Assembly: GCA_046347985.1 (NCBI GenBank)
Contig: JAXMFE010000012.1
Coordinates: 35,558 to 99,557, forward strand
Length of the DNA stretch: 64,000 nucleotides
Reading direction: 5' to 3'
Source: Burkholderiales bacterium
Lineage (GTDB): Bacteria; Pseudomonadota; Gammaproteobacteria; Burkholderiales; Ga0077523
The position numbers were made by a program, and so were the translations under genes. Shown one piece after another: positions 1 through 64,000 of the stretch. Under the pieces are notes generated by a model. That model had not been told where the DNA came from, did not search any database, and saw nothing but the letters and a program-made list of their open reading frames with translations. Every line of letters starts with the position of its first letter. Position 1 is the first letter of the stretch.

Positions 1-978
1 GAGGGCATCACCGGCGAGAGCCTGAGCCTCGGCGGCGGCCTGGGCATGGCGCACTACCTGTCGAACACGATCAAGCCCCTGCTCATCGGGCGCGATCCGG
101 CCGACCGCGAACTGATCTGGCAGGACATGTGGGAGTTGAATCGGCTCTGGTTCACGCCGCTGTTTGCCATCGGCATCATGGACGTGGCGGTCTGGGACCT
201 GTACGGCAAGAGCGTCGGCCGCCCGCTGCACGAGATCCTCGGCACCTATCGGAAGAAGCTGCCGACCTACGCGAGCTCGATGACGAAGCCGACCATCCAG
301 GCCTTCGTCGACGAGGCGCTCAAGTACAAATCGATGGGCTATCACGGCTACAAGCTGCACGTGGTGGGGCGCCCGGACGAGGACATCCGGGCCTGCACGG
401 CCGTGCGCAAGGCAGTCGGCGACGACTGGGCGCTGATGATCGACGTGGTGTCGGCCTACAACCAGACCGAGGCGTTGCGCGTCGGGCGAGCAATCGAGGA
501 ACTCGGATTCGAGTGGTACGAGGAGCCACTGCGGGATTACGACATCCACGGCTACAGGATGCTGGCCGACAAGCTCGACATCCCGATCCTCGCGGTGGAG
601 GTGAACGAAGGCTCCGTGTACACCATGACCGAGTACATCACCCAGCGGGCGGTCGACATCCTGCGGGCCGACGTGGCCTTCAAGGGCGGGGTCGGGCAGG
701 TGAAGAAGGCCGCGGCGCTGGCGGAAGCCTTCGGCCTGAACCTCGAGGTGCACAACAACGCCAACCCGATGCTCGAAGCGGCGAACATCGCCGTCGCCAT
801 GTCGATCCGCAACACCAAGTACTACGAGCAGCTCGTTCCCGAAACGCTGTTCCAGTTCGGCGTGAAGCGGGGGATCCACGTGGATGAAGAAGGCTACGTG
901 CACGTGCCCGACGGCCCGGGCCTCGGGGTGGAACTGGACTGGGAGTTCGTCGAACGGTACAAGCTGGCCGAGCTGTGA
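1..978 (+). CDS. Enolase-superfamily enzyme (mandelate racemase/muconate lactonizing enzyme family), 5' end cut by window edge
   Basis: Frame 1 is open from nt 1 (EGITGESLSLGGGLG precedes the listed Met at 46). Barrel-domain motifs are typical of MR/MLE proteins: YKLHV, ALMIDVVSAYN, FEWYEEP, ILAVEVNEG, LRADVAFKGG, LEVHN. GC3 is high. Confidence 0.85.
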   Translation, partial: EGITGESLSLGGGLGMAHYLSNTIKPLLIGRDPADRELIWQDMWELNRLWFTPLFAIGIMDVAVWDLYGKSVGRPLHEILGTYRKKLPTYASSMTKPTIQAFVDEALKYKSMGYHGYKLHVVGRPDEDIRACTAVRKAVGDDWALMIDVVSAYNQTEALRVGRAIEELGFEWYEEPLRDYDIHGYRMLADKLDIPILAVEVNEGSVYTMTEYITQRAVDILRADVAFKGGVGQVKKAAALAEAFGLNLEVHNNANPMLEAANIAVAMSIRNTKYYEQLVPETLFQFGVKRGIHVDEEGYVHVPDGPGLGVELDWEFVERYKLAEL

Positions 979-1038
979 GTCCGGTCTGCCGGGCAGCGGC
1001 ATCGAGAACGGGCGTCACGCAATCACAGGAGAGGATCG

Positions 1039-2283
1039 ATGGTCTCACGCACCCATGAGAGTCTGCCCGCGATGGGCGTCACCCGACGCACCGTGCTCGC
1101 TTCCGCGCTGGGGGCCATCGCCGCCGCAGGGACCGGGCTCGGCATGCGCCAGGCCCACGCCGCCGACGTGGTGAAGATCGGGTGGTTGAAGCCGCTCACC
1201 GGTCCCCTCGCCAGCAGTTTCGGGCCGCTGTATCTGGCCGGCCAGATGGCCATCGACGAGATCAACGCGGCGGGCGGCATCCTCGGTCGCAAGCTCGTCA
1301 AGGTGGAGGTGGACGACCAGGGGTCGCCGGCGCAGGCCCCCATCGCGACCCGCCGCCTGATCGAGGAAGGCGTGAAGTTCATCGTCGGTCCCGTCGGCAG
1401 TTCGCAGGCGCTGGCGTCGCTCGAATCGTCGACGCCGCAGAAGATCATCCAGGCCGCCTATGCGTCGGCCACGGAAATGGGCGACGGCAAGCGCTTCCCC
1501 TACCACTACCAGTTCAATTTCACGTCCGACGCCCAGGTGAAGCGGCACGCCGAGCTGCTGGCCAGGCGTGGCGTGAAGAAGGTGGGCATCCTGATCGAGG
1601 ATTCCGCAGCGGGGGCATCCAGCCGCGATGCCATGCTCCGTGAAATCCCGGCACTGGGCCTCAAGGTGGTGTCGGAACAGACCTTTCCGATCAAGGTGCC
1701 GGACATCACGCCGTTCCTGCGCAAGCTGCGCAGCGACGGCGCCGAGGCCATCGATACGCACGTGTCCAACAACGTCGACGTGACGCAATTGCTGGTGGGC
1801 CTGTCCCGCATCGGCTGGAAGCCGTTGATGGTCGGGCACACGGGCCTGTTGTTCGCGGGCACCCCGGGGGCGATCCCCGACAGTGCGCGCTACAACGACA
1901 TCTACGCGGCCACCTTCAAGGCGCTCACGTACACCGACAGGGAGCAGCCGCCGGAGCGCGTGAAGGCGTTCTGCCGGAAGCTGCTCACGAACAACGTGCC
2001 CGACTCGCTGCTCGGTCCGGCGGCCACGACACCGTTCTACGACTTCCTGATGGCGCTCAAGTACGCCGTGGAGACGGCCAAGTCCTGGGAACCCGACGCG
2101 ATCAAGAAGACGCTGGATGGCACCACCGCCATCGACGGCCTGTTCGGGCGGATGAGCTTCACGGCGGCCCGTCACACCGCGTACGACCACGAAGTGGTCG
2201 CCATGGCGGCCTCGAACTCCATGGAAGAACCGCTGAGCAAGGAATTTCGCGGACTGCTGCGCCGGCGCGCGTCCGGCGTCTGA
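1039..2283 (+). CDS. ABC transporter periplasmic substrate-binding protein (Leu/Ile/Val-binding, type-1 PBP family); substrate unknown
   Basis: 414 aa. AGGAGAGG lies 4-5 nt upstream of ATG 1039. N-terminal Tat-like signal (TRRTVLASALGAIAAAGTGLGMRQAHA). LivK-like core (KIGWLKPLTGPLAS, AIDEINAAGGILGRKL). Confidence 0.9.
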   Translation: MVSRTHESLPAMGVTRRTVLASALGAIAAAGTGLGMRQAHAADVVKIGWLKPLTGPLASSFGPLYLAGQMAIDEINAAGGILGRKLVKVEVDDQGSPAQAPIATRRLIEEGVKFIVGPVGSSQALASLESSTPQKIIQAAYASATEMGDGKRFPYHYQFNFTSDAQVKRHAELLARRGVKKVGILIEDSAAGASSRDAMLREIPALGLKVVSEQTFPIKVPDITPFLRKLRSDGAEAIDTHVSNNVDVTQLLVGLSRIGWKPLMVGHTGLLFAGTPGAIPDSARYNDIYAATFKALTYTDREQPPERVKAFCRKLLTNNVPDSLLGPAATTPFYDFLMALKYAVETAKSWEPDAIKKTLDGTTAIDGLFGRMSFTAARHTAYDHEVVAMAASNSMEEPLSKEFRGLLRRRASGV

Positions 2284-2450
2284 GCGATGAGGCTCGGCGA
2301 ATCGCACCGCCCGCGGCCCCGTCCGGGCTTAGCGGGCGGGAGCCTTGCGGCAGGCGGGCGCCACTGAGATGAAACGATCCCTCACGCTCCCTTCGGTCGC
2401 TGCCCCCTCGGGGGGCGGTCAGTGGCTTCGGGCGGCCGGGCGCCACTGAC

Positions 2451-3344
2451 ATGGGGCTGGAGGATCTGCTTGCCCTGCTGACGACGGGCATCACCATGGG
2501 GGCCATCTACGCGATGGTCGCCGTGAGCTTCAACATCGCCTACAAGCCGACCAATGTGTTCAACATGGCGCAGGGCGAACTGGTGATGATGGGTGCCATG
2601 CTCGCGTGGACGCTGATGACGGTCCACGGACTGCCCTGGATCGTGGGGCTCGCCGGGGTGATGGCGGCGGTGGCTGCGGTCGGGCTGCTCGAAGAGCGCG
2701 TGGCCGTGGCGGTGCTGCTGAAACGTCCGTCCCATCATCACGGCTGGATCATCAGCACGCTGGCGTTCTCCATCATCGTCATCAACGTGGGTGACCGCCT
2801 CTGGGGAACCGATCCCCAGGTGGTGCCGCCCATTCCGGGAACCTCGCTCGACACCGTGCAGTGGGGGGCGCTGACCTTCTCGACCCAGCAGGTCGGCGTG
2901 ATCGTCATGGCGATCCTCAGCATTGCCGTCGTCGAGGCCGTCTACCGGTACACCCTGCCCGGGAAGGCGGTGCTCGCGGTTGCCGAGGACCGCGATGCGG
3001 CCCGCCTGCATGGCATCAGTCCGTCGCGCCTCACGATGACGTCCTTTGCGCTGGCCGCCGCCTATGCCGCGTTGACGGGGGTCGTGACGGCGCCGCTGGT
3101 CCTGGCGAGCACGTCGATCGGACTGGGGCTGCTGGTGAAGGGATTCATGGCGCTCGCCATCGGCGGCGTCGGCAGCAACTGGGGAGCGCTGATCGCCGGG
3201 GTGGTGCTGGGCTGCGTCGAGAGTCTCAGTTCGGTCTCGCTCACCCCCGGCTACCGACAATTGCTGTTGCTGGGGGTGGTGCTCGTGCTCCTGCTCGTCC
3301 GACCTTTCGGGCTGTTCGGCCGCCGGTCGGTGCGCGAGGTCTGA
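2451..3344 (+). CDS. Branched-chain-amino-acid-type ABC transporter permease (LivH-like)
   Basis: 297 aa polytopic membrane protein with a LivH-like N-terminus (GITMGAIYAMVAVSFNIAY). Sits between the binding protein and the LivM/G genes. Confidence 0.9.
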   Translation: MGLEDLLALLTTGITMGAIYAMVAVSFNIAYKPTNVFNMAQGELVMMGAMLAWTLMTVHGLPWIVGLAGVMAAVAAVGLLEERVAVAVLLKRPSHHHGWIISTLAFSIIVINVGDRLWGTDPQVVPPIPGTSLDTVQWGALTFSTQQVGVIVMAILSIAVVEAVYRYTLPGKAVLAVAEDRDAARLHGISPSRLTMTSFALAAAYAALTGVVTAPLVLASTSIGLGLLVKGFMALAIGGVGSNWGALIAGVVLGCVESLSSVSLTPGYRQLLLLGVVLVLLLVRPFGLFGRRSVREV

Positions 3345-3348
3345 GGCC

Positions 3349-5157
3349 ATGCTTTCTCGGACCTCGATCTCGTCCCCACCCGCGGCACGCCTGCGCGAGC
3401 CCCCTGCGCTCGCGGCCGTCGTCGGTTCGGCGCTGGTGCTCGGGGCTGCCGCTGCCGCGCTCTCAAATTCCTACTACCTGCTGCTCATGACCTTCGCCGC
3501 CGTGCACGTGCTGGCGGGAATGGGCCTGAACCTGCTGGCGGGGTACGCGGGCATCGTGTCGATTGCGCACGGCGCACTGATGGGGCTCGGCGCGTACGCC
3601 ACCGCCATCGCGACCGTCCGATACGGCTGGAATTTCTGGCCGGCGGCAGCGATGTCGACATCGATCGGGCTGGCCGTCAGCGCGTTGCTGGGCCTCCCGG
3701 CGCTGCGGCTGTCCTCGTGGTACTACGTGCTCATCACGATCGCGTTCACCCTGACCGTCACGGCGATGCTGACCGACCTGCGGGAGATCACCGGCGGGTA
3801 CGGCGGCATCGTCGGCGTCGCCAAGCCCGGCCTCGCGGGTATCCCGCTCGACGGATTCGGCTTGCTCGTGCTGGTCGGAGGCTTCGCTGTGCTGCTCGGC
3901 TGGGTGATGCGCAATCTGCTGCACTCGCGGATCGGGTGGGCCCTTCGGTCGATCCGCGAGGGGGATGTCCGGGCGCGGGCAAACGGCGTGTCGACCGCCC
4001 GCCTGCGGCTGTTCGCGTTCTCGTTCTCGGGCGCGGTCGCCGGACTGGCGGGCGCGCTCTATGCCGCGGTGAAGGGGGTCGTGACGCCCGAGGACTTCAG
4101 CTTCGACTTCTCGATCTTCTTCCTGTTCGTCGTGGTGCTCGGCGGACCTGCGCGTCTCTCCGGGCCGCTGCTGGGCGTGGCGGCGTTCTACGTGCTGCCC
4201 GAGATGCTGGGCAGCCTGAAGGAGTACCGCATGATCGTCTACGGCGTGGGACTGCTCGTCTTTTCCGTGCTGCTTCCGGACGGGCTGGCCGGCGCGATGG
4301 CGGCCTGCGACGATCGCCGGCGCGAGCGGCGACGGGCGGCGGCGCCCGCCATCCCGCCGGCTGCCGTGCCGACCTCCGTCGAGGCACCGGTCACCGGCAT
4401 GGCCCTGGAAGTGCGCGGTCTCTCGAAGCACTTCGGCGGGGTGCGCGCCCTCGATGGCGTGGCGCTGGACGTGGCCCCGGGAAGCCTCCGCGCCATCGTC
4501 GGCCCCAACGGCTCGGGCAAGACGACGCTCCTCAACATGATCTCCGGCTTCTACCCGGCGACGGCCGGCGCGATCCGCCTGGATCATCACGAGACCACGG
4601 AGCGGGGGCCGACCGCCATTGCCCGGCTCGGCGTGCAGCGAACCTTCCAGACGCCGAAGCTGCTGGGCGAACTGAGCATCCTCGAGAACGTCCGTTTCGG
4701 CGGGTACGCACGGGAGCAATCCAGCGGGCTCGACATCGCGCTGCGGCTGCCGGCCGCACGTGCCGAGGCCGAGGCGCTGGATGCCGAGGCCCGCCGATGG
4801 CTCGCGGTGGTGGGGCTCGGCGCCCGGGCTCACGAGCGTGCGGCGCTGCTTCCGCACGGGCAGCAGCGACTCGTCGAGATTGCCCGCGCGCTGATCGGGC
4901 GTCCCCGTCTGCTCCTGCTCGACGAGCCTGCCGCGGGATTGTCGATGGGTGAACTCGACGAACTGGGAGAACTGCTGCTCGTCATCCGCCGGATGGGCAT
5001 CACGCTCGTGATGGTGGAGCACCACATCGAACTCGTGGCCAACATCGCCGATCGGGTGACGGTGCTCGATCAGGGGCGAATCCTCGCCGACGGCACGCCC
5101 CAGGAAGTCTTCAGCAGCGCGGCGGTGATGCAAGCCTACACAGGGGCGCCTCGGTGA
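3349..5157 (+). CDS. Fused ABC permease (LivM-like) and ATP-binding (LivG-like) protein
   Basis: 602 aa. Residues ~1-320 are a hydrophobic LivM-type permease. Residues ~345-600 carry Walker A GPNGSGKTT, signature and Walker B LLLLDEPAAGL. The two parts are joined by an Arg/Ala/Pro linker. Confidence 0.9.
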   Translation: MLSRTSISSPPAARLREPPALAAVVGSALVLGAAAAALSNSYYLLLMTFAAVHVLAGMGLNLLAGYAGIVSIAHGALMGLGAYATAIATVRYGWNFWPAAAMSTSIGLAVSALLGLPALRLSSWYYVLITIAFTLTVTAMLTDLREITGGYGGIVGVAKPGLAGIPLDGFGLLVLVGGFAVLLGWVMRNLLHSRIGWALRSIREGDVRARANGVSTARLRLFAFSFSGAVAGLAGALYAAVKGVVTPEDFSFDFSIFFLFVVVLGGPARLSGPLLGVAAFYVLPEMLGSLKEYRMIVYGVGLLVFSVLLPDGLAGAMAACDDRRRERRRAAAPAIPPAAVPTSVEAPVTGMALEVRGLSKHFGGVRALDGVALDVAPGSLRAIVGPNGSGKTTLLNMISGFYPATAGAIRLDHHETTERGPTAIARLGVQRTFQTPKLLGELSILENVRFGGYAREQSSGLDIALRLPAARAEAEALDAEARRWLAVVGLGARAHERAALLPHGQQRLVEIARALIGRPRLLLLDEPAAGLSMGELDELGELLLVIRRMGITLVMVEHHIELVANIADRVTVLDQGRILADGTPQEVFSSAAVMQAYTGAPR

Positions 5158-5927
5158 GCGCGCCGGGTCCGGACGCTCTCCGACCCGAACCTCTCCTGCG
5201 GGCGGAAGCGTTGTCGGTGGGTTACGGCATCGTTCCGGTCGTGCAGCGGGCGACGCTGCAAGTCGGGCGCGGAGAGGCGGTGGCCCTGCTCGGGGCGAAC
5301 GGCGCGGGCAAGTCGACCTTGCTCAAGTGCCTGTCCGGCCTGCTGGCGGCGACCGACGGCCGCATCGAGTTCGCCGGCCGGGAACTGACCCGCGTGCCGG
5401 CCGAGGCCCGGGTTCCGATGGGTCTGGCCCACGTGGCTGAAGGGCGGCGGATCTTCCGGCGCGAGACGGTGCTGGACAACCTGCTGCTCGGCATGTACCG
5501 GCTGCGGCAGTCGCGCGGGGAGGCCCGGGCCCGCATCGACGAGGCCCTGGAACTCTTTCCGGTGCTGCGCCAGAAGGCCGCGATGGCGGCCGGGTCGCTG
5601 AGCGGCGGCCAGCAGCAGATGCTCGCCATCGCCCAGGTGCTGGTGCGGCGGCCGACGCTCGTGATGCTCGACGAACCCTCGCTCGGTCTGGCGCCGAACC
5701 TCGTCGACGAGGTGCTCCGGACGCTGTCGACGGTGCGCGCCCGCGGCGTGGCGGTGCTGCTCGTCGAGCAGGTCGTGGAGAAGGCGCTCGCGTTCGTCGA
5801 TCACGCGTACCTGCTGCAGAGCGGTCGCGTCGCGGCGCAAGGGACACCGGCCGAACTGGCGGCGAGTGACGTCGTGCGGCGCGCCTATCTCGGCGAGGCG
5901 TCGGCGTCGGGCGCGGCGCCCGCATGA
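5154..5927 (+). CDS. ABC transporter ATP-binding protein (LivF-like)
   Basis: 257 aa. Walker A GANGAGKST, signature LSGGQQQML, Walker B LVMLDEPSLGL. The GTG start overlaps the upstream stop (GTGA). Confidence 0.92.
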   Translation: MSAPGPDALRPEPLLRAEALSVGYGIVPVVQRATLQVGRGEAVALLGANGAGKSTLLKCLSGLLAATDGRIEFAGRELTRVPAEARVPMGLAHVAEGRRIFRRETVLDNLLLGMYRLRQSRGEARARIDEALELFPVLRQKAAMAAGSLSGGQQQMLAIAQVLVRRPTLVMLDEPSLGLAPNLVDEVLRTLSTVRARGVAVLLVEQVVEKALAFVDHAYLLQSGRVAAQGTPAELAASDVVRRAYLGEASASGAAPA

Positions 5928-6030
5928 CCCGTGGTCCGACCGCTCTGCGCGAGGCGAGGGCGCCCGGCCGCGGGCGTGCGACCGTTTCATCATCGCAATC
6001 CGCGGCGATGGTTCAACCTGGAGACGCTTC

Positions 6031-7116
6031 ATGAAGATCACCGGCATCACGGCACACATCCTCAAACCGCTGGAGTACCAGTTCCGCTGGAAGGAGGAAT
6101 GGCCTCCGCGGACGATGGATCACGTGCTGCTGCGCATCGCCACCGACGAAGGGCACGAGGGCTTGTGCATCACCTGGCTGATGACGCCGGGAGAGATCGA
6201 ATCGGCGATGCCCGGCCTGCGCAGCCTGCTCGTGGGCCAGGATCCGCACATGATCGAGGCGATCTCCTACAAGCTCACGGACAAGCTCAAGCACCCGAAT
6301 GCGGTCTCGAGCACGGTCGACATCTGTCTCTGGGACCTGCTGGGCAAGCATCACGGCGAGCCGATCTACCGGCTGCTCGGTGCCGCCCGCGACCGGATCA
6401 AGGCCTACGCCAGCACGGTGATGTACGACACGGTGCCGGAGTATGTGCAGATCGCCCAGCAGTGCTATGACCAGGGCTTTCGCGCGTTCAAGCTCCACGC
6501 CTTCGGGGTACCGGACAAGGACATCGAGGTCTGCCGGGCCGTGCACGAGGTGTTCGGCGGCCGGATGGACCTGATGCTCGATCCGGTGAACGCGTACGAC
6601 CGGCTCGGGGCGTTCAAGGTGGGCAAGGTGGTCGAGGACCTGGGCTTCTACTGGTACGAAGCGCCCATCGCGGATTCCGACCTGATCGGGCTGGCGGACC
6701 TCACCCGCAGTTTCCGCATCCCGATCACGGCGACCGAGAGCGTCACCGAAGGTCTGCGGGGCTACCCGAAATACCTGATGAACAATGTCGTGGACAGCGT
6801 GCGGTCCGTGGGAGACTGGATCGGCGGGATCACGGCCATGCGCAAGTCGGCCGCCCTGTGCGAGGCGTTCAACGCGAAGTACGAACCTCACAGCTACGGA
6901 ACGACGCACGTCCAGGCCGCGCACCTGCACATCATGCTGGCGATCCACAACTGCGACCTGTTCGAGATTCCGGTGCCCCAGGGCATCCTGGATATCGGCA
7001 TGAAGGACGTGATCCGGGTCGGGGCCGATGGCTGGGTCGACGCGCCGACCCGGCCCGGTCTGGGCTACGACGTCGATTGGGACGCCATCGACAAGCTCAC
7101 GCTGAAGGTCGTCTGA
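6031..7116 (+). CDS. Enolase-superfamily enzyme (MR/MLE family), second copy
   Basis: Start re-picked to ATG 6031 (MKITGITAHILK), residue 56 of the listed ORF. Motifs FKLHAFG, MLDPVNAY, FYWYEAP, ITATES, EPHSYG. Confidence 0.88.
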   Translation: MKITGITAHILKPLEYQFRWKEEWPPRTMDHVLLRIATDEGHEGLCITWLMTPGEIESAMPGLRSLLVGQDPHMIEAISYKLTDKLKHPNAVSSTVDICLWDLLGKHHGEPIYRLLGAARDRIKAYASTVMYDTVPEYVQIAQQCYDQGFRAFKLHAFGVPDKDIEVCRAVHEVFGGRMDLMLDPVNAYDRLGAFKVGKVVEDLGFYWYEAPIADSDLIGLADLTRSFRIPITATESVTEGLRGYPKYLMNNVVDSVRSVGDWIGGITAMRKSAALCEAFNAKYEPHSYGTTHVQAAHLHIMLAIHNCDLFEIPVPQGILDIGMKDVIRVGADGWVDAPTRPGLGYDVDWDAIDKLTLKVV

Positions 7117-7357
7117 GCGGGCGGGCGGGGCGAGGTGCTCGTCTCGGCGGGATGTCCCGTGATATCCTCCGCCGGCTAAAGGGTGCGGGAATGGCGTCGT
7201 CGTCTCGGCGATGGACGCGTCGCTCGCGCCGCGCAGGAGTCAGAAGACGGGGTCACCCCTCCGATTTCTGGCTCCTGTTGTTTTGGGGCCCGCACGAGCG
7301 TGGAAGCCAGCGCGCCGGCGAGCCGGTGACACCGACCCGACACGAATTCGACCACTC

Positions 7358-9265
7358 ATGCCGATTGTCCGACTCCCCGATGGGGCTACCCGCCAGTTCG
7401 ATGCGCCGGTGACCGTGGCCGACGTGGCGGGCGCCATCGGTCCGGGACTGGCGAAGGCTGCGCTGGCTGGCCGGGTCGGCGGGCGACTGGTCGACGTGTC
7501 GCATCTGATCACCGAGGACATCGACGTCGCGATCATCACGGCCAAGGATCCCGACGGTCTCGAGATCCTGCGCCACTCGACGGCGCATCTGCTGGCGTAC
7601 GCGGTGAAGGAGTTGTTTCCCGACGCGCAGGTGACGATCGGTCCGGTGATCGAGAACGGCTTCTACTACGATTTCTCCTACAAGCGGCCGTTCACGCCGG
7701 ACGACCTCGTCGCCATCGAGAAGCGCATGGCCGAACTCGCGAACAAGGATTTCCCCGTGATCCGCGAAGTCTGGGCGCGCGACAAGGCGGTGGAATTCTT
7801 CAAGTCGATCGGGGAGAAGTACAAGGCCGAGATCATCGCGTCGATCCCGTCGGCCGAGGATGTGTCGCTGTACCGCGAAGGGGATTTCATCGATCTCTGC
7901 CGCGGTCCGCACGTTCCCTCGACCGGTCGGCTCAAGGTCTTCAAGCTGATGAAGGTGGCCGGCGCCTACTGGCGAGGCGACTCGAACAACGAGATGCTCC
8001 AGCGCATCTACGGCACCGCGTGGGCCTCGAAGGCCGACCAGGACGCGTACCTTCACATGCTGGAGGAAGCCGAGAAGCGCGACCACCGGAAGCTCGGTCG
8101 GCAACTGGACCTGTTCCACGTGCAGGACGAGGCGCCGGGAATGGTGTTCTGGCACCCGAACGGGTGGACCATCTGGCAGCAGGTGGAGCAGTACGTGCGG
8201 CGGACGCTCTCGAAGCACGGATACCAGGAGGTCCGGACCCCGCTGGTCATGGACCGTGTCCTGTGGGAGAAGTCGGGCCACTGGGAGAACTACCGGGAGC
8301 ACATGTTCACCACGGCATCCGAGAACCGCGACTACGCGGTGAAGCCGATGAACTGCCCCGGGCACGTCCAGATCTTCAACCAGGGACTGAAGAGCTACCG
8401 GGATCTGCCGCTGCGCCTCGCCGAGTTCGGGGCCTGTCACCGCAATGAACCCTCGGGCGCTTTGCACGGCATCATGCGCGTGCGGGCGTTCACCCAGGAC
8501 GACGCGCACATCTTCTGCCGCGAGGACCAGGTCCAATCGGAGGCGGCGGACTTCATCGATCTGCTCCGGCGGATCTACGCGGATTTCGGGTTCGAGGAGA
8601 TCCTGATCAAGCTCTCGACCCGCCCGCCCAAGCGGATCGGTGCCGACGAGGTCTGGGACCGGGCCGAGGCGGCGCTCAAGTCCGCACTCGACGCCAAGGG
8701 CCTCGAGTGGTCGCTGAATCCCGGGGAAGGGGCCTTCTACGGGCCGAAGATCGAGTTTTCGCTGAAGGACTCCATCGGTCGTGTCTGGCAGTGCGGAACC
8801 CTGCAACTCGACTTCGCGCTGCCGGGGCGCCTGGGCGCCGAGTACGTGGACGAAGACAACGCCCGCAAGGTGCCCGTGATGCTGCATCGGGCCATCCTCG
8901 GCTCGATGGAGCGGTTCATCGGCATCCTGATCGAAAACTTCGCCGGCGCGCTGCCGTTATGGCTGTCGCCGGTGCAGATCGTGGTCATGAACATCTCCGA
9001 AGCCCAGACCGCCTACGTGCAGGAAGTCGCCGAGCGGCTGCAAGCCGCTGGTTTCCGCGCCGAGGCGGACTTGAGGAACGAGAAGATAACCTTTAAGATT
9101 CGAGAACATAGCTTGAGGAAGCTGCCGTATCAGCTGGTGGTGGGCGACAAGGAGGTCGCAGCCGGCAAGGTGGCTGTTCGCGTCCGTGGAGGGCAGGACC
9201 TGGGCCAGATGAACCTGGAGGATCTCCTGGTGAAGCTGCGCGCGGAACTGCCTGCGGGCGCCTGA
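7358..9265 (+). CDS. thrS: Threonine--tRNA ligase
   Basis: Start re-picked to ATG 7358 ([17 protein letters not shown] domain). Full-length ThrRS motifs: [14 protein letters not shown], class II core [16 protein letters not shown]-terminal anticodon-binding domain. Confidence 0.97.
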
Positions 9266-9285
9266 CTTTTTTAGGAGGTCTACCC

Positions 9286-9804
9286 ATCCTTCAAGAACGC
9301 GAACTGCGGATCAACGGCGAGATCAACGCGCCCGAGGTCCGATTGGTGGGTCCGGACGGCGAGCCAGTCGGTGTGGTGAGTCTGTCTGCGGCTACTCAGA
9401 TGGCTGAAGAAGCCGAACTGGATCTGGTGGAGATCGCGCCGACGGCGAAGCCTCCCGTATGTCGCATCATGGACTTCGGGAAGTTCAAGTACAGCGAGGC
9501 CAAGAAGCGCCACGAAGCGAAGCTCAAGCAGAAGCAGATCCAGGTCAAGGAAATCAAGTTTCGTCCGGGGACGGATGAAGGCGACTACCTGATCAAGCTT
9601 CGAAACCTGATTCGCTTCCTAGAGGAAGGGGACAAGACCAAGGTGACGCTGAGATTCCGGGGGCGCGAGATGGCGCACCAGGAGTTCGGCATCAAGTTGC
9701 TGGAGCGGGTCAAACAGGATCTCGAGCCGTACGGGCAGGTGGAGCAGTTTCCCAAGCTCGAAGGGCGGCAGATGATCATGGTGATCGCGCCCAAGAAGAA
9801 GTAG
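9286..9804 (+). CDS. infC: Translation initiation factor IF-3, probable non-AUG (ATC) start
   Basis: The listed ORF starts at TTG 9343 inside the conserved N-domain. The frame stays open upstream through [19 protein letters not shown] at 9273-9278 is 7 nt from ATC 9286. The C-terminal part is canonical IF3 ([22 protein letters not shown]). The gene call is confident; the exact start is about 0.6. Confidence 0.9.
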
Positions 9805-9937
9805 CGACGCCGGAAGGTGTCGATCGTGATCCGCGCCCCACGGCGGGTGTGCGGGTCTCAACAAGCGTTGTCACGGCCGGGTGGAAGTGTCCGCACGTCG
9901 CGGGCCGCCGGATGACGCAGCCAACATGGAGCCAGTC

Positions 9938-10135
9938 ATGCCGAAGATGAAGACCAAGCGCAGCGCGCACAAGCGCTTTCGCGCACAGGGCAGTGGTGGA
10001 ATCAAGCGGGGCAAGGCCTTCCTGCGCCACATCCTCACCAAGAAGTCGACCAAGCGGAAGCGCCATCTGCGCGGTTCGACCCAGGTGCACGAATCCAACA
10101 CGCGCGGCGTACGCGCGATGATGCCCTACGCGTAA
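9938..10135 (+). CDS. rpmI: 50S ribosomal protein L35
   Basis: Start re-picked to ATG 9938 ([14 protein letters not shown]), giving the canonical 65-aa L35. Confidence 0.95.
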
Positions 10136-10147
10136 GGAGACTCGACC

Positions 10148-10507
10148 ATGCCAAGAGTCAAGCGTGGGGTCACCGCACGGGCCCGTCACAAGAAGGTTCT
10201 CGCTCTCGCCAAGGGATTCCGCGGCCGCCGCGGCAACGTGTTCCGCATTGCCAAGGAAGCGGTCATGCGGGCCGGGCAGTATGCCTATCGCGATCGTCGC
10301 AATCGCAAGCGCGATTTCCGCCGGCTGTGGATCGCCCGGATCAACGCTGCATCGCGTGAACTGGGAATGACCTACAGCACGTTCATGAACGGCCTGAAGA
10401 AGGCGGCGGTGGAAGTGGATCGCAAGGTTCTCGCCGATATTGCCGTGTTCGACAAGGCCGGGTTCGAGCGGCTGGTTCAGCAGGCGAAGGCCAGCCTCGG
10501 CCGATAA
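10148..10507 (+). CDS. rplT: 50S ribosomal protein L20
   Basis: 119 aa, [18 protein letters not shown]..., canonical L20. Confidence 0.97.
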
Positions 10508-10525
10508 GCCGGCGCGACGCTGCGG

Positions 10526-10556
10526 AAAAGGAGGCTCCCGGGCCTCCTTTTTTGTT
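10526..10556 (+). terminator. Rho-independent terminator between rplT and pheS
   Basis: AAAA-GGAGGC-tcccgg-GCCTCC-TTTTTTGTTGTT. Perfect 6-bp GC-rich stem followed by a T-run, 19 nt after the rplT stop. Confidence 0.75.
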
Positions 10557-10621
10557 GTTCCGGACCGGGGGCGGCGCGTTGCCGTCGCCGAAGAACGATC
10601 GTGGTGGGTGACGAGGAAGCC

Positions 10622-11620
10622 ATGGAAGATCTCGACAATGTCGTGGGCGAGGCGCAACGCGCTTTCGGCGCCGCGCGAGACGCCGCCGATCTCGAGCAGA
10701 TCAAGGCGAAGTTCCTGGGCAGGACCGGCGTGCTCACCGAGGCACTCAAAGGCCTCGGGAGGCTGGAGCCGGCGCAGCGCAAGGAAGCCGGTGCCCGCAT
10801 CAATGCGGCGAAGGACCGTGTCGAAGCGGCCCTGGCGATGCGCCGCGACGCGCTCGCGCAGGCGGCCCTCGATGCGCGCCTCCAGGAAGAGGCGGTGGAT
10901 GTCACGTTGCCGGGACGTCACCGGGGCGAGGGCAGTCTGCATCCGATCAGCCGTACGTGGGAGCGGGTCGAATCCATCTTCCGGTCCATCGGCTTTGCCG
11001 TCGCGGACGGTCCGGAGATCGAGACCGACTGGTACAACTTCACGGCACTCAACCAGCCCGAGAATCATCCCGCCCGCTCGATGCACGACACGTTCTATGT
11101 CGACGGCGGCTTGCTGCTGCGCACTCACACGAGTCCGATGCAGGTGCGCTATGCCTGCACGCATCAACCGCCGATCAAGGTGATCGCCCCGGGTCGCACG
11201 TACCGTGTCGATTCGGACGCGACGCATTCGCCGATGTTCCACCAGGTCGAAGGGCTGTGGATCGGCGAGAACATCAGCTTCGCCGACCTCAAGGGTGTCT
11301 ACACGGACTTCCTGCGTCGATTCTTCGAGACGGACGACCTGGTCGTGCGCTTCCGCCCCTCGTTCTTCCCGTTCACGGAGCCGTCCGCCGAGATCGACAT
11401 GGCGTTCGCGTCCGGACCGTTGAAGGGCCGCTGGCTGGAGATCTCGGGGTCGGGGCAGGTGCATCCCAGCGTCGTCCGCAATTTCGGTCTGGATCCGGAG
11501 CGCTACATCGGTTTCGCCTTCGGGTCGGGGCTGGAGCGGCTCACGATGCTGCGCTATGGCGTGGACGACCTGCGCCTGTTCTTCGAGGGAGACCTGCGCT
11601 TCCTCCGTCAGTTCGCGTAA
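10622..11620 (+). CDS. pheS: Phenylalanine--tRNA ligase alpha subunit
   Basis: ATG 10622 ([15 protein letters not shown]) fits the PheS N-terminal coiled coil better than GTG 10601. Class II core motifs ([34 protein letters not shown]). Confidence 0.95.
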
Positions 11621-11629
11621 GGGGCGACC

Positions 11630-14038
11630 ATGCAATTCTCGGAACGTTGGCTGCGGACGCTCGTCGACCCGGCGCTCGACACGGAACGCCTCACGCATCT
11701 GCTCACCATGTCGGGTCTCGAGGTCGAGACCTGCGATCCCGTCGCGCCCCCTTTCGAAGGCGTGGTCGTCGGGCTGATCGTGAGTGCGGAGAAGCATCCC
11801 AACGCGGATCGGCTGAAGGTCTGTCGCGTCGATGTGGGTGACGAGACGTTGAACATCGTCTGCGGTGCCCCGAACGTCGTCGTCGGCATGAAGGCGCCAC
11901 TGGCTCGCGTCGGCGCGCGTCTGACCGGACCGGATGGCGCGTCGATGGATATCCGCCGCGCCAGCATGCGCGGTGTCGAGAGCGAAGGAATGCTGTGTTC
12001 GGCGCGCGAACTCGGGCTGTCCGACGATCACAGCGGACTGCTCGTGCTGGCCGACGAGGCCCCGCTGGGGCGAAACGTGCGGGACGTCCTGGAACTCGAC
12101 GACCATCTCATCACGGTCAAGCTCACACCCAATCGTGCGGACTGCCTCTCGGTGCTCGGCATCGCCCGCGAGGTGGCGGCGCTCACGAACGCACCGTTGC
12201 ATCCGCCGGCGATCCCGCCCGTTCGTGCGGTCAACGAGGCCCGACATCCCGTGCGCATCGAGGATGCCGCCGGCTGCGGGCGATTCACCGGCCGCGTGAT
12301 CCGCAATGTGAATTCCGCGGCGCCGACGCCGGACTGGATGAAGCGCCGCCTCGAGCGGGCCGGGCAGCGCAGCATTTCGGCGCTGGTCGATGTCACGAAC
12401 TACGTGATGCTCGAATTGGGGCGTCCGCTGCACGTCTACGACATCGACAAGTTGCAGGGGCCGATCGGTGTTCGCTTCGGGCGTACCGGCGAGACGCTGG
12501 ATCTGCTGAACGGGCAGACGGTGACGCTCACCCCCGACGTCCTGGCCATCACCGACGACCGTGGCCCCATCGGGCTCGCCGGCATCATGGGCGGTGAGAC
12601 GACCAAGGCGGATCCGCAGACGCGGCACTGCTTTCTCGAATCCGCGTTCTTCTTCCCGGATGCCATCGCCGGCCGTGCGCGGCGATACAACTTCGGCAGC
12701 GATGCGTCGCACCGTTTCGAGCGCGGCGTGGATTTCGCGAACAACGTCGACGGGATCGAGCGCGCCACGGCCCTGATCCTCGAGATCTGCGGCGGCGAAC
12801 CCGGTCCGGTGGTGGATGACGTCGCGAAGCTTCCGGACCGTCTCCCCGTGCGCATGCGGGTGCAGCGCGCGCGCAAGGTGTTGGGCATTCCCGTCGAGGC
12901 AGCGGAGATGGCAGCGATCTTCGAGCGGCTCGGCCTCTCGGCGCAGCAGTCCGGCGAGGGGGAGGACGCGACCTTCGTCGTCACGCCGCCGCCTCATCGC
13001 TTCGATATCGCCATCGAAGAAGATCTCATCGAGGAAGTGGCCCGGGTCTACGGGTTCGAGCGCATTCCCGCGCATCCTCCCGTCGCGCCGGCCGCCATGC
13101 GGACCGACCCCGAGTCGACGCGCTCCCTGCATGCGGTCCGGCATGCGCTTGCGGGACTGGGCTATCACGAGGTGATCCAGTTCAGCTTCGTCGACGAGCG
13201 CTGGGAAGCCGATTTCGCCGGGTGCGAGTCGCCGATCCACGTGCTCAATCCCATCTCGAGCCAGATGTCGGTGATGCGGACCACACTCATCGGCGGACTC
13301 GTCAGCAGCGTCGCCTACAACGCCAATCGCAAGCATCCGCGGGTCCGTGTGTTCGAGGTCGGGCGGGCATTCCTGCGCGAGCCCGATGCCCCCGAGGCTC
13401 CGCTCGAAGTCGCGGGCATCCGTCAGCCCATCCGGGTCGCCGGAGCCGCGTTCGGCGCTGCGGCGGCCGAGCAGTGGGGCGAAGCGAAACGCGCCGTGGA
13501 CTTCTTCGACGTGAAAGGCGACGTCGAAGCGCTCCTCGCGCCCGTGACGGCGACGTTCGAGCGGATCAGCCACCCTGCACTGCATCCCGGACGCGCGGCG
13601 AAGATCGTCGTCCAGGGAAAGGACGTGGGTCTGGTCGGCGAACTGCATCCGCGCTGGCAGCAGAAATACGAACTACCGGGGCCGGTGATGCTCTTCGAGA
13701 TCGATGCGGTCGCGCTCACCGGCGTCGGCGTCCCGGCCTACCGGGAGGTGTCCCGGCAGCCGGTCGTCCGGCGCGATATCGCGGTCCTCGTGGACGAGTC
13801 CATCCCGGCCGGAACGATGCTGGAAGCCCTCCGTGACGGCCTCCCCGACATCGTCGAAAACGTCGAGGTTTTTGACGTATATCGCGGAAAAGGCGTGGAA
13901 ATTGGGAAGCGCAGTCTTGCGTTCCGGGTACTAATGCAAGATACTCGACGGACGCTTACGGATGCCGAGGCCGATGCAGTAGTCGCCTCCGCCGTGGCGA
14001 TTCTGCAGCAGCGCTTCGGCGGCACTCTCAGGATGTGA
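11630..14038 (+). CDS. pheT: Phenylalanine--tRNA ligase beta subunit
   Basis: 802 aa, [14 protein letters not shown]..., with tRNA-binding, B3/4, B5 and FDX-ACB regions in order. Confidence 0.97.
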
Positions 14039-14048
14039 AGGCACTGAC

Positions 14049-14351
14049 ATGACCCTGACCAAGGCGGAATTGGCGGATCTGTTGTTCGAGAAGGTCGGGC
14101 TCAACAAGCGTGAAGCCAAGGACATGGTGGAGCGCTTCTTCGAGGAAGTGCGTGTGGCGCTCGAGAACGGCGAAGGCGTCAAGCTCTCGGGTTTCGGCAA
14201 CTTCCAGTTGCGCGACAAGCCGCAGCGCCCCGGGCGCAATCCCAAGACCGGCGAAGAGATTCCGATCACGGCGCGCCGGGTCGTGACTTTCCATGCGAGC
14301 CAGAAGCTGAAGGCCATGGTGGAAAAGAACTACCATGGAAACGCCGAATAA
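14049..14351 (+). CDS. ihfA: Integration host factor subunit alpha
   Basis: 100 aa, [28 protein letters not shown]...[12 protein letters not shown], canonical IHF-alpha. Position after pheT is conserved. Confidence 0.95.
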
Positions 14352-14730
14352 CGACGCCAAGACGCCGCTTCCGCCGATCCCCGCCAAGCGGTATTTCACG
14401 ATCGGCGAAGTGAGCGAGTTGTGCGGAGTCAAGCCGCACGTGCTCCGGTACTGGGAGCAGGAATTCACCCAGCTGAAACCGGTGAAGCGTCGCGGCAACC
14501 GTCGCTACTACCAGCACCACGAAGTCCTCCTCATCCGTCGCATCCGTGAACTCCTCTACGAAGAAGGCTTCACCATCAGCGGTGCTCGCCATCGTCTGGC
14601 CCAGAACTTCGAGGATTCCCAGGGGGCATCGCCCCGTGCGGCACCCGCCGAGTCGGCACCTGCCGAGGAAGATCCTCTCGGCACGCTGCGATCCGAGATC
14701 AGCGCCGTCATCGAATTGCTGACGCTCTAG
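14335..14730 (+). CDS. MerR-family HTH transcriptional regulator
   Basis: 131 aa with the N-terminal Mer[29 protein letters not shown]. Overlaps the ihfA end by 17 nt. This pairing with ihfA is common in beta/gamma-proteobacteria. Confidence 0.8.
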
Positions 14731-14869
14731 CGACCGTTCGCGGCGATCGCGGCGAAAGATGCCGCCGCTGGCTTCGATCGCGCATCCCTCCGTGTTTCCA
14801 CTTGATCTCGTTGTGTGTCCCGCGCTCGCGATCGTCACGCGCGATCGTTCCTGAACGCGGTCGATTTCA

Positions 14870-14899
14870 TTGCTGGGGAAGTGGCGCCTCCGATATACT
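14870..14899 (+). promoter_or_regulatory. Candidate sigma70 promoter for tRNA-Pro
   Basis: TTGCTG (14870-14875), 18-nt spacer, TATACT (14894-14899). The predicted start lies a few nt before the tRNA 5' end at 14909. Confidence 0.35.
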
Positions 14900-14908
14900 T
14901 CAACCCTT

Positions 14909-14985
<77 letters not shown>

Positions 14986-15075
14986 GGATTCAATCGATGT
15001 GCGGTGAACACACGGAGGCGACGCGGGTGCAGTGTGTCGTTCACTCGGTCCGGCGCCGTCCCGCATAGCCTCAGC

Positions 15076-15819
15076 ATGCGGATTCTTCTCAGCAACGACG
15101 ACGGCTACTTCGCCCCCGGTCTTCAGGCTCTGGCCGAAGCGCTGGGCCCTCTCGCAGAAGTCACGGTCGTCGCCCCCGAGCGCGATCGCTCCGGCGCCAG
15201 CAACTCTCTCACGCTCGATCGCCCCCTGTTCGTCCGCCGCTCTCCGCTCGGCTACCTGTACGTCAACGGTACGCCGACCGACTGCGTCCACCTCGCCGTC
15301 ACGGGGCTTCTGGACGGATTGCCCGACATGGTCGTGTCCGGCATCAATCACGGCGCGAACATGGGGGATGACACGATCTACTCCGGCACGGTCGCCGCCG
15401 CCACCGAAGGTTTTCTGCTGGGCATTCCCGCGATCGCGATGTCGCTGGCAAGTCGCCAGAGCGAGCATTTCGCCACGGCCGGGCGCGTCGCCGCCGATCT
15501 CGTGCGCCGGTATCTCGATCGGCCCTGGACGCAGCCGACGCTCCTCAATGTCAACGTCCCGGATCGCCCGTACGGCGACCTGGCAGGTATCGTCGTGACA
15601 CGCCTGGGCAAGCGCCACAAGGCCGAACCCGTGATCCGGTCGCAGAATCCCCGCGGGGATACGGTGTACTGGGTGGGCGCCGCCGGCGGAGCGGCCGACG
15701 CGGGGCCCGGCACCGATTTCCATGCGGTGGCGTCCGGGCATGTGTCCGTCACGCCCCTGCAGATGGATCTCACGCACTTCGACCAGCTCGATGGCATGCG
15801 AGACTGGGTCGGTCCCTGA
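15076..15819 (+). CDS. surE: 5'/3'-nucleotidase SurE
   Basis: Start re-picked to ATG 15076 ([15 protein letters not shown], the SurE signature). The listed ORF start at 14941 lies inside the tRNA. Confidence 0.95.
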
Positions 15820-15838
15820 CTCACGGCGCACGCGGTCC

Positions 15839-16498
15839 ATGGACTCCCGGCATCTCGGCATCGGCATGACCTCGCAGCGCACCCGAATGCGCATGGTCGA
15901 GCGTCTGCGCGAGCAGGGCATTCGCGACGAGACCGTGCTCGCTGCGATGGCGGAAGTGCCGCGGCACATCTTCGTCGACGAAGCACTGGCGAGCCGTGCC
16001 TACGAGGATCTCGCCTTGCCGATCGGATTCGGTCAGACGATCTCGGCCCCGCTCACCGTCGCGCGAATGCTGGAGTTGGCGCGGAACGGGCGCGCGCTGG
16101 GTCGGGTGCTCGAGATCGGGACCGGCTGCGGCTACCAGGCCGCCGTGCTGTCCCGCATCGCGCGTGAAGTCGCTTCCGTGGAGCGGATCTCGTCGCTGTT
16201 GGGCCGTGCGCGGCGCGGGCTGCGCGAGTTGCGCGCCACCAACGTCAAGCTGAAGCACGCGGATGGTCAGATCGGACTGGCCGAGGCGGCGCCGTTCGAT
16301 GCGATCGTGATGGCCGCGGCGGCGCCGGCCATCCCCGAGGCGCTGACGGCACAACTCGACCTCGGGGGCCGGCTGGTCCTTCCTCTCGGCACGAAGGAGC
16401 AACGGCTCGTCGTGATCGAGCGGACCGAGAACGCGCTGGTGGAGACGTTGCTCGAGCCGGTGAACTTCGTGCCGTTGCTCGCCGGAACGCGCGTATGA
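15839..16498 (+). CDS. pcm: Protein-L-isoaspartate O-methyltransferase
   Basis: Motifs [27 protein letters not shown] and the SAM-binding [16 protein letters not shown] 15839 is chosen as the first start after the surE stop; ATG 15866 (MTSQRT) is an equally plausible alternative. Confidence 0.9.
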
Positions 16499-17484
16499 CC
16501 ATTTCCCGCGGTGTTTCCGTGACGCTGGCCGTGGTGGTGGCGGCAGCGATATCGGCGGGTTGCAGCTTCACCGACGAACAACCGGTGGCCGGTGCCGGCA
16601 AGCCCGCGGCAAAGGTGAAATCGACCGTGCCCCGGCGCAAGGGCGACGAACGTCCCGACGCCTACGTGGTGCGGTCCGGCGACACCCTGTTCGGCATCGC
16701 GTTGGACTTCGGCCTCGACTACCGCGAACTCGCGAGATGGAACGGGCTGCAGGATCCCGACCGCATTCTCGTCGGACGACAACTGCGGTTGATTCCGCCG
16801 TCGGGTGATGCCGTGGAGCCGGCGACGGTGAAGCCGCTCGGCAAGGGACAGGAGGCCGTCGTCGAGTCGCTCGGCCATGCCGGCGAATCCCCGGCGCCGT
16901 CGTCCCGCACCTTGCCGGACGGCAGGCAGATCCCGATCCTGTCCGAGCCGGCCGCGCTCACCGTCGACTACTCGGACGCCGAGTGGTCGCGACTCGGCGG
17001 CGCTCCGCTGGCGGGCCTGAACGACAAGGCCGTTGCGGCGGCGTCGGCAGGCAGGCGTGACAAGGACAAGCCGGCGAAACCGCCGGAGAAGGACAACGCG
17101 CCCGACGACGATGCCATCGAGTGGGCATGGCCGACGAAGGGCGACGTGCTCTACCGTTTCGGCGAACCCGGTCGACCCAAGGGCATCGGCATCGGCGGCA
17201 AGGCCGGGCAGCCCGTTCAGGCCGCGGCGGACGGCAAAGTGGTCTACAGCGGGACGGGTCTGCGGGGATACGGAAAGCTCGTCATCATCAAGCACAACGA
17301 GACCTACCTCTCCGTCTACGCACACAACCAGTCGGTCCTGGTGAAGGAGGGCGACCTCGCCAAGCGCGGCCAGAAGATCGCCGAGATGGGCGACACCGAC
17401 GCGACCCGCGTGGCCCTTCACTTCGAGGTCCGGCGTTTCGGACAGCCGGTCGATCCGCTCACCCGGATCGGGAGTCCGCGGTAG
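16495..17484 (+). CDS. nlpD: LysM-domain / M23 peptidase-domain lipoprotein (NlpD-like)
   Basis: Lipobox AAISAGC. LysM region ([29 protein letters not shown]). C-terminal M23 fold ([24 protein letters not shown]...LHFEVR). ATGA overlap with pcm. Part of the canonical surE-pcm-nlpD order. Confidence 0.85.
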
Positions 17485-17517
17485 GAGTCTCTCCGGGGCG
17501 ACTCGTCTCCCGGCGCG

Positions 17518-19527
17518 TCAATCGAAGCGCAGCGTCCGCACGGCGCGTCTCAAATCCCCGAGTGTCGTGGTGTCCGATCCGAGTCCGTAGCGGAGCTTCG
17601 TGTACAGACGCCCGATGGTCCGGATCTGCGCGGCCTGGGCGGGCAGTGCCTTGGCCACCCGATCGATGTAGTCGACCGGACCTTCGCTCGGCAGGCGGGA
17701 CAGGCCGCGCTTGCCCAGCTTCGCGGAGAGCCGGTTCCACACCGTCAGGACCGGATCGCGCTCCGGGTGGACGTGTCGCCGCAGCGTGAAGATCGCCAGC
17801 AGCGCGACCACGGCCAGCGTCACACCGATCAGTGCGACCGCGATGCTTCGCCACGAGATGCCGGGTCCCATGAGCTGCGACATGATCCGCATCTGCCGGT
17901 CCGCCGTGTATCCCAGCACCCACTGATTCCAGCCGTTGGTGATTGCGTCCAGCGCAAAGCGGGTCCGTTTCAGCCACGCATTGTCGGTGCGCATGAGCAG
18001 CGGCAGCGGGTCGTTGGCGGGAAGCGCGGCGGCCACACCGGATTCGATGCGCATCGGCGACACCGCCGCCGTCGGATCGACGCGGACCCAGCCGCGCGCC
18101 GGCAGCCACACTTCGGCCCACGCATGGGCATCGGCCTGCCGCACGATGAGGTAGTCGCCCATCGGATTCTCGACGCCGCCCTGGTAGCCGGTGACCACGC
18201 GCGCCGGGACACCGGCGGCGCGCATCAGCACCACGAAACTCGACGCGAAATGTTCGCAGAAGCCCCGCCGCGTCGAGAACAGGAACTCGTCGACGCTGTG
18301 CGCCCCGAGCTCCGGCGGGACGAGGGTGTAGAAGAAGGGCTCCTCGCGGAACAGCGCCAGCGCGCGCTGCACGATGCGCTCGGGGTCGGCGGATTGTTCG
18401 CGCCATGCCGCCGCCAGTTGTCGCGTGCGGGGATTGAAGCCATCCGGCAGCTGCGTCGCGCGCAGCAACGCACTCGAGGTCTCCCGGACGCCGGAGCGCG
18501 ACTCGAGGTAGGAACTCATCTCGTAGCGGATGCGTGATCGGACCGGCCGGATCGCCAGCACCTGGGAATCGCTCGTGATGATCCCCGATTCGGGACGCGT
18601 CGCGGGGATGTCGATCGCGAACATCCACCGCATGTTGTGGGGTTCGAGCGTCACGGTGTAGCGGATGGGCGGACCTTCTCCACGCACGTCCCGCAGGAAT
18701 GCCGGTCGGTCCTCGCCCGCGCGCCACGTTCTCCCGTCGAAGTCCCACATCACCGGCCCCCGCCAATACAGGCGTGACGCCGCCGGCGGCGGCGTGCTGA
18801 ACTCCACTCGGAACGCGACCGCGTCCGACAGGCTGAGACTGGACAGGCTGCCCGGAGACATCTCGTCGGAGAGTCCCGACACACCACCGCCGACGGCCTG
18901 CGGCAGGGCCCAGAGCGGGCCCTGGATGCGCGGGAAGAACAGGAAGAACACGAGCATCAGCGGCGTCGCCTGAGCCAGCAACAGGGCCGATTGCTTCAGG
19001 ATCTGCCGGATCGGACGGGGCTTCGCGTGCCGGTGCATGCCGATCAGATAGGCCGTGATGAGCCAGACGCAGCCGACGAGATACGCGCCCATCGCGATGG
19101 TCTGGTTGTAGAGGAAATTGGTGATGACCGCGAAATAGGCGAGCAGCACGACCACCAGCGCGTCGCGCGCGGTCTTCAGCTCCATGAGCTTGAGGCAGAG
19201 CATCAGGATCAGCAGCGCCACGGCGGCGTCCCGGCCGAACAGCAGCCCGTACGAGATCCAGGTGCCGGCGGCAGCGGCCAGCGCCAGCAGGGCAAGAATC
19301 CATTTGCTCGGCAGTCCGTAGCCCCGCCAGGCGAAGCCGGCGCGCAGCAGCATGACGAATGCCGCCAAGGTCGCAATCCAGAGCGGGACGTGGGCCGCAT
19401 GCGGCGCCACCACGAGACCGAGACAGCCCACGAGCGAAACGACGCGTCCGGTCGACAGTTGTGCGTCCTCCGGTCCGAGGGCGCCGGCGTCGCCGGTGAC
19501 CCGGGGTCGAGTGCGGCGGCCGATCAA
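17518..19527 (-). CDS. tgpA: Transglutaminase-like membrane protein (TgpA-like: N-terminal polytopic domain plus transglutaminase core)
   Basis: Transglutaminase core RRGFCEHFASSFVVLMRAAGVPARVVTGYQGG...ADAHAWAEVW, with multiple N-terminal TM helices. The start is proposed at TTG 19527, overlapping the DUF58 stop (TTGA), which gives 669 aa. The listed 737-aa ORF start would run into the upstream gene. Confidence 0.85.
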   Translation of the reverse strand: MIGRRTRPRVTGDAGALGPEDAQLSTGRVVSLVGCLGLVVAPHAAHVPLWIATLAAFVMLLRAGFAWRGYGLPSKWILALLALAAAAGTWISYGLLFGRDAAVALLILMLCLKLMELKTARDALVVVLLAYFAVITNFLYNQTIAMGAYLVGCVWLITAYLIGMHRHAKPRPIRQILKQSALLLAQATPLMLVFFLFFPRIQGPLWALPQAVGGGVSGLSDEMSPGSLSSLSLSDAVAFRVEFSTPPPAASRLYWRGPVMWDFDGRTWRAGEDRPAFLRDVRGEGPPIRYTVTLEPHNMRWMFAIDIPATRPESGIITSDSQVLAIRPVRSRIRYEMSSYLESRSGVRETSSALLRATQLPDGFNPRTRQLAAAWREQSADPERIVQRALALFREEPFFYTLVPPELGAHSVDEFLFSTRRGFCEHFASSFVVLMRAAGVPARVVTGYQGGVENPMGDYLIVRQADAHAWAEVWLPARGWVRVDPTAAVSPMRIESGVAAALPANDPLPLLMRTDNAWLKRTRFALDAITNGWNQWVLGYTADRQMRIMSQLMGPGISWRSIAVALIGVTLAVVALLAIFTLRRHVHPERDPVLTVWNRLSAKLGKRGLSRLPSEGPVDYIDRVAKALPAQAAQIRTIGRLYTKLRYGLGSDTTTLGDLRRAVRTLRFD

Positions 19528-20471
19528 GTGGCGTCCTCGAGTCCGTACGTGGCGAGGGATTCCAGGCACCGGTCGCGATGAGCCTGACCCTGCGACACCG
19601 GAATCTCGATGGCCGGGAGGCGCAGGCCGTAGGCGATGCCCGTGCCCTCCATCTGCAGCACCCAGGAGGTCAGCCGAGACAGTCGTTGTTCGATGCCGAA
19701 ATCGCGCGGGCAGTCCTGCCAGTCGAGCCACAGTTCACGGGCGCCGGCGCCGCCGGCGAACTCCTTGGTCGCCGGCTCGCCGCGGCGGGCGAGGACCTTC
19801 CAGGCGATGCGTCGCGGCGAATCGCCCCGGCGGTAGTTCCGGAGACCGTCGAAGTCCTCGTCTCCGCCCGCCGGCGCAGCGCCGGTGCCGGGGATGGCGA
19901 GTGCGTCCGGCAGCGGGATCGCGCCTTTCTCCGGACGGGGATAGGCGAGCAGCGACGCAGGAAGGCGGACGTAGCTCCAGGCCCGGAACAGTCCCACCGG
20001 GTAGGTGGTGACCACCAGGATCTTGCCCGGGGTCAGTCGGCCCCGACGCGGCGCCAGCAATTCGACGTGCGTCCCGACCACATCGTCGGCCGGCACGTCG
20101 ACATGATGATAGGGCCCGATCCCGCAGCGCGTGCCGATCGCGGAACGGGCCAGCCCCGACGGATTGCGCAGGAACAGGTGAAAGCGGGCCGGCTCGCCGG
20201 CAAAGACGTTCTCCTGCCGCCCCACGGCCACCTCGAGTCCGGCGAGATTGCGCCAGGTGTGCAGCATCGCGACGACCAGCAGTCCCGTGAGCAGGAAGGT
20301 CAGCACGTACCCGAGGGACAGGTTGTAGTTGATCGACCCGATCAGCATCAGGAACAGCGTCACGCCGAACATCGTGCCCTGGCGGGTGGGCAGGATGAAG
20401 ACCCGGCGCTGGGTGAGCCGGACGGACGCGGCGTCGGGCGGCGTCACCGTGCCGGCTGTCATGGGGACCAT
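19524..20471 (-). CDS. DUF58-family protein (MoxR-associated, vWA-like)
   Basis: 315 aa with two N-terminal TM helices and the DUF58 core (EDFDGLRNYRRGDSPRRIAWK). Located between moxR and tgpA, as in known MoxR operons. Confidence 0.85.
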   Translation of the reverse strand: MVPMTAGTVTPPDAASVRLTQRRVFILPTRQGTMFGVTLFLMLIGSINYNLSLGYVLTFLLTGLLVVAMLHTWRNLAGLEVAVGRQENVFAGEPARFHLFLRNPSGLARSAIGTRCGIGPYHHVDVPADDVVGTHVELLAPRRGRLTPGKILVVTTYPVGLFRAWSYVRLPASLLAYPRPEKGAIPLPDALAIPGTGAAPAGGDEDFDGLRNYRRGDSPRRIAWKVLARRGEPATKEFAGGAGARELWLDWQDCPRDFGIEQRLSRLTSWVLQMEGTGIAYGLRLPAIEIPVSQGQAHRDRCLESLATYGLEDAT

Positions 20472-20484
20472 CCGCGGCGAGGGC

Positions 20485-21402
20485 TCAGGGAACGGCGACG
20501 GCGGCCAGCACCCGCTGGGCCGTATCGTCGCCGTGCGACGCGGCGATGCCGCCTGTCGTCAGCAGCCGGTGGCCGGCGACGCTCGGGAACACCGCCTGGA
20601 TGTCCTCGGGCAGCACCGCATTGCGCCCTTCCATGAATGCCCAGGCGCGAGCGGCATTGAGCAGTGCCAGCCCGGCACGAGGACTGAGGCCGACGGTGAA
20701 GTCCGCAGATCGCCGGGTGTGACCGAGCAGGGCCTGCACGTAGTCGAGCAGGGGCGGCGCGACGTGGATCTCACGCACGCGCTGCTGCAAGGTCAGGAGC
20801 CCCTTCGGGTCGATGGCCGGCGCGAGACTCGCGATCAGGGTGCGCCGTTCGTCGCCCGCGAGCAGGGCCCGCTCGGCCACGGCGTCCGGGTAGCCGAGGC
20901 GGATCCGCATCAGGAACCGGTCCAGCTGCGATTCGGGCAGCGGAAAGGTCCCCACCTGGTGCGACGGATTCTGCGTCGCGATCACGAAGAACGGTTCCGG
21001 CAATCGCCGCGTGTGCCCCTCGAGCGTGACCTGCTGTTCCTCCATGGCCTCGAGCAGCGCGCTCTGTGCCTTCGGTGTCGCGCGATTCACCTCGTCGGCC
21101 AGCACCACCTGCGAGAAGACCGGTCCGGGATGGAATTCGAAGCCGCCCGTCTCCCGGTTGAACACCGACATGCCGAGGACATCGGCGGGCAGCAGGTCGG
21201 CGGTGAACTGGATCCGCTGGAACTCGAGACCCAGGACGCGGGCGAGCGCGTGAGCGAGGGTCGTCTTGCCGACGCCGGGCAGGTCTTCGATCAGCAGGTG
21301 ACCGCGGGCGAGCAGGCAGGCGAGGGTCAGGCGCAACTGGTGGGGTTTGCCCAGCACGATGGTGCCGAGCGCGTCGAGAATGGACTGGACGAGGGCTGTC
21401 AT
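20485..21402 (-). CDS. MoxR-family AAA+ ATPase
   Basis: 305 aa. Walker A LIEDLPGVGKTTLA, Walker B VVLADEVNRATP, MoxR-type C-terminus. Confidence 0.92.
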   Translation of the reverse strand: MTALVQSILDALGTIVLGKPHQLRLTLACLLARGHLLIEDLPGVGKTTLAHALARVLGLEFQRIQFTADLLPADVLGMSVFNRETGGFEFHPGPVFSQVVLADEVNRATPKAQSALLEAMEEQQVTLEGHTRRLPEPFFVIATQNPSHQVGTFPLPESQLDRFLMRIRLGYPDAVAERALLAGDERRTLIASLAPAIDPKGLLTLQQRVREIHVAPPLLDYVQALLGHTRRSADFTVGLSPRAGLALLNAARAWAFMEGRNAVLPEDIQAVFPSVAGHRLLTTGGIAASHGDDTAQRVLAAVAVP

Positions 21403-24131
21403 GCGAGGGGTTTACGTCCGGCGGTGTCCCGTTCTTGAGCGGTCGTGCCGAGCCGGCGCGCGACGATCCGCATGCCGTTGTCCTCCGGATCCGTGCGATT
21501 GTCGAAGCCCAATCGGGTCATCAGGTGCAGCATCCGCGAGTTGTGGCCGAGGACGTAACCGACGATGGTCGTGAGGTTGCGCGCGGCCGCGGCGTCCATC
21601 AGCGCCTGCATCAGGCGCCGTCCGATGCCCTTGCCCTGCCACGCGTCGGCGACGACGAGCGCGAACTCGCACGTCGTGTCGTCGGTGCCGATCACATAGC
21701 GGGCCACGCCGATCTGCCGCGTCTCCTGCCCGTCGACCGCGAGGGCGACGAGCGCGAGCTCGCGGTCGTAGTCGATCTGCGTGAATCGGACCAGCATGCG
21801 CTCCGAGAGTTCGTGGAGGGCATTGGCGAAGCGGAAGTAGCGCGATTCCTCGGACAGGTCGCGGACGAACGCCTGCTCGAACTCGGCATCCTCCGGTCGG
21901 ATGGGGCGAACGACGATCTGCCGACCGTCCGGCAGGTTCCAGGTCTGCGTCAGATGTGTCGGGTACGGGCAGATCGCCATGTGGGAGTAGCGTTCCAGTC
22001 CCGTTCCGGCCGTGGCGGGCGCGATCGTGATCCGGGCATCGGCGACGCGTGCGCCGTGTTCGTCCACCACCAGCGGATTGATGTCCAGGCCGTCGATCGA
22101 CGGCAGTTCGCACACGAGTTCCGAAACGCGCAGGAGGACCCGCTCCACGGCGCCGCGGTCCGCGGCCGGCCAGCCACGCCACGCGTCGAGGGTGCCGGAC
22201 ACGCGCGTGCCGCGCACGAGCCCGTCGGCCAGCATCGCGTTCAGGGGGGGGAGCGCCACCGCCCGATCGGCGATGAGTTCCGCGTCCCGTCCGCCCGCGC
22301 CGAAGGTGATGACCGGGCCGAACACCGGATCGCGCAGGACGCCCACCAGCAATTCGCGCGGATGCGGCGAGTCGATCATGGCCTCGACCGTCACCCCGTC
22401 GAGGCGCGCGTGCGGGGCCACGGCGCGGACATCGCGTTCGATCGCGGCGAACGCGGCGCGGATCTCGTGGGCCGTGCGCAGTCCGAGCCTGACACCTCCT
22501 GCGTCGGACTTGTGCGACACGTCGGGCGAATTGACCTTGAGCGCCACGGCGGCGCCGAGTTGCTGGGCGGCCGCGATGGCTTCCACCGGGGTGCGTGCCA
22601 CGACGACCGGCGCGATCGGAATCCGGAAGGCGCCCAGTACCGCGCGGGCTTCCGCCGAGGACAGCGCCGTCCGGCGACGCTTCAGGGCCTCGTCGATGAT
22701 CGCGCGGGCCGCCTCGACGTCGGGAACGTCCTCGTCGTCCGTGCCGAGCGGCCCGGGGACCTGCATCAGGAGTTTCTGGTTCGCGTAGAAGTCGGCGAGA
22801 TTCGCGAACGCTTCCACGGCCGGCTCCGGCGCGCGGAAGGCCGGCAGCCGGGCCGCCTGGCAGGCGGCCAGCGGCCCCATCATGCTCTTCACGCCCATGA
22901 AACAGGCGATCAGCGGCTTGGAGGTCCTGCCCGCTGCGGCGACGAGGGACGCCGCGAGCGCATCCGGTTCGGTCATCGTCTGGGGCGTAACGATCGCGAC
23001 GACACCGTCCACCGAGGCGTCGGCCAGGCAGGTGTCGACGGCCGCCTGGTAGCGGACCGGATCGGCGTCTTCCATCACGTCCACCGGGTTGTCGCGCGAC
23101 CAGCGCGCGGGCATCGCCGCGTCGATGGCGCGCACGGTGCCCCTCGCCAGCGGGGCGATGTCGAGTCCGGTTTCGATCGCCCGATCCACCGCCAGGACAC
23201 CCGGGCCGCCGCCGTTGGTGACGATGGCCAGCCGCCGGCCGGACACGCGATATCGCGACGAGAGGTACTTGGCCGTCGCGAACAGCGAGAGGAAGTCCCG
23301 GGCGCGGACGACGCCGCAGCGCCTCAGCACCGCGTCGAAGGCGTCGTCGGGCCCGCTCATGGCGCCGGTATGCGTCACGGCGGCGCGCGCGCCTGCCGCT
23401 TCCCGGCCGCCCTTCAGCGCGATGACCGGCTTGATCCGGGCGGCAGCCCGCAATGCGCTGACGAATCGGCGGGGTTCGCGCACGCCTTCGAGGTACATCA
23501 CGATGCTTTCGGTGCGCGGATCGTCCGTCAGGAAGTCGAGGGCATCGGCGAATCCGACGTCGGTCTGGTTGCCGAGCGAGATCACGCTGGAGAAACCCAC
23601 GCCGTCGGCGGCTGCCCAATCGAGCAGGGCGCTGGCCATGCCGCCGGATTGGGTGACCAGACCCACGGTGCCGGATTGCACCGGCGGCAGGCTGAACGAC
23701 GCGTTCAATCCGATCGAGGGCCGGAGGATGCCGAGCGAATTCGGGCCGAGGATGCGCAGGCCCGTGCTCCGGGCGATGGCCGAAATGCGCTGCAGGACCG
23801 CGGGCGGCAAATCGAGCACGGCCGACAGGATGACGGCCGCACCCGCACCGAGGCGCGCGCTCGATTCGACCAGATCGGCCACGGTCCGGGCCGGGGTCGC
23901 GATCACCACGAGGTCGGGCGTGTGGTCCAGGGTTGCGAGATCGCGGAAGGCCGGGTGACCGTGGATCGCGTCGCGATTGCGGTTGACGAACGAGAGCCGC
24001 CCGCCGAATCCGTCGAGGAGGTGCCGCGCCACGGCGCCGCCGACCGTGCGGCCGTCCTCGCGCGCGCCGACGAGGGCGACGCTCATGGGTTCGAACAGCC
24101 GGTAAAGGGGTAGACCGGGGCGGCCTTGCAT
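21399..24131 (-). CDS. pat: Protein lysine acetyltransferase, Pat/PatZ type (NDP-forming acyl-CoA synthetase-like region plus C-terminal GNAT)
   Basis: Start re-picked to ATG 24131 (MQGRPGLPLYRLFEPMSVALVGA, CoA-binding domain), giving 910 aa. Contains succinyl-CoA-synthetase-like and ATP-grasp regions. C-terminal GNAT (FALVVADAWQGKGIGRRLMQALMDAA). The stop overlaps the moxR start (ATGA). Confidence 0.9.
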   Translation of the reverse strand: MQGRPGLPLYRLFEPMSVALVGAREDGRTVGGAVARHLLDGFGGRLSFVNRNRDAIHGHPAFRDLATLDHTPDLVVIATPARTVADLVESSARLGAGAAVILSAVLDLPPAVLQRISAIARSTGLRILGPNSLGILRPSIGLNASFSLPPVQSGTVGLVTQSGGMASALLDWAAADGVGFSSVISLGNQTDVGFADALDFLTDDPRTESIVMYLEGVREPRRFVSALRAAARIKPVIALKGGREAAGARAAVTHTGAMSGPDDAFDAVLRRCGVVRARDFLSLFATAKYLSSRYRVSGRRLAIVTNGGGPGVLAVDRAIETGLDIAPLARGTVRAIDAAMPARWSRDNPVDVMEDADPVRYQAAVDTCLADASVDGVVAIVTPQTMTEPDALAASLVAAAGRTSKPLIACFMGVKSMMGPLAACQAARLPAFRAPEPAVEAFANLADFYANQKLLMQVPGPLGTDDEDVPDVEAARAIIDEALKRRRTALSSAEARAVLGAFRIPIAPVVVARTPVEAIAAAQQLGAAVALKVNSPDVSHKSDAGGVRLGLRTAHEIRAAFAAIERDVRAVAPHARLDGVTVEAMIDSPHPRELLVGVLRDPVFGPVITFGAGGRDAELIADRAVALPPLNAMLADGLVRGTRVSGTLDAWRGWPAADRGAVERVLLRVSELVCELPSIDGLDINPLVVDEHGARVADARITIAPATAGTGLERYSHMAICPYPTHLTQTWNLPDGRQIVVRPIRPEDAEFEQAFVRDLSEESRYFRFANALHELSERMLVRFTQIDYDRELALVALAVDGQETRQIGVARYVIGTDDTTCEFALVVADAWQGKGIGRRLMQALMDAAAARNLTTIVGYVLGHNSRMLHLMTRLGFDNRTDPEDNGMRIVARRLGTTAQERDTAGRKPLA

Positions 24132-24338
24132 GGAGAGGGACGGCGCCTGCGACGGGAACGGCGAAGCCGCATTTTCGCAGACGCGCGGTCGTTTCCCTAG
24201 CGTCGAACCCGTCCTGCGCCGTCGAACGCCATGGCCGCGGCGGCGCCCGCATCCCGCGTTGTCACGCGCGGGAGGCGGGCGGTACCATGCGATGACCCTC
24301 ACCGGAACCCGCCCTCACGTCCACGCGACGACGACCCC

Positions 24339-25262
24339 ATGGTCACCGCCCTCATCCGTCACCCCGACTGCCTGCGCCACGACATGGGAGCCCAGCATCC
24401 CGAGTGTCCGGCGCGCCTCGGCGCGGTGGAGGACCAGCTGCTGGCCTCGGGCCTGATGATGGCGCTGGATGTCCACGAGGCCCCGCTCGTGTCGCCGAGC
24501 CACCTCGAGCGCGTGCATTCGCCGGAGCACGTGGAGGCGATGTTCGCCTCGGTGCCGAACCAGGGGCTCGTTCACGTGGACCCCGACACGGCGATGAACC
24601 CGTATACGCTCACGGCTGCGCTGCGGGCCGCCGGGGCCGCGGTCCTGGCGACCGATCTCGTGGTGTCGGGGGCGGCGGAGAATGCCTTCTGCAATGTCCG
24701 GCCCCCGGGTCACCACGCCGAGCGCGAGCGGGCGATGGGCTTCTGCTTCTTCAACAACGTCGCCGTTGCCGCCGCACATGCGCTCGAGCACCACGGCCTC
24801 GAGCGGGTCGCGATCGCCGATTTCGACGTCCATCACGGCAACGGCACCGAGAACATCTTCGCGGGCGACGGGCGCGTGCTCATGGTGTCGACGTTCCAGC
24901 ACCCCTTCTATCCCTACAGCGGGACCGAAGGCCGGTCGGCGCAGATGGTGAACATCCCCCTGGCGGCCTACAGCACGGGGCGGCATTTCCGGGATGCGGT
25001 GGAGACGTTCTGGCTGCCGGCCCTGGAATCCTTCCGGCCGCAGATGATCTTCGTCTCGGCCGGGTTCGACGCCCATCGGGATGACGACATGGCATCCATG
25101 GGATTGGTCGAGGCCGATTACGCCTGGGTGACCGAGGCGCTGGTCGACGTGGCCCGGCGGCACGCCGGCGGCCGCATCGTCTCGATGCTCGAAGGCGGCT
25201 ACGAACTGCATGCCCTCGGCCGCAGCGTCGCGGCCCACGTTCGCGCCCTCGCCGGTCTTTGA
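24339..25262 (+). CDS. Histone-deacetylase-family Zn-dependent deacetylase/amidohydrolase
   Basis: Start re-picked to ATG 24339 ([17 protein letters not shown]). Motifs [31 protein letters not shown]. Divergent from pat. Confidence 0.9.
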
Positions 25263-25380
25263 CCCCGACGGCGGGCAGGTCTGCGCCGTCGCCTTTCCGC
25301 ATAAAGTTCCGAGCGTTCCTTCCGACAACTGTCCTGTCGTGTCGTCGCGGCCGGACCGGTCGCATCTGGGAGAGAACGCT

Positions 25381-27063
25381 ATGGCGTCGGCTGGTCTGGA
25401 TCAATGGAAGAAATCGCTGGGCCTGTGGCTCGGCCTCGCAATCGGTGCGCCGGCGGTTGTCGGCGTGGCCACGTGGGTCGTCGGTGTGTCGGCGGGCTGG
25501 ATCGTGGGGATCGCGACCGGCGCGGGCCTGGCGGCCGGCGCCGTGGCCTTCGTCGTGCTGACGCGCCAGATCCTCGAGCCGGCCGGAACGCTCGTCGCGG
25601 TCCTCGATGACGCGGCGACGCGGGGCAACCTGGCGCTGGACCCCGTGACGGCGGAGGCCGTGCGCGGCAGCTCGGCCGCCGACATGCTGAGCCGGACCAC
25701 TGCGCTGGTCTCGGAAGTCCGCAGTTCCGGCATCGATATCGCCGTGGCGGCCGCGCGGCTGACGCGGGACCTGAAGGATTCGTCGGACACGGCCAAGCGC
25801 CAGCGGGATCTCGCGGACCGGGTGTTCGACACGAGCCAGACGGTCACCGAGGGGATCGAGAGGGCCGCTGCCCGGACGCGGACCGCCACCGACACCACGG
25901 CGGCGAGCGTCGAGGCGGCGCAGGCATCCTGCAACGAGATGGCCGAAGTCGCAGCCCTCGCCGACGGCATCCAGTCGAGTCTCACCGCATTCCAGGACAC
26001 GGTGCGCTCCCTGTCCGAACGTTCTCGGTCGATCCGCGACATCGGCATGCTGATCAACGACATTTCCGACCAGACCAATCTGCTGGCCCTGAATGCGGCC
26101 ATCGAGGCCGCGCGGGCCGGGGAAGCCGGGCGCGGATTCGCGGTCGTCGCCGACGAGGTCCGCAAACTGGCCGAGAAGGTGAAGTCCGCCACGGGCGTGA
26201 TCGCCGAAGGCACGTCCGAGATGCTGACACTGGTCGACACCACCGAGAAGGACGGCCAGCGGATCCACGAAGATGCCGGCCGAACCGGTTCGGTGCTGCG
26301 CGAATCGTCGACGCGGTTCAATCGGATGGTTGAAGAACTGCGCGCGATGAGCGGCGAACTCGCGGCCGTCTCGGAGGCCATGGGATCCCTCCAGGTCGCC
26401 AACGGCGAGATCCATGGCCACGTGGGCGAGATTCACCAGCTCAGCATGTCGGTTGCGGATCGTATGGAGAAGAGCCGGACCTTCACCCAGGACTTCCGCA
26501 AGGCCACGGAACGGATGCTCTCCACGGGCGCGTCGTTCCGCCTTGGCGACACCTTCTTCGATCTGGTGCAGGCGCGGATGCGCCAGTACCGCGACGAGGT
26601 GCAGGCGTACCTGACCGGCCAGGCGGCGGCGGGCGTGAATGTCTTCGACCGGAGCTACCAGGCGATCCCCGGGACTCAACCGTCCAAGTACCACACGCAA
26701 TACGACCGGCGGTGCGAGGCCGAACTGCAACGGCTCGGTGACGAGATGCTCGACAGTCTCGAGGGGCTGCGCTTCGCCCTGTCCGTCGACGAGAACGGGT
26801 ATGCGCCGACCCACAACCGGAAGTTCGCCCAACCGGCGACGGGCGATCCGGCGAAGGATCTCGTCTCCAGCCGGCAGAAGCGGATCTTCGACGACGACAC
26901 GGCCATCAACGCGGCACGCAATACGACGCCGTTCCTGCTCCAGACCTACCTTCGGGACACCGGCGAACTGCTGAACGACCTGTCCATGCCCGTCAGCGTG
27001 AACGGTCGTCACTGGGGGGCCGTCCGCGTGGGCGTCGATCCGTCCGTTCTCGTCAGGCACTGA
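25381..27063 (+). CDS. Methyl-accepting chemotaxis protein with a C-terminal putative sensor domain
   Basis: Start re-picked to ATG 25381. Two adjacent TM helices with no periplasmic domain. MCP signalling hairpin ([37 protein letters not shown]). About 190 extra C-terminal residues ([32 protein letters not shown]...[12 protein letters not shown]). Confidence 0.9.
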
Positions 27064-27079
27064 GCGGCGCAGCGCGCCG

Positions 27080-27484
27080 TCAGCCGACGATCAGGGCGGC
27101 GGCCACCTTCCGGCCCTCGGCCAGCAGGATGTTGTAGGTGCGGCAGGCCGCCGGCGTCGACATCACCTCGACGCCGATGCGGGCCGCCGACAGCGCCCGG
27201 TAGCGCCCGGGGTGGATCATGTGGTGCCGGTCTCCCGTGCCGATCAGCGCGATCTCGAGGGGCTGTCCCGCGAGCACGGACAGATCGGCCTCGTCGAGTT
27301 CCTCCGCGCGCGCCACTTCCCAGGGATCGACGATCCGGTCGGGAAACACGACCAGGCTCCGGTGGTGCTGCCGGCCATTGAGGGTCACATAACCCTGGCC
27401 GTAGCCCGAGAAGGCATTGCGGCCGTCGAATCGGTCCAGATGCAGTTTCAAGTGCGGCGTCGGAGAGGCGAGGGGTCGTCGCAT
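27080..27484 (-). CDS. Mth938-like domain protein (DUF498 family)
   Basis: Family-typical core ([20 protein letters not shown]...[17 protein letters not shown]...[29 protein letters not shown]). The start is set at ATG 27484 (134 aa) and is uncertain; ATG 27538 or 27598 would give longer forms. Confidence 0.7.
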
Positions 27485-27630
27485 GCTACCCGAATCGCCC
27501 GCATACGCGTGGAACTGGTCGCCGGCTTCCAATACCATTACGGCTTTCGGCACGACCGCGCGCCCCCTCGGCCGCGAATCGCCTTGAAACGCCGCCATCG
27601 CGGCCCGCCCCGCCCCGGAGTCCCAGCACC

Positions 27631-28842
27631 ATGCACGAGTTTCCCCGCATCAAGCGCCTGCCCCCCTATGTCTTCAACATCACCGGGGAGCTCAAGGCCG
27701 CGGCCCGCAAGCGGGGGGAGGACATCATCGATTTCGGCATGGGCAATCCGGATCAGCCCACCCCGCGGCACATCGTCGACAAGCTGGTCGAATCCGCCCA
27801 GCGCGGCGACACGCACCGGTATTCGGTCTCGAAGGGCATTCCGCGCCTGCGCCGCGCCATCGCGAACTGGTACAAGACCCGGTACGACGTCGATCTCGAT
27901 CCGGACACGGAAGCGATCGCCACGATCGGATCGAAGGAAGGCATCGCCCACCTCGCGCTCGCCACCCTGGACCGCGGCGACATCGTGCTGGTGCCGAACC
28001 CCAGCTACCCGATCCACATCTACGGGCCGGTGATTGCGGGTGCGGACATCCGTCACGTGCCCCTGGTGCCGGGCGTCGACTTCTTCGACGAGCTGCAGCG
28101 GGCGATCAAGGATTCGTATCCGAAGCCCAAGATGCTCATCCTGAACTTCCCGGCCAACCCGACGGCGCAGTGCGTCGAACTGCCGTTCTTCGAGCGGATC
28201 ATCGCGCTGGCACGGGAGCACGACATCTTCGTCGTGCACGACCTGGCCTACGCCGACATCGTGTTCGACGGCTGGAAGTGTCCGTCCATCCTCCAGGTGC
28301 CCGGGGCGAAGGACATCGCCGTCGAGTTCTTCACGCTGTCGAAGAGCTACAACATGGCCGGCTGGCGCGTCGGTTTCATGGTCGGCAATCGCGAGCTCGT
28401 GGCCGCACTGGCCCGGATGAAGAGCTATCACGACTACGGCACCTTCACGCCGATCCAGATCGCTGCGATCGTCGCCCTCGAAGGGCCGCAGGATTGCGTG
28501 GCGGACGTGCGTGCGATGTATCAGCGTCGCCGTGACGTGCTGGTCACCGGATTGCACGCGCTCGACTGGATGGTCGACATTCCCAAGGCGTCGATGTACA
28601 TCTGGGCGCAGATTCCGGAGGCCTACCGCTCGATGGGCTCGCTGGAATTCTCGAAGAAGCTGCTGGCCGATGCCAAGGTCGCGGTGGCCCCGGGGATCGG
28701 TTTCGGCGAGTACGGCGACGATCACGTGCGCTTCGCCCTGATCGAGAACGAGGCCCGGACGCGCCAGGCCGTGCGCGGCATCCGCGACATGTTCCGCAAG
28801 GACGGATTGCTGGGACAGGCGCCGGTCGCCAAAGCCGGATGA
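27631..28842 (+). CDS. Class I/II PLP-dependent aminotransferase (AlaC-like)
   Basis: 403 aa, [16 protein letters not shown]...GNPD, with the PLP lysine region [15 protein letters not shown]. The position upstream of hom-thrC is conserved in betaproteobacteria. Confidence 0.9.
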
Positions 28843-29285
28843 GTGTCCACGTCATCCGTGTCGCGGATCGCGGCGGCACGCTGATCGCCCCGGCGTGGCT
28901 GGCGAAGGCCGAAGACGTGCACCGTCAGCTCCGACCGCAGCTGGAGCAAGACTATGCGGCCCAGATGCAACGGGTATTCGCCGACGGTGGCGAGATGGCC
29001 GTCGCGGTGGACGGCGAGCGCGTTCTTGGGGTCACCGTCTTCCGCCAGTTCGAGAACACCCACGTCGGCAAGCGCTTCTATGTGGACGATCTCGTCACCG
29101 ATACGGGTGCCCGTTCCGCCGGGGTCGGATCGGCCCTGGTCGCGTGGCTCGAACAGGAGGCCCGGTCGCGGGGGTGCCCGGGGTTCGACCTCGAATCGGG
29201 CACCCAGCGGCAACGGGCCCATCGTTTCTATTTTCGCGAAGGATTTTTCGTGACCAGTTTCAGCTTCAGGAAGACGTTCGAATGA
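28839..29285 (+). CDS. GNAT-family N-acetyltransferase
   Basis: 148 aa with the acetyl-CoA motif [23 protein letters not shown] and a C-terminal [12 protein letters not shown] overlaps at both ends. Confidence 0.8.
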
Positions 29286-30595
29286 AGCCCATCCAGGTGG
29301 GGCTCCTAGGCATCGGGACCGTGGGCGGCGGCACGTTCAACGTGCTCCGGCGCAACCAGGGCGAGATCATGCGGCGGGCCGGTCGGACCATCCACATCTC
29401 GACCGTCGCCGACAAGGACCTCGCGCGCGCCCGCGCCATCGTCGGCGAGGCGGTGAAGATCACCGACGACGCGTTCTCGGTGGTGCGCGACCCGGCCATC
29501 GACATCGTCGTCGAACTGATCGGCGGCACCGGCGTGGCGAAGGACCTGATCCTCGCCGCGATCGAGAACCGGAAGCACGTCGTCACCGCGAACAAGGCGC
29601 TGCTCGCCAAGCACGGCAACGAGATCTTCGCGGCCGCCCGCGCCACGGGCGTGATGGTCGCCTTCGAGGCCGCGGTCGCAGGCGGCATTCCGATCATCAA
29701 GGCACTGCGCGAGGGGCTCACGGCCAACCGCATCGAATGGGCGGCCGGCATCATCAACGGGACCAGCAACTTCATCCTGTCGGAGATGCGCGACAAGGGC
29801 CTGGCCTTCGACACCGTGCTGAAGGAAGCGCAGCGGCTCGGTTACGCTGAAGCGGACCCTACCTTCGACATCGAGGGCGTCGACGCCGCACACAAGCTGA
29901 CGATCATCGCGGCGATCGCGTTCGGCATCCCGATGCAGTTCGAGCGTGCCTACACGGAAGGGATCGCGAAGCTCACGCGCGAGGACATCCTCTATGCGGA
30001 GCAGCTCGGCTACCGGATCAAGCTGCTGGGCATCACGCGGCGCACGCCCGCGGGGATCGAACTGCGCGTCCATCCGACGCTGATTCCCGCGCGCCGCCTC
30101 ATCGCCAACGTGGAAGGCGTCATGAACGCCGTGCTCGTGAAGGGCGACGCCGTGGGCGCGACGCTGTACTACGGCGCCGGTGCAGGCGCGGAACCGACGG
30201 CGTCTGCGGTCATCGCGGATCTCGTCGACGTCACGCGCACGCTGACGGCCGATCCGGAGCATCGCGTACCTCACCTTGCCTTCCAGCCGGATCAGCTTTC
30301 GGACACGCCGATCCTGCCGATGGAGGCCGTGGAGACGTCCTACTACCTGCGGATGCGCGCCTTCGACCGGCCGGGCGTGCTGGCCGACATCACGCGTCTG
30401 CTGGCCGATCATTCGATCTCGATCGATGCGATGGTCCAGAAGGAACCGGCCGAGGGCGAGGAGCAGGTCGATATCGTGATGCTCACGCACCTGACGGTCG
30501 AGCGGAACGTGAACGCCGCCATCGCAGGCATCGAGGCGCTGCCCTCGATCTCGGGCAGGGTGACCCGCATCCGTCTCGAAGAACTGGGGCGGTAG
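29282..30595 (+). CDS. hom: Homoserine dehydrogenase
   Basis: Start re-picked to ATG 29282 ([21 protein letters not shown]-binding motif). Catalytic domain plus a C-terminal ACT domain. 437 aa. Confidence 0.95.
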   Translation: MKPIQVGLLGIGTVGGGTFNVLRRNQGEIMRRAGRTIHISTVADKDLARARAIVGEAVKITDDAFSVVRDPAIDIVVELIGGTGVAKDLILAAIENRKHVVTANKALLAKHGNEIFAAARATGVMVAFEAAVAGGIPIIKALREGLTANRIEWAAGIINGTSNFILSEMRDKGLAFDTVLKEAQRLGYAEADPTFDIEGVDAAHKLTIIAAIAFGIPMQFERAYTEGIAKLTREDILYAEQLGYRIKLLGITRRTPAGIELRVHPTLIPARRLIANVEGVMNAVLVKGDAVGATLYYGAGAGAEPTASAVIADLVDVTRTLTADPEHRVPHLAFQPDQLSDTPILPMEAVETSYYLRMRAFDRPGVLADITRLLADHSISIDAMVQKEPAEGEEQVDIVMLTHLTVERNVNAAIAGIEALPSISGRVTRIRLEELGR

Positions 30596-30602
30596 AGCAA
30601 TC

Positions 30603-32015
30603 ATGAGATACATCTCCACCCGCGGCGGCATGCCGCCCACGCCGTTCACCGACATCCTGCTTGAAGGTCTTGCGCCCGACGGCGGACTCTCGATGCCCGA
30701 GCGCTATCCGCGCATCGACAATGCAACGCTCGCCCGGTGGCGTCCGCTCGGCTATCGCGATCTCGCATTCGAGATCTTCTCGCTGTTCATGGACGACATC
30801 CCGTCGGCGGATCTGCGCGACATCGTCGACCGCACCTATACCGCGAAGGCGTTCGGGACCGACGACATCACACCGGTCACCACGCTCGAGGCGGGTCTGC
30901 ATCTGCTGCAGCTGTCGAACGGCCCGACCCTCGCGTTCAAGGACGTGGCGATGCAGCTGCTCGGCAATCTGTTCGAGTACACGCTCGCGAAGCGGGGCGA
31001 GGAATTGAACATCCTCGGCGCCACCTCCGGTGATACCGGCTCGGCAGCGGAGTACGCGATGCGCGGCAAGCAGGGCGTGCGCGTGTTCATGCTCTCGCCG
31101 GAAGGCAAGATGAGTCCGTTCCAGACGGCGCAGATGTATTCGCTCCAGGATGCGAACATCTTCAACATCGCCGTCCGCGGGGTGTTCGACGATTGCCAGG
31201 ACATCGTGAAGGCGGTGTCGAACGACCGGGCCTTCAAGCAGGACCGGCGCATCGGCACGGTGAACTCCATCAACTGGGCCCGACTGATCGCCCAGGTGGT
31301 CTACTACTTCAAGGGCTACTTTGCGGCCACGAGCCACAGCGACCAGGTCGTGAGCTTTTCCGTGCCGTCGGGTAACTTCGGCAACGTCTGTGCGGGACAC
31401 GTCGCCCGCATGATGGGTCTGCCGGTGCGTCGGCTCGTGGTCGCGACCAACGAGAATGACGTGCTGGACGAGTTCTTCCGCACCGGCCGCTATCGTGTGC
31501 GGGCGGCGCGGGACGTGGTTGCAACGTCGAGTCCGTCCATGGACATCTCGAAGGCATCGAACTTCGAACGTTTCGTCTATGACCTCGTGGGTCGCGATGC
31601 GGCGGTGGTGCGGGCGCTGTGGCAGAGCGTCGATCGCGGCGGCGAATTCGATCTGGGCGGGACGCCGCACTTCGCGCGACTCGCGGACTTCGGTTTCGTC
31701 TCGGGGCACAGTACCCACGCGGATCGGTTGTCGACGATCCGGAGCGTGCATCAGCGCTACGGCGTGACCGTGGATACGCACACCGCGGACGGCATCAAGG
31801 TCGGACTGGAACATCGCGAAGCCGGCATTCCGCTGCTGTGTCTCGAAACCGCGCAGCCCGCGAAGTTCGGCGCCACCATCCGGGAAGCGCTCGGTCGTGA
31901 TCCGGAGCTCCCGAAGGGCTACGAGGATCTCTCCGCGAGACCGCTGCGCTTCGAGACGATGGACGCGGATGCGGAAGCGGTGAAGGCCTTCATCGTCCGG
32001 CACTGCGCAGCCTGA
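30603..32015 (+). CDS. thrC: Threonine synthase
   Basis: 470 aa, MRYISTRGG..., with the PLP lysine region GPTLAFKDVAMQLLG. Confidence 0.95.
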   Translation: MRYISTRGGMPPTPFTDILLEGLAPDGGLSMPERYPRIDNATLARWRPLGYRDLAFEIFSLFMDDIPSADLRDIVDRTYTAKAFGTDDITPVTTLEAGLHLLQLSNGPTLAFKDVAMQLLGNLFEYTLAKRGEELNILGATSGDTGSAAEYAMRGKQGVRVFMLSPEGKMSPFQTAQMYSLQDANIFNIAVRGVFDDCQDIVKAVSNDRAFKQDRRIGTVNSINWARLIAQVVYYFKGYFAATSHSDQVVSFSVPSGNFGNVCAGHVARMMGLPVRRLVVATNENDVLDEFFRTGRYRVRAARDVVATSSPSMDISKASNFERFVYDLVGRDAAVVRALWQSVDRGGEFDLGGTPHFARLADFGFVSGHSTHADRLSTIRSVHQRYGVTVDTHTADGIKVGLEHREAGIPLLCLETAQPAKFGATIREALGRDPELPKGYEDLSARPLRFETMDADAEAVKAFIVRHCAA

Positions 32016-32025
32016 CGGCGCCCGT

Positions 32026-34554
32026 TCACGCGACGCGCGACGTTTCGGGGTCGGTGGCGTCCAGCCATCGCGCCATGACGTCGCGCAACTGCCCGCGCGT
32101 GAAGGGCTTGCTCAAGTAGTCGTTCATCCCGGCCGCGAGGCACCGTTCCCGGTCACCTTCGAGCGCGTTTGCCGTGAGCGCAACGATGGGCGTGTGCCGG
32201 TTCAGGACGTCGTCGCGGCGGATGTGGGCCGTGGCCGTGTAGCCATCCATGTCCGGCATCTGGCAGTCCATCAGGATGAGCGCATAGCGTCGCGACAGCG
32301 AGGCCTCGAGCGCCTCCAGCCCGGTGCCGGCGTGGGTGATGCGACAGCCCAGATGCTCCAGCATCCGCTGTGCGACGGCCCGGTTCACAGGGTTGTCCTC
32401 CACGAGAAGCACCTCGGCACTGAACCTTCCCGAGTCGGTCGCTTTTCTTGCAGGCACCCGTGTCGAGGCGCTTGGCGTGTCGATGCTCCGCAAGGCCGCA
32501 ATCAAGTCGGCCAGCCGCGAAGGCATCGACAGCCGCGTGGCGGCGGCGGACCACGGATCGCGATTGGTCCCGGCGTCGGTGCGCGATGCGTCCAGCAGGA
32601 TCACCCGTGCGGCGGGCAGCCGTTCCGTCAGTTGCCGTCGGGAGTCGTCGTCGAGCGCCGTGAAGCAACGCCGATCGATGATCGAGACCACGGGAATCGC
32701 ATGCGCGGCGCCGAGATGACCGACGATCGCCTGCGCGCCGGCGAACGCGTCGACTTCGTATCCCAGGTCCGACAGGTCTCGCGCGAGCGCCGTCCTCGCC
32801 GTGCAGTTGCCGTGGATCAAGGCGAGACGGCCGACCGTCGTCAAAGCGTTCTGCGATGGACGCGAGACGACTTCGGGCAGCACCAGCGGCAGGTCGATGC
32901 TGAAGATCGCGCCCTTCCCGGGCCGACTGTCCAGGGCCAGATGGCCGCCCATCAGCGTGACGAGTTGGCGGGAGATCGTCAGCCCGAGCCCCGTGCCGCC
33001 GTAGCGCCGTGCGGTCGTGTTGTCGGCCTGCGTGAAGGCATCGAAGATCCGCTCGTGGAGTTCCGGGGCGATGCCGGGACCGGTATCGGATACGTCGATT
33101 CCGAGCCGGCCTTCGACGTGGGTCGAGACCCGCAGGACCACTTCTCCGCGTGCAGTGAACTTGACGGCATTGCCCACGAGGTTGCTGATGACCTGCCGCA
33201 GCCGCGCGCTGTCGCCGATGATGCGATCCGGAAAGGCGATCGGCATGTCGCAGATGATCTCCAGCGCCTTCTCATGGGCGGAAGGCGCGAACAGCTGCAC
33301 GACGGACTCGCAGATTTCGCGGAGATCCATGGGTTCGGCGTGAATCTGCAGCTTGCCGGCCTCGATCTTCGAGACGTCGAGAATGTCGTTGATGACGTGC
33401 AGCAGGCCCTGGCCGGAGCGGTGGATCGTGTCGGCGAATTGCCGCTGCTGGTCCGTGAGCGGTGTCGCCAGCAGGAGTTCGGCCATGCCGAGGACGCCGT
33501 TCATCGGGGTGCGGATCTCGTGGCTCATGTTGGCGAGGAACTGCGATTTTGCACGGTTCGCCGCCTCGGCGGCGTCCTTCGCCGTGCGCAGCGCCTCCTC
33601 CGCACGTCGGATCTGGGTCACGTCCACGAGATAGAGATGTACCCGCTGGTGATCGGGGACGTTCACCAGCTTGCAGGCGAAGGCGTGTCCTGCGAGTTCG
33701 TACTCGAACTCGATGGCGGCGTCCCCCGCCGTGCTTGCGAGTCGGCGCAGATGCTGTTCGAGGTCTGCAGGGAGAATGGCCTCGAGGTCGGCGTCCGCCT
33801 TGCCGAGACGCTCGAGGGCGCGTCGCGTGCCGGGGTTCGCGTAGATGAGATCTCCCGCCGGGCTGAGGCTCAGGAGCGGGTTGGGATTCAGCTGCGGAAA
33901 CAGGGCCAGGCGGCGGCGCATCCGTGATTCACCGAAGTAGGCATGCAGTGACCAGGCCGCCAGCGCGCCCATCAGGAACACGGCGACCACGTACCACGCG
34001 GCCAGGCGCACGATGGACGATACCTCCAGCCGCGTCTCCGTGGCGCGGGCCAGGCTGCGCTGCCTGACCGATTGGAGCAGGCGGTCGGCGGTCGCGTTGA
34101 TCACGTTCGCTTCGGCAGTGTTCGCTTCCAGGATTTCGCGGGCGCGGTCCCAGTCGACCCCTGTCGGGGCGCTCATGGTCCGGTCCAGGTCATGGGAGAG
34201 CGCCACGCTGCGGGCTAGGCGGGCGTCGATGTCGGGCAGGCCGGCCTCGCCGGGCAGATCGCGACGGAGTGCTTCCATGCCGGCGCGAATCGCCCGCTGG
34301 TTGTTCCCGATGTTGCGGAGGAAGGTGCGCCGATCCTGTGTGGCGTAGTACTCGTAGAGGATCGGTTCCTGGCGGACGAGGGCGATCTTCAGATCGTCGA
34401 GATGCTCGACCGTGGGCAGATCGAGCGCCGTGAGTTGGTGCGTGACGTCGGTGGCGCGATGCCCGCGGTACGCCGCGAAGCCCGACAGACCCACGCCCAA
34501 GGCGAGCACGAGAACGAACAGGGCGATCAGATGGCGTTCGTGACGGGTGGGCAT
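32026..34554 (-). CDS. Hybrid sensor histidine kinase/response regulator
   Basis: Start re-picked to ATG 34554 ([22 protein letters not shown] helix). Periplasmic helical sensor region, PAS-like region, HisKA ([15 protein letters not shown]), HATPase (GTGLGLTIS), then a degenerate receiver-like segment and a canonical receiver ([10 protein letters not shown]...[12 protein letters not shown]). Confidence 0.9.
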
Positions 34555-34660
34555 GGGGCGGAAGGGATCATGAGGGATGCGCCGACGGACCACCTTGATA
34601 CAACGGCGTGACGCCGCGCTTCTTGATCTTGTCTTGCGAAACCGGGACAGTGACGGTCGA

Positions 34661-36685
34661 ATGATAGACATCGGAGCACTCTTTGCCGAGGATGGGCCTC
34701 TCGCCGCCGCCATCCCCGGGTTCCGTCATCGGGAGTCGCAGGTGGCGCTTGCGCGCGCCATCGCCGACGCGATCGATCGTCGCGGGGTGCTCATCGCCGA
34801 GGCGGGTACGGGCACGGGCAAGACGTTCGCGTACCTCGTGCCCGTGCTGGCCATGGGTGGCAAGGCGATCATCTCCACCGGGACGAAGACGCTTCAGGAT
34901 CAGCTCTTCGGGCGGGACTTGCCCACCGTGCGCAAGGCGCTGGGGGTGCCCGTCACGGTCGCGCTGCTGAAGGGACGGGCAAACTACGTCTGCCACTACC
35001 ACCTGGCGCGTGCGTCGACCGAGGGACGTTTCGTGGAACGCGCGGACGTCGGATACCTGAGGAGCATCGAGCGCTATGCGCGTACGAGCCAGAGCGGCGA
35101 TCGCGGCGGTCTGGCCGACGTCCCCGAGACGGCGAGTGTCTGGAGCGCGGTGACCTCGACGCGCGACAACTGCCTTGGCAGCGACTGTCCGGACTTCAAG
35201 GAATGTTTCGTGATGAAGGCCCGGAAGCAGGCCCTTGAAGCGGATGTGGTGGTCGTGAACCATCATCTCTTCTTCGCCGACGTCGTGCTGCGCGATGAAG
35301 GCGTCGGGGAACTGCTGCCTCATTGCAACACCGTCGTCCTCGATGAGGCCCACCAACTCCCCGACACGGCAAGCGTCTTCTTCGGGGACAGCGTTTCGAC
35401 CAGCCAGATCATCGAGCTCGCACGCGACAGCCGACTGGAGGGCGTGGCTGCCGCGAAGGATTTCGCTCCGCTGCCCGAGTCGTCGCGTCGTCTCGATCGA
35501 CTGGCGCGGGACCTGCGGCTCGCCTTTGAAGGGGAGGGGGCGAGACTGCCGGTTGCCGCGGCCCTGGCCAAGCCTGCGGTGGAGAAGGTCCTGGACGAAC
35601 TTCTCCACGCGGTGACGGACCTGTCCAGCCTGCTGGAATCCCAGGCCGAGCGCAGCGAAGGTCTGGAGCGTTGTCACGAGCGCAGCATCGAACTGGTGGC
35701 GCGACTGCACCGCTGGGCTCGCGAGCCCGATCCGGACGTCGTGCGGTGGGTCGAAGTCTTCGGCGGCTCCGTGCAACTGCATGCGACGCCGCTTTCGGTG
35801 GGTTCGATCTTCCGTCGGCAGGTGGAGGGCGGGGCGCGGGCCTGGATCCTGACGTCCGCCACCCTCTCCGTGAAAGGCGAGTTCTCGCACTACGCCGCCC
35901 AGATCGGCCTGGAGGATGCGCAGGCAGCGTCGTGGCCCAGCCCCTTCGACTACGAGCGTCAGGCGATTCTCTACGTGCCTGAGGACATGCCGAGCCCGAA
36001 CAGCCCGGGCTACACGAAGGCCGTGATCGATGCGGCGCTGCCGCTGATCGAGGCCAGCGGCGGTCGGACGTTCTGTCTGTTCACGAGCCTGCGGGCGATG
36101 CGGGAGGCGCATGGTCTGCTGGAGGCAGGACTGCAGCGGCGCGGCTTGCCGTTCCCGCTCCTGCTGCAAGGCGACGGCACCCGTACGGAACTGCTCGACC
36201 GTTTCCGTCGGGTCGGCAACGGCGTTCTCGTGGGAAGTCAGTCCTTCTGGGAAGGCGTGGACGTCCGCGGCCCGACCTTGTCGCTGGTGGTGATTGATCG
36301 GCTGCCCTTCACGCCGCCGGATGATCCGGTGCTCACGGCCCGGATCGAGCGCATCAACGCTGCCGGCGGCAATGCCTTCATGGAGTACCAGGTGCCGCAG
36401 GCGGCGATCCTCCTGAAGCAGGGCGCGGGACGCCTCATTCGCGACGAGAGCGATCGCGGCGTGCTGATGATCTGCGACCCTCGCCTCGTGGAGAAGCCGT
36501 ACGGGCGCCGCATCTGGCAAAGCCTGCCGCCCATGCGGCGGACCCGGATTGTGCGGGATGCCGTCGAGTTCCTGGCGGCACTCTCGACGGGCGATCGGCC
36601 GTTGCCCGATTCAGCGGAAGATCGCGATGCCGACGAACGTGGTGACCAGAATCCAGAGGCCCACGATCAGGCCGGCGCCGAATAG
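34661..36685 (+). CDS. ATP-dependent DNA helicase, DinG/YoaA (XPD-like, Fe-S) family
   Basis: Start re-picked to ATG 34661. Walker [15 protein letters not shown], Cys cluster [17 protein letters not shown] box [10 protein letters not shown]-terminal helicase motifs (QGAGRLIR). The last ~25 codons overlap the convergent ykvA-like gene. Confidence 0.9.
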
Positions 36686-36991
36686 GGACTTCGGTTTGGC
36701 GCGCTTCTCGGCGAACCACGTTTCGGCCGATTCGCGGGCTCGACTCGTCACGGCCTGCGGCAGGAGCTTCAGACAGAGTGCGATGGCCAGCGGGAGCAGG
36801 ATCACTTCGTCGAGGTAGCCGAGGATCGGGATGAAATCGGGGATCAGATCGACGGGGCTAAGCGCATAGGCCGCGATCAGCAGGGCGAGCAGCTTGGCGA
36901 TCACCGGTGTTTCGGGGTCGCGGGACGCGAACCACAACGTCATCCCGTTCCGGCGCAGGGCCTGGGCCCAGTCGATCAGGCGCCGCCACAT
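36611..36991 (-). CDS. YkvA/DUF1232-family membrane protein
   Basis: 126 aa with the family signature YALSPVDLIPDFIPILGYLDEV. Confidence 0.75.
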   Translation of the reverse strand: MWRRLIDWAQALRRNGMTLWFASRDPETPVIAKLLALLIAAYALSPVDLIPDFIPILGYLDEVILLPLAIALCLKLLPQAVTSRARESAETWFAEKRAKPKSLFGAGLIVGLWILVTTFVGIAIFR

Positions 36992-37001
36992 GGCGAAAGC
37001 G

Positions 37002-38342
37002 TCAGGCGAGGCGGATGGCGGACAGATCGTGCGTGTCGGCGCCCGTCACGCGGACACGAAGGAAGTCGCCGACCTTCGCGCCGATGGCGCCATCCACCCG
37101 GACGAGGCCGTCGATTTCCGGGGCGTCCGCCTGACTGCGGGCGGTGACTCGTCGTCCGTCGACCTCATCCACCAGCACGGTCAATTCCGTGCCGATGCGC
37201 CGGGCGAGTCGCTGCCCGGAAATCCGGGCCTGGACTTCCATGAATCGCTCAAGTCGCGCCTGCTTCAAGGGCTCGGGAACCGGATTCGGCAGTTCATTGG
37301 CGGCCGCGCCGTCGACGGGGGAATAGGCGAAGCACCCCACGCGGTCGAGTTGCGCCTCTTCGAGGAACTGCAGCATTTCCTCGAACTCCGCCTCCGTCTC
37401 GCCAGGGAAGCCGACGATGAAGGTCGATCGGACGGTGATGTCCGGGCAGGCGGCCCGCCACGCACGGATGCGTGCAAGATTGTTCTCTGCACTGGCGGGG
37501 CGCTTCATCAGTCTGAGGATCCGCGGATTCGCGTGCTGGAACGGCACGTCGAGATAGGGGAGCACCTTGCCGTCCGCCATGAGAGGGATCACTTCATCGA
37601 CGTGCGGATACGGGTAGACGTAGTGGAGCCGGATCCACGCACCGAACTGGGACAGGGCCTGCACCAGTTCGGTCATGCGCGTCCTGACAGGGCGTCCATG
37701 GAAAAAGCCCGTTCGATACTTGATATCGACGCCGTACGCGCTCGTGTCCTGCGAAATGATCAGGAGCTCCTTCACGCCCGCCCGGACGAGGTTCTCGGCT
37801 TCCTGCAGCACCTCTCCCACGGGGCGGCTGACCAGGTCACCCCGCATCGACGGGATGATGCAGAACGAGCAGCGGTGGTTGCAGCCTTCGGAGATCTTCA
37901 GATACGCGTAGTGCTTGGGCGTGAGCTTGATCCCGTGTGGCGGGACGAGATCCGTGTACGGATCGTGGGGTTTCGGCAGATGGCGATGGACCGCGTCCAT
38001 CACTTCCTGCGCCGCGTGAGGTCCCGTGACGGCGAGGACGGCCGGATGCGCCGTCTCGATGATTCCGCTGCGCGCGCCGAGACACCCCGTGACGATCACT
38101 TTCCCGTTCTCTGCGAGAGCTTCTCCGATGGCATCGAGGGATTCGGCGACCGCCGAGTCGATGAAGCCGCAGGTGTTCACGACAACCAGATCGGCACCGG
38201 CATAGTCCGGCGCGATGACGTATCCCTCGGCCCGGAGGCGGGTCAGGATCTGTTCGGAATCGACCAGGGCTTTTGGACAGCCCAGGGAAACGAAACCGAC
38301 ACGGGGCACCGCGTCGGGGCGCCGGGTTTGAGACTGGGTCAC
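37002..38342 (-). CDS. rimO: Ribosomal protein S12 methylthiotransferase RimO
   Basis: 446 aa. UPF0004 N-domain ([16 protein letters not shown]), radical-SAM CNHRCSFC, C-terminal TRAM domain. Confidence 0.95.
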
Positions 38343-38352
38343 GGACAGCGGG

Positions 38353-38946
38353 TCAGGGCTTCTTCGTGCCTTCGGAGTCCCGTTGGGCCGGGTTGTCGGC
38401 GCCCGGTGACGTCCCGAACGGGGTGAAGGGGAAAGCCGAGAACATGTTGCGCGCCTGACGCTGCAGCTGCTGCTGCATGTCGACGAAAGTGTTGGCGCTC
38501 TGCTCCAGATAGCTGCTCATGAGGCCCTGGATCGCTGGTCCTTGCATCTTGACGAACTGTGACCACGCTTCGGTGCCGACCACCGGGTTCTCGCCCAGTT
38601 TGCCGAACGACTGCTCCTGCAACTTGCGCTGGATCTCCATGAATGTCTGGATGTTCTTTTCCAGGTAGCTGCCCATCATGCCCTGCATTGCATTGCCGTA
38701 GAACCGGATGATCTGCGACAGCATGTCGCTGGAGAACATCGGCGCACCGGCGGTTTCCTCTTCCAGGATGATCTGGAGCAGGATGCTCCGCGTGAGATCT
38801 TCACCGGTCTTGGCATCGATGACCTTGAAGGCGACCTGCTCCAGGACCAGCACCTTGACGTCTGCGAGGGTGATGTAACTGCTCGTGGCCGTGTCGTACA
38901 GCCTGCGATTCGGGTACTTCTTGATCAGGCGAAGCTCTTCACTCAT
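38353..38946 (-). CDS. phaR: Polyhydroxyalkanoate synthesis repressor PhaR
   Basis: Start re-picked to ATG 38946 ([31 protein letters not shown], the PhaR N-terminal DNA-binding signature), preceded by AGAGG. 197 aa. Confidence 0.9.
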
Positions 38947-39082
38947 GGAAACCTCTTGTGACGTAGGGCCGGTCTCTATGCTGTGCTCCGCCGGAAGGGA
39001 GGTTCCTGGGCGGAGCGCATGGGTTTCTGACGGACCGTCGCGCGCAATGTAGCGGAAGAATGATGCGGCGCGCAAAAAAATC

Positions 39083-39112
39083 TTGACGTCACGTTCTCGA
39101 ACGCCGTAGTAT
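39083..39112 (+). promoter_or_regulatory. Near-consensus sigma70-type promoter, divergent from phaR
   Basis: TTGACG (39083-39088), 18-nt spacer, TAGTAT (39107-39112), A7 tract just upstream. The palindrome TGCGACGCA (39121-39129) sits at the predicted transcript start. Confidence 0.45.
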
Positions 39113-39118
39113 CCGTCT

Positions 39119-39551
39119 TGTGCGACGCAACAACATCCGCTTCATGCCACCCGATGGCAGATTGGCTAGTAACTGAAACGTCAGGATATTGCCGGATTGG
39201 TGCGGCGCGATCTCGCGTCCGAGAACAAGGATGTGGTCGACTGCACGTGGGTCAGGCGCGGCTGGTCGGTTGTGAGAAACGGGTTCGGCATGCGAGTGGC
39301 ATGTTAATCGCTTCTACTGCTGCAAAGGTAGCAAATGAAGCACTTCGGCGGACTTTGGTGGCAAACTACGTGTCACAAAATGTAACATGCGACAATGTCC
39401 GGCAATTCAGTGAATCGTGATCCGGGCCGCCGAAGCGGTCCGGAGAGGGTGGCGAGAAAACCGAGATACTCGCCGCTGCACTAAAGGCTCCTCCCCCTTT
39501 ATCGCAAGATAAAGGTTAGCCCCGATGACTACGTCACCGGGGCTTTTTTTT
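39119..39551 (+). ncRNA. Candidate ~430-nt non-coding or small-peptide transcript of unknown class in the phaB-phaR gap
   Basis: Bounded by the promoter above and the intrinsic terminator at 39518-39551. GC is about 53% by my hand count of 39121-39420, against about 68% in the flanks. Three stable hairpins occupy the last 130 nt. No ORF has native codon usage. Confidence 0.35.
39518..39551 (+). terminator. Rho-independent terminator (plus-strand orientation)
   Basis: AGCCCCG-a-TGAC-tac-GTCA-c-CGGGGCT stem followed by T8 (39544-39551). On the minus strand the post-hairpin tract is only UAACCUUUAUC, so plus orientation is favoured. It may also act on phaB read-through. Confidence 0.7.
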
Positions 39552-39562
39552 GTGCCCGGCGT

Positions 39563-40306
39563 TCAGGACATGTGCTGACCGCCATTGATCGAGATGTTCG
39601 CGCCGGTCAGGAACGCTGCCTCGTCGGATGCGAGGTAGATGATCAGGCCCGCGACTTCCTCCGGCTTGCCGAGGCGACCTACCGGAATCTGCGGCAGGAT
39701 CTTGGAATCCAGGATTTCCTTCGGGATGGCCGTCACCATCTTCGTGCCGATGTAGCCGGGCGAGATGGTATTGACCGTGACGCCCTTCTTCGCCACCTCG
39801 AGCGCCAGCGCCTTGGTGAATCCGTGCATGCCGGCCTTTGCCGCCGAGTAGTTGGTCTGGCCGAACGCGCCCTTCTGACCGTTGACCGACGAGATGTTGA
39901 CCACGCGGCCCCAGCCTCGGTCCACCATCCCGTCCATCACCTGCTTGGTCATGTTGAAGACGCTATCGAGATTGGTGCGGATGACCGCATCCCAATCACC
40001 CTTCGTCATCTTCTTGAAGGTCATGTCCCGTGTGATGCCGGCGTTGTTCACCAGCACGTCGACCGAACCGACCTCGCTTTCGACGCGCTTGATGGCGGCA
40101 GCACAGGAGTCGAAGTCGGTCACATCACATGCTACGGCATGAAAGTCGTATCCGCGTCCTTTCATCGTGGCAATCCACTCGGCGGCCGTGGTGTTCGACG
40201 GGGAATGCGTCACAACCACGGTATATCCCTGGTCCGCCATCCCGGTGCTGATGGATTCGCCGAGACCTCCCATGCCGCCGGTCACGAGCACGATGCGCTT
40301 GGACAT
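39563..40306 (-). CDS. phaB: Acetoacetyl-CoA reductase (SDR family)
   Basis: 247 aa. VLVTGGMGGLGES cofactor motif, catalytic YSAAKAG, and adjacency to phaC. Confidence 0.9.
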   Translation of the reverse strand: MSKRIVLVTGGMGGLGESISTGMADQGYTVVVTHSPSNTTAAEWIATMKGRGYDFHAVACDVTDFDSCAAAIKRVESEVGSVDVLVNNAGITRDMTFKKMTKGDWDAVIRTNLDSVFNMTKQVMDGMVDRGWGRVVNISSVNGQKGAFGQTNYSAAKAGMHGFTKALALEVAKKGVTVNTISPGYIGTKMVTAIPKEILDSKILPQIPVGRLGKPEEVAGLIIYLASDEAAFLTGANISINGGQHMS

Positions 40307-40331
40307 TCTCTGTTCTCCTGTTTCGATGATC

Positions 40332-42020
40332 TCAAGCCTGCGATGTCTGCGGGCCGGATGCGCCGCGCCCCATCACGTAGGATCCGGGGGCAGCCTCCAG
40401 TTCGGATTCACGCAGTCGCGTACGGCGCGCTCGGCGCCAGGCGCCACTGTGGATGCCAAGCCAGTGGCTCCAATCATGCCACCAGCTTCCCGCGTGTGGT
40501 TGCGCCATGGCCAACCATTCCTGCGCGGTCGACCCGGGAAGGCTGTTTGTCCAGTACCCGCGGCGCACCGGTTCGGGCGGATTCACGATGCCGGCGACAT
40601 GACCGCTTTGCGCAAGGACGAATCGTGCCGGACCGCCGAGCCGGCGGGCGCTGTCGAACGCCGAAGTCCAGGGGACGATGTGATCGGCTCGGGTGGCGAG
40701 GGCATAGATCGGCATCTGGAGCAATGCCAGGTCAATCGGGTGTCCGCATAGTCGAATCGCCCCGGGCAGAATGAGGCGGTTCTCCAGATACATCTGCCGG
40801 ATGTAGAAGGCGAACAGCGGGCCGGGCACGCCGGTGCCGTCGCTGTTCCAGTGCAGGAAGTCGTGGCCGGGCGTCTCCTCGCCCAGCAGATAGTTGTGCT
40901 GTACGAAGTGCCACACGAGTTCACGCGCGCGCAGGCTTGAAAATGCCGCAGCAAGGCGGCTGCCGTCCATGACGCCGCCGGTTGCGAATTCGGACTCGAA
41001 CGCGCCGACCGAGTCCGCGTCGAGGTAGACGGACATGTCGCCCGCGTCGGCAAAGTCCAGCAGGGTCGCGAGCAAGGTGAGCGACGCGGCGCGATGGTGG
41101 CCACGGGCTTGATCGACGGCCAGAGCAGTGGTGGCGAGGGTTCCGCCGACGCAGTAGCCCAAGACGTTCGCTTGCGGCATCCGAGTGACGCGCGTGACCT
41201 CGTCGAGGGCCTCGAGCACGCCGCGTTCGATGTAGTGCTCCCAGGTGAATGCCGACGAAGGATCGGGATCCACCCAGGACAGCAGGAACACGTCGAATCC
41301 TTGCGCCGTCGCGTATCGCACGAAGGATGATGCGGGCCTAAGGTCGAGGATGTAGTACTTGTTGATGAAGGGAGGTACCACGAGCAACGGGACGCTTCGA
41401 ACCTGCGGTCCCGCTGCGCGGTAGTGGATCAGTTGCGCCACGGGCGATGCGTGGACGACACTGCCGGGCGTGGCGGCCAGGTCGACGCCGATCGTGAAAC
41501 CGTCACCCGCGCTCGTCGTGATGCTGCGTTTGGCGATGTCTCGCGAGAGATGGTTCAGTCCCCGGGCAATCGATTCCCCGTGCGTTTCGATGGCGCGGAG
41601 CAGGGCTCGCGGGTTGGTCGCGAGCGCGTTGTCCGGGTCGATGGCGTCCAGTGCCTGCCTGAGCGCGACGCGGGTTCGGCGCTGCTCCATCGGCGGCAGG
41701 TCGAGCAGCATCGCAAAGTCCTGGCCCCATGCCTCCCACAGGCGATGCTGGTCGCGGAGATAGCGGAACCACGGATGCGCACCGGGGTCGCGTGCATCCG
41801 CTGCAGGCGGAGGGGAACGGCTCACCGATTGCCAAAGCGTCCACTGGCGGTCGTACAAAGCCTGCAAGGCCGAGCGGGTTTCTTCGGGGCGATCCTGGAG
41901 GGCGCGAACGAAGGCTGCCGCGATGGCGTCCGGACGGAGCCGGGCGGAAGATCCGAACGCAGCCCACAGGGACTCGGCGTGGAGGTCGCCCGCCAGAGGG
42001 TTGAATGCGGATACTGTCAC
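40332..42020 (-). CDS. phaC: Class I poly(R)-hydroxyalkanoate synthase
   Basis: 562 aa. Lipase-box-like GYCVGG, conserved YILDL and WNSDGT regions, and a size typical of class I PhaC. Confidence 0.92.
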   Translation of the reverse strand: MTVSAFNPLAGDLHAESLWAAFGSSARLRPDAIAAAFVRALQDRPEETRSALQALYDRQWTLWQSVSRSPPPAADARDPGAHPWFRYLRDQHRLWEAWGQDFAMLLDLPPMEQRRTRVALRQALDAIDPDNALATNPRALLRAIETHGESIARGLNHLSRDIAKRSITTSAGDGFTIGVDLAATPGSVVHASPVAQLIHYRAAGPQVRSVPLLVVPPFINKYYILDLRPASSFVRYATAQGFDVFLLSWVDPDPSSAFTWEHYIERGVLEALDEVTRVTRMPQANVLGYCVGGTLATTALAVDQARGHHRAASLTLLATLLDFADAGDMSVYLDADSVGAFESEFATGGVMDGSRLAAAFSSLRARELVWHFVQHNYLLGEETPGHDFLHWNSDGTGVPGPLFAFYIRQMYLENRLILPGAIRLCGHPIDLALLQMPIYALATRADHIVPWTSAFDSARRLGGPARFVLAQSGHVAGIVNPPEPVRRGYWTNSLPGSTAQEWLAMAQPHAGSWWHDWSHWLGIHSGAWRRARRTRLRESELEAAPGSYVMGRGASGPQTSQA

Positions 42021-42087
42021 GGCTCGGGTGGATGCAAGAGGGTCGCGGGGGGCGATTGTCGAGAGCCGAACGGGAGGCGGTCAAGCG

Positions 42088-42300
42088 ATGTACGTCGTGG
42101 CAATGGCGTGGTTGTATGTCACGTTCCTGATGGCCCTGACCGAGCGGAGTGTCGTGGCGGGGATGCTGTCTTTCGCGGCCTATGGGCTGGCGCCCCTGGC
42201 GCTCCTGCTCTGGCTCTTCGGCATCCCGCGTCGCACCCGGGATCGACGGCGGCGCGAGGCTGCCGGCGGGAGCGATCCTCCGCAGGACGCTGCGTCATGA
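42088..42300 (+). CDS. Small hydrophobic protein (two predicted TM helices), hypothetical
   Basis: Internal ATG 42088 of the listed ORF (MYVVAMAWLYVTFLMALTERSVVAGMLSFAAYGLAPLALLLWLFGI) with GGGAGG upstream. High GC3. No family recognised. Confidence 0.4.
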   Translation: MYVVAMAWLYVTFLMALTERSVVAGMLSFAAYGLAPLALLLWLFGIPRRTRDRRRREAAGGSDPPQDAAS

Positions 42301-42317
42301 CGGATCGATCGGCTACC

Positions 42318-43052
42318 CTACCTCAGCCAGATCAGCGCTGCCATCCGGCCGCTGATGCCGTCTCGCCGGTGGGAGAAGAATCGGTCGCTGTCCGTGTGGG
42401 TGCAGAAGCCGCCTCCGTGGACCCGCGTGATGCCGCATCCGCGCAAGCGCTGCCGGGCGAGTTCGTACAGGTCCGTGGTCCACTTGCCGCGATTCCCGGG
42501 GCGGAAGGCAGAGGCTGCGCCCTGGTCGCGTGAAACGAACGCCGAACGGACCTCGTCGCCCACTTCGAATGCCTCGGGACCGATCGCGGGACCCAACCAG
42601 GCCAGGATGCGTTCCGGAGGCGTGGACATCGCGCTCGCCGTGTTTTCGAGCACGCCTGCAGCGAGACCGCGCCAGCCCGCATGAGCGGCGGCGACGACGG
42701 CACCATCGTCGCTCGCAAGCAGGACCGGCAGGCAATCAGCCATCTGGATCGCGCAAACGATTCCCGCCGCACGGGTGAACGAGGCATCCGCTTCCGTGGT
42801 CTCCGAAGACCGTGCCGCGTCGACAACGGTCGAAGCATGCACCTGCGTCAGCCATCGGGGGGCATCCGGCAGCAGCCGGGTCAGCGACTCGCGATTGCTT
42901 GCGACCCGCGCCGGGTCATCACCGACACGGATGCCCAGGTTCAGGGTTGCATAGGGGCTTTCGCTGCAGCCACCGAGCCGTGTCGTGACGAGTGCGCGCA
43001 CGCGTGCGGGCGCCGGCCATTCCGGAATGATGCAGTCGCCGCGACTCAGCAT
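42318..43052 (-). CDS. pgeF: Peptidoglycan editing factor PgeF (YfiH/DUF152 laccase-domain protein)
   Basis: Start re-picked to ATG 43052 (MLSRGDCIIPEWPAP). Motifs TTRLGG, ADCLPVLL, AAHAGWRG and a C-terminal CTH...FFSHRRDG. Follows rluD as in E. coli. Confidence 0.85.
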   Translation of the reverse strand: MLSRGDCIIPEWPAPARVRALVTTRLGGCSESPYATLNLGIRVGDDPARVASNRESLTRLLPDAPRWLTQVHASTVVDAARSSETTEADASFTRAAGIVCAIQMADCLPVLLASDDGAVVAAAHAGWRGLAAGVLENTASAMSTPPERILAWLGPAIGPEAFEVGDEVRSAFVSRDQGAASAFRPGNRGKWTTDLYELARQRLRGCGITRVHGGGFCTHTDSDRFFSHRRDGISGRMAALIWLR

Positions 43053-44026
43053 GCGCGTTCCCTCAAGCGGTCGAGCAATCCTTCGAAATCGGGGGGCGGC
43101 GCAGCCGACCATTCCAGACGCTCGCCGGTCGCAGGATGATCGAAAGCCAACCGATGGGCATGGAGCGCCTGCCGCGAGAACTTTCCCACCGCCTCCGCCA
43201 GCCCGGGTGAGAGTCGTGCCGGGCCGTAGACGGGATCGCCGAGCAGCGGCAATCCCACGTGCGCCAGGTGAACCCGAATCTGATGCGTCCGCCCCGTGTC
43301 GAGGGCACATTCCACGAGCGTCCAGCCTTGGCCCCCGGCAATCGGTCTGACGTGGGTGCGGGCCGGTTTGCCGCTCTCGATGACCGTCATGCGAGTGCGC
43401 TGGGTCGGGTGCCTGCCGACGGGCGCCTCGACGGTCTGCGTCGCCGGAAGCCGGCCGGAGGCGATGGCGAGATAGATCCGGCGCACATCTCGCGCCTGAA
43501 TCTGTCGCGTCAGTGCCGTCTGGACGTGCAGTGACTTGGCGATGACCATGAGCCCGCTCGTGTCCTTGTCCAGGCGGTGGACGATTCCCGCACGGGGCAG
43601 ACCTGCGACAGACGGCGCGTGCGCGAGCAGGGCATTGAGAAGGGTGCCGGACCAGTTCCCGGCCGCCGGATGGACCACCAGACCGGCCGGCTTGTCGATG
43701 ACGATCAGATGCTCGTCCTCGAACACCACGCGCAGCGGAATGTCTTCGGGTTCGTGCGCCGTCTCGTCCGGCAACGGCGGTGGAGTCACCGAGACGTGTT
43801 CTCCCCCAGCGACCCGTCGGCTCGGCGGCACGCGTCCGCCGCCATCCACCCGGATGCGATCATCGCGCAGCCACTGCTGAAGTTGGGATCGGGAGAACTC
43901 GGGAAACATGCGGGCCAGGGCCTGGTCCAGGCGCAAGTCGATGCAGGATTCGGGGATGACAGCCTCACGCGAGTTCGCCGACGGGCGCGGGCTATAATCC
44001 GCTGTCCTTTCCGCAGTGATTCCCAT
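43046..44026 (-). CDS. rluD: 23S rRNA pseudouridine synthase RluD
   Basis: S4 domain (RLDQALARMFPEFSRSQLQQWL), catalytic HRLDKDTSGLMV, 326 aa from ATG 44026. No alternative start codon lies between that ATG and the conserved S4 region. Confidence 0.9.
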   Translation of the reverse strand: MGITAERTADYSPRPSANSREAVIPESCIDLRLDQALARMFPEFSRSQLQQWLRDDRIRVDGGGRVPPSRRVAGGEHVSVTPPPLPDETAHEPEDIPLRVVFEDEHLIVIDKPAGLVVHPAAGNWSGTLLNALLAHAPSVAGLPRAGIVHRLDKDTSGLMVIAKSLHVQTALTRQIQARDVRRIYLAIASGRLPATQTVEAPVGRHPTQRTRMTVIESGKPARTHVRPIAGGQGWTLVECALDTGRTHQIRVHLAHVGLPLLGDPVYGPARLSPGLAEAVGKFSRQALHAHRLAFDHPATGERLEWSAAPPPDFEGLLDRLRERAC

Positions 44027-44789
44027 GACACGAAGTGTAGCCGTATTGATCCTCGCCCTCGTGCTGCAGGCGTGTGGCGGCAGTTCCAAGCCCGCCAAGG
44101 ATGTCTCCAGAGGATGGTCCGTCGAGAAACTGTACGCCGCCGCCAAGACCGAACTGGGCGCCGGCAACTACAAGAAGGCCGTGAGCTACTACGAGAAGCT
44201 GTCGGCCCGCTACCCTTACGGCAAGCTCGCGCAGCAATCGCAGTTGGAGGTGGCCTACGCCTACTTCAAGGACAACGAGCGGGCGTCCGCGGTCGCGGCG
44301 TGCGAACGGTTCATCAAGCTCTATCCGACCCATCCCAATGTCGACTACGCGTACTACCTGAAGGGCCTCGTGACCTTCAACGAGGATCTCGGCATCCTCG
44401 GCAAGATTTCGAATCAGGATCCCTCGGAGCGCGACCCGCAGGCGATGCGCGACTCGTTCGATTCCCTGCAGGAACTGGTGGCGCGATTTCCGGAGAGCAA
44501 GTACGCGCCGGACGCGGTCAAACGCATGCGCTACCTGATCAATGCCCTGGCGTCATCCGAAGTGAACATCGCCGAGTTCTACCTGCGCCGGCGCGCGTAC
44601 GTGGCGGCTGTCAACCGGGCCCAGTACGCCATCACCAACTACCCGCAGGCGACGTCGCTGGAACGGGCATTCGTCGTGCTCATCGAGGCCTACCAGGCGA
44701 TGGGTCTGACCGATCTGCAGCGCGACGCCGAACGGCTGCTGAAACTCAACTTCCCGGACAGCGGCAAGCTCGTCAAGGCATCGGGCTAG
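44025..44789 (+). CDS. bamD: Outer membrane protein assembly factor BamD
   Basis: Lipoprotein signal MTRSVAVLILALVLQAC. TPR-like BamD core (YEKLSARYPYGKLAQQSQLEVAYAYFK...). Divergent from rluD as in E. coli. Confidence 0.9.
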   Translation: MTRSVAVLILALVLQACGGSSKPAKDVSRGWSVEKLYAAAKTELGAGNYKKAVSYYEKLSARYPYGKLAQQSQLEVAYAYFKDNERASAVAACERFIKLYPTHPNVDYAYYLKGLVTFNEDLGILGKISNQDPSERDPQAMRDSFDSLQELVARFPESKYAPDAVKRMRYLINALASSEVNIAEFYLRRRAYVAAVNRAQYAITNYPQATSLERAFVVLIEAYQAMGLTDLQRDAERLLKLNFPDSGKLVKASG

Positions 44790-44808
44790 CCAGCGGGATC
44801 GGTTGCCG

Positions 44809-46650
44809 TCAGGCCCGAGGTTCCTTGATCAGCACCACCCGGTTGCGGCCGGCACGCTTGGCTTCGTAGAGCGCGCGGTCGGCGGCCAGGACCAGTTCTC
44901 GTGCCGACGTCGGCCCGACCATCGCCGCGACGCCCACGCTGAACGTCACCGTCAGCGCAGCGTCGTCCGTGTCGTGCTCTATCCGCGAGAAGTCGGCGCA
45001 GAGCTTCTCCATCACCGCGAGCGCGGAAGGCCCGTCGGTATCGGTCAGAACCACGGCGAATTCCTCACCGCCGTAGCGGCCCACGATATCGCTCTTGCGC
45101 AGCTGCTGACGGAGGAATCGCGCGAGATTCTTCAGGATGCGATCTCCAACCGGGTGGCCGAACTGGTCATTGACCGATTTGAAGTGGTCGATGTCGATCA
45201 TCGCGAACGACAGCGGGTGCGACTGGCGCAAGGCGCGCAGCACTTCGATTTCGAGGTACTGCTGCAGGCGGGAATGGTTCAGCAGTCCGGTGAGGCTGTC
45301 ATGCTGCATCAGGCTCGACAGCGTGCGGTAGCGTTCGACCCGTGCGATGACGGTCGAGATCAGTTGCGACGCCTGCAGCGGTAGAGGCAGCAGGGCGTCG
45401 CCCCCCACGTTCATCAAACCGATCTGACGGTCGAGATTCCATTGCTCCGACAGAAACACCACCGGCAGGCTCACGTAGGACGGGATCTGGTGCACCACCT
45501 GCGCGAGCTCGTCGCCGCCGCACTGGGGCAGTTTCAGGGCGATCAGGAGCAGTTCGGAATTGAAGTCCCCCAGCGAAGACACCAGATCCGTCGGGTCACG
45601 CACCAGCGCGACGTCCATACCGACTTCGTGGAGGATCGCGCGGCACAGGTCGGCGCGATCGTGATCACTGTCTACGATCATCACGCGATAGGGCTCGGGC
45701 GTGTCGCGCGTGGCGAGGTTGTCGAGCTTGTCGACCAGTTCGGCGACGCGAACGGGCTTGAGGAAGTACGCCATCGCGCCGGCTCGGACGCTCTCCAGAC
45801 GGGCCTGTACGTCCGACCGGTTCGACAGGAACAGCAAGGGCACGCGTGACAGGGCCGAATTGCCGAGCGACGCCAGGGCCTGCGCTGCGTAGAAGCCGTC
45901 GCCCGCCAGATCCACGTCCACCAACATCGCATAGGGTGCCCGCTCGGAAAGTGCCGAGATGAGTTCTTCGTGTGTGCCCACGACCCGAGTGGCGTAGCCG
46001 AAGCGTCCCAGCTGCATCGAGAGCGACGCTGCCGACTGGGTGTCGTTCTCGAGGAGGTAGAGCACGCGCGGTTCCTGGGGTGGGAGCAACGTGCCAGCCG
46101 GCAATTCGTGAGAATGGGCTGCCGAACCGTTCGAGCGACTCTCACGCGGCGATGCGGGAGGTGTCGCCGCGGGCGGCGGTTGGAGATCGGACTCCGCCGC
46201 CGCTATGTCTGCCTGGGGTGCGGTAGGGGACGAGGACTCGGTTTTCGTCGACGGGAGGTCGGTGATGGTCGCGACCGGTGGCGTCGCATGCGGGACTGCG
46301 CCGGCCTTCGCCTGAGCTAGCGCATCGGACGCCGAGTGCAGGTCCGCCAGGATCGATGCGATGCGAGCGCTGTCGTCGGCATCCGGTGTCGTGTGACGTG
46401 CGGCCACGCCGGCGAGGATGCGGGAAAGCTGGCGCGCCGGACCGGAAAACTGCGGCAGGCCCAGCATGCTCGAGGCCACGTCCAGTCCGTGGGCCAGGCG
46501 CTGAAGGGACAGGAGTCGGGCACGGTCACCGCCGGCTTCGACGGACGCATCCCAGAGGGCTTCGATCTCGGCGAGTTTCCTGGGCAGTTCCTGGGCATGC
46601 CGCTCGGCAAGTTCCTGGAGCGCTTTTCTGAAGACTTCCAGCGCATTCAT
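44809..46650 (-). CDS. Hpt-like / REC / REC / GGDEF diguanylate cyclase
   Basis: Start re-picked to ATG 46650. N-terminal Hpt-like helix bundle (LQRLAHGLDVASSMLGL), two receiver-like domains, and a C-terminal GGDEF domain with an intact RYGGEEF. Confidence 0.85.
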   Translation of the reverse strand: MNALEVFRKALQELAERHAQELPRKLAEIEALWDASVEAGGDRARLLSLQRLAHGLDVASSMLGLPQFSGPARQLSRILAGVAARHTTPDADDSARIASILADLHSASDALAQAKAGAVPHATPPVATITDLPSTKTESSSPTAPQADIAAAESDLQPPPAATPPASPRESRSNGSAAHSHELPAGTLLPPQEPRVLYLLENDTQSAASLSMQLGRFGYATRVVGTHEELISALSERAPYAMLVDVDLAGDGFYAAQALASLGNSALSRVPLLFLSNRSDVQARLESVRAGAMAYFLKPVRVAELVDKLDNLATRDTPEPYRVMIVDSDHDRADLCRAILHEVGMDVALVRDPTDLVSSLGDFNSELLLIALKLPQCGGDELAQVVHQIPSYVSLPVVFLSEQWNLDRQIGLMNVGGDALLPLPLQASQLISTVIARVERYRTLSSLMQHDSLTGLLNHSRLQQYLEIEVLRALRQSHPLSFAMIDIDHFKSVNDQFGHPVGDRILKNLARFLRQQLRKSDIVGRYGGEEFAVVLTDTDGPSALAVMEKLCADFSRIEHDTDDAALTVTFSVGVAAMVGPTSARELVLAADRALYEAKRAGRNRVVLIKEPRA

Positions 46651-46882
46651 CGCGGCAAAACCCGACAGCCTCTTGTCCGACCCTGATTCATCCCATCCCC
46701 ATGCACGAAACCTTCCAGAGCGGAATATTTCCACGTTGGACGTGGTTTTCCCCGTACTGGAGGGCTGGTTTTGAGGGAGATCCGGTTCGGGAGGGACCAT
46801 GTCCGCGTCCAGAGAAGCCTCGGGTGCCAAGATTTTCGACAGGGGCCGAGCGCCCGGAGCGAGATCGCGAGTTCTCGAGGGA

Positions 46883-47098
46883 TCAGGCGTCCGCGGTGCC
46901 GAAGCCGGCCTTCTCGATGGCGTCGCGAATCGACCTCACGCTGACCCGATCGGTATCGAAGGAGACCACGGCCTGCGCCTCGGCCAGCGAGACGTCGACC
47001 TTTCTGACGCCTGCGAGGCGCTCCACGACCCGGGTGACGCTGGCTACGCATCCCCCGCAGGTCATTCCGGTCACGGGGATCATTTGCGTCGTTTCCAT
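46883..47098 (-). CDS. copZ: Heavy-metal-associated copper chaperone (CopZ-like)
   Basis: 71 aa with GMTCGGC metal-binding motif and GGAGAA upstream. Confidence 0.85.
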   Translation of the reverse strand: METTQMIPVTGMTCGGCVASVTRVVERLAGVRKVDVSLAEAQAVVSFDTDRVSVRSIRDAIEKAGFGTADA

Positions 47099-47144
47099 GA
47101 AAGTTCTCCAGGACTTGACCTATGCCGACGGCGGGCCGGCGAGC

Positions 47145-49562
47145 CTACCCGATCTGTCGGGCCGGGCGCCAGCGACGCAGCGATAGTGCGTTGGCCACGA
47201 CGCATACGGAACTCGCGGCCATGGCCGCGCCGGCGAACACGGGGTTGAGCCACCCGGCCATCGCGAGCGGAACGCCGAGCACGTTGTAGAAGAAAGCGAA
47301 GAACAGGTTCTGCCGGATCTTGCGCATCGTGGCGCGCGACAGCTCGATGGCCGTGGCGACGGCCATCAGGTCATCCCGGGCGAGCGTGATGTCCGCCGTG
47401 TCGAGTGCGATGTCCGTCCCAGAACCGAGCGCAATCGAGACGTCCGCCGAGGCGAGGGCCGGTGCGTCGTTGATGCCGTCGCCCGCCATGGCGACCACTC
47501 GACCGGCCGCCCGCAGGTCATGTATCGCCTTCGCCTTGTCCTCGGGAAGCATTTCACCCCGCGCCACGGCAATTCCGAGCGCATGGGCCACGAAGCCGAC
47601 CGAACGCGCGTTGTCGCCGGACAGGAGCTGCGGTTCCAGGCCCAGGGAGCGAAGACGCGACACGGTGGCGGATGCCGTCTCGCGCAGGGCATCGCGGATG
47701 ACCAGCAGGCCCAGGAGCGCCCGGTCGCGCGACACACCGATCACGGTGGCGCCGGTCCCGGTGAGCGCATCGACGGTCGCGTCCGGGACCAACACGCCCG
47801 ATTCGGACAGGAAACGCATCGATCCCAGTCGCAGCGTCTCGTCAGCCAGGCGACCCTCCAGGCCGCGGCCCGACCGCTCGCGCAGCCCGGCGACAGCCAG
47901 CGGTGCGACGCCGCGTGCCTGGGCCCCGGAGAGGATCGCGCGACCGATGGGATGCGAGGATCCGAGCTCCAGTCCGGCAGCGACGCCCAGCACGTGTTCG
48001 ATCGGAACGTCCGGCGCCGGATGGATGTCGACGAGTTCCGGGACGCCACGCGTCAATGTGCCGGTCTTGTCGAATGCGAGGATGGTGACCCGTTCGGCCC
48101 GTTCCAGCGCCTCCGCATTGCGGACGAGCAGACCCAGTTGTGCCGCCCGTCCCGTGCCCACCACGACGGCGGCAGGGGTCGCCAGGCCGAGCGCACAGGG
48201 ACACGCGATCACGAGAACGGCAACCGCGTTCACGAGGCCGGTGACGGGCTCGCCGCCGAAGAACCCCCAGCCGGCCCAGGTCAGCACGGCCAGGATCACG
48301 ATGACCGGAACGAAGATCGACGAGATCCGGTCCGCGAGGCGCTGCACCGGCGCCTTCGAGCCCTGCGCCTCCTCGACCAGCCGGGCGATCCGCGCCACCC
48401 GTGTTGCGCCGCCGACCCCCGTCGCTTCGATCGACAGGCTGCCTTCGCCGTTGCGCGTGCCGGCGAACACCGCGTCTCCCGATCGCTTGCCGACGGGCAT
48501 CGACTCGCCGGTCAGCATGCTCTCGTCCACGGTGGATTCCCCCGACCGGACTCGACCGTCGACCGGGATGTTCTCGCCGGCACGCACGAGCACGCGATCG
48601 CCGGTATGGACCGCTTCCAGGGGGACTTCCCGAGGAACGTCGCCGTCGAGCACACGAACCGTGCGCGGCTGCAGCTGCAGCAATTGGCGAACGGCATCGG
48701 TCGTCCGCGTCTTGGCGCGCGTCTCCAGCCACTTGCCGAGGCGGACGAGCGTCACGACCATCGCCGAGGCCTCGAAATAGACGTGCAGGTCCGGGAGGCC
48801 CTCCAGCCACACGACGAGGCTGAACCCGTAGGCGATCGACGTGCCGAGCGACACGAGCACGTCCATGTTGGCGGCGCCGCCTCGCAAGGCGTGCCACGCG
48901 CCGACGTAGAACCGGCGTCCGATCCAGAACTGGATCGGCGTCGCGAGCACGGCCTGGAACCCGTGCGGCAGCCAATCGTGATGGCCGCCGCCCGCCATGA
49001 CCACCATCTGCGCCGCGAAGGGCAGGGCAAGGACGGCGGCCGCCACCAGTTCAAGGAAATCGCGCCGCTGCTCCCGTTCACGCCTCGCTCGATCGGCTTC
49101 GCGTGCCGCATCGGTGATCTCCGTGGCGTCGTACCCGGCGTCGCGGACGCATTCCACCAACGCCTCGACGGTCACCAAGCCGGGGGCGTAGGTCACGTGC
49201 GCCGTATCCGTGGCGAGATTCACCGATGCCCTGACGCCCTGCGTGCGATTGAGCGCTTGTTCCACACGGCCGGCACAGGTCGCGCAGGTCATGCCCTGGA
49301 TCGACAGCCGGGTCTCCCGGTCCCGCACCGTGTAGCCCGCATCCGCAATGGCGTCGCGCAGCGCCTCGGCCGTCGTGCGGGCGGCGTCGTATTCGAGATG
49401 GGCCCGCTCCGTGGCCAGATTGACCGACGCCCGTACGCCGGGCAGGCGGTTCAATGCGCGCTCCACGCGGGCGGCGCAGGCGGCGCAGGTCATCCCGCCC
49501 ACCGTCAGTTCCAATCGGGATGGCGACGCGTCGTTCATGAGAGCGGAGGATGGGGTCGGCAC
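47145..49562 (-). CDS. copA: Copper-translocating P1B-type ATPase
   Basis: 805 aa. Two N-terminal HMA domains ([24 protein letters not shown]), CPC motif ([11 protein letters not shown]), [15 protein letters not shown]. The GTG start at 49562 is preceded by GGAG. Confidence 0.95.
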
Positions 49563-49625
49563 GGGAGCTCCACAAGATCCGGCAGACTAAACCCGGCGGC
49601 GCGCGCGGTCGTTAACGCCGAGGTC

Positions 49626-50330
49626 ATGCCCATGCTCGCGCCCTCCCTGCCGCCTGCCGATGGTTCGAACCGAACCCGTCTTCGTCTGACCGCGGTCGTC
49701 GCGGCCGTGTTCACGATGGGGGCGCTCGGAATCGGCCTGACCCTCACCCGGGTGCTGGAGCACGCCGGCCGCCGTGCCGAACCGATCCAGGTCGTCGGAT
49801 CGTTCGCGACTTTCGATGCGGCCCGGCTCGATGCTGCGGCGCTCGGCGCCTTCCTTCAGGATCATCGAACGGCCGCGCCGCCTCGAGCCCTCGTGGTGCA
49901 TTTCCGCGACCCGGGGTGCGAATGCTCGCGGCGTGCAGACCACCGTTTCCTCGCCCTGGCGCAGCGGCAATCGGGTCGCAACGTGCAGTTCGCCTTCTCC
50001 GATCCGCCCGGCGTCCACCACGAGCCGGAGCGCGGTCTGGATCGGCTCGCGCAGCTTCCACCGGGGCCGGCGGCCCGGCTGTGGCGGGATCTTCCGACGG
50101 CGCCGGCGATCGCCGTCTTCGACGGTTTCGGCAGGCCGCTCTATGTGGGTCCGTACGCTGATGGCAGGAATTGCAGCGCGGAACGGGGCGGCGCAGTCGA
50201 AGCGACCCTCGCGAGCCTCGATACCGACGGGGCCGCGACCACGGCGCCGCCGGTGCCGGACAAGCCGTGCACCTGCGGGCGAGCCCGTCGGACCGTGGCT
50301 GCCGGCAGAAGCGTCGCAGCGCTTCCGTAG
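49626..50330 (+). CDS. Membrane-anchored thioredoxin-fold-like protein with a CxC motif (resembles DUF6436); hypothetical
   Basis: Only the last 234 codons of the listed 936-aa ORF are credible, because the rest is antisense to copA. ATG 49626, one TM helix (LRLTAVVAAVFTMGALGIGLTL), HFRDPGCECS and AIAVFDGFGRPLYVGPY. High GC3. Confidence 0.5.
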   Translation: MPMLAPSLPPADGSNRTRLRLTAVVAAVFTMGALGIGLTLTRVLEHAGRRAEPIQVVGSFATFDAARLDAAALGAFLQDHRTAAPPRALVVHFRDPGCECSRRADHRFLALAQRQSGRNVQFAFSDPPGVHHEPERGLDRLAQLPPGPAARLWRDLPTAPAIAVFDGFGRPLYVGPYADGRNCSAERGGAVEATLASLDTDGAATTAPPVPDKPCTCGRARRTVAAGRSVAALP

Positions 50331-50355
50331 CCGCTGTGGTTGGCGGGGGCGTCCG

Positions 50356-52308
50356 CTACTTCGCCAGTTCCGGACGGTTCCGGAACAGATCGAGGGCTTC
50401 GGGATTCGCGAGCGCTTCGCGATTCTTCACCGGCCGGCCGTGGACGACGTCACGGACTGCGAGTTCGACGATCTTTCCGCTCTTCGTCCGGGGAATGTCG
50501 GTCACCGCGAGGATCTTGTCCGGCACATGTCGCGGCGTGGTGTTCGCCCGGATCTTCTCCTTGATGCGTTTGACGAGGACGTCGTCCAGTGCCTTGCCTT
50601 CCGCCAGGCGGACGAACAGCACGACGCGCACATCGTTGTTCCAGTCCTGGCCGATCACGAGGCTCTCGAGCACTTCGTCCAGTTGCTCCACCTGGCGGTA
50701 GATCTCGGCCGTCCCGATGCGCACGCCGCCGGGATTGAGCACGGCATCCGAACGCCCGTAGATGATGCAGGAGCCGTGAGACGTGATCTCCATGTAGTCG
50801 CCGTGGCACCACACGTTGGGGAAGCGCTCGAAATAGGCCGCGTGGTACTTGCGCCCGTCCGGGTCGTTCCAGAAGTAGATCGGCATCGACGGAAACGGGG
50901 CCGTGCAGACGAGTTCCCCCTTTTCGCCGATCACGGGACGGGCCTGATCGTCGTACACCTCGATCTTCATGCCGAGTCCCCGGCACTGGATCTCACCTCG
51001 CCACACGGGCACCCAGGGGCTGCCCAGGACGAAGCACGACACGATGTCGGTGCCGCCCGAGATCGACGACAGCAGCACGTCGGCCTTGATGTTCGCGTAG
51101 ACGTAGTCGAAACCCTCGGCCACCAGCGGACTGCCCGTCGAGGTGATCGTCTGCAGCGAGGACAGGTCGTGCGACTCGGCCGGCTTCAGCTTGAGCTTGT
51201 TGATGGCGTCGATGTACTTGGCCGACGTGCCGAACACCGTGACGCGCTCCTGCGCCGCAAAGTCCCACAGGGCGTTGGCGCCGGGATAGAACGGCGACCC
51301 GTCGTAGAGCAGCAGCGTCGCACCCGTCGCGAGACCGGACACGAGCCAGTTCCACATCATCCAGCCGCACGTCGTGAAGTAGAACAGCCGGTCGCCGCGC
51401 TTGAGGTCCGTCTGGAGCTGATGCTCCTTCAGGTGCTGCAGCAGCGTTCCGCCCTGACCGTGGACGATGCACTTCGGGACACCCGTGGTGCCCGACGAGT
51501 ACAGAATCGCGAGCGGGTGATCGAACGGCAGGCGCGCGAACGGAATGGTTCCGGCGGGGAAGGGGGCGACCGCATCGGCCAGGCGCTGAGCCTTCGTTAC
51601 GGCCGACACGTCCGGTTGCTCGTCGAGATACGAGATCACGAGGACGCGCTGCAGGTTCGGAATGGCCGGAACGATCTCGGCCAGCTTGCCGAGCACGTCG
51701 ATGCGCTTGCCGCCGTACCAGTAGCCGTCGACCGACAGCAGGACCCTGGGTTCGATCTGACCGAACCGGTCGAGCACGCCCTGCACGCCGAAGTCCGGAG
51801 AGCAGGACGACCAGATCGCCCCGAGGCTCGATGCGGCGAGCAGTCCGATGATGGCTTCCGGCATGTTCGACACGATGGCGGCGACCCGGTCGCCCGGGCC
51901 GACACCGTTGGCCTGCAGCGCTTGCGCCAGGCGGGACACCGCGTCGTGCAGTTCGGCGAACGTCAGCGTGCGCTTGACCTTGTTCTCGCCCCGGAACACG
52001 AGTGCCGGCGCGTCGTCCCGCCGGCGAAGGAGGTTCTCCGCAAAATTGAGTCGCGCATCCGGGAACCAGCGCGCGCCGGGCATCCGGTCTCCATCCGCCA
52101 GGACGCGCTCGCCCTTCGTTTCCGAGCGGACCTCGCAGAAGTCCCACAGCGCGCTCCAGAACTGTGCCGGCTCGCGCACCGACCAGGCGTAGAGACTGTC
52201 GTAGTCGTCGAACGCCTGGCCGGTCCTGTCGGCGACCAGACGGGCGAAGGCGGTGAGGTTCGCGCGAGCCTTGCGCTCGGGCGAGGGGGTCCAGAGAGGT
52301 GTTGTCAC
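50356..52308 (-). CDS. Acetoacetyl-CoA synthetase (AMP-forming acyl-CoA synthetase family)
   Basis: Start proposed at GTG 52308 ([21 protein letters not shown]) with GGAG 9 nt upstream, giving 650 aa. AMP-binding motifs ([13 protein letters not shown]..., [10 protein letters not shown]). Confidence 0.9.
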
Positions 52309-52565
52309 GAAAGGAAACTCCAGGGCTGCAGGATCCGGAAACGCGGTTCCGGAAGAATCGATGGCCGCCGCCCGCCCGAGGTCTCGGGAACGGCATGACC
52401 TTGACCGACGGAATGGTATCGCACGTGCCCACGAGGCCGAAGCGCGGGCGCCGATCGGAGCCGCGCCGATTGACCCGCTCGGGGCGCCGGCCCTAAGCTC
52501 GGGCCGAAGCCGCACCCCGGTCGTCGATGTCGATCCCGGCGAGATGCGGCACGGAGACCAGGAAA

Positions 52566-52769
52566 ATGAGAAGCGCGAATGCCGGGCGTCCCCCCCGGCC
52601 CGAAGATCTTTGCGAAACGCTGACCCGCATGCACACCGGGCTGAACGACGAACAGAGCCAGCAGGCCAATGCCCGCCTGATCCTGCTGCTCGCGAACCAC
52701 ATCGGGGATCCTCTGGTGATCCGCGAGGCGGTCCGCATCGCCCGCGACAGTCTGCCGACGGGCGTCTGA
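52566..52769 (+). CDS. Small DUF2783-like protein
   Basis: The C-terminal part ([38 protein letters not shown]) matches my recollection of DUF2783. The start (ATG 52566 or 52527) is uncertain. Confidence 0.5.
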
Positions 52770-52787
52770 CCGGAGCGCCCGCCCGCC

Positions 52788-53249
52788 GTGCTCGCCGCGA
52801 TCCGCCGGTTCGTCGAATGTCATCTGACCCCTGCCGGGACTGTCGCACGATCCGGTGACGCATTCCATCCGGTGCAGATTGCGGCGGCTGCGCTGCTCGT
52901 GGAGGTGATCGGCATCGACCGGGACATCAACGAGGCCGAACGGGCGTCGATCCTGGCGTCGGTCGGTGACAAGTTCGGCCTCACCCCGGACGAGGCCCGC
53001 GAACTCACGTCGCTGGCCGCCGAGGAAGCCCGCGATGCCACGGACTACTTCCAGTTCACGTCCGAGATCAACCGCCTCTTCACGCCCGAGCAGAAGGTCG
53101 CGCTGATCGAGCACATGTGGCGTGCCGCGCTCGCGGACGGCGTGCTGCACGATCATGAGCAGCATCTCGTCCGCAAGATCGCCGATCTCATCCACGTGGC
53201 GCACGGTGATTTCATCGCGGCCAAACGCCGGGCGCGCGGCACGGCCTGA
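52788..53249 (+). CDS. TerB-family (tellurite-resistance-like) protein
   Basis: 153 aa from a GTG start. TerB-like helical pattern ([23 protein letters not shown]...[30 protein letters not shown]). Confidence 0.7.
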
Positions 53250-53284
53250 GCCTCCGGCGCCGCCATTCCACCAGAGGTCTTCCC

Positions 53285-54049
53285 ATGTCCCACATCCAGT
53301 TCGACGTCCGCGGACCCATCGCGCACATCGTGATCGACCGTCCCGACAAGAGGAACGCCATCACGTCCGAGATGTACGCTGCGCTTGCCGACGCGATCGA
53401 ACAGGCGGAGACCCGGGCCCAGGTTCGCGCCATGTATCTCCATGGCAGTGCCGAGTGCTTCAGCGCAGGCAATGACCTGAAGGACTTCATGGAACGTCCG
53501 CCCGAGGGCGAAGAAGCCCCCGTCTCGCGATTCCTGCGCGTGATCTCCTCCGCGACGAAGCCCATCGTTGCCGCGGTCGGCGGGCCTGCCGTCGGCATCG
53601 GTACGACCATGCTGCTTCACTGCGATTTCGTGTACGCGACGACGGCTGCGCGATTCCAGTTGCCCTTCGTCTCCCTCGGCCTCGTTCCCGAGGCGGCGTC
53701 CAGCCTGCTGCTGCCCATGATCGCCGGCTACCGGCGCGCCGCCGAACTGTTGATGCTCGGCAAGCCGTTCACTGCCGAGACGGCGCTCGCGGCGGGCATC
53801 GTCACCGAGATCGTCACCGACCAGGTCCTGCTTCTCCATGGGGAGGAGACGGCGCGCGCGCTGGCCGCGCTGCCGCCGGCCTCCGTCCGCCTGACCAAGC
53901 AACTCATGAAGGAAGGACACGCCGGTTCGGTGGCCGCGCGGATACTCCGGGAGCGCGACCTCTTCCGTGCGCAGCTTGCCTCGCCCGAGGCCAAGGAGGC
54001 GTTCACCGCCTTCTTCGAGAAACGCGCGCCGGATTTCTCCCGCTTCTGA
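53285..54049 (+). CDS. Enoyl-CoA hydratase/isomerase (crotonase) family protein
   Basis: 254 aa with IVIDRPDKRNAIT, FSAGNDLKDF, AAVGGPAVGIGTTMLLHCD. Confidence 0.9.
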   Translation: MSHIQFDVRGPIAHIVIDRPDKRNAITSEMYAALADAIEQAETRAQVRAMYLHGSAECFSAGNDLKDFMERPPEGEEAPVSRFLRVISSATKPIVAAVGGPAVGIGTTMLLHCDFVYATTAARFQLPFVSLGLVPEAASSLLLPMIAGYRRAAELLMLGKPFTAETALAAGIVTEIVTDQVLLLHGEETARALAALPPASVRLTKQLMKEGHAGSVAARILRERDLFRAQLASPEAKEAFTAFFEKRAPDFSRF

Positions 54050-54053
54050 CCGC

Positions 54054-54869
54054 ATGGGGGGCACGGACGTCGGGGCCGACGCGCGTTTCGACCGCTTCGT
54101 CGGCATCGACTACTCCGGCGCCGAGACGTCGGGACGCCGTCTTGCCGGTCTGCAGGTCTATGCCGCATCCCGCGGCGGCGAACCCGGACCCGTGATCCCC
54201 ATCGAAGGCGGACGCCACTGGAACCGCCGGGGCGTGGCCCGGTGGCTGCGCGATCGGATCCTCGGCGGGGAGCGCCTGCTGGTCGGCATCGACCACGGCT
54301 TCTCCTTTCCCGAGTCCTACTTCGAGCGCTACGCGCTGTCCGACTGGCCGACCTTTCTCGACGACTTCTGCCGGTACTGGCCGACGGCCGACGGCGACGT
54401 GCGTGTCGACGATGTGCGCACCGGCGCCGTGTGGCGGATCCGACCGTAGCCGGCGGGCGAGCGCGTGGGGCATTCCACCGATCTGCGCCTGTGCGAGCGC
54501 TGGACGTCTTCGGCCAAGAGCGTGTTCCTGTTCGACGTGCAGGGCTCGGTCGCCAAGTCGACGCACGCCGGCCTGCCGTGGCTGAAGTACCTGCGCGACG
54601 AGTGCGGCGCGCGCCTGCACTGGTGGCCGTTCGACGGCTGGCAGCCTGCGCCGGGTGCGTCGGTCATCGCCGAAATGTTCCCGTCCGTGTTCCGGCATCG
54701 CTATGCGAGAGCGGCACGGAGTGTCGATGCGCACGACGCCTGCGCGTTGGCGCGCTGGCTCGCGGACACCGAGGCGCGCGGTGCGCTGGCGCGCTATTTC
54801 GATCCGCCGCTGGACGATCGCGAACGTGCGCAAGCGTTGCGGGAGGGGTGGATTCTCGGCATCTCCTGA
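54054..54869 (+). pseudogene. Conserved-hypothetical gene interrupted by one in-frame TAG (two halves of 131 and 134 codons in the same frame)
   Basis: ORFs 54054-54449 and 54465-54869 share a reading frame (both start coordinates are divisible by 3). Reading through gives ...VWRIRP-TAG-PAGERVGHSTDLRLCERW... Both halves have high GC3. Confidence 0.6.
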
Positions 54870-54944
54870 CACGGCGCGCGGTTGCACCGCCGTTCCATGC
54901 TGCTATCGTATGCAACCCAGTCACGACAATGCAGGAGCCAAGAG

Positions 54945-55430
54945 ATGAAACTTCGCAACGCGCTCGCCGCCGCACTCGCCGTCACGCTCGGCGCTTCCAT
55001 CGCTCCGACGTTCGCACAGGACAAGAAGACGGTCCTCAACATCGAGACCGCGCGAAAGATGGCGGCCGCGTGCGTGGCCAAGGCCAAGGCCGAAGGCTGG
55101 CGCATGAACATCGCCATCCTCGACGACGGCGCCAACCTGAAGTACTTCGAGCGCATGGACGGCTCGTTCCTGGGCAGCGTGCAGATCGCGCAGTTGAAGG
55201 CCAACACCTCGGCCTCGTTCCCGTTCCCGTCGAAGTTGCTCGGTGAGATTGCACAGCGTATTCCGGGCATCGCGTTCGTTCCGGGGCTGGTCACGTTCGA
55301 GGGCGGAGTGCCCGTCAAGACCGCTTCGGGCGAGCACATCGGTTCCATCGGCGTGAGCGGCGCATCGGCCGAGCAGGACGGTCAATGCGCCCAGGCAGCG
55401 CTGGACGCCGTGAAGGACGATCTGAAGTAA
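54945..55430 (+). CDS. GlcG/HbpS-like (DUF336) protein, secreted
   Basis: Start re-picked to ATG 54945 with AGGAG upstream. Signal peptide MKLRNALAAALAVTLGASIAPTFA. DUF336 core (AILDDGANLKYFERMDG...GGVPV...GSIGVSGA). Confidence 0.75.
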   Translation: MKLRNALAAALAVTLGASIAPTFAQDKKTVLNIETARKMAAACVAKAKAEGWRMNIAILDDGANLKYFERMDGSFLGSVQIAQLKANTSASFPFPSKLLGEIAQRIPGIAFVPGLVTFEGGVPVKTASGEHIGSIGVSGASAEQDGQCAQAALDAVKDDLK

Positions 55431-55478
55431 ACCGGCGCTGCGGCCGCCTCGCCGTGCAGCGTCGGCGCGGCGAGGGGC

Positions 55479-56009
55479 TCAGTGCCCCTCGAAGGAAACG
55501 AGGGCGAAGAGCGGCACCGACAGTCTTGTCAGACGAGCGCGCCCGTCGAGTTCCGGCAGTTCGATGACGACGGCGGTCTCGACGACTTCCGCCCCGATCC
55601 GTCGCAGCAACTGAACCGTTGCGGCGGCGGTTCCGCCCGTGGCGATCAGATCATCCACGACCAGCACCCGCTGTCCGGCCGTGACGGCGTCGACGTGCAT
55701 CTCCAGCCGGTCTCTCCCGTACTCGAGCGCGTAGTCCACCCCGAAGGTGGCAGCGGGCAGCTTGCCCGCCTTGCGGACCGGCACGAAGCCTGCGCCCAGC
55801 GCATAGGCGAGCGGGGCACCGAGGATGAACCCGCGGGATTCGATGCCGGCCACCTTGGCCACGCGTTCCGCGGCATATCGCGCGGCCAATCGGTCGATGA
55901 CCTGTCGAAACGCATCGCCGTTTCCGAGGAAGGTCGTGACATCGCGGAACCGGATGCCCGGCTTCGGATAGTCGGGGATCGTGCGGATCAGGGCGGCCAG
56001 GTCTTTCAT
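55479..56009 (-). CDS. apt: Adenine phosphoribosyltransferase
   Basis: 176 aa with IPDYPKPGIRFRDVT and the PRPP motif VLVVDDLIATGGT. Confidence 0.95.
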   Translation of the reverse strand: MKDLAALIRTIPDYPKPGIRFRDVTTFLGNGDAFRQVIDRLAARYAAERVAKVAGIESRGFILGAPLAYALGAGFVPVRKAGKLPAATFGVDYALEYGRDRLEMHVDAVTAGQRVLVVDDLIATGGTAAATVQLLRRIGAEVVETAVVIELPELDGRARLTRLSVPLFALVSFEGH

Positions 56010-57079
56010 CGACGATCCTTCTTCAGCGCGGCGTAGTCATAGGGCAGCGTCGGGTAGTGCGCTTCCCGGGGCATCGCCCGCTCGATGGCCGCAAACCGAT
56101 CCTCGCTTGCCGGATGCGACGAGATCAGGGCGGGCATGCGGTCGCCTTCCCTGGCCATCTTGCGGAAGAAGTCGAGCATGCCTCTCGGGTCGATGTGGTT
56201 GGCCACGAGCCTGGCGAGACCCAGCCGGTCCGCCTCGGCTTCCTGATCGCGCGAGAACTTCAGGTTCCCGAGGTTTTCGGCCCACGCGGCCGCCATGGAG
56301 CCGCCGGCCTCTCCCAATACCAGCGACAGCGTGATCCGCCATCCGGCCGAGTGCGCGAGTCCGCGCAGTCCGTGGCGCCGTTCGACGTGCTGTACCTCGT
56401 GGGCCAGCACGCCCGCCACTTCCTCGGCCGAGTCCGCCTTCTCCAGGAGTCCGGTGTGGAATACGACGAACCCGCCCGGCATCGCGAACGCGTTCACCGT
56501 CGGGTCGCGGGTGATGTGGAATTCGTAGGGATACGGTGACCCGCGGGTGATGCGCGCACCGAGTTCGCGCAGCATCGGCAAGGCGGGATGATCGTCCGCA
56601 ATGGCCAGGGCCTGCCGCTGCTGTGCGAACGCCTGGCGGCCCAGCGCGATCTCCGTCTCGACCGGAATCTGCGCCACGGCCCAGTCGATGATCCGGTCCG
56701 TCTGCGACAGGAATGCCGCGAGCAGCAGCAGCGGCAGCGCGATCAGCGCGATCATCAGGCCCATCGACCACCGTCGTGTCGTCGCGCCCGGGCTGCTGCC
56801 CTTCTGATTCGGTTTCGCGAGGAAGCCGCGCAGTGTCGTCTTGGCGGATTCGTCCGAGACGGTCAGGGTGAAATGTCCCTCGTCCGTCGGCCATTCGAGG
56901 AAGAGCTGGGAATCGTTGAAGCCGCCGGTCCGCCACGGCAGGTTCTGCCAGCCCGGGACCATCACCCGGGCGTGCTCGCCCTCGAGCGAGAGCCCGAACG
57001 TCGACGCCGTGACGGTGACCGGAGTGCCCTCGGACGGGCACCCCGGTCCGTAGAGACGCGCGCCGAGCATGACACCCAT
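56006..57079 (-). CDS. M48-family zinc metallopeptidase with an N-terminal cytoplasmic domain and one TM helix
   Basis: HEVQHVERRH (HExxH), a downstream EAEAD, and the TM helix LMIALIALPLLLLAAFL. The stop overlaps the apt start (ATGA). Confidence 0.85.
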   Translation of the reverse strand: MGVMLGARLYGPGCPSEGTPVTVTASTFGLSLEGEHARVMVPGWQNLPWRTGGFNDSQLFLEWPTDEGHFTLTVSDESAKTTLRGFLAKPNQKGSSPGATTRRWSMGLMIALIALPLLLLAAFLSQTDRIIDWAVAQIPVETEIALGRQAFAQQRQALAIADDHPALPMLRELGARITRGSPYPYEFHITRDPTVNAFAMPGGFVVFHTGLLEKADSAEEVAGVLAHEVQHVERRHGLRGLAHSAGWRITLSLVLGEAGGSMAAAWAENLGNLKFSRDQEAEADRLGLARLVANHIDPRGMLDFFRKMAREGDRMPALISSHPASEDRFAAIERAMPREAHYPTLPYDYAALKKDRR

Positions 57080-57088
57080 CGCGAGGCG

Positions 57089-57895
57089 CTACTCGTCGTC
57101 GCCGCCGAGCAGCCCGCCGAGTGCTGCACCGCCCAGCATGCCGCCGAGCACCGACCCCTGTTCCCGCTGGCCGCCCGTCTGCGGCGCGGCCGCAAAGATC
57201 CGGCTCGCCATGCGCGACAGCGGAAGCGACTGGAGGTACACGGTGCCCGGACCGCGGAGCGTGGCGAAGAAGAGCCCCTCGCCCCCGAACAACGCGGTCT
57301 TGACCTTGCCCACGTACTCGATGTCGTAGTCCACCGTGGGCTGCATGCCGACCAGACAGCCCGTGTCCACGCGCAGCAGTTCGCCCGGCGCCAGATCCTT
57401 CTTCATCAGCATGCCGCCGGCGTGAATGAAGGCCAGGCCGTCCCCTTCGAGCTTCTCCATGATGAATCCCTCGCCACCGAAGAAGCCCACTCCCAGACGC
57501 TTCTGGAACGCGATGCCGACGGCTACGCCGCGCGCGGCGCACAGGAAGGAGTCCTTCTGGCAGATGAATGTGCCGCCGATCCTGGAGAGGTCGATCGGCA
57601 CGATGCGGCCGGGGTAGGGCGCTGCGAACGCCAGGCGGCGCTTGCCGTTGCCCTGGTTCGTGTAGACCGTCATGAAGAGCGACTCGCCGGTCAGCAGTCG
57701 CTTGCCTGCCCCGACCAGCTTGCTGAAGAAGCCGCCTTGCTGGCTGCCGTCGCCGAAGATGGTATCGAGGGTGATGCCTTCCTGCATGTACATCATGCTG
57801 CCGGCTTCTCCGACCGCCGCCTCGCCGGGGTCGAGTTCGACCTCCACGTACTGGATGTCTTCGCCGAAGATTTCGTAGTCGATCACGTCTGCCAT
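57089..57895 (-). CDS. TIGR00266/AIM24-like (DUF124) family protein
   Basis: 268 aa, [26 protein letters not shown]...[18 protein letters not shown], with a Gly-rich C-terminal tail. Confidence 0.8.
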
Positions 57896-58374
57896 GGTGG
57901 TGTGCTTCCAGTAGGAGAAGGGTGAGGGCGCTCCGCCGGAGCGCGAGGGGCCGGATTATGGCGAAACGGGCGGCAGATGGTGGCGGCCTGTCCCGCAATC
58001 AAGTCCGCGGGCGCACGTCGCACCGCTTGCGGCATCGAATCACCGTCCGGCCCGAGGCAGGCGTCCGGCCGGAGCGCTGGTGGCGTGAGCCGCAGCGATG
58101 ACCCGATGCCGGCCTTTTGCGAGATCGACCGGGTCGGGCGTAGCATGCGATGTCCGTCGACTTCGTTCTCCGTGCGAATGCGGGTCGCCCGTTCGGGCCC
58201 GCGGACGCCGTGGCGACGGGATCGCCGCAGGAAATCGCGCGACCCGATGCGTGGCAACCGCGCCGCCGCCAGTGGCACGGGTCGAATGTTCAAGGCGCGC
58301 GTCGATCGCCGCGCGGTCCGGCATCGGTGTCGGTGTGCGACGTCCCGGACCTCTCCTTTCCGGCCTCGAATGCG

Positions 58375-58797
58375 ATGAGTGAATTGAAGGATAGGATCTC
58401 CGCCAGTTTCCAGTCGCAGGGACTGATGTCGACCCTCGGCGCCGAGCTTGTCCTGGTGGCAGCGGGCGAAGTGCAGATCGCGCTCCCGTTCGGCAAGCAT
58501 CTGTCCCAGCAGCACGGATACGTTCACGCCGGCGCGATCACCAGCATCGTCGACAGCGCGTGCGGCTACGCTGCCCTGACCCGGTCGCCGCCCGGTCACG
58601 AAGTGGTCACGGCCGAATTCAAGATCAACCTGTTGCGGCCGGCGCTGGGGGATCGCTTCCTCGCGATCGGACGCGTCCAGAATGCCGGCAGGCTCCTGAC
58701 GGTCTGTACCGGCGAGGTCCGGGCCTTCGGCGGGCAGGCGTCGCCATACAAGGTGATCGCGCTCATGCAGGCGACCATCGTCAACGTCGCATTGTGA
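58375..58797 (+). CDS. PaaI-family (hotdog fold) thioesterase
   Basis: Start re-picked to ATG 58375. Motif GYVHAGAITSIVDSACGYAA. 140 aa. Confidence 0.85.
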   Translation: MSELKDRISASFQSQGLMSTLGAELVLVAAGEVQIALPFGKHLSQQHGYVHAGAITSIVDSACGYAALTRSPPGHEVVTAEFKINLLRPALGDRFLAIGRVQNAGRLLTVCTGEVRAFGGQASPYKVIALMQATIVNVAL

Positions 58798-58890
58798 GGA
58801 CGCCCGCCCGCCGCTCGGCGTGACGGACGGCGTCGCAGTCAGCCGGCCGGCCTGGTCGGCCCGTCGTTCGTCCTCGGAAGGAGAGCGAAG

Positions 58891-59300
58891 ATGCAGAGTC
58901 TCGAATCGCTTCAGGCGTTGTGGGCGCCGCTGCTGCCCGGCCTCATGGGAATCGCGTTCCGGGAGGCCGGCGCCGAGCGCGTCGTCGCCACCCTGGTGGC
59001 GCGCACCGACCTCTGCACCACCGGCGGAGCCCTTCACGGCGGCGCGCTCATGGCTCTTGCCGATACCCTGGGGGCGGTCGGGACGCTCCAGAATCTGCCG
59101 GCAGGGACCGGGACCACGACATCGATTCCAGCACGAAGTTCATTCGCGGCATTCGTGAAGGCGCGACCGTGACTGCGGAGTGCACGCCGTTTCATCGGGG
59201 CAGGACCACGATGGTCTGGCAGACGCTGATCATGGACGAGGACGGACGACTGTGCGCGGTGGTCACCCAGACGCAACTGGTCCTGCCTGAGAAGCGCTGA
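58891..59300 (+). pseudogene. Second PaaI-family thioesterase, disrupted by a 1-nt frameshift near 59119-59121
   Basis: The N-half is in the frame of ORF 58891 (GALHGGALMALADTLGAVG...PAGTGTTT). The C-half is in the frame of ORF 58920 (IDSSTKFIRGIREGATVTAECTPFHRGRTTMVWQ). Joined, they give a ~136-aa canonical PaaI protein. Confidence 0.7.
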
Positions 59301-59399
59301 TACCGGATCGTCCGGACGATCGGCGTGCGCGCGCGTTCGCCGTCCGAAGGGGCCGGTGCCGCATCCCCGAGGCGAACGCCTTTCCACACCGGGTCGAAC

Positions 59400-59714
59400 C
59401 GAAGCCACGGTGGCCGATCCGGCGTCCGCCGGGCCTCCTCGATCTGTCCCCGATTCCAGCCGCCAGAAGCGCTCCCGTCCCGATTCGACGTCGCGGACCA
59501 CGCCGGCATCGGCGAGTACCCGGAGGCGCCTGGTCACCCCCTGAAGGCTGCGGTCCGCGTATGCCGTGCACTGGGCGATCGGGAAACGGGCGGCATCGCC
59601 GAGCGCTGCGAAGACGGTCGCGAGGGTTTCGCTCCGACCGAAGCGCGCGTCAGGGTCGATGCTGCGCCGGCGACTCGTGGGAATTGTCGATACCGGCTGA
59701 TGCGAGCGTGGCAT
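59400..59714 (-). pseudogene. Possible ArsR/SmtB-like winged-HTH regulator remnant; boundaries and frame integrity uncertain
   Basis: The minus-frame segment from ATG 59714 (ATVFAALGDAARFPIAQCTAYADRSLQGVTRRLRVLADAGVVRDVESGRERFWRLE) resembles the ArsR recognition helix and wing. GC3 is only about 75% and the best-GC3 frame switches downstream. Confidence 0.25.
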
Positions 59715-60235
59715 GGGGCCGTTCTCTCCCGTCCATGTCAACGGCGATCTCGCGCTGAGTTCGACGAGACTCCGGGCTCCGTGCCGGACCGGCACGACTG
59801 CTTCCGCGTGAGCGGCGCGGCGTTCGACGCGAGCCCCGGTCGGATCATCGCGGCCGATCTGTCCTGCGGGAGCACGCCCCGCGTCCCGGTCGATGGTCGC
59901 GTCGACACCGCCTGCCGGGAACGCATCGCGTACGGGAGCGAGCCCGACGGCCAGGTGCGGGAGATCCCGACGTTCGGCTGCCCCAGTGGATGCGGAATGA
60001 CGGCGCCCCGGGGCACGCATCGGACTCGGCGAGTCGCAGGCGCAAACGGCGGGCTCCCGGTGGCCGCACTCGCGGCCGAGCGGCAGACTCGGTCATCCCG
60101 CCGGATTGCGTTTCGTCAAGGCATGGGCGGTGCAGGGCGATAGAGTCGAAACAGAGCCGGATCATGTCGCGACCGATCTCATGCGTCGGTCACGTCGGAA
60201 CCGGCAGACGACATCCTTCGAAGGAGACCTGCACC

Positions 60236-60877
60236 ATGACACTGTCACGCCTGCTGATTGCGACCGCACTCGCCACCGCCTTGCCGGCGCTTGCCGCCAC
60301 CAGTACGTTCGACACCGGAACGGAGGGCTGGACCGCTCAAGGGGATGTCGAAGGGGCGATCCAGTGGATCGGGACGGGTGGCCGCCCCGGCGGGCACGTC
60401 TTCATCGATGATCGAACCGTCGGAGGCGTGACTTACTTCGTTGCCCCTGCCGCTTTCCGTGGCGATCGATCCGGAGCGCTGGGAACGAACCTGACGTTCG
60501 ACCTGCAGCAGGTCTATCCCGGCAGTCCGAATCAGTTCGACTCGTCGGACGTGATTCTCGAAGGCAACGGACAGACGCTCGTCTTCGACACGACGGCGAA
60601 TCCGACGAATGGCGCGTGGACGTCGTACGCGGTGCCGTTGTCGGCGCCGGGATGGAAGGTCAGTGCCCTGTCGGGCGCGGCGGCCACGCCTGAGCAGTTC
60701 GCGGCGGTCCTGGCGAATCTGACGGCGCTCAAGATCCGCGCGGAATACCAGACGGGCGCGGACGTCGGTCATCTCGACAACGTCGCCCTGGTACCCGAAC
60801 CGGGGACGTGGGCCATGCTGTTGGCCGGGGTGTGCTGCCTGGGGCTGGCGTTCCGACGGGGACGGACGAGCGCGTAG
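60236..60877 (+). CDS. PEP-CTERM-anchored secreted protein
   Basis: Start re-picked to ATG 60236 with AAGGAGA upstream. Signal peptide MTLSRLLIATALATALPALA. C-terminal PEP-CTERM sorting signal VPEPGTWAMLLAGVCCLGLAFRRGR. Confidence 0.8.
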   Translation: MTLSRLLIATALATALPALAATSTFDTGTEGWTAQGDVEGAIQWIGTGGRPGGHVFIDDRTVGGVTYFVAPAAFRGDRSGALGTNLTFDLQQVYPGSPNQFDSSDVILEGNGQTLVFDTTANPTNGAWTSYAVPLSAPGWKVSALSGAAATPEQFAAVLANLTALKIRAEYQTGADVGHLDNVALVPEPGTWAMLLAGVCCLGLAFRRGRTSA

Positions 60878-61191
60878 TTCGCGGTTCGAGACGGCGCGGG
60901 ACCGATCCCCGGCGACCGTGCGGACCTTGCCGTAGCGGACGCGCCGGTCGTCCAAGGTTCCACCTCGTCGGGCGGCCGCGGCGGCCCGGCTCGCGGTGCC
61001 CGGCGCGCTCCCCGTTTTTCTCCAGGCGGTGCAGACGCAAGCGGCCTGCGAACGGTTCTGCAGAGCCTGCGCTCGTCTCCCTGACGAATCGGCGTCCTGC
61101 CGGTCGAGCCAGCGCCCGCGCAGGGGAGTGCGGGGCCGCGCGCCCGAAGCATCGATGCGATACTGACGTGGAGATCGCCACGAGGTACGCC

Positions 61192-62355
61192 ATGAGACTC
61201 CTGGACCGGATCGACGTTCGCGGTGCCCATGCCAGGCGGATCGAACTCCTGCAGGGCGACATGACGGCGCTCGCGCCCGGAGAGGGTTTCGATCTGCTGG
61301 TCGTGTCGGCCTTCCCCGGCGACTACACACCGACGCCGGGTTCGCTCATCGGGGCGCTGCAGCGGAAAGGGTTGTCGGTGCAGGCGCTCTCGCAGGACAT
61401 GGCCGTCGATCTCCGGGATGCCTACGCGTCCTGGGTGTCGAACGCCTTCGATATGCCGGACGCCGATCTGCGGTTCCATCGCGTGCTGTGCTTCGAGCCG
61501 CGCGAGCGGGGGCGTCCGCCGGAGCGGGTCGGGGACATCTTCCGGGCGCTGACACCGATCCTCGCGGAGGCCCCGGAAATCCGGACGGTCGCCCTGCCGC
61601 TGATCGCCACCGGCGATCAAGGCTACGACGTGGACGAGATGCTCACGCCGCTGCTCGATGCCGCGATCCAGTGGCTGGAGCGCGGCCTGCCGCTGGAGGC
61701 ACTCAAGATCGTGACCCGCTCGGCGTCCGACGCGAACGATGCCGCGAAGATCTTCTCGGCCCGGGCCGACCGGTACGGGCGCAGGGCACCCGCGCCACCC
61801 CCGTTCGAGTCCCGGGCGATTCCCGGGATGGGTGCCGACGTCGCGACGCCGATCACGGTGCCTGTCCCTGCTCCCGCTGCGGTGGCGGCCCCTGCGCCGG
61901 AGCCTCTGCCGCCCGTCGATTTCGATGTCTTCATCAGCTACGCCCGGGAGAATGCCCCGGAGAGCGAGGCCCTCGAAAAGGCACTGCGCCAGTCCCGTCC
62001 GGATCTCCGGATCTTCGTCGACCGCAAGGAAATCGACATCGGCGCCGCATGGCAGCCCGAGATCTTCGAAACGCTGGATCGCTGCCGCAAGGTCGTGGCG
62101 CTGCTGTCGCCGGCCTATCTCGGTTCGAAGGTCTGCAAGGAGGAGTTCAACATCGCCTGGATCCGGGGGCGCGAAACCGGCACGGACGTGATCTTCCCCG
62201 TGTACCTGTACACGACGGCGCTGCCGACCTACATGAAGTACCACAGCTACGTCGATTGCCGCGAGGGCGATGCCGCCAGGCTGTCCGAGGCATCGACCCG
62301 GCTGCTCGCCGCGCTGGACCGTGGGGGAGAGACTCGTCGGGTCGACGGACCCTAA
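61192..62355 (+). CDS. Macro-like domain / Pro-Ala linker / TIR domain fusion protein
   Basis: Start re-picked to ATG 61192 with GAGG 6 nt upstream; 387 aa. N-domain motifs: LLQGDMT, DLLVVSAF, RVLCFEP, ALPLIATGDQGY. C-domain motifs: DVFISYA, IFVDRKEIDIGAAW, VVALLSPAYLGSKVCKEEF, IFPVYL. Native GC3. Confidence 0.8.
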   Translation: MRLLDRIDVRGAHARRIELLQGDMTALAPGEGFDLLVVSAFPGDYTPTPGSLIGALQRKGLSVQALSQDMAVDLRDAYASWVSNAFDMPDADLRFHRVLCFEPRERGRPPERVGDIFRALTPILAEAPEIRTVALPLIATGDQGYDVDEMLTPLLDAAIQWLERGLPLEALKIVTRSASDANDAAKIFSARADRYGRRAPAPPPFESRAIPGMGADVATPITVPVPAPAAVAAPAPEPLPPVDFDVFISYARENAPESEALEKALRQSRPDLRIFVDRKEIDIGAAWQPEIFETLDRCRKVVALLSPAYLGSKVCKEEFNIAWIRGRETGTDVIFPVYLYTTALPTYMKYHSYVDCREGDAARLSEASTRLLAALDRGGETRRVDGP

Positions 62356-62613
62356 TCCCGCACCGGACATCGGCCGATAGAGCGGGGAGCGGCACCGGCG
62401 TCATTGCGGTGCCTACCCCCCGCCCCCGGATCGAATCATGTCGACACGATCTTGTCCCGTGTTCCCGGCCCGACGCCTGTCGCCGTGTGCCGCGCTGGGA
62501 TCGCGCGAGCGATCGCGCGGGAATCCGGCATCGCCGGCGGCAGACGGGGCGGCTGCGTCCCACCGGATGCCCATGGGTCGGGTCCTGCCCGTGAGTGCCC
62601 TGACGAGACATCG

Positions 62614-63729
62614 ATGCCGGCCGTGATGCGGGCTCCGTGGCGCAGCGGCCGGGTCGCCTGCGTCGTGGCGGCAGCGATGCTCGGCGGCTGCGATGCGCCA
62701 TATCCGGAGGCCTGGGCACCGGTGTCTCGAGCCGCGCTGGCCGATTTTTCCGGCGAGTGCCCGGATCTCACCGGGACCTACCGCATTCCGTCATCCGCCG
62801 CGGAGGAAGGCGAGGTCAGTCTCGCGCACACGTTCGTCGGCCAGATCCCCGCCTGGCAGTCTGGCGAGCGGCGGTGGGAAACGTTGACGTTCGCCGGCGA
62901 CGCCGATCACTCCCTGACGCTGACACTGACACGCAGCCCCGCGACGATGGAGGCCTATCGTCGGACGATCGAGCAGCGCGGTGGGGAGGCGGCCCGGCAG
63001 TATCGGCTGCTCTTCAGTCCGGCGGGGCGGCATGCCGAGGCGAATGCGTCGCTGTCCGACGCAGCCTACGAGGAGCACCTGAAGCGGCAGTTCCTTTGGC
63101 CGGTCGAGCGCGTCACGCTGAGGAAGGGGCGCGACTACGCCTGCTTCCAGGGTTGGGTCCGCAGTCGTCGCATCGCGGAACCCGGACGGGGCGAACGGCG
63201 CGATCCGCGCGCACCGGCGGTCAACGGCGAGGTTCTGATGGGGCGCGACACGGCGGGCTATCTCGTGGGCCAGGCCGTGTTCCGCAAGCCGATCACCTAC
63301 GCCCCGGGATGCGACGCCTGTCCGCGGTTCGACCTCGGCAACTGGAACGTCAGCCGCTGGCAGCACTGGGCGCCGAGTGCGCCGGCATGGGTCGGGGAGG
63401 TCCCGCGGCCGTGGGCCGCCTCGGCGGTTCCGGAGGAAGCGGTTGCGCCGGAAGCGGCCGCGGGGACGGACCGTCGCGACGTGTCCGTCTCGATCGCGTC
63501 GCGCCTGCAGCCGCTGCTGCCCGACGGCGTATTGCTGGGCAAGGTCGTCGCGGAAGGCGTGCGCTATCGACTGACGGTGTTCAGCGACGATGCGAATGCC
63601 GTCCAGCGCCTGATCCGCAACGTGAGCGCGTCGGAGGCGTTCGAACCGCCGCAGGTGCTCAGCATGGCGCGCAACGCTTCCCGGCTCCAGGAGACGGTCT
63701 TGCTGCTGGCCGCACGCGCGCCGCGCTGA
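62614..63729 (+). CDS. Hypothetical lipoprotein, no recognisable domain
   Basis: Start re-picked to ATG 62614. Lipobox VVAAAMLGGC. 371 aa with high GC3. No motif I can assign. Confidence 0.6.
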   Translation: MPAVMRAPWRSGRVACVVAAAMLGGCDAPYPEAWAPVSRAALADFSGECPDLTGTYRIPSSAAEEGEVSLAHTFVGQIPAWQSGERRWETLTFAGDADHSLTLTLTRSPATMEAYRRTIEQRGGEAARQYRLLFSPAGRHAEANASLSDAAYEEHLKRQFLWPVERVTLRKGRDYACFQGWVRSRRIAEPGRGERRDPRAPAVNGEVLMGRDTAGYLVGQAVFRKPITYAPGCDACPRFDLGNWNVSRWQHWAPSAPAWVGEVPRPWAASAVPEEAVAPEAAAGTDRRDVSVSIASRLQPLLPDGVLLGKVVAEGVRYRLTVFSDDANAVQRLIRNVSASEAFEPPQVLSMARNASRLQETVLLLAARAPR

Positions 63730-63788
63730 CGCGGGACCGTGCGGACTGCCGCAGGTGTCTTCGCGTCCTCGCGACGTTTCACGACACT

Positions 63789-64000
63789 TCACATCCGGCG
63801 CGTCGGCGGTGCCTGCGACGGATCGTCGCTGCGGCACTCGCGCGGCGGCACGGGTCCGGACACCTCGACGCGGCCCGATCGCGTCGGGACGTACACGCGG
63901 CCCCTCGAGATCGTCGGCGGGACGAAGCCGGAGCCGGTATCGAGACCACCCGCGGCGTAGTCGTCGCTGCTGCACGGCTCCTCGATGCGGTTCGGGTCGG
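63789..64000 (-). CDS. 3' end of a minus-strand gene whose start lies beyond the window; product unknown
   Basis: Not in the ORF track because it has no start in the window. The minus frame with codons from 63998 reads DPNRIEEPCSSDDYAAGGLDTGSGFVPPTISRGRVYVPTRSGRVEVSGPVPPRECRSDDPSQAPPTRRM-stop (TGA = 63791..63789). GC3 is very high. Confidence 0.4.
   Translation of the reverse strand, partial: DPNRIEEPCSSDDYAAGGLDTGSGFVPPTISRGRVYVPTRSGRVEVSGPVPPRECRSDDPSQAPPTRRM

Follow-up and report, generated by a model that had tools for sequence, protein, structure and literature searches.

Enterobacterial small RNAs (sRNAs) derived from 3' UTRs, such as CpxQ, DapZ and SroC, reuse the terminator of the parent mRNA and start just after its stop codon. 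Among characterized sRNAs, the only one controlled by PhaR that we found in the literature is alphaproteobacterial, namely MmgR of Sinorhizobium meliloti. PhaR represses its promoter, in which a PhaR (AniA) box is present. The RNA contains a 10-mer with an anti-Shine-Dalgarno (anti-SD) signature and restricts both PHB accumulation and the levels of phasin proteins (PMC8401924, PMC12542648, PMC12559287). The PhaR core motif, YGCRNYGCR, flanks phasin promoters as well as the promoter of the PhaR-repressed MmgR (PMC12542648), and the phaP promoters of Ralstonia eutropha (phaP1, phaP3) and S. meliloti (phaP1, phaP2) are of the sigma-70 type and PhaR-repressed (PMC11332829, PMC12542648). Burkholderia double-hairpin RNAs have CU-rich unpaired stretches that are predicted to target ribosome-binding sites (PMC5688073). 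For Cupriavidus necator, a model betaproteobacterium, a 2021 review described the riboregulation of PHB metabolism as "undeciphered" (PMC8401924).

Here we analyzed a 64-kb stretch of DNA (the window) from an uncultured member of the Burkholderiales. A conserved module in its pha cluster points to a putative small regulatory RNA, responsive to PHB, that has not been described previously.

The phaB-phaR gap and its predicted transcript

The phaR start codon (38946) and the phaB stop codon (39563) are both on the minus strand and therefore leave a gap of 616 nt, as the initial annotation had stated. The locus is real, as it is 99.8-100% identical across four independent assemblies, and a Pfam scan bore out the identities of PhaR, PhaB and PhaC. 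It is also present in the samples ENA ERZ27282990, ERZ27286469 and ERZ27282906 and SRR6837559. The strands of the neighboring genes also agree with the proposed orientation of the unit, divergent from phaR and convergent with phaB. The gap and its neighbors comprise the following features:

38353-38946, minus strand: phaR, PHB-responsive repressor, divergent neighbor (Pfam PHB_acc_N and PHB_acc, E 1e-30 to 1e-34)
39119-39551, plus strand: predicted primary transcript of ~430 nt, placed from the promoter and terminator positions, its start inferred from the -10 element and its end at U8
39135-39482, plus strand: non-conserved body, in the slot of a lost phasin coding sequence, without similarity to relatives and including a spurious ORF and two lineage-specific hairpins
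39421-39444, plus strand: lineage-specific hairpin of 10 bp with a CGAA loop (minimum-free-energy fold)
39451-39474, plus strand: lineage-specific GGCGAG...CTCGCC hairpin (minimum-free-energy fold)
39563-40306, minus strand: phaB, acetoacetyl-CoA reductase, convergent neighbor (Pfam adh_short, E 9e-62)

The ORF at 39118-39420 starts at TTG and has a third-position GC content (GC3) of 0.45, versus 0.78-0.84 in phaR, phaB and phaC. It gave no match in the Pfam scan and is not conserved, and gene callers called nothing in the gap in three independent assemblies that span it. These results rule it out as a genuine gene, in agreement with the earlier view that the unit holds no credible ORF. A small leader peptide, which had been offered as an alternative, was likewise ruled out, as the Shine-Dalgarno sequences (SDs) are weak and unconvincing and a conserved small ORF is absent. 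The GC content of 39121-39420 is 0.537, which confirms the reported trough of about 53%; the value of about 68% given for the flanks holds for the window as a whole, because the window mean is 0.672, but not for the adjoining phaR and phaB, where it is only 0.59-0.61.

The initial annotation had proposed a structured RNA as long as the unit, about 430 nt. A transcript that acts in its entirety as one structured regulatory RNA, or as a leader for a very small peptide, would fit with the GC trough, with the several strong hairpins and with the fold of the whole unit, which is better than that of shuffled sequences (z = -5.0, minimum-free-energy folding). All four hairpins described previously are present in this fold (39421-39444, 39451-39474, 39496-39515, and 39518-39543 followed by T8). 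However, no alignment of the body (39135-39482, ~350 nt) was possible even with the closest relatives, and neither the body nor its two hairpins (39421-39444 and 39451-39474) were found to be conserved among relatives, including those in which PhaR is 83-85% identical. The body alone folds only marginally better than shuffles (z = -2.3), its small ORFs are unconserved and have weak SDs, and units of very different length occur in different lineages, with a predicted start ~190 to 580 nt upstream of the conserved 3' module described below. In addition, neither the window nor any of 17 related loci reached the gathering score of an Rfam family. A function of the whole transcript as a single structured RNA or peptide leader is therefore very improbable.

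A phasin slot with a conserved promoter

The locus was compared with ~100 related loci, in which phaB is 82-91% identical to that of the window. Sixteen of these, found through PhaR alone and not selected on the module, served as the unbiased set. Loci L081-L200 were retrieved with a module-derived pattern; module-less loci are invisible there, and invariance in the pattern columns is by construction.

In relatives with phaB-phaR gaps of ~800-1100 nt, the slot contains a same-strand ORF of ~165-210 aa, divergent from phaR and convergent with phaB. The four slot ORFs that were scanned all match Pfam Phasin_2 (PF09361, E 1e-11 to 1e-23), identifying the gene as phaP, which encodes a phasin, a protein of PHB granules. 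In most of ~46 loci the end of this ORF and the module are 4-13 nt apart (3-31 nt over all), so that in these relatives the module has the arrangement of a 3'UTR-derived sRNA, directly downstream of phaP and with a terminator common to both. Loci with an intact phaP have ~800 nt between the phaR start and the module; in ~27 loci without a match to the phasin HMM the two are separated by 342-791 nt (in most cases by less than 710, and by 542 in the window).

No Phasin_2 ORF is present in the window, as the phasin HMM, tblastn and nhmmer were negative in the gap and in the window as a whole. Traces of phasin coding sequence in the body were not found by tblastn, by a protein HMM on all frames or by an nhmmer profile of the nearest phaP genes; among the controls for this search, the pseudogene L101 scored clearly and L003 and L009 marginally. 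Nevertheless, the flanks, strand, promoter and 3' end correspond to those of intact phaP loci, as in a pseudogene recognized by synteny. The slot, promoter and module are thus orthologous to those of phaP loci, and the ORF has been lost. Loss was recurrent, since in a neighbor-joining tree of PhaR the ORF-less state appears in 5 or more clades that are nested among phaP-bearing clades, and frameshifted or partial phasin genes represent intermediates (L003, L005, L009 and L101). In the set not selected on the module, every ORF-less locus (8/8) has kept it. Complete loss also occurs, as short-gap relatives (e.g. L014 and L017-L019) have neither phaP nor the module. The module was absent within 4 kb of phaR in Burkholderia, Paraburkholderia, Pandoraea, Cupriavidus and Thauera, and from three distant loci with phaP in the slot (L021, L032 and L035); L020 has a single weak variant.

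The initial annotation had named a decayed protein gene as an outcome that would refute a regulatory RNA. By synteny the unit is indeed the remnant of a phasin gene, but a regulated promoter and an sRNA-like module appear to have survived in it. Because the promoter and the 3' module survive repeatedly, the idea of an sRNA is upheld, but for the final 69 nt and not for the whole unit. The promoter region contains the following elements:

39064-39072, unstranded: putative PhaR-type box 1, TGCGGCGCG, fitting the PhaR core YGCRNYGCR (PMC12542648), ending 10 nt before the -35 element
39074-39080, plus strand: A7 tract upstream of -35, UP-element-like, read from the sequence and conserved as an A-rich run in alignments
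39083-39112, plus strand: sigma-70-type promoter TTGACG-18-TAGTAT, from a sigma-70 scan, orthologous to the phaP promoter of relatives
39121-39129, unstranded: putative PhaR-type box 2, TGCGACGCA, 8 nt after -10 and over the predicted transcription start

The plus-strand promoter with its A7 tract, noted previously, was the sole sigma-70-like site in a scan of 38300-40400 (0.5 expected) and is conserved in relatives. TTGAC and TAnnAT are invariant in 16/16 loci found through PhaR alone, as are the TGC..GC of box 1 and the T, TGC, GC and A of box 2. Beyond this set, a box ~10 nt before -35 is present in many related loci, and TGCRNYGCA is located 6-9 nt after -10 in 58 loci. The strict pattern TTGACN-17/18-TAnnnT-(6-9 nt)-TGCRNYGCA is kept in 34/35 phaP-bearing loci and in 20/27 ORF-less loci, the latter having been selected on the module only. 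Promoter and boxes are thus, by alignment, conserved as one island of the unit. The PhaR core motif as such shows no enrichment in this window, which is rich in GC (70 matches versus 111 expected), and the operator assignment therefore rests on the invariant positions of the boxes, beside -35 and after -10, together with the alphaproteobacterial consensus. Box 1 may overlap the phaR promoter on the opposite strand. In the phaP promoters of R. eutropha and S. meliloti, PhaR sites likewise lie beside -35 and over the -10 element or start, and these promoters are divergent from or close to phaR; the window promoter differs in that it no longer drives a phasin gene and in that its PhaR sites are putative.

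The conserved 3' module

The second conserved island is the 3' end of the unit:

39483-39551, plus strand: conserved 3' module of 69 nt, a double-hairpin, sRNA-like element (sequence alignments; covariance model R1, 69.8 bits, E 1e-15)
39488-39497, plus strand: anti-SD 10-mer CUCCUCCCCC, its first 8 nt single-stranded and its last 2 nt opening hairpin 1
39496-39515, plus strand: hairpin 1, CCUUUAUC-GCAA-GAUAAAGG, 8 bp with a GCAA loop (folds)
39518-39551, plus strand: intrinsic terminator, with a stem at 39518-39543 and U8 at 39544-39551 (minimum-free-energy fold)

The last 69 nt fold better than shuffles (z = -4.6), and six module variants share one shape (z = -4.6 to -7.8), in which a 13-nt single strand precedes hairpin 1 and the terminator. 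The 10-mer is unpaired in 6/6 of the folded variants and invariant in 14/16 loci found through PhaR, the remaining two carrying CUCCUCCUCC. In the same set, UCCUCC.CCUUUA and AAGG.U are invariant in 16/16 sequences. The basal 5 bp of hairpin 1 are invariant as well, and its apex has been swapped in other clades for longer UUCG or UUUU hairpins that are still paired. Covariance model R1, run with filters off, detected no further copy in the 64-kb window and one copy per locus elsewhere. These results demonstrate strong conservation of the module and of its fold. With regard to covariation among relatives, the terminator stem has compensatory changes at 7/10 pairs, with 98% of cells paired (52 sequences); the body, as noted above, is unalignable. 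The plus-strand polarity of the terminator and its T8, asserted earlier, are thus supported by fold and covariation, although a simple terminator scan did not flag 39518-39551, possibly on account of one internal mismatch in the stem. The view that a plus-strand unit extends between a promoter and an intrinsic terminator likewise gained support; both ends are under strong purifying selection.

The position of the module raises the question of whether this island does no more than halt convergent phaCB and plus-strand transcription, with the C/U run and hairpin 1 as accessories. The phaB stop codon is 20 nt away from the terminator hairpin, whose flanks, A8 on the strand of phaB and U8 on the plus strand, give it the geometry of a bidirectional terminator, and the stem covaries as terminators do. 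However, the stems vary freely, whereas the 10-mer and the base of hairpin 1, which termination does not need, are invariant. A role limited to termination or insulation would also leave unexplained why a promoter with PhaR boxes is kept in ORF-less loci, and the distant phaP-slot loci L021, L032 and L035 terminate without the module. We consider such a limited role decidedly unlikely. It does count against a regulatory RNA, however, that the terminator part could persist for no other reason than that it also stops the phaCB transcript coming from the opposite side.

The decay of the gene itself suggests another explanation, in which the module was a cis-acting 3'-UTR element of phaP mRNA and the window retains it as a leftover still to decay, in a transcript devoid of function. 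Such an element could pair with the SD of its own mRNA and thereby adjust how well this is translated or how stable it is, a mode exemplified by icaR of S. aureus. The slot is clearly that of a decayed gene, the module closely follows the phaP stop codon in most intact loci, the G-rich SDs of phaP could pair with it, and everything has been lost in some lineages. However, the ORF has been lost in at least five clades and the body can no longer be aligned and is shorter by up to ~460 nt, yet the 14-nt module core CUCCUCCCCCUUUA is still exact in 8/8 ORF-less members of the PhaR-found set, with promoter, operators and hairpin intact. For comparison, 4-fold degenerate sites of the adjacent phaB have 48% pairwise identity in this set and only 3/70 (4%) are invariant. 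Finally, ORF-less loci score at least as high with R1 (70-99 bits) as phaP-bearing ones. An inert leftover is for these reasons unlikely.

Relation to known RNAs and a proposed role

Resemblances to Rfam families were all below threshold and involved several CU-rich sRNA families. The best of these was RF02837 (anti-hemB/ncS04, Burkholderia), which scored 23.4 bits in the window and 28.1 and 29.5 bits in relatives, below the gathering score of 49.5. Like the module, it combines a 5' part that contains CUCCUCCC with a hairpin and a terminator, but the first hairpin of the model is missing from the window and the genomic context differs. RF02278, the Betaproteobacteria toxic small RNA family of double-hairpin RNAs (B. 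cenocepacia ncS03, ncS05, ncS27 and ncS62; PMC5688073), scored 19.9 bits in the window, 18.7 in L013 and 23.8 in L005, against a gathering score of 50. These RNAs also occur in Betaproteobacteria, also measure ~60-90 nt and resemble the module, as folded in six variants, in having two hairpins, of which the second is the terminator, and an unpaired anti-RBS stretch rich in C and U. They differ from the module in that this stretch lies within the loop of hairpin 1, rather than 5' of hairpin 1 as in the window clade, and in that they form 3-5 dispersed stand-alone genes (PMC5688073), whereas the module, tied to the phaP 3' end, was found once in the 64-kb window and once per locus elsewhere and would be made from a phasin promoter. 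For RF00519 (MmgR/alpha-r8), the window had no match at E<=10, and L005 (23.4 bits) and L013 (11.1 bits) remained below the gathering score of 41. MmgR is a stand-alone alphaproteobacterial gene that does not lie at a phaP 3' end, and the module is not a member of its family by sequence; what the two would share is a logic leading from PHB status through PhaR to an anti-SD sRNA.

Altogether, we lean toward the interpretation that the unit is a phaP remnant that gives rise to a non-coding transcript gated by PhaR, and that this transcript works through an anti-SD sRNA of 3'UTR origin. The mechanism that we infer, from transcription and PhaR control through processing to action in trans and the targets acted on, would be as follows. 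An ancestral phaP would have been located between phaR and phaB and transcribed away from phaR from a PhaR-repressed promoter; its coding sequence was lost, with selection keeping the 69-nt 3' end and the promoter together with both PhaR boxes. On formation of PHB granules, PhaR would leave the DNA and the promoter would fire, producing a non-coding RNA of ~430 nt. Its 3' part, used as is or after processing, would be an anti-SD small RNA in which the single-stranded 10-mer is followed by a hairpin that protects it and by a terminator whose U tail could bind Hfq. By pairing with the ribosome-binding sites of target mRNAs this RNA would lower their translation, and PHB status would thereby be coupled to protein synthesis. 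Within the window, GGGGGAGGAG-like sites were not enriched (7 found versus 8.4 expected), and a target search by complementarity singled out no target. The phaP ribosome-binding sites of relatives are ordinary SDs, so that pairing with them would be generic.

In a broader and more tentative reading, to which we give slightly less credence, the module would represent a new betaproteobacterial riboregulator family, born in a phasin 3' UTR, driven by the phasin promoter under PhaR control and outliving its parent coding sequence in several lineages, as an independent Burkholderiales counterpart of MmgR. Unlike in the enterobacterial 3'UTR-derived sRNAs, the parent coding sequence has here been lost repeatedly while the promoter and the sRNA part persist; in effect, an mRNA gene would have turned into an sRNA gene. 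If this is true, the relatives, with their intact, frameshifted and ORF-less stages, would offer a natural series from the one to the other, and a PhaR-gated anti-SD RNA in the pha cluster of an uncultured clade of the Burkholderiales would constitute a second, independent coupling between granule status and translation. The long "empty" phaB-phaR spacer, in which annotation pipelines missed the 69-nt element, would then be more than a mere spacer.

The phaB-phaR gap and its plus-strand unit

Pfam searches confirmed that phaC, phaB and phaR all lie on the minus strand, with a gap of 616 nt between phaB and phaR. The cluster contains phaC and phaB and lacks phaA.

Genes of the pha locus, its neighbors and the tRNA gene of the window (coordinates, strand, identity)
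38353-38946, minus, phaR (Pfam)
39563-40306, minus, phaB (Pfam)
40332-42020, minus, phaC (Pfam)
37002-38342, minus, RimO/MiaB-like radical-SAM enzyme, downstream of phaR
36611-36991, minus, DUF1232 protein, downstream of phaR
34577-36685, plus, DinG-like helicase, downstream of phaR
14909-14982, plus, tRNA gene, the window's only Rfam match that reaches gathering score

The phaC-phaB-gap-phaR region was recovered with 99.8-100% identity from four independent metagenome assemblies (L201-L204; ENA ERZ27282990, ERZ27286469 and ERZ27282906, and SRR6837559); since the four agree, the locus is not an assembly artefact. No gene was called within the gap in the three of these contigs that span it.

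The initial annotation had described an unannotated plus-strand transcription unit in this gap, and its sequence features were all recovered. A scan of 38300-40400 found a single sigma-70-like site, the proposed TTGACG-18-TAGTAT promoter (39083-39112, plus strand), with an A7 tract just upstream of the -35 element. The GC trough was also evident, the GC fraction of 39121-39420 being 0.537 versus 0.672 for the window and 0.59-0.61 for phaR and phaB. All four proposed hairpins appeared in the minimum-free-energy fold, the last followed by U8, and the terminator (39518-39551) was backed by folding and covariation, though a simple terminator scan missed it. The ORF at 39118-39420, already doubted, is not credible: it starts at TTG, its GC3 is 0.45 versus 0.78-0.84 in the pha genes, and it has no Pfam match. 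Comparison with shuffled sequences gave z = -5.0 for the whole unit and z = -4.6 for its last 69 nt, while 39119-39415 of the body reached only -2.3; the fold signal of the unit thus comes mainly from the 3' end.

Homology of the slot and repeated loss of its ORF

Using the window PhaR as query and one genome per species, we collected 80 loci. All 80 have phaB upstream of phaR and on its strand, and phaC is present as well wherever the contig is long enough. The phaB-phaR gap is ~100-250 nt in most of them and ~460-1125 nt in the closest relatives (PhaR ~72-84% identical; mostly Burkholderiales or Rhodocyclaceae MAGs). Eight close-relative loci carry a long ORF on the strand matching the window plus strand; it encodes ~165-210 aa in seven, and the eighth is L035, whose ORF call is not reliable. 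The four slot ORFs scanned with Pfam all matched Phasin_2 (E 1e-11 to 1e-23), so the window unit sits where relatives have a phasin gene and runs in the direction of that gene, which is divergent from phaR and convergent with phaB. A search with nhmmer found no phasin similarity in the window body (39135-39482).

Results of blastn with the gap against all loci showed only two conserved islands, ~39038-39134 and ~39481-39557. The body between them could not be aligned and differed in length even within the window clade (PhaR 80-85% identical), and the hairpins at 39421-39444 and 39451-39474 had no counterpart in that alignment. The proposal of a 430-nt structured RNA or a leader with a small peptide is therefore disfavored, the body being unconserved and the small ORFs not credible. 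What stands is a real, conserved and unannotated feature of a narrower nature: judged by sequence comparison, the unit is a phasin-gene relic in which the putatively regulated promoter and a 3' anti-SD double-hairpin module (39483-39551) persist. We hold the statements on homology and conservation with high confidence.

A metagenome scan with a module-derived pattern yielded 120 stretches, the first 100 of which were analyzed with R1, a covariance model of the module. True modules scored 63-99 bits, whereas chance pattern matches gave at most 28 bits or none. All true modules with sufficient flanking DNA belonged to a pha cluster, and the order was nearly always phaR, (phaP), module, phaB, phaC. 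In one state (~46 loci), the module lies ~800 nt from the phaR start and an intact phasin ORF of ~180 aa mostly ends 4-13 nt before it. In the other (~27 loci), the distance is 342-791 nt, mostly below 710 and 542 nt in the window, and there is no phasin HMM match. Intermediates with frameshifted or partial phasin genes were found in L003, L005, L009 and L101, with nhmmer similarity to phasin that was clear in L101 and only marginal in L003 and L009. A neighbor-joining tree of PhaR placed the ORF-less state in at least five clades nested among phaP-bearing ones, although the tree is rough and the exact count of losses uncertain. A strict pattern of promoter plus downstream box was kept in 20 of 27 ORF-less and 34 of 35 phaP-bearing loci, and most loci that fail it still have TTGAC in place. 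One explanation, that the unit is an inert leftover of a phaP 3'UTR element acting in cis, is disfavored, as the ends were retained repeatedly while all surroundings diverged heavily.

Several side observations came from these searches. The shortest ORF-less unit, in L193, has its module ~342 nt from the phaR start, followed directly by phaC, with no phaB detected. Three contigs (L106, L120, L180) each carry two inverted modules and a second, low-identity pha cluster, which looks like assembly chimerism or error-rich assembly and not biology. The pattern also caught an intergenic sequence, TTGCAAACTTCCCCCTCCTCCCCCTTTACAGCC..., conserved across many human-gut metagenome contigs (L090, L092, L096, L099 and ~20 others); it is unrelated to the pha locus and fails R1.

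The promoter island and the 3' module

In the promoter-island alignment (A2), TTGAC (-35), TA..AT (-10) and two TGC..GC boxes were all invariant.

PhaR-type boxes (coordinates, sequence, position; A2)
39064-39072, box 1, TGCGGCGCG, ends 10 nt before the -35 element
39121-39129, box 2, TGCGACGCA, starts 8 nt after the -10 element

Both boxes fit YGCRNYGCR, the core of the PhaR palindrome in S. meliloti, which flanks the promoters of phaP1, phaP2 and the sRNA gene mmgR (PMC12542648). The PhaR of R. eutropha is a repressor of phaP1, phaP3 and its own gene, and nascent granules titrate it (PMC11332829). Because the core motif by itself is not enriched in the GC-rich window (70 matches versus 111 expected), the operator assignment depends on the invariant positions of the boxes and not on the motif match. 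A third match (TGCGGCGCG, 39201-39209) lies within the body; relatives do not conserve it, and it is probably due to chance. A possible phaR promoter read by eye and unflagged by the scan, TTGCGC-18-TACATT (39040-39076, minus strand), overlaps box 1; such an arrangement would fit PhaR autoregulation via a shared operator.

The module spans 60-80 nt across loci and reads (A/C)AGG-CUCCUCCCCC-UUUA...UAAAGG-UU(C)-terminator-U7-9 (alignments A1 and A3). Six sequence variants of it share one fold: ~13 unpaired nt ending in CUCCUCCC, hairpin 1, a linker of 2-3 nt and the terminator. Hairpin 1 has an invariant base and an apex that depends on the clade yet stays paired: in the window clade an 8-bp stem carries a GNRA loop, and other clades have longer stems capped by UUCG or UUUU. 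Compensatory changes were present in 7 of 10 terminator stem pairs, 98% of cells were paired, and none of 500 shuffles reached the observed score. CUCCUCCUCC replaces CUCCUCCCCC in two phaP-bearing loci, L013 (3088-3190) and L016 (468-570), whose hairpin 1 also bears another CU-rich run, CCCCCUCC, in its apical loop; this gives two anti-SD sites like those described for ncS03. A weaker variant in L020 (1128-1213, minus strand of the locus; GGAUCUCCUCCUCUU...AGAGGUU plus terminator; 31.8 bits) is found in a 293-nt gap, only 188 nt from the start of phaR; the region upstream of it differs, and this variant may be a minimal stand-alone version.

Invariance in L081-L200 is by construction in the columns of the pattern used to pick them; the fair set comprises the loci that PhaR alone retrieved. 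There, 4-fold degenerate sites of phaB showed 48% pairwise identity with only 3 of 70 invariant. By comparison, all 16 sequences agree at 12 of 14 consecutive positions of the module and at the promoter and operator positions; CUCCUCCCCCUUUA was exact in all eight ORF-less members. A convergent or bidirectional terminator alone would account for the terminator, but it leaves the invariant 10-mer (39488-39497), the hairpin 1 base and the retained regulated promoter unexplained. Neither phaP nor module was present in the short-gap relatives, so complete loss also happens. Three more distantly related loci (L021, L032, L035) carry phaP in the slot yet lack the module. The module is therefore an innovation of one clade.

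Nothing reached the Rfam gathering score in the gap unit or in 17 related loci, and the sub-threshold matches were all to CU-rich sRNAs; membership in the following families was rejected on these scores.

Sub-threshold Rfam matches (family, score, gathering threshold)
anti-hemB / ncS04 (RF02837), 23-29.5 bits, 49.5
double-hairpin / toxic sRNA (RF02278), 19-24 bits, 50
ar14 (in L013), 21.8 bits, 58.8
MmgR (RF00519; in L005), 23.4 bits, 41

A possible PhaR-gated sRNA

Burkholderia double-hairpin RNAs have CU-rich unpaired regions predicted to pair over ribosome-binding sites, and their overexpression slows growth (PMC5688073); the module may resemble them in function as proposed here. MmgR, an sRNA repressed by PhaR/AniA, carries an anti-SD 10-mer and limits both PHB and the PhaP1/PhaP2 proteins (PMC8401924, PMC12542648, PMC12559287), and the window element would be similar in regulatory logic. 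The literature searched held no description of a phasin-3'UTR sRNA.

From these features we infer that the unit is transcribed, controlled by PhaR, processed and dependent on Hfq, and that it has targets. Flanked on both sides by PhaR boxes, a strong promoter with a consensus-like -35, a 17-18-nt spacer and an A tract would fire when PhaR is titrated by PHB. The only conserved RNA feature of the transcript would be the accessible 10-mer, in sense an extended anti-SD, and the stabilizing hairpin and U-tailed terminator would complete an sRNA aimed at ribosome-binding sites. No sRNA targets were identifiable within the 64-kb window, and the phaP ribosome-binding sites of relatives are generic SDs. 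We hold with moderate confidence that the module works in trans as a functional sRNA gated by PhaR. Where relatives still have phaP, the module would be an sRNA derived from the 3'UTR and expressed together with the phasin. In the window and lineages like it, the former phasin promoter would now yield only a non-coding RNA, predicted at ~430 nt here and, with predicted starts ~190-580 nt upstream of the module, at ~265-660 nt in other ORF-less lineages.

Follow-up and report, generated by a model that had tools for sequence, protein, structure and literature searches.

A macro-like domain fused to a TIR domain in one polypeptide: a conserved cassette and a candidate ligand-gated NAD+-cleaving switch

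Immune signalling through NAD+/ADP-ribose in bacteria, plants and animals is built around TIR and macro domains. In SARM1 (ARM-SAM-TIR), TIR-SAVED and TIR-STING, a nucleotide-binding regulatory domain accompanies the TIR domain, and ligand-controlled assembly turns on the TIR NADase. To our knowledge, the described systems either split the TIR and macro domains between different proteins, as type II Thoeris does, or have the TIR domain gated by an ARM, SAVED or STING domain. The macro domains of ThsA bind ADPR-type ligands and oligomerise upon binding (PMC11204291), and gene pairs of a TIR with a SLATT or Macro effector have been called Thoeris-like systems (bioRxiv 10.64898/2025.12.03.692087). 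Here, we analyse a gene that encodes a macro-like domain and a TIR domain in a single polypeptide (Macro-TIR) and that lies in a 64,000-nt stretch of Burkholderiales DNA (the window). The cassette was not found described in searches for a Macro-TIR fusion, for a TIR-sheath fusion or in the conflict-system literature of the Aravind group, in agreement with an earlier note, made from the sequence of this DNA alone, which knew of no characterised protein with this architecture.

The gene is complete and encodes 387 amino acids plus a stop codon at 61192..62355 (+), in the order macro-like domain, linker and TIR domain. The same coordinates are found in the gene calls of two metagenome contigs, and an identical protein (P0001) carries the name "TIR domain-containing protein [Burkholderiales bacterium]". 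A GTG at 60808, the start of the mechanical ORF, was considered and rejected in favour of the ATG at 61192, since the Met encoded at 61192 is where the homologues start (M1 is kept in at least 90% of 46 sequences) and since a Shine-Dalgarno-like GAGG lies at 61182..61185 (+), 6 nt before that ATG; the 128 codons that would be added upstream have no counterpart in the homologues. The protein has 586 homologues at E<=1e-3, the best 120 of which are full-length with 53-62% identity, and the locus is a real gene rather than a chance ORF. Its GC3 of 0.853 lies within the range of the neighbour genes (0.73-0.89), so that the earlier description of a 387-aa ORF with native codon usage can be retained.

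The C-terminal TIR domain, residues 243-365 (61918..62286, +), is recognised by Pfam, by profile matches and by Foldseek. Pfam TIR_2 (PF13676) matches residues 246-361 with an E-value of 1.1e-19 (71.6 bits, cut-off 28) and Pfam TIR (PF01582) with an E-value of 4e-8 (33.7 bits vs 21.3), and the hallmarks DVFISY, IFVDRKEIDIGAAW, VVALLSPAYLGSKVCKEEF and IFPVYL follow one another in the canonical order, as the earlier note had claimed. Residues 244-382 form alternating beta/alpha elements in the AlphaFold2 (AF2) model, with a Foldseek match to the TIR domain of MyD88 (TMt 0.79, E 6e-7). Profile matches include TLR2, MyD88, L6 and other TIR structures, along with AbTir and SpbK; by sequence, the solved structures of TLR2, MyD88, TIRAP and other adaptor TIRs rank above those of the bacterial NADases. 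The alpha-C motif, S312-K-V-C-K-E-E-F319 (62125..62148, +), was aligned to "SEWCKYEL" of TLR2 and contains the putative catalytic residue Glu318 (codon 62143-62145), which falls on the Glu of the TLR2 "WCKYEL" helix. This position is that of the catalytic Glu of SARM1 and of the plant and bacterial TIR NADases. Conservation is high at S312 (100%), C315 (99%) and E318 (97%, 112/116 representatives); thus, where the earlier note had left the choice between Glu317 and Glu318, the catalytic position can be kept for E318 but not for E317, which is found in only 66% across the wider family. An alignment by hhalign to the human SARM1 TIR domain (an approximate sequence) was set aside, as it extended only from beta-A to beta-C and ended before the catalytic helix because of a SARM1 insertion; the equivalence of the Glu therefore rests on the TLR2 alignment. 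SARM1 (W638), the plant "WCxxEL" motif and AbTir have a Trp at position -4 from the catalytic Glu. The corresponding residue here is Val314, and the family has V, M, A, I or P at this position, not Trp. Judging from the aligned motif, we think that the TIR domain is catalytically competent and a putative NADase.

The N-terminal domain, residues 1-197 (61192..61782, +), is confidently predicted to adopt the macro fold, a three-layer alpha/beta/alpha arrangement. The AF2 model has a pLDDT above 90 across most of residues 1-200, and essentially all of its top Foldseek matches in the PDB are macro domains (probability 1.00, E 1e-7 to 1e-8, target-normalised TM 0.70-0.75, ~180-205 aligned columns), including YmdB, OiMacroD, macroH2A, Af1521, PARP9/14/15 and MacroD2. 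Viral macro domains are also matched. Sequence homology to solved macro domains is marginally detectable and appears to agree with the fold. Pfam Macro (PF01661) remains below threshold (12.4 bits vs 22, E 0.16), with a match limited to residues 114-149, the VALPLIATGDQGY region. The family profile reaches Af1521 with E-values of 6.6e-4 to 1.3e-3 and the PARP14 macro domain with 1.1e-3, and hhalign matches the C-terminal half of the domain to Af1521 (probability 85%, E 6e-6). Because the hhalign and HMMER alignments to Af1521 are significant only over residues 110-190, the motif equivalences in the N-terminal part rest on the fold match and the order of the motifs. Taken together, the Pfam, AF2, Foldseek and profile results bear out the proposal that a macro fold and a TIR domain share one polypeptide, and AF2 and Foldseek leave the N-domain with a macro fold rather than a non-macro one. 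The earlier mapping of the macro motifs is likewise consistent with the data: GDxT and the second loop agree with the Af1521 alignment, and the first loop with the fold match of the domain as a whole.

Conservation within the macro-like domain was measured over the 150 best cluster representatives at 50% identity. Asp23 of Q-G-D-M-T (61258..61260, +; HMMER "iellqGdlt" vs Af1521 "LKLAQGDIT") is present in 95% of these representatives and aligns with D20 of the Af1521 GDIT motif, the residue that binds adenine N6. In the ThsA macro structure, D83 touches adenine N6 (PMC11204291). Loop 2, P136-L-I-A-T-G-D-Q-G-Y145 (61597..61626, +), which has the G-x-x-G motif, aligns residue by residue in HMMER with the phosphate-binding P-A-V-S-A-G-I-Y-G-C of Af1521, with P136 kept in 96% and G141, the counterpart of Af1521 G143, in 99%. 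Loop 1, S39-A-F-P-G-D-Y-T-P-T48 (61306..61335, +; positioned by the fold match), is remodelled and conserved in its own right (S39 99%, A40 95%, F41 81%, P42 80%, Y45 97%, P47 89%). Its S-A-F-P-x-D-Y-x-P pattern, the signature of the subfamily, would take the place of the MacroD NAAN...GGG segment, and the MacroD hydrolase features are absent: the segment V-S-A-F-P-G-D-Y-T-P-T has F41 at the Asn position and no Gly run. D73-L-R75 (61408..61416, +; D73 98%, R75 89%) is polar and invariant in the family, and Glu102 of C-F-E-P (61495..61497, +; E in 99%) occupies the HxVGP position of canonical macro domains. The alignments thus show the putative adenine-binding Asp and the second phosphate loop as kept, and the distal-ribose region and the first loop as remodelled. 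Although it had been called degenerate, the domain represents a tightly conserved subfamily with invariant residues of its own (S39, Y45, G60, D73 and E102, each at least 97%). The near-invariant Ser39, Tyr45, Asp73 and Glu102 could make up a non-canonical active site instead of a passive binding pocket.

The two domains are separated by a Pro/Ala-rich disordered linker, residues 198-242 (61783..61917, +), with a pLDDT below 50 at 205-233. The ~45-aa linker reported earlier is thus present in this protein, but it is a lineage-specific insertion and no family-wide feature, being absent or ~10 residues long in most homologues. The pTM of the AF2 models is 0.60 for the query and 0.75 for a short-linker homologue, and a fixed inter-domain arrangement is only moderately confident; the models therefore lend no structural support to autoinhibition.

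Across the family, the macro variant and the TIR domain are near-obligately coupled. Of the 150 best representatives of clusters at 50% identity, 122 have the TIR domain directly after the macro variant, and most of the others are short fragments. The conservation of both the pocket residues and E318 argues that the two domains are under joint selection. The cassette occurs alone, as here, or as the C-terminal module of larger proteins that carry Pkinase/FHA, an Hsp70-like ATPase, NUDIX, a second TIR domain, CHAT with an NB-ARC/AAA_16 STAND module, or VipA/VipB, all of them modules typical of prokaryotic conflict systems. The query has every cassette motif (the S-A-F-P-x-D-Y-x-P loop, D73 and F-E-P, followed by the TIR motif S-x-x-C-x-x-E) and is the minimal stand-alone form of this conserved two-domain cassette. 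In 133 Ralstonia megaplasmids, the macro variant is instead joined to ADPrib_exo_Tox, an ADP-ribosyltransferase (ART). The macro part of this Macro-ART protein matches the family with an hhalign probability of 99.7% and retains the loop 1 motif (as "VSCLPGDYTPSPGS") and Glu102 (as "VYEP"), but not D73 and R75. Since Ralstonia fuses the same variant to ADPrib_exo_Tox, the macro variant appears to be functionally tied to NAD+-cleaving enzymes.

At least 91 species genomes out of 185,579 carry a member of the family; they span more than 10 bacterial phyla and include Methanotrichaceae archaea (53-56% identity). This patchy, cross-domain distribution is typical of horizontally mobile conflict genes. 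Frameshifted copies of the gene are present in several genomes. The phage sequences searched gave no match to the family, and the only plasmid matches were the Macro-ART relatives on Ralstonia megaplasmids. Several cultured hosts carry the Macro-TIR gene, among them Nitrosomonas sp. Nm34, Thauera sinica CGMCC 1.15731, Nostoc sp. CHAB 5824 and CCY 9925, Flavihumibacter solisilvae 3-3 and Ca. Methanocrinis natronophilus Mx. Current Pfam, NCBIfam and PADLOC models miss the macro subfamily, and the proteins are annotated only as "TIR domain-containing".

The gene neighbourhoods give a mixed picture. None of the ten genes closest to the query is hit by PADLOC, and their Pfam domains have no connection with defence, in keeping with the earlier statement that no effector is adjacent, and the window contains no second TIR or macro gene of the Macro-TIR family. 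Seven further contigs for which Pfam neighbours were precomputed likewise have non-defence genes around Macro-TIR, and several Rhodocyclaceae share a single conserved location of the gene (miaA ... cupin). When the ORFs of 85 loci were compared all against all, no neighbour proved to be conserved, and the homologues are thus not part of a fixed housekeeping operon across these loci. Several distant homologues, on the other hand, are adjoined by SLATT, TIR, CHAT, TPR-S or patatin genes, a conflict-type context. A Chloroflexia contig has the order SLATT - TIR - Macro-TIR - CHAT; in Chitinophagaceae, a TPR-S protein, a small protein, Macro-TIR and TIR-TM follow each other on the same strand, and the related Chitinophagaceae loci L074 and L069 have a patatin gene nearby. 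Extra TIR genes lie at most 8 kb away in 7 loci. This neighbour content derives from targeted scans of low-GC loci and from precomputed gene calls; a set of 148 neighbour ORFs picked greedily from 58 loci was left aside, as it contained many spurious reverse-frame ORFs from high-GC contigs.

We propose that Macro-TIR may act by itself as a conflict- or immune-type switch that cleaves NAD+ under the control of a ligand, a reading that we favour tentatively and regard as having a little less than an even chance of being correct. The macro-like domain would bind an ADP-ribose-type nucleotide, for which an alarm molecule, an ADP-ribosylated target and the TIR domain's own product are candidates, and this binding would govern self-association of the protein, by analogy with SARM1, TIR-SAVED, TIR-STING and ThsA-macro. 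Self-association would in turn build composite TIR active sites around Glu318, and the assembled TIR domain would cleave NAD+, leading by depletion and/or ADPR-derived products to growth arrest or abortive infection. Sensing would fall to the macro domain itself in the solo Macro-TIR protein, while in the larger relatives the kinase/FHA, Hsp70, STAND-CHAT or sheath-forming modules may supply the trigger or the scaffold. The observations cover domain architecture, fold, conservation, fusions and gene neighbourhoods, whereas ligand binding, oligomerisation, NADase activity and any immune role are proposals. In favour of the switch are the invariant Glu at the canonical catalytic position, the macro fold with its conserved pocket, the near-obligate coupling of the domains, the conflict-type fusions and neighbours, the ADPrib_exo_Tox fusion, the patchy distribution and the ThsA precedent. 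As in the earlier note, we infer a role in NAD/ADP-ribose signalling or defence, and this suggestion is strengthened by the fusions and the neighbourhoods. Counting against the switch are the non-defence neighbours here and in the seven other contigs, the native composition, the miaA ... cupin site and the absence of the Trp. Further points against it are the possible active site marked by the near-invariant polar residues, the only moderately confident inter-domain arrangement in AF2 and the dependence of the loop 1 equivalence on fold match and motif order.

The same evidence can be read in other ways. The protein may be a tandem writer-eraser or two-step enzyme, in which the TIR domain makes an ADPR product or adduct and a non-canonical macro enzyme hydrolyses or converts it, or reverses stray ADP-ribosylation as a safety catch. 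Writers and erasers are paired in macro-PARPs and in toxin-antitoxin pairs (compare PARP14 macrodomain 1, SirTM-macro and DarT/DarG), and such an enzyme would fit the near-invariant polar residues S39, Y45, D73, E102 and D115, which lie in regions lining macro pockets, the fusion of the same macro variant to an ADP-ribosyltransferase in Ralstonia, and the fusion of NUDIX, another ADPR-processing domain, to the cassette in some relatives. However, the MacroD hydrolysis residues (the NAAN Asn and the Gly-rich loop) are absent, Pfam Macro is sub-threshold, and the loss of D73 and R75 in Macro-ART means that the catalytic set would differ between fusions; a constitutive eraser on a producer would also be futile unless regulated, and we consider this enzyme rather unlikely. 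An improbable option is that the protein resembles ThsB, the TIR domain producing, once the macro domain or some other surface has sensed infection, a diffusible ADPR-derived messenger for an unlinked effector elsewhere in the genome. The Chloroflexia locus, where the genes directly upstream encode a SLATT effector and a second TIR protein, would suit such a producer, given that pairs of TIR with SLATT or Macro effectors are known as Thoeris-like (bioRxiv 10.64898/2025.12.03.692087), as would the weak TIR-level similarity to ThsB1, to ThcB4 of Thoeris type III and to PDC-S66. Yet the ThsB-type matches reflect the generic TIR core and fall far under the family cut-offs, no effector gene is conserved alongside the family in the 85 loci, and the query has neither another TIR/macro gene of the family in its window nor a PADLOC hit among its ten neighbours.

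Immunity need not be involved at all. A vertically kept chromosomal gene could serve as a housekeeping or stress regulator of NAD+/ADP-ribose metabolism, for example in dormancy or on NAD-capped RNA, and TIR proteins are reported to decap NAD-RNA (PMC10937652). The native GC3, the neighbours unrelated to defence here and in the seven further contigs, and the conserved location between miaA and the cupin gene in Rhodocyclaceae are what such a gene would be expected to show. We nevertheless judge this to be quite improbable in view of the very sparse and patchy distribution with near-identical architecture across bacteria and archaea, the frameshifted copies in several genomes, and the CHAT-STAND, kinase-FHA and sheath fusions and SLATT, TIR and patatin neighbours, which are hallmarks of conflict systems. 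The TIR domain has classically been viewed as an assembly or adaptor domain in TLR and MyD88 signalling, and a non-catalytic Macro-TIR could act as a scaffold, its macro domain binding ADP-ribosylated targets to which partners are then recruited; the missing Trp at -4 from the Glu and the rank of TLR2, MyD88, TIRAP and other adaptor TIRs above the bacterial NADases among the closest solved-structure matches point in this direction. Such a scaffold seems very improbable, as 97% of representatives keep the Glu at the catalytic position, with S312 and C315 conserved as well, the other fusion partner of the macro variant is also an NAD+-using enzyme, and the bacterial and archaeal TIR proteins tested to date generally cleave NAD+.

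Returning to the ligand-gated switch, a more far-reaching version of it, possible but doubtful, would make the macro subfamily a dedicated cis-partner of NAD+-cleaving domains (a TIR in most lineages, an ADP-ribosyltransferase in Ralstonia) and the 340-390-aa Macro-TIR protein a one-gene immune system that senses an ADP-ribose-type alarm and collapses NAD+. Such an alarm might be the activity of a phage ADP-ribosyltransferase, the signal of another TIR protein or, by feed-forward, what the protein itself produces. The cassette is also repeatedly joined to modules that form polymers or are driven by ATP (the VipA/VipB sheath, Hsp70 and STAND-CHAT), and this may point to a new mode of activation, with the TIR domain being assembled through polymerisation or by a chaperone. 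If true, the cassette would add a new type of sensor to the ligand-gated TIR enzymes and offer a compact, single-protein model for the control of TIR assembly by ADPR-type ligands. It would also link NAD+ cleavage to unexpected partners: homologues of the T6SS sheath, Hsp70, kinases and, in the plant pathogen Ralstonia, an ART. The Macro-TIR family defines a macro subfamily that lies outside the current Pfam, NCBIfam and PADLOC models.

Among the known systems, type II Thoeris (ThsB TIR and ThsA Macro-TM) uses the same two domain superfamilies as Macro-TIR, its TIR domain acting on NAD+ and its macro domain oligomerising when it binds an ADPR-derived molecule. It does so with two proteins from a two-gene operon, whereas Macro-TIR is a single soluble polypeptide whose gene lacks a conserved partner. 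In ThsA, the macro domain sits on transmembrane helices as the effector, whereas here it precedes the TIR domain, which is for this reason the only candidate effector. The macro domain also belongs to a subfamily other than that of ThsA, for which PADLOC gives no hit. Membership in Thoeris was rejected on the grounds of the single gene, the lack of an adjacent thsA-type effector and the 85 loci without a conserved neighbour. The PADLOC/NCBIfam matches to ThsB1 (18.9 bits) and to ThcB4 of Thoeris type III (26.7 vs 220) cover the TIR core only and are far below the cut-offs, and the similarity to PDC-S66 is likewise weak and at the level of the TIR domain. A place among the CBASS effectors was also rejected, the N-domain having a macro fold and not a SAVED or STING one and no cyclase being encoded in the neighbourhood; the PADLOC match to SAVED5--SAVED_TIR (E 9.5e-5) spans residues 245-371, that is, the TIR domain only.

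With SARM1, TIR-SAVED and TIR-STING, Macro-TIR shares the fusion of a nucleotide-binding-type domain to a TIR domain and the mechanism proposed here; it differs in having no adjacent CD-NTase and in the sensor, which is an ARM, SAVED or STING domain in those proteins and a macro fold in this one. The single-gene TIR proteins AbTir, TcpB/BtpA and SpbK resemble it in their conserved catalytic Glu, but have coiled-coil or other N-terminal regions where Macro-TIR has a macro domain, and the TIR sequence of Macro-TIR is closer to the TIRs of TLRs and MyD88 than to stand-alone bacterial TIR NADases. Macro-PARPs, SirTM-macro operons and DarT/DarG likewise couple a macro domain, either within one protein or through an operon, to an NAD+-cleaving enzyme, and the Ralstonia Macro-ART protein parallels the macro-PARPs (PARP9/14/15), whose macro domains are among the structural matches. 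The partner in those systems is an ART or a sirtuin, whereas that of Macro-TIR is a TIR domain, which is not known to ADP-ribosylate protein or DNA, with the MacroD catalytic residues missing from the macro domain. Finally, Macro-TIR resembles MacroD, Af1521 and YmdB in fold (TMt 0.70-0.75), in GDxT and in the second phosphate loop with its following helix. It departs from them in the Phe that replaces the NAAN Asn, in the P-x-D-Y-x-P-T that replaces the Gly-rich loop 1, and in Y45, D73 and E102, which are invariant in the Macro-TIR family and new relative to these proteins.

Pfam Macro scores the N-terminal part of the Macro-TIR query protein under threshold (12.4 versus 22 bits). AlphaFold2 models the first 200 residues confidently, and in Foldseek this portion matches almost exclusively macro domains (probability 1.00, target TM 0.70-0.75), including YmdB, OiMacroD, macroH2A, Af1521, PARP9/14/15 and MacroD2. 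The two leading entries that bear other names are SPX-domain crystals, one entitled "carrier-driven crystallization", which are taken to be macro-carrier fusions, the carrier presumably being a macro domain. By sequence, the family profiles match Af1521 (E ~7e-4; hhalign 85%). Because HMMER pairs the query QGDMT with QGDIT of Af1521 and the second loop, P-L-I-A-T-G-D-Q-G-Y, with P-A-V-S-A-G-I-Y-G-C, the macro motif map drawn in the earlier note is right, loop 1 being placed through the fold match, without a significant alignment. Predicted fold and marginal sequence evidence place the protein in the macro superfamily. It belongs to the TIR superfamily as well, as had been claimed: Pfam TIR_2 covers residues 246-361 with 71.6 bits (cut-off 28), and the family profile matches the TIR structures of TLR2, MyD88, TIRAP, L6, RUN1, Cat1, AbTir, SpbK and SARM1. 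In the profile alignment E318 pairs with the helix Glu in WCKYEL of TLR2, which is where SARM1 and the TIR NADases of plants and bacteria have their catalytic Glu; the Trp usual in TIRs four residues before it is absent from this family. The Pro/Ala linker of about 45 residues is indeed present in the query, where it is disordered in the model, yet it is missing from most homologues.

When the macro-like domain profile was run against 1.84 billion cluster representatives, 1100 were recovered at E<=1e-3, and conservation and architecture were counted over the best 150 of these. The earlier note had called the macro domain degenerate; instead, it belongs to a distinct subfamily with a set of residues conserved at 95-100% among the best 150 (G22 98%, D23 95%, S39 99%, Y45 97%, G60 100%, D73 98%, E102 99%, P136 96% and G141 99%). 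The subfamily retains the Asp that binds adenine as well as the second phosphate loop, and has S-A-F-P-x-D-Y-x-P-T and new invariant polar residues where MacroD has NAAN...GGG. In the TIR domain, counted across 116 representatives, S312 (100%), C315 (99%) and E318 (97%) are conserved; of the two glutamates proposed as the catalytic position, E318 is the conserved one and E317 is less so (66%). Purifying selection acts on the macro pocket and the TIR Glu together. The pairing itself is near-obligate, the macro variant being followed directly by the same type of TIR in 122 of the best 150 representatives, and the "macro-only" entries among them are mostly short fragments. A complete stand-alone macro-like protein of ~226 aa, without a TIR, is found on a Loki contig (L079) and a Hyphomicrobiales contig (L080). 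A further protein, P0242 (724 aa), has two macro-like domains in tandem and a C-terminus without an assigned domain.

The cassette has been taken up into conflict-type multidomain proteins, about a quarter of the representatives having extra domains, mostly N-terminal. These comprise a Ser/Thr kinase with or without FHA (P0166 and P0174, kinase), an Hsp70-like ATPase (P0157, P0171, P0177, P0189), NUDIX (P0147, P0153), a second TIR giving TIR-Macro-TIR (P0143, P0164, P0185, P0216), OGFr_N (P0209) and, at the C-terminus, CHAT plus an NB-ARC/AAA_16 STAND module (P0122, Macro-TIR-CHAT-STAND). In others, Macro-TIR forms the C-terminus of fused VipA-VipB homologues of the T6SS contractile sheath (P0140, 952 aa; P0141, 1415 aa; P0145, 1717 aa; and the fragment P0133), P0145 having an N-terminal Ser/Thr kinase and FHA domain besides. 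A 396-aa protein encoded on 133 Ralstonia solanacearum-complex megaplasmids shares this macro variant (hhalign probability 99.7%); it keeps the loop-1 motif PGDYTPSPGS and has a C-terminal ADP-ribosyltransferase (ADPrib_exo_Tox) where the others have TIR. Its gene, annotated "hypothetical protein" (locus L090, 5995-7185, equivalent to AP024100.1 2058911-2060101; ~2022059 in GMI1000, NC_003296.1), lies in a same-strand cluster with genes for a >2600-aa protein, a 299-aa protein, a DUF6508 protein and a metallophosphoesterase/ASMase_C protein. With TIR in most members and ART in Ralstonia, this type of macro domain is thus tied specifically to catalytic domains that cleave NAD+.

The query gene (window 61192-62355, + strand) is an uninterrupted translation of 387 residues plus stop and, judging by its relatives, a real gene. 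A search of 5.8 billion proteins found 586 relatives, and the 119 homologues listed share 53-62% identity, nearly all aligned across 88-99% of the query. GTG 60808, the limit of the mechanical ORF, was rejected as the start in favour of ATG 61192, since 45 full-length homologues aligned with the query start at this Met and a GAGG can be read 6 nt upstream. Third-position GC (0.853) is in line with neighbouring genes, which agrees with the native codon usage first noted. Two long overlapping alternative-frame ORFs with Arg/Pro/Ala-rich translations (60769-62370, - strand, 533 aa; 61488-62594, + strand, 368 aa) are usual artefacts of ~70% GC DNA. The upstream gene (60236-60877, + strand) encodes a secreted protein with a Laminin_B Pfam match and a PEP-CTERM-like end, PEPGTWAMLLAGV...RRGR. 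It is separated from the Macro-TIR gene by a 315-bp gap with a weak terminator-like hairpin at 60995-61009; no sigma-70-like promoter was found 5' of the Macro-TIR gene.

A pattern-based scan that took a single genome for each species found Macro-TIR in at least 91 of 185,579 species, from Beta-, Alpha-, Gamma- and Delta-proteobacteria, Cyanobacteria, Chloroflexota, Planctomycetota, Acidobacteriota, Gemmatimonadota, Actinomycetota and Bacteroidota. Many (Zoogloea, Thauera, Nitrosomonas, Kuenenia, Anaerolineae, Chitinophagaceae) are typical of wastewater, sediment or freshwater. Archaeal copies share 44-56% identity with the Burkholderiales protein (L016, L053 and L064 in Methanotrichaceae/Ca. 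Methanocrinis; L079 in Promethearchaeota "Loki_b32"), those of Methanotrichaceae 53-56%. So sparse a distribution across domains and the archaeal identity imply horizontal transfer, including between domains of life. Despite the patchy global spread, a fixed site 3' of miaA (IPPT) and 5' of a cupin gene, shared by several Rhodocyclaceae (L004/L005, L007, L046 and L089; Zoogloea/Rhodocyclaceae), indicates vertical inheritance inside that family. Copies split over two frames or ORFs in L046, L051 (Nitrobacter vulgaris DSM 10236), L053, L065 and L070 are either frameshift pseudogenes or assembly errors. No phage homologue was found, viral structure matches being generic macro domains only.

When the ORFs of 85 loci were compared all against all, no neighbouring gene proved to be conserved. 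The flanks in the window hold AIM24, two thioesterases, the PEP-CTERM/Laminin_B protein, several hypothetical proteins and an ABC transporter; PADLOC gave zero matches among these genes and the 64 kb contain no further TIR or macro gene, in keeping with the earlier view that no effector is adjacent. Seven other contigs with precomputed annotation likewise have unrelated neighbours, with now and then a transposase fragment or PhdYeFM-PIN pair nearby. In contrast, more distant members are found in conflict-type clusters. A Chloroflexia MAG contig (L041, 5604-11081; CAWHXM010000001.1) has the order SLATT - TIR - Macro-TIR - CHAT, comprising a SLATT_1/DUF4231 2TM protein, a 400-aa TIR_2 protein, Macro-TIR and, on the opposite strand, a CHAT-domain protein, with one further TIR protein at the edge of the locus. 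In Chitinophagaceae, a tightly spaced same-strand cluster (L076, 5889-10072) encodes a TPR-S (sensor TPR) protein, a 226-aa protein without Pfam match, Macro-TIR and a TIR-TM protein; the last combines TIR_2 with a C-terminal CarboxypepD_reg-like domain and looks membrane-anchored, judging by eye from a hydrophobic stretch. Similar arrangements are seen in L077, L074, L066 and L067 (Chitinophagaceae/Sphingobacteriales), patatin-like phospholipase genes lie upstream in L074 and L069, and seven loci have extra TIR genes within 8 kb. Near one homologue, and unrelated to the present finding, a UDP-glucose dehydrogenase gene (L086, 15291-17032) is broken by an intein that carries a LAGLIDADG endonuclease.

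We tentatively favour, with a little less than even confidence, a ligand-gated NAD+-cleaving TIR switch in which the macro-like domain is the gate. The macro-like domain would bind an ADPR-type nucleotide, the ligand-bound domain would gate TIR self-association, and the assembled TIR would cleave NAD+, leading to its depletion and/or to signal production. This is modelled on SARM1, TIR-SAVED and TIR-STING, and on ThsA, in which the macro domains oligomerise upon ligand binding (PMC11204291). Inter-domain confidence in the AlphaFold models is only moderate (pTM 0.60 for the query, 0.75 for a short-linker homologue), and autoinhibition is therefore neither favoured nor disfavoured. The main rival, which we judge rather unlikely, makes the macro-like domain an enzyme with a non-canonical site formed by S39, Y45, D73 and E102, processing or reversing TIR/ART products. 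Lesser rivals are a ThsB-like producer of a signal for an unlinked effector, an NAD regulator outside immunity, and a TIR that is purely scaffolding.

Full-text literature searches found no description of the Macro-TIR cassette, as the earlier note had supposed, nor, in the literature searched, of a TIR-decorated sheath-like polymer or sheath-TIR fusion; the listed homologues bear only the database name "TIR domain-containing protein". What is surprising is the domain combination and its fusion partners, and the function that we infer is directly testable. Among known systems, a MacroD-type hydrolase was rejected because its defining residues are absent from the query macro domain, Thoeris because there is no two-gene organisation, and a CBASS effector because both a SAVED or STING domain and a cyclase are lacking. 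In function, the cassette most closely resembles the ligand-gated TIR NADases and the pairings of a macro domain with an NAD transferase.
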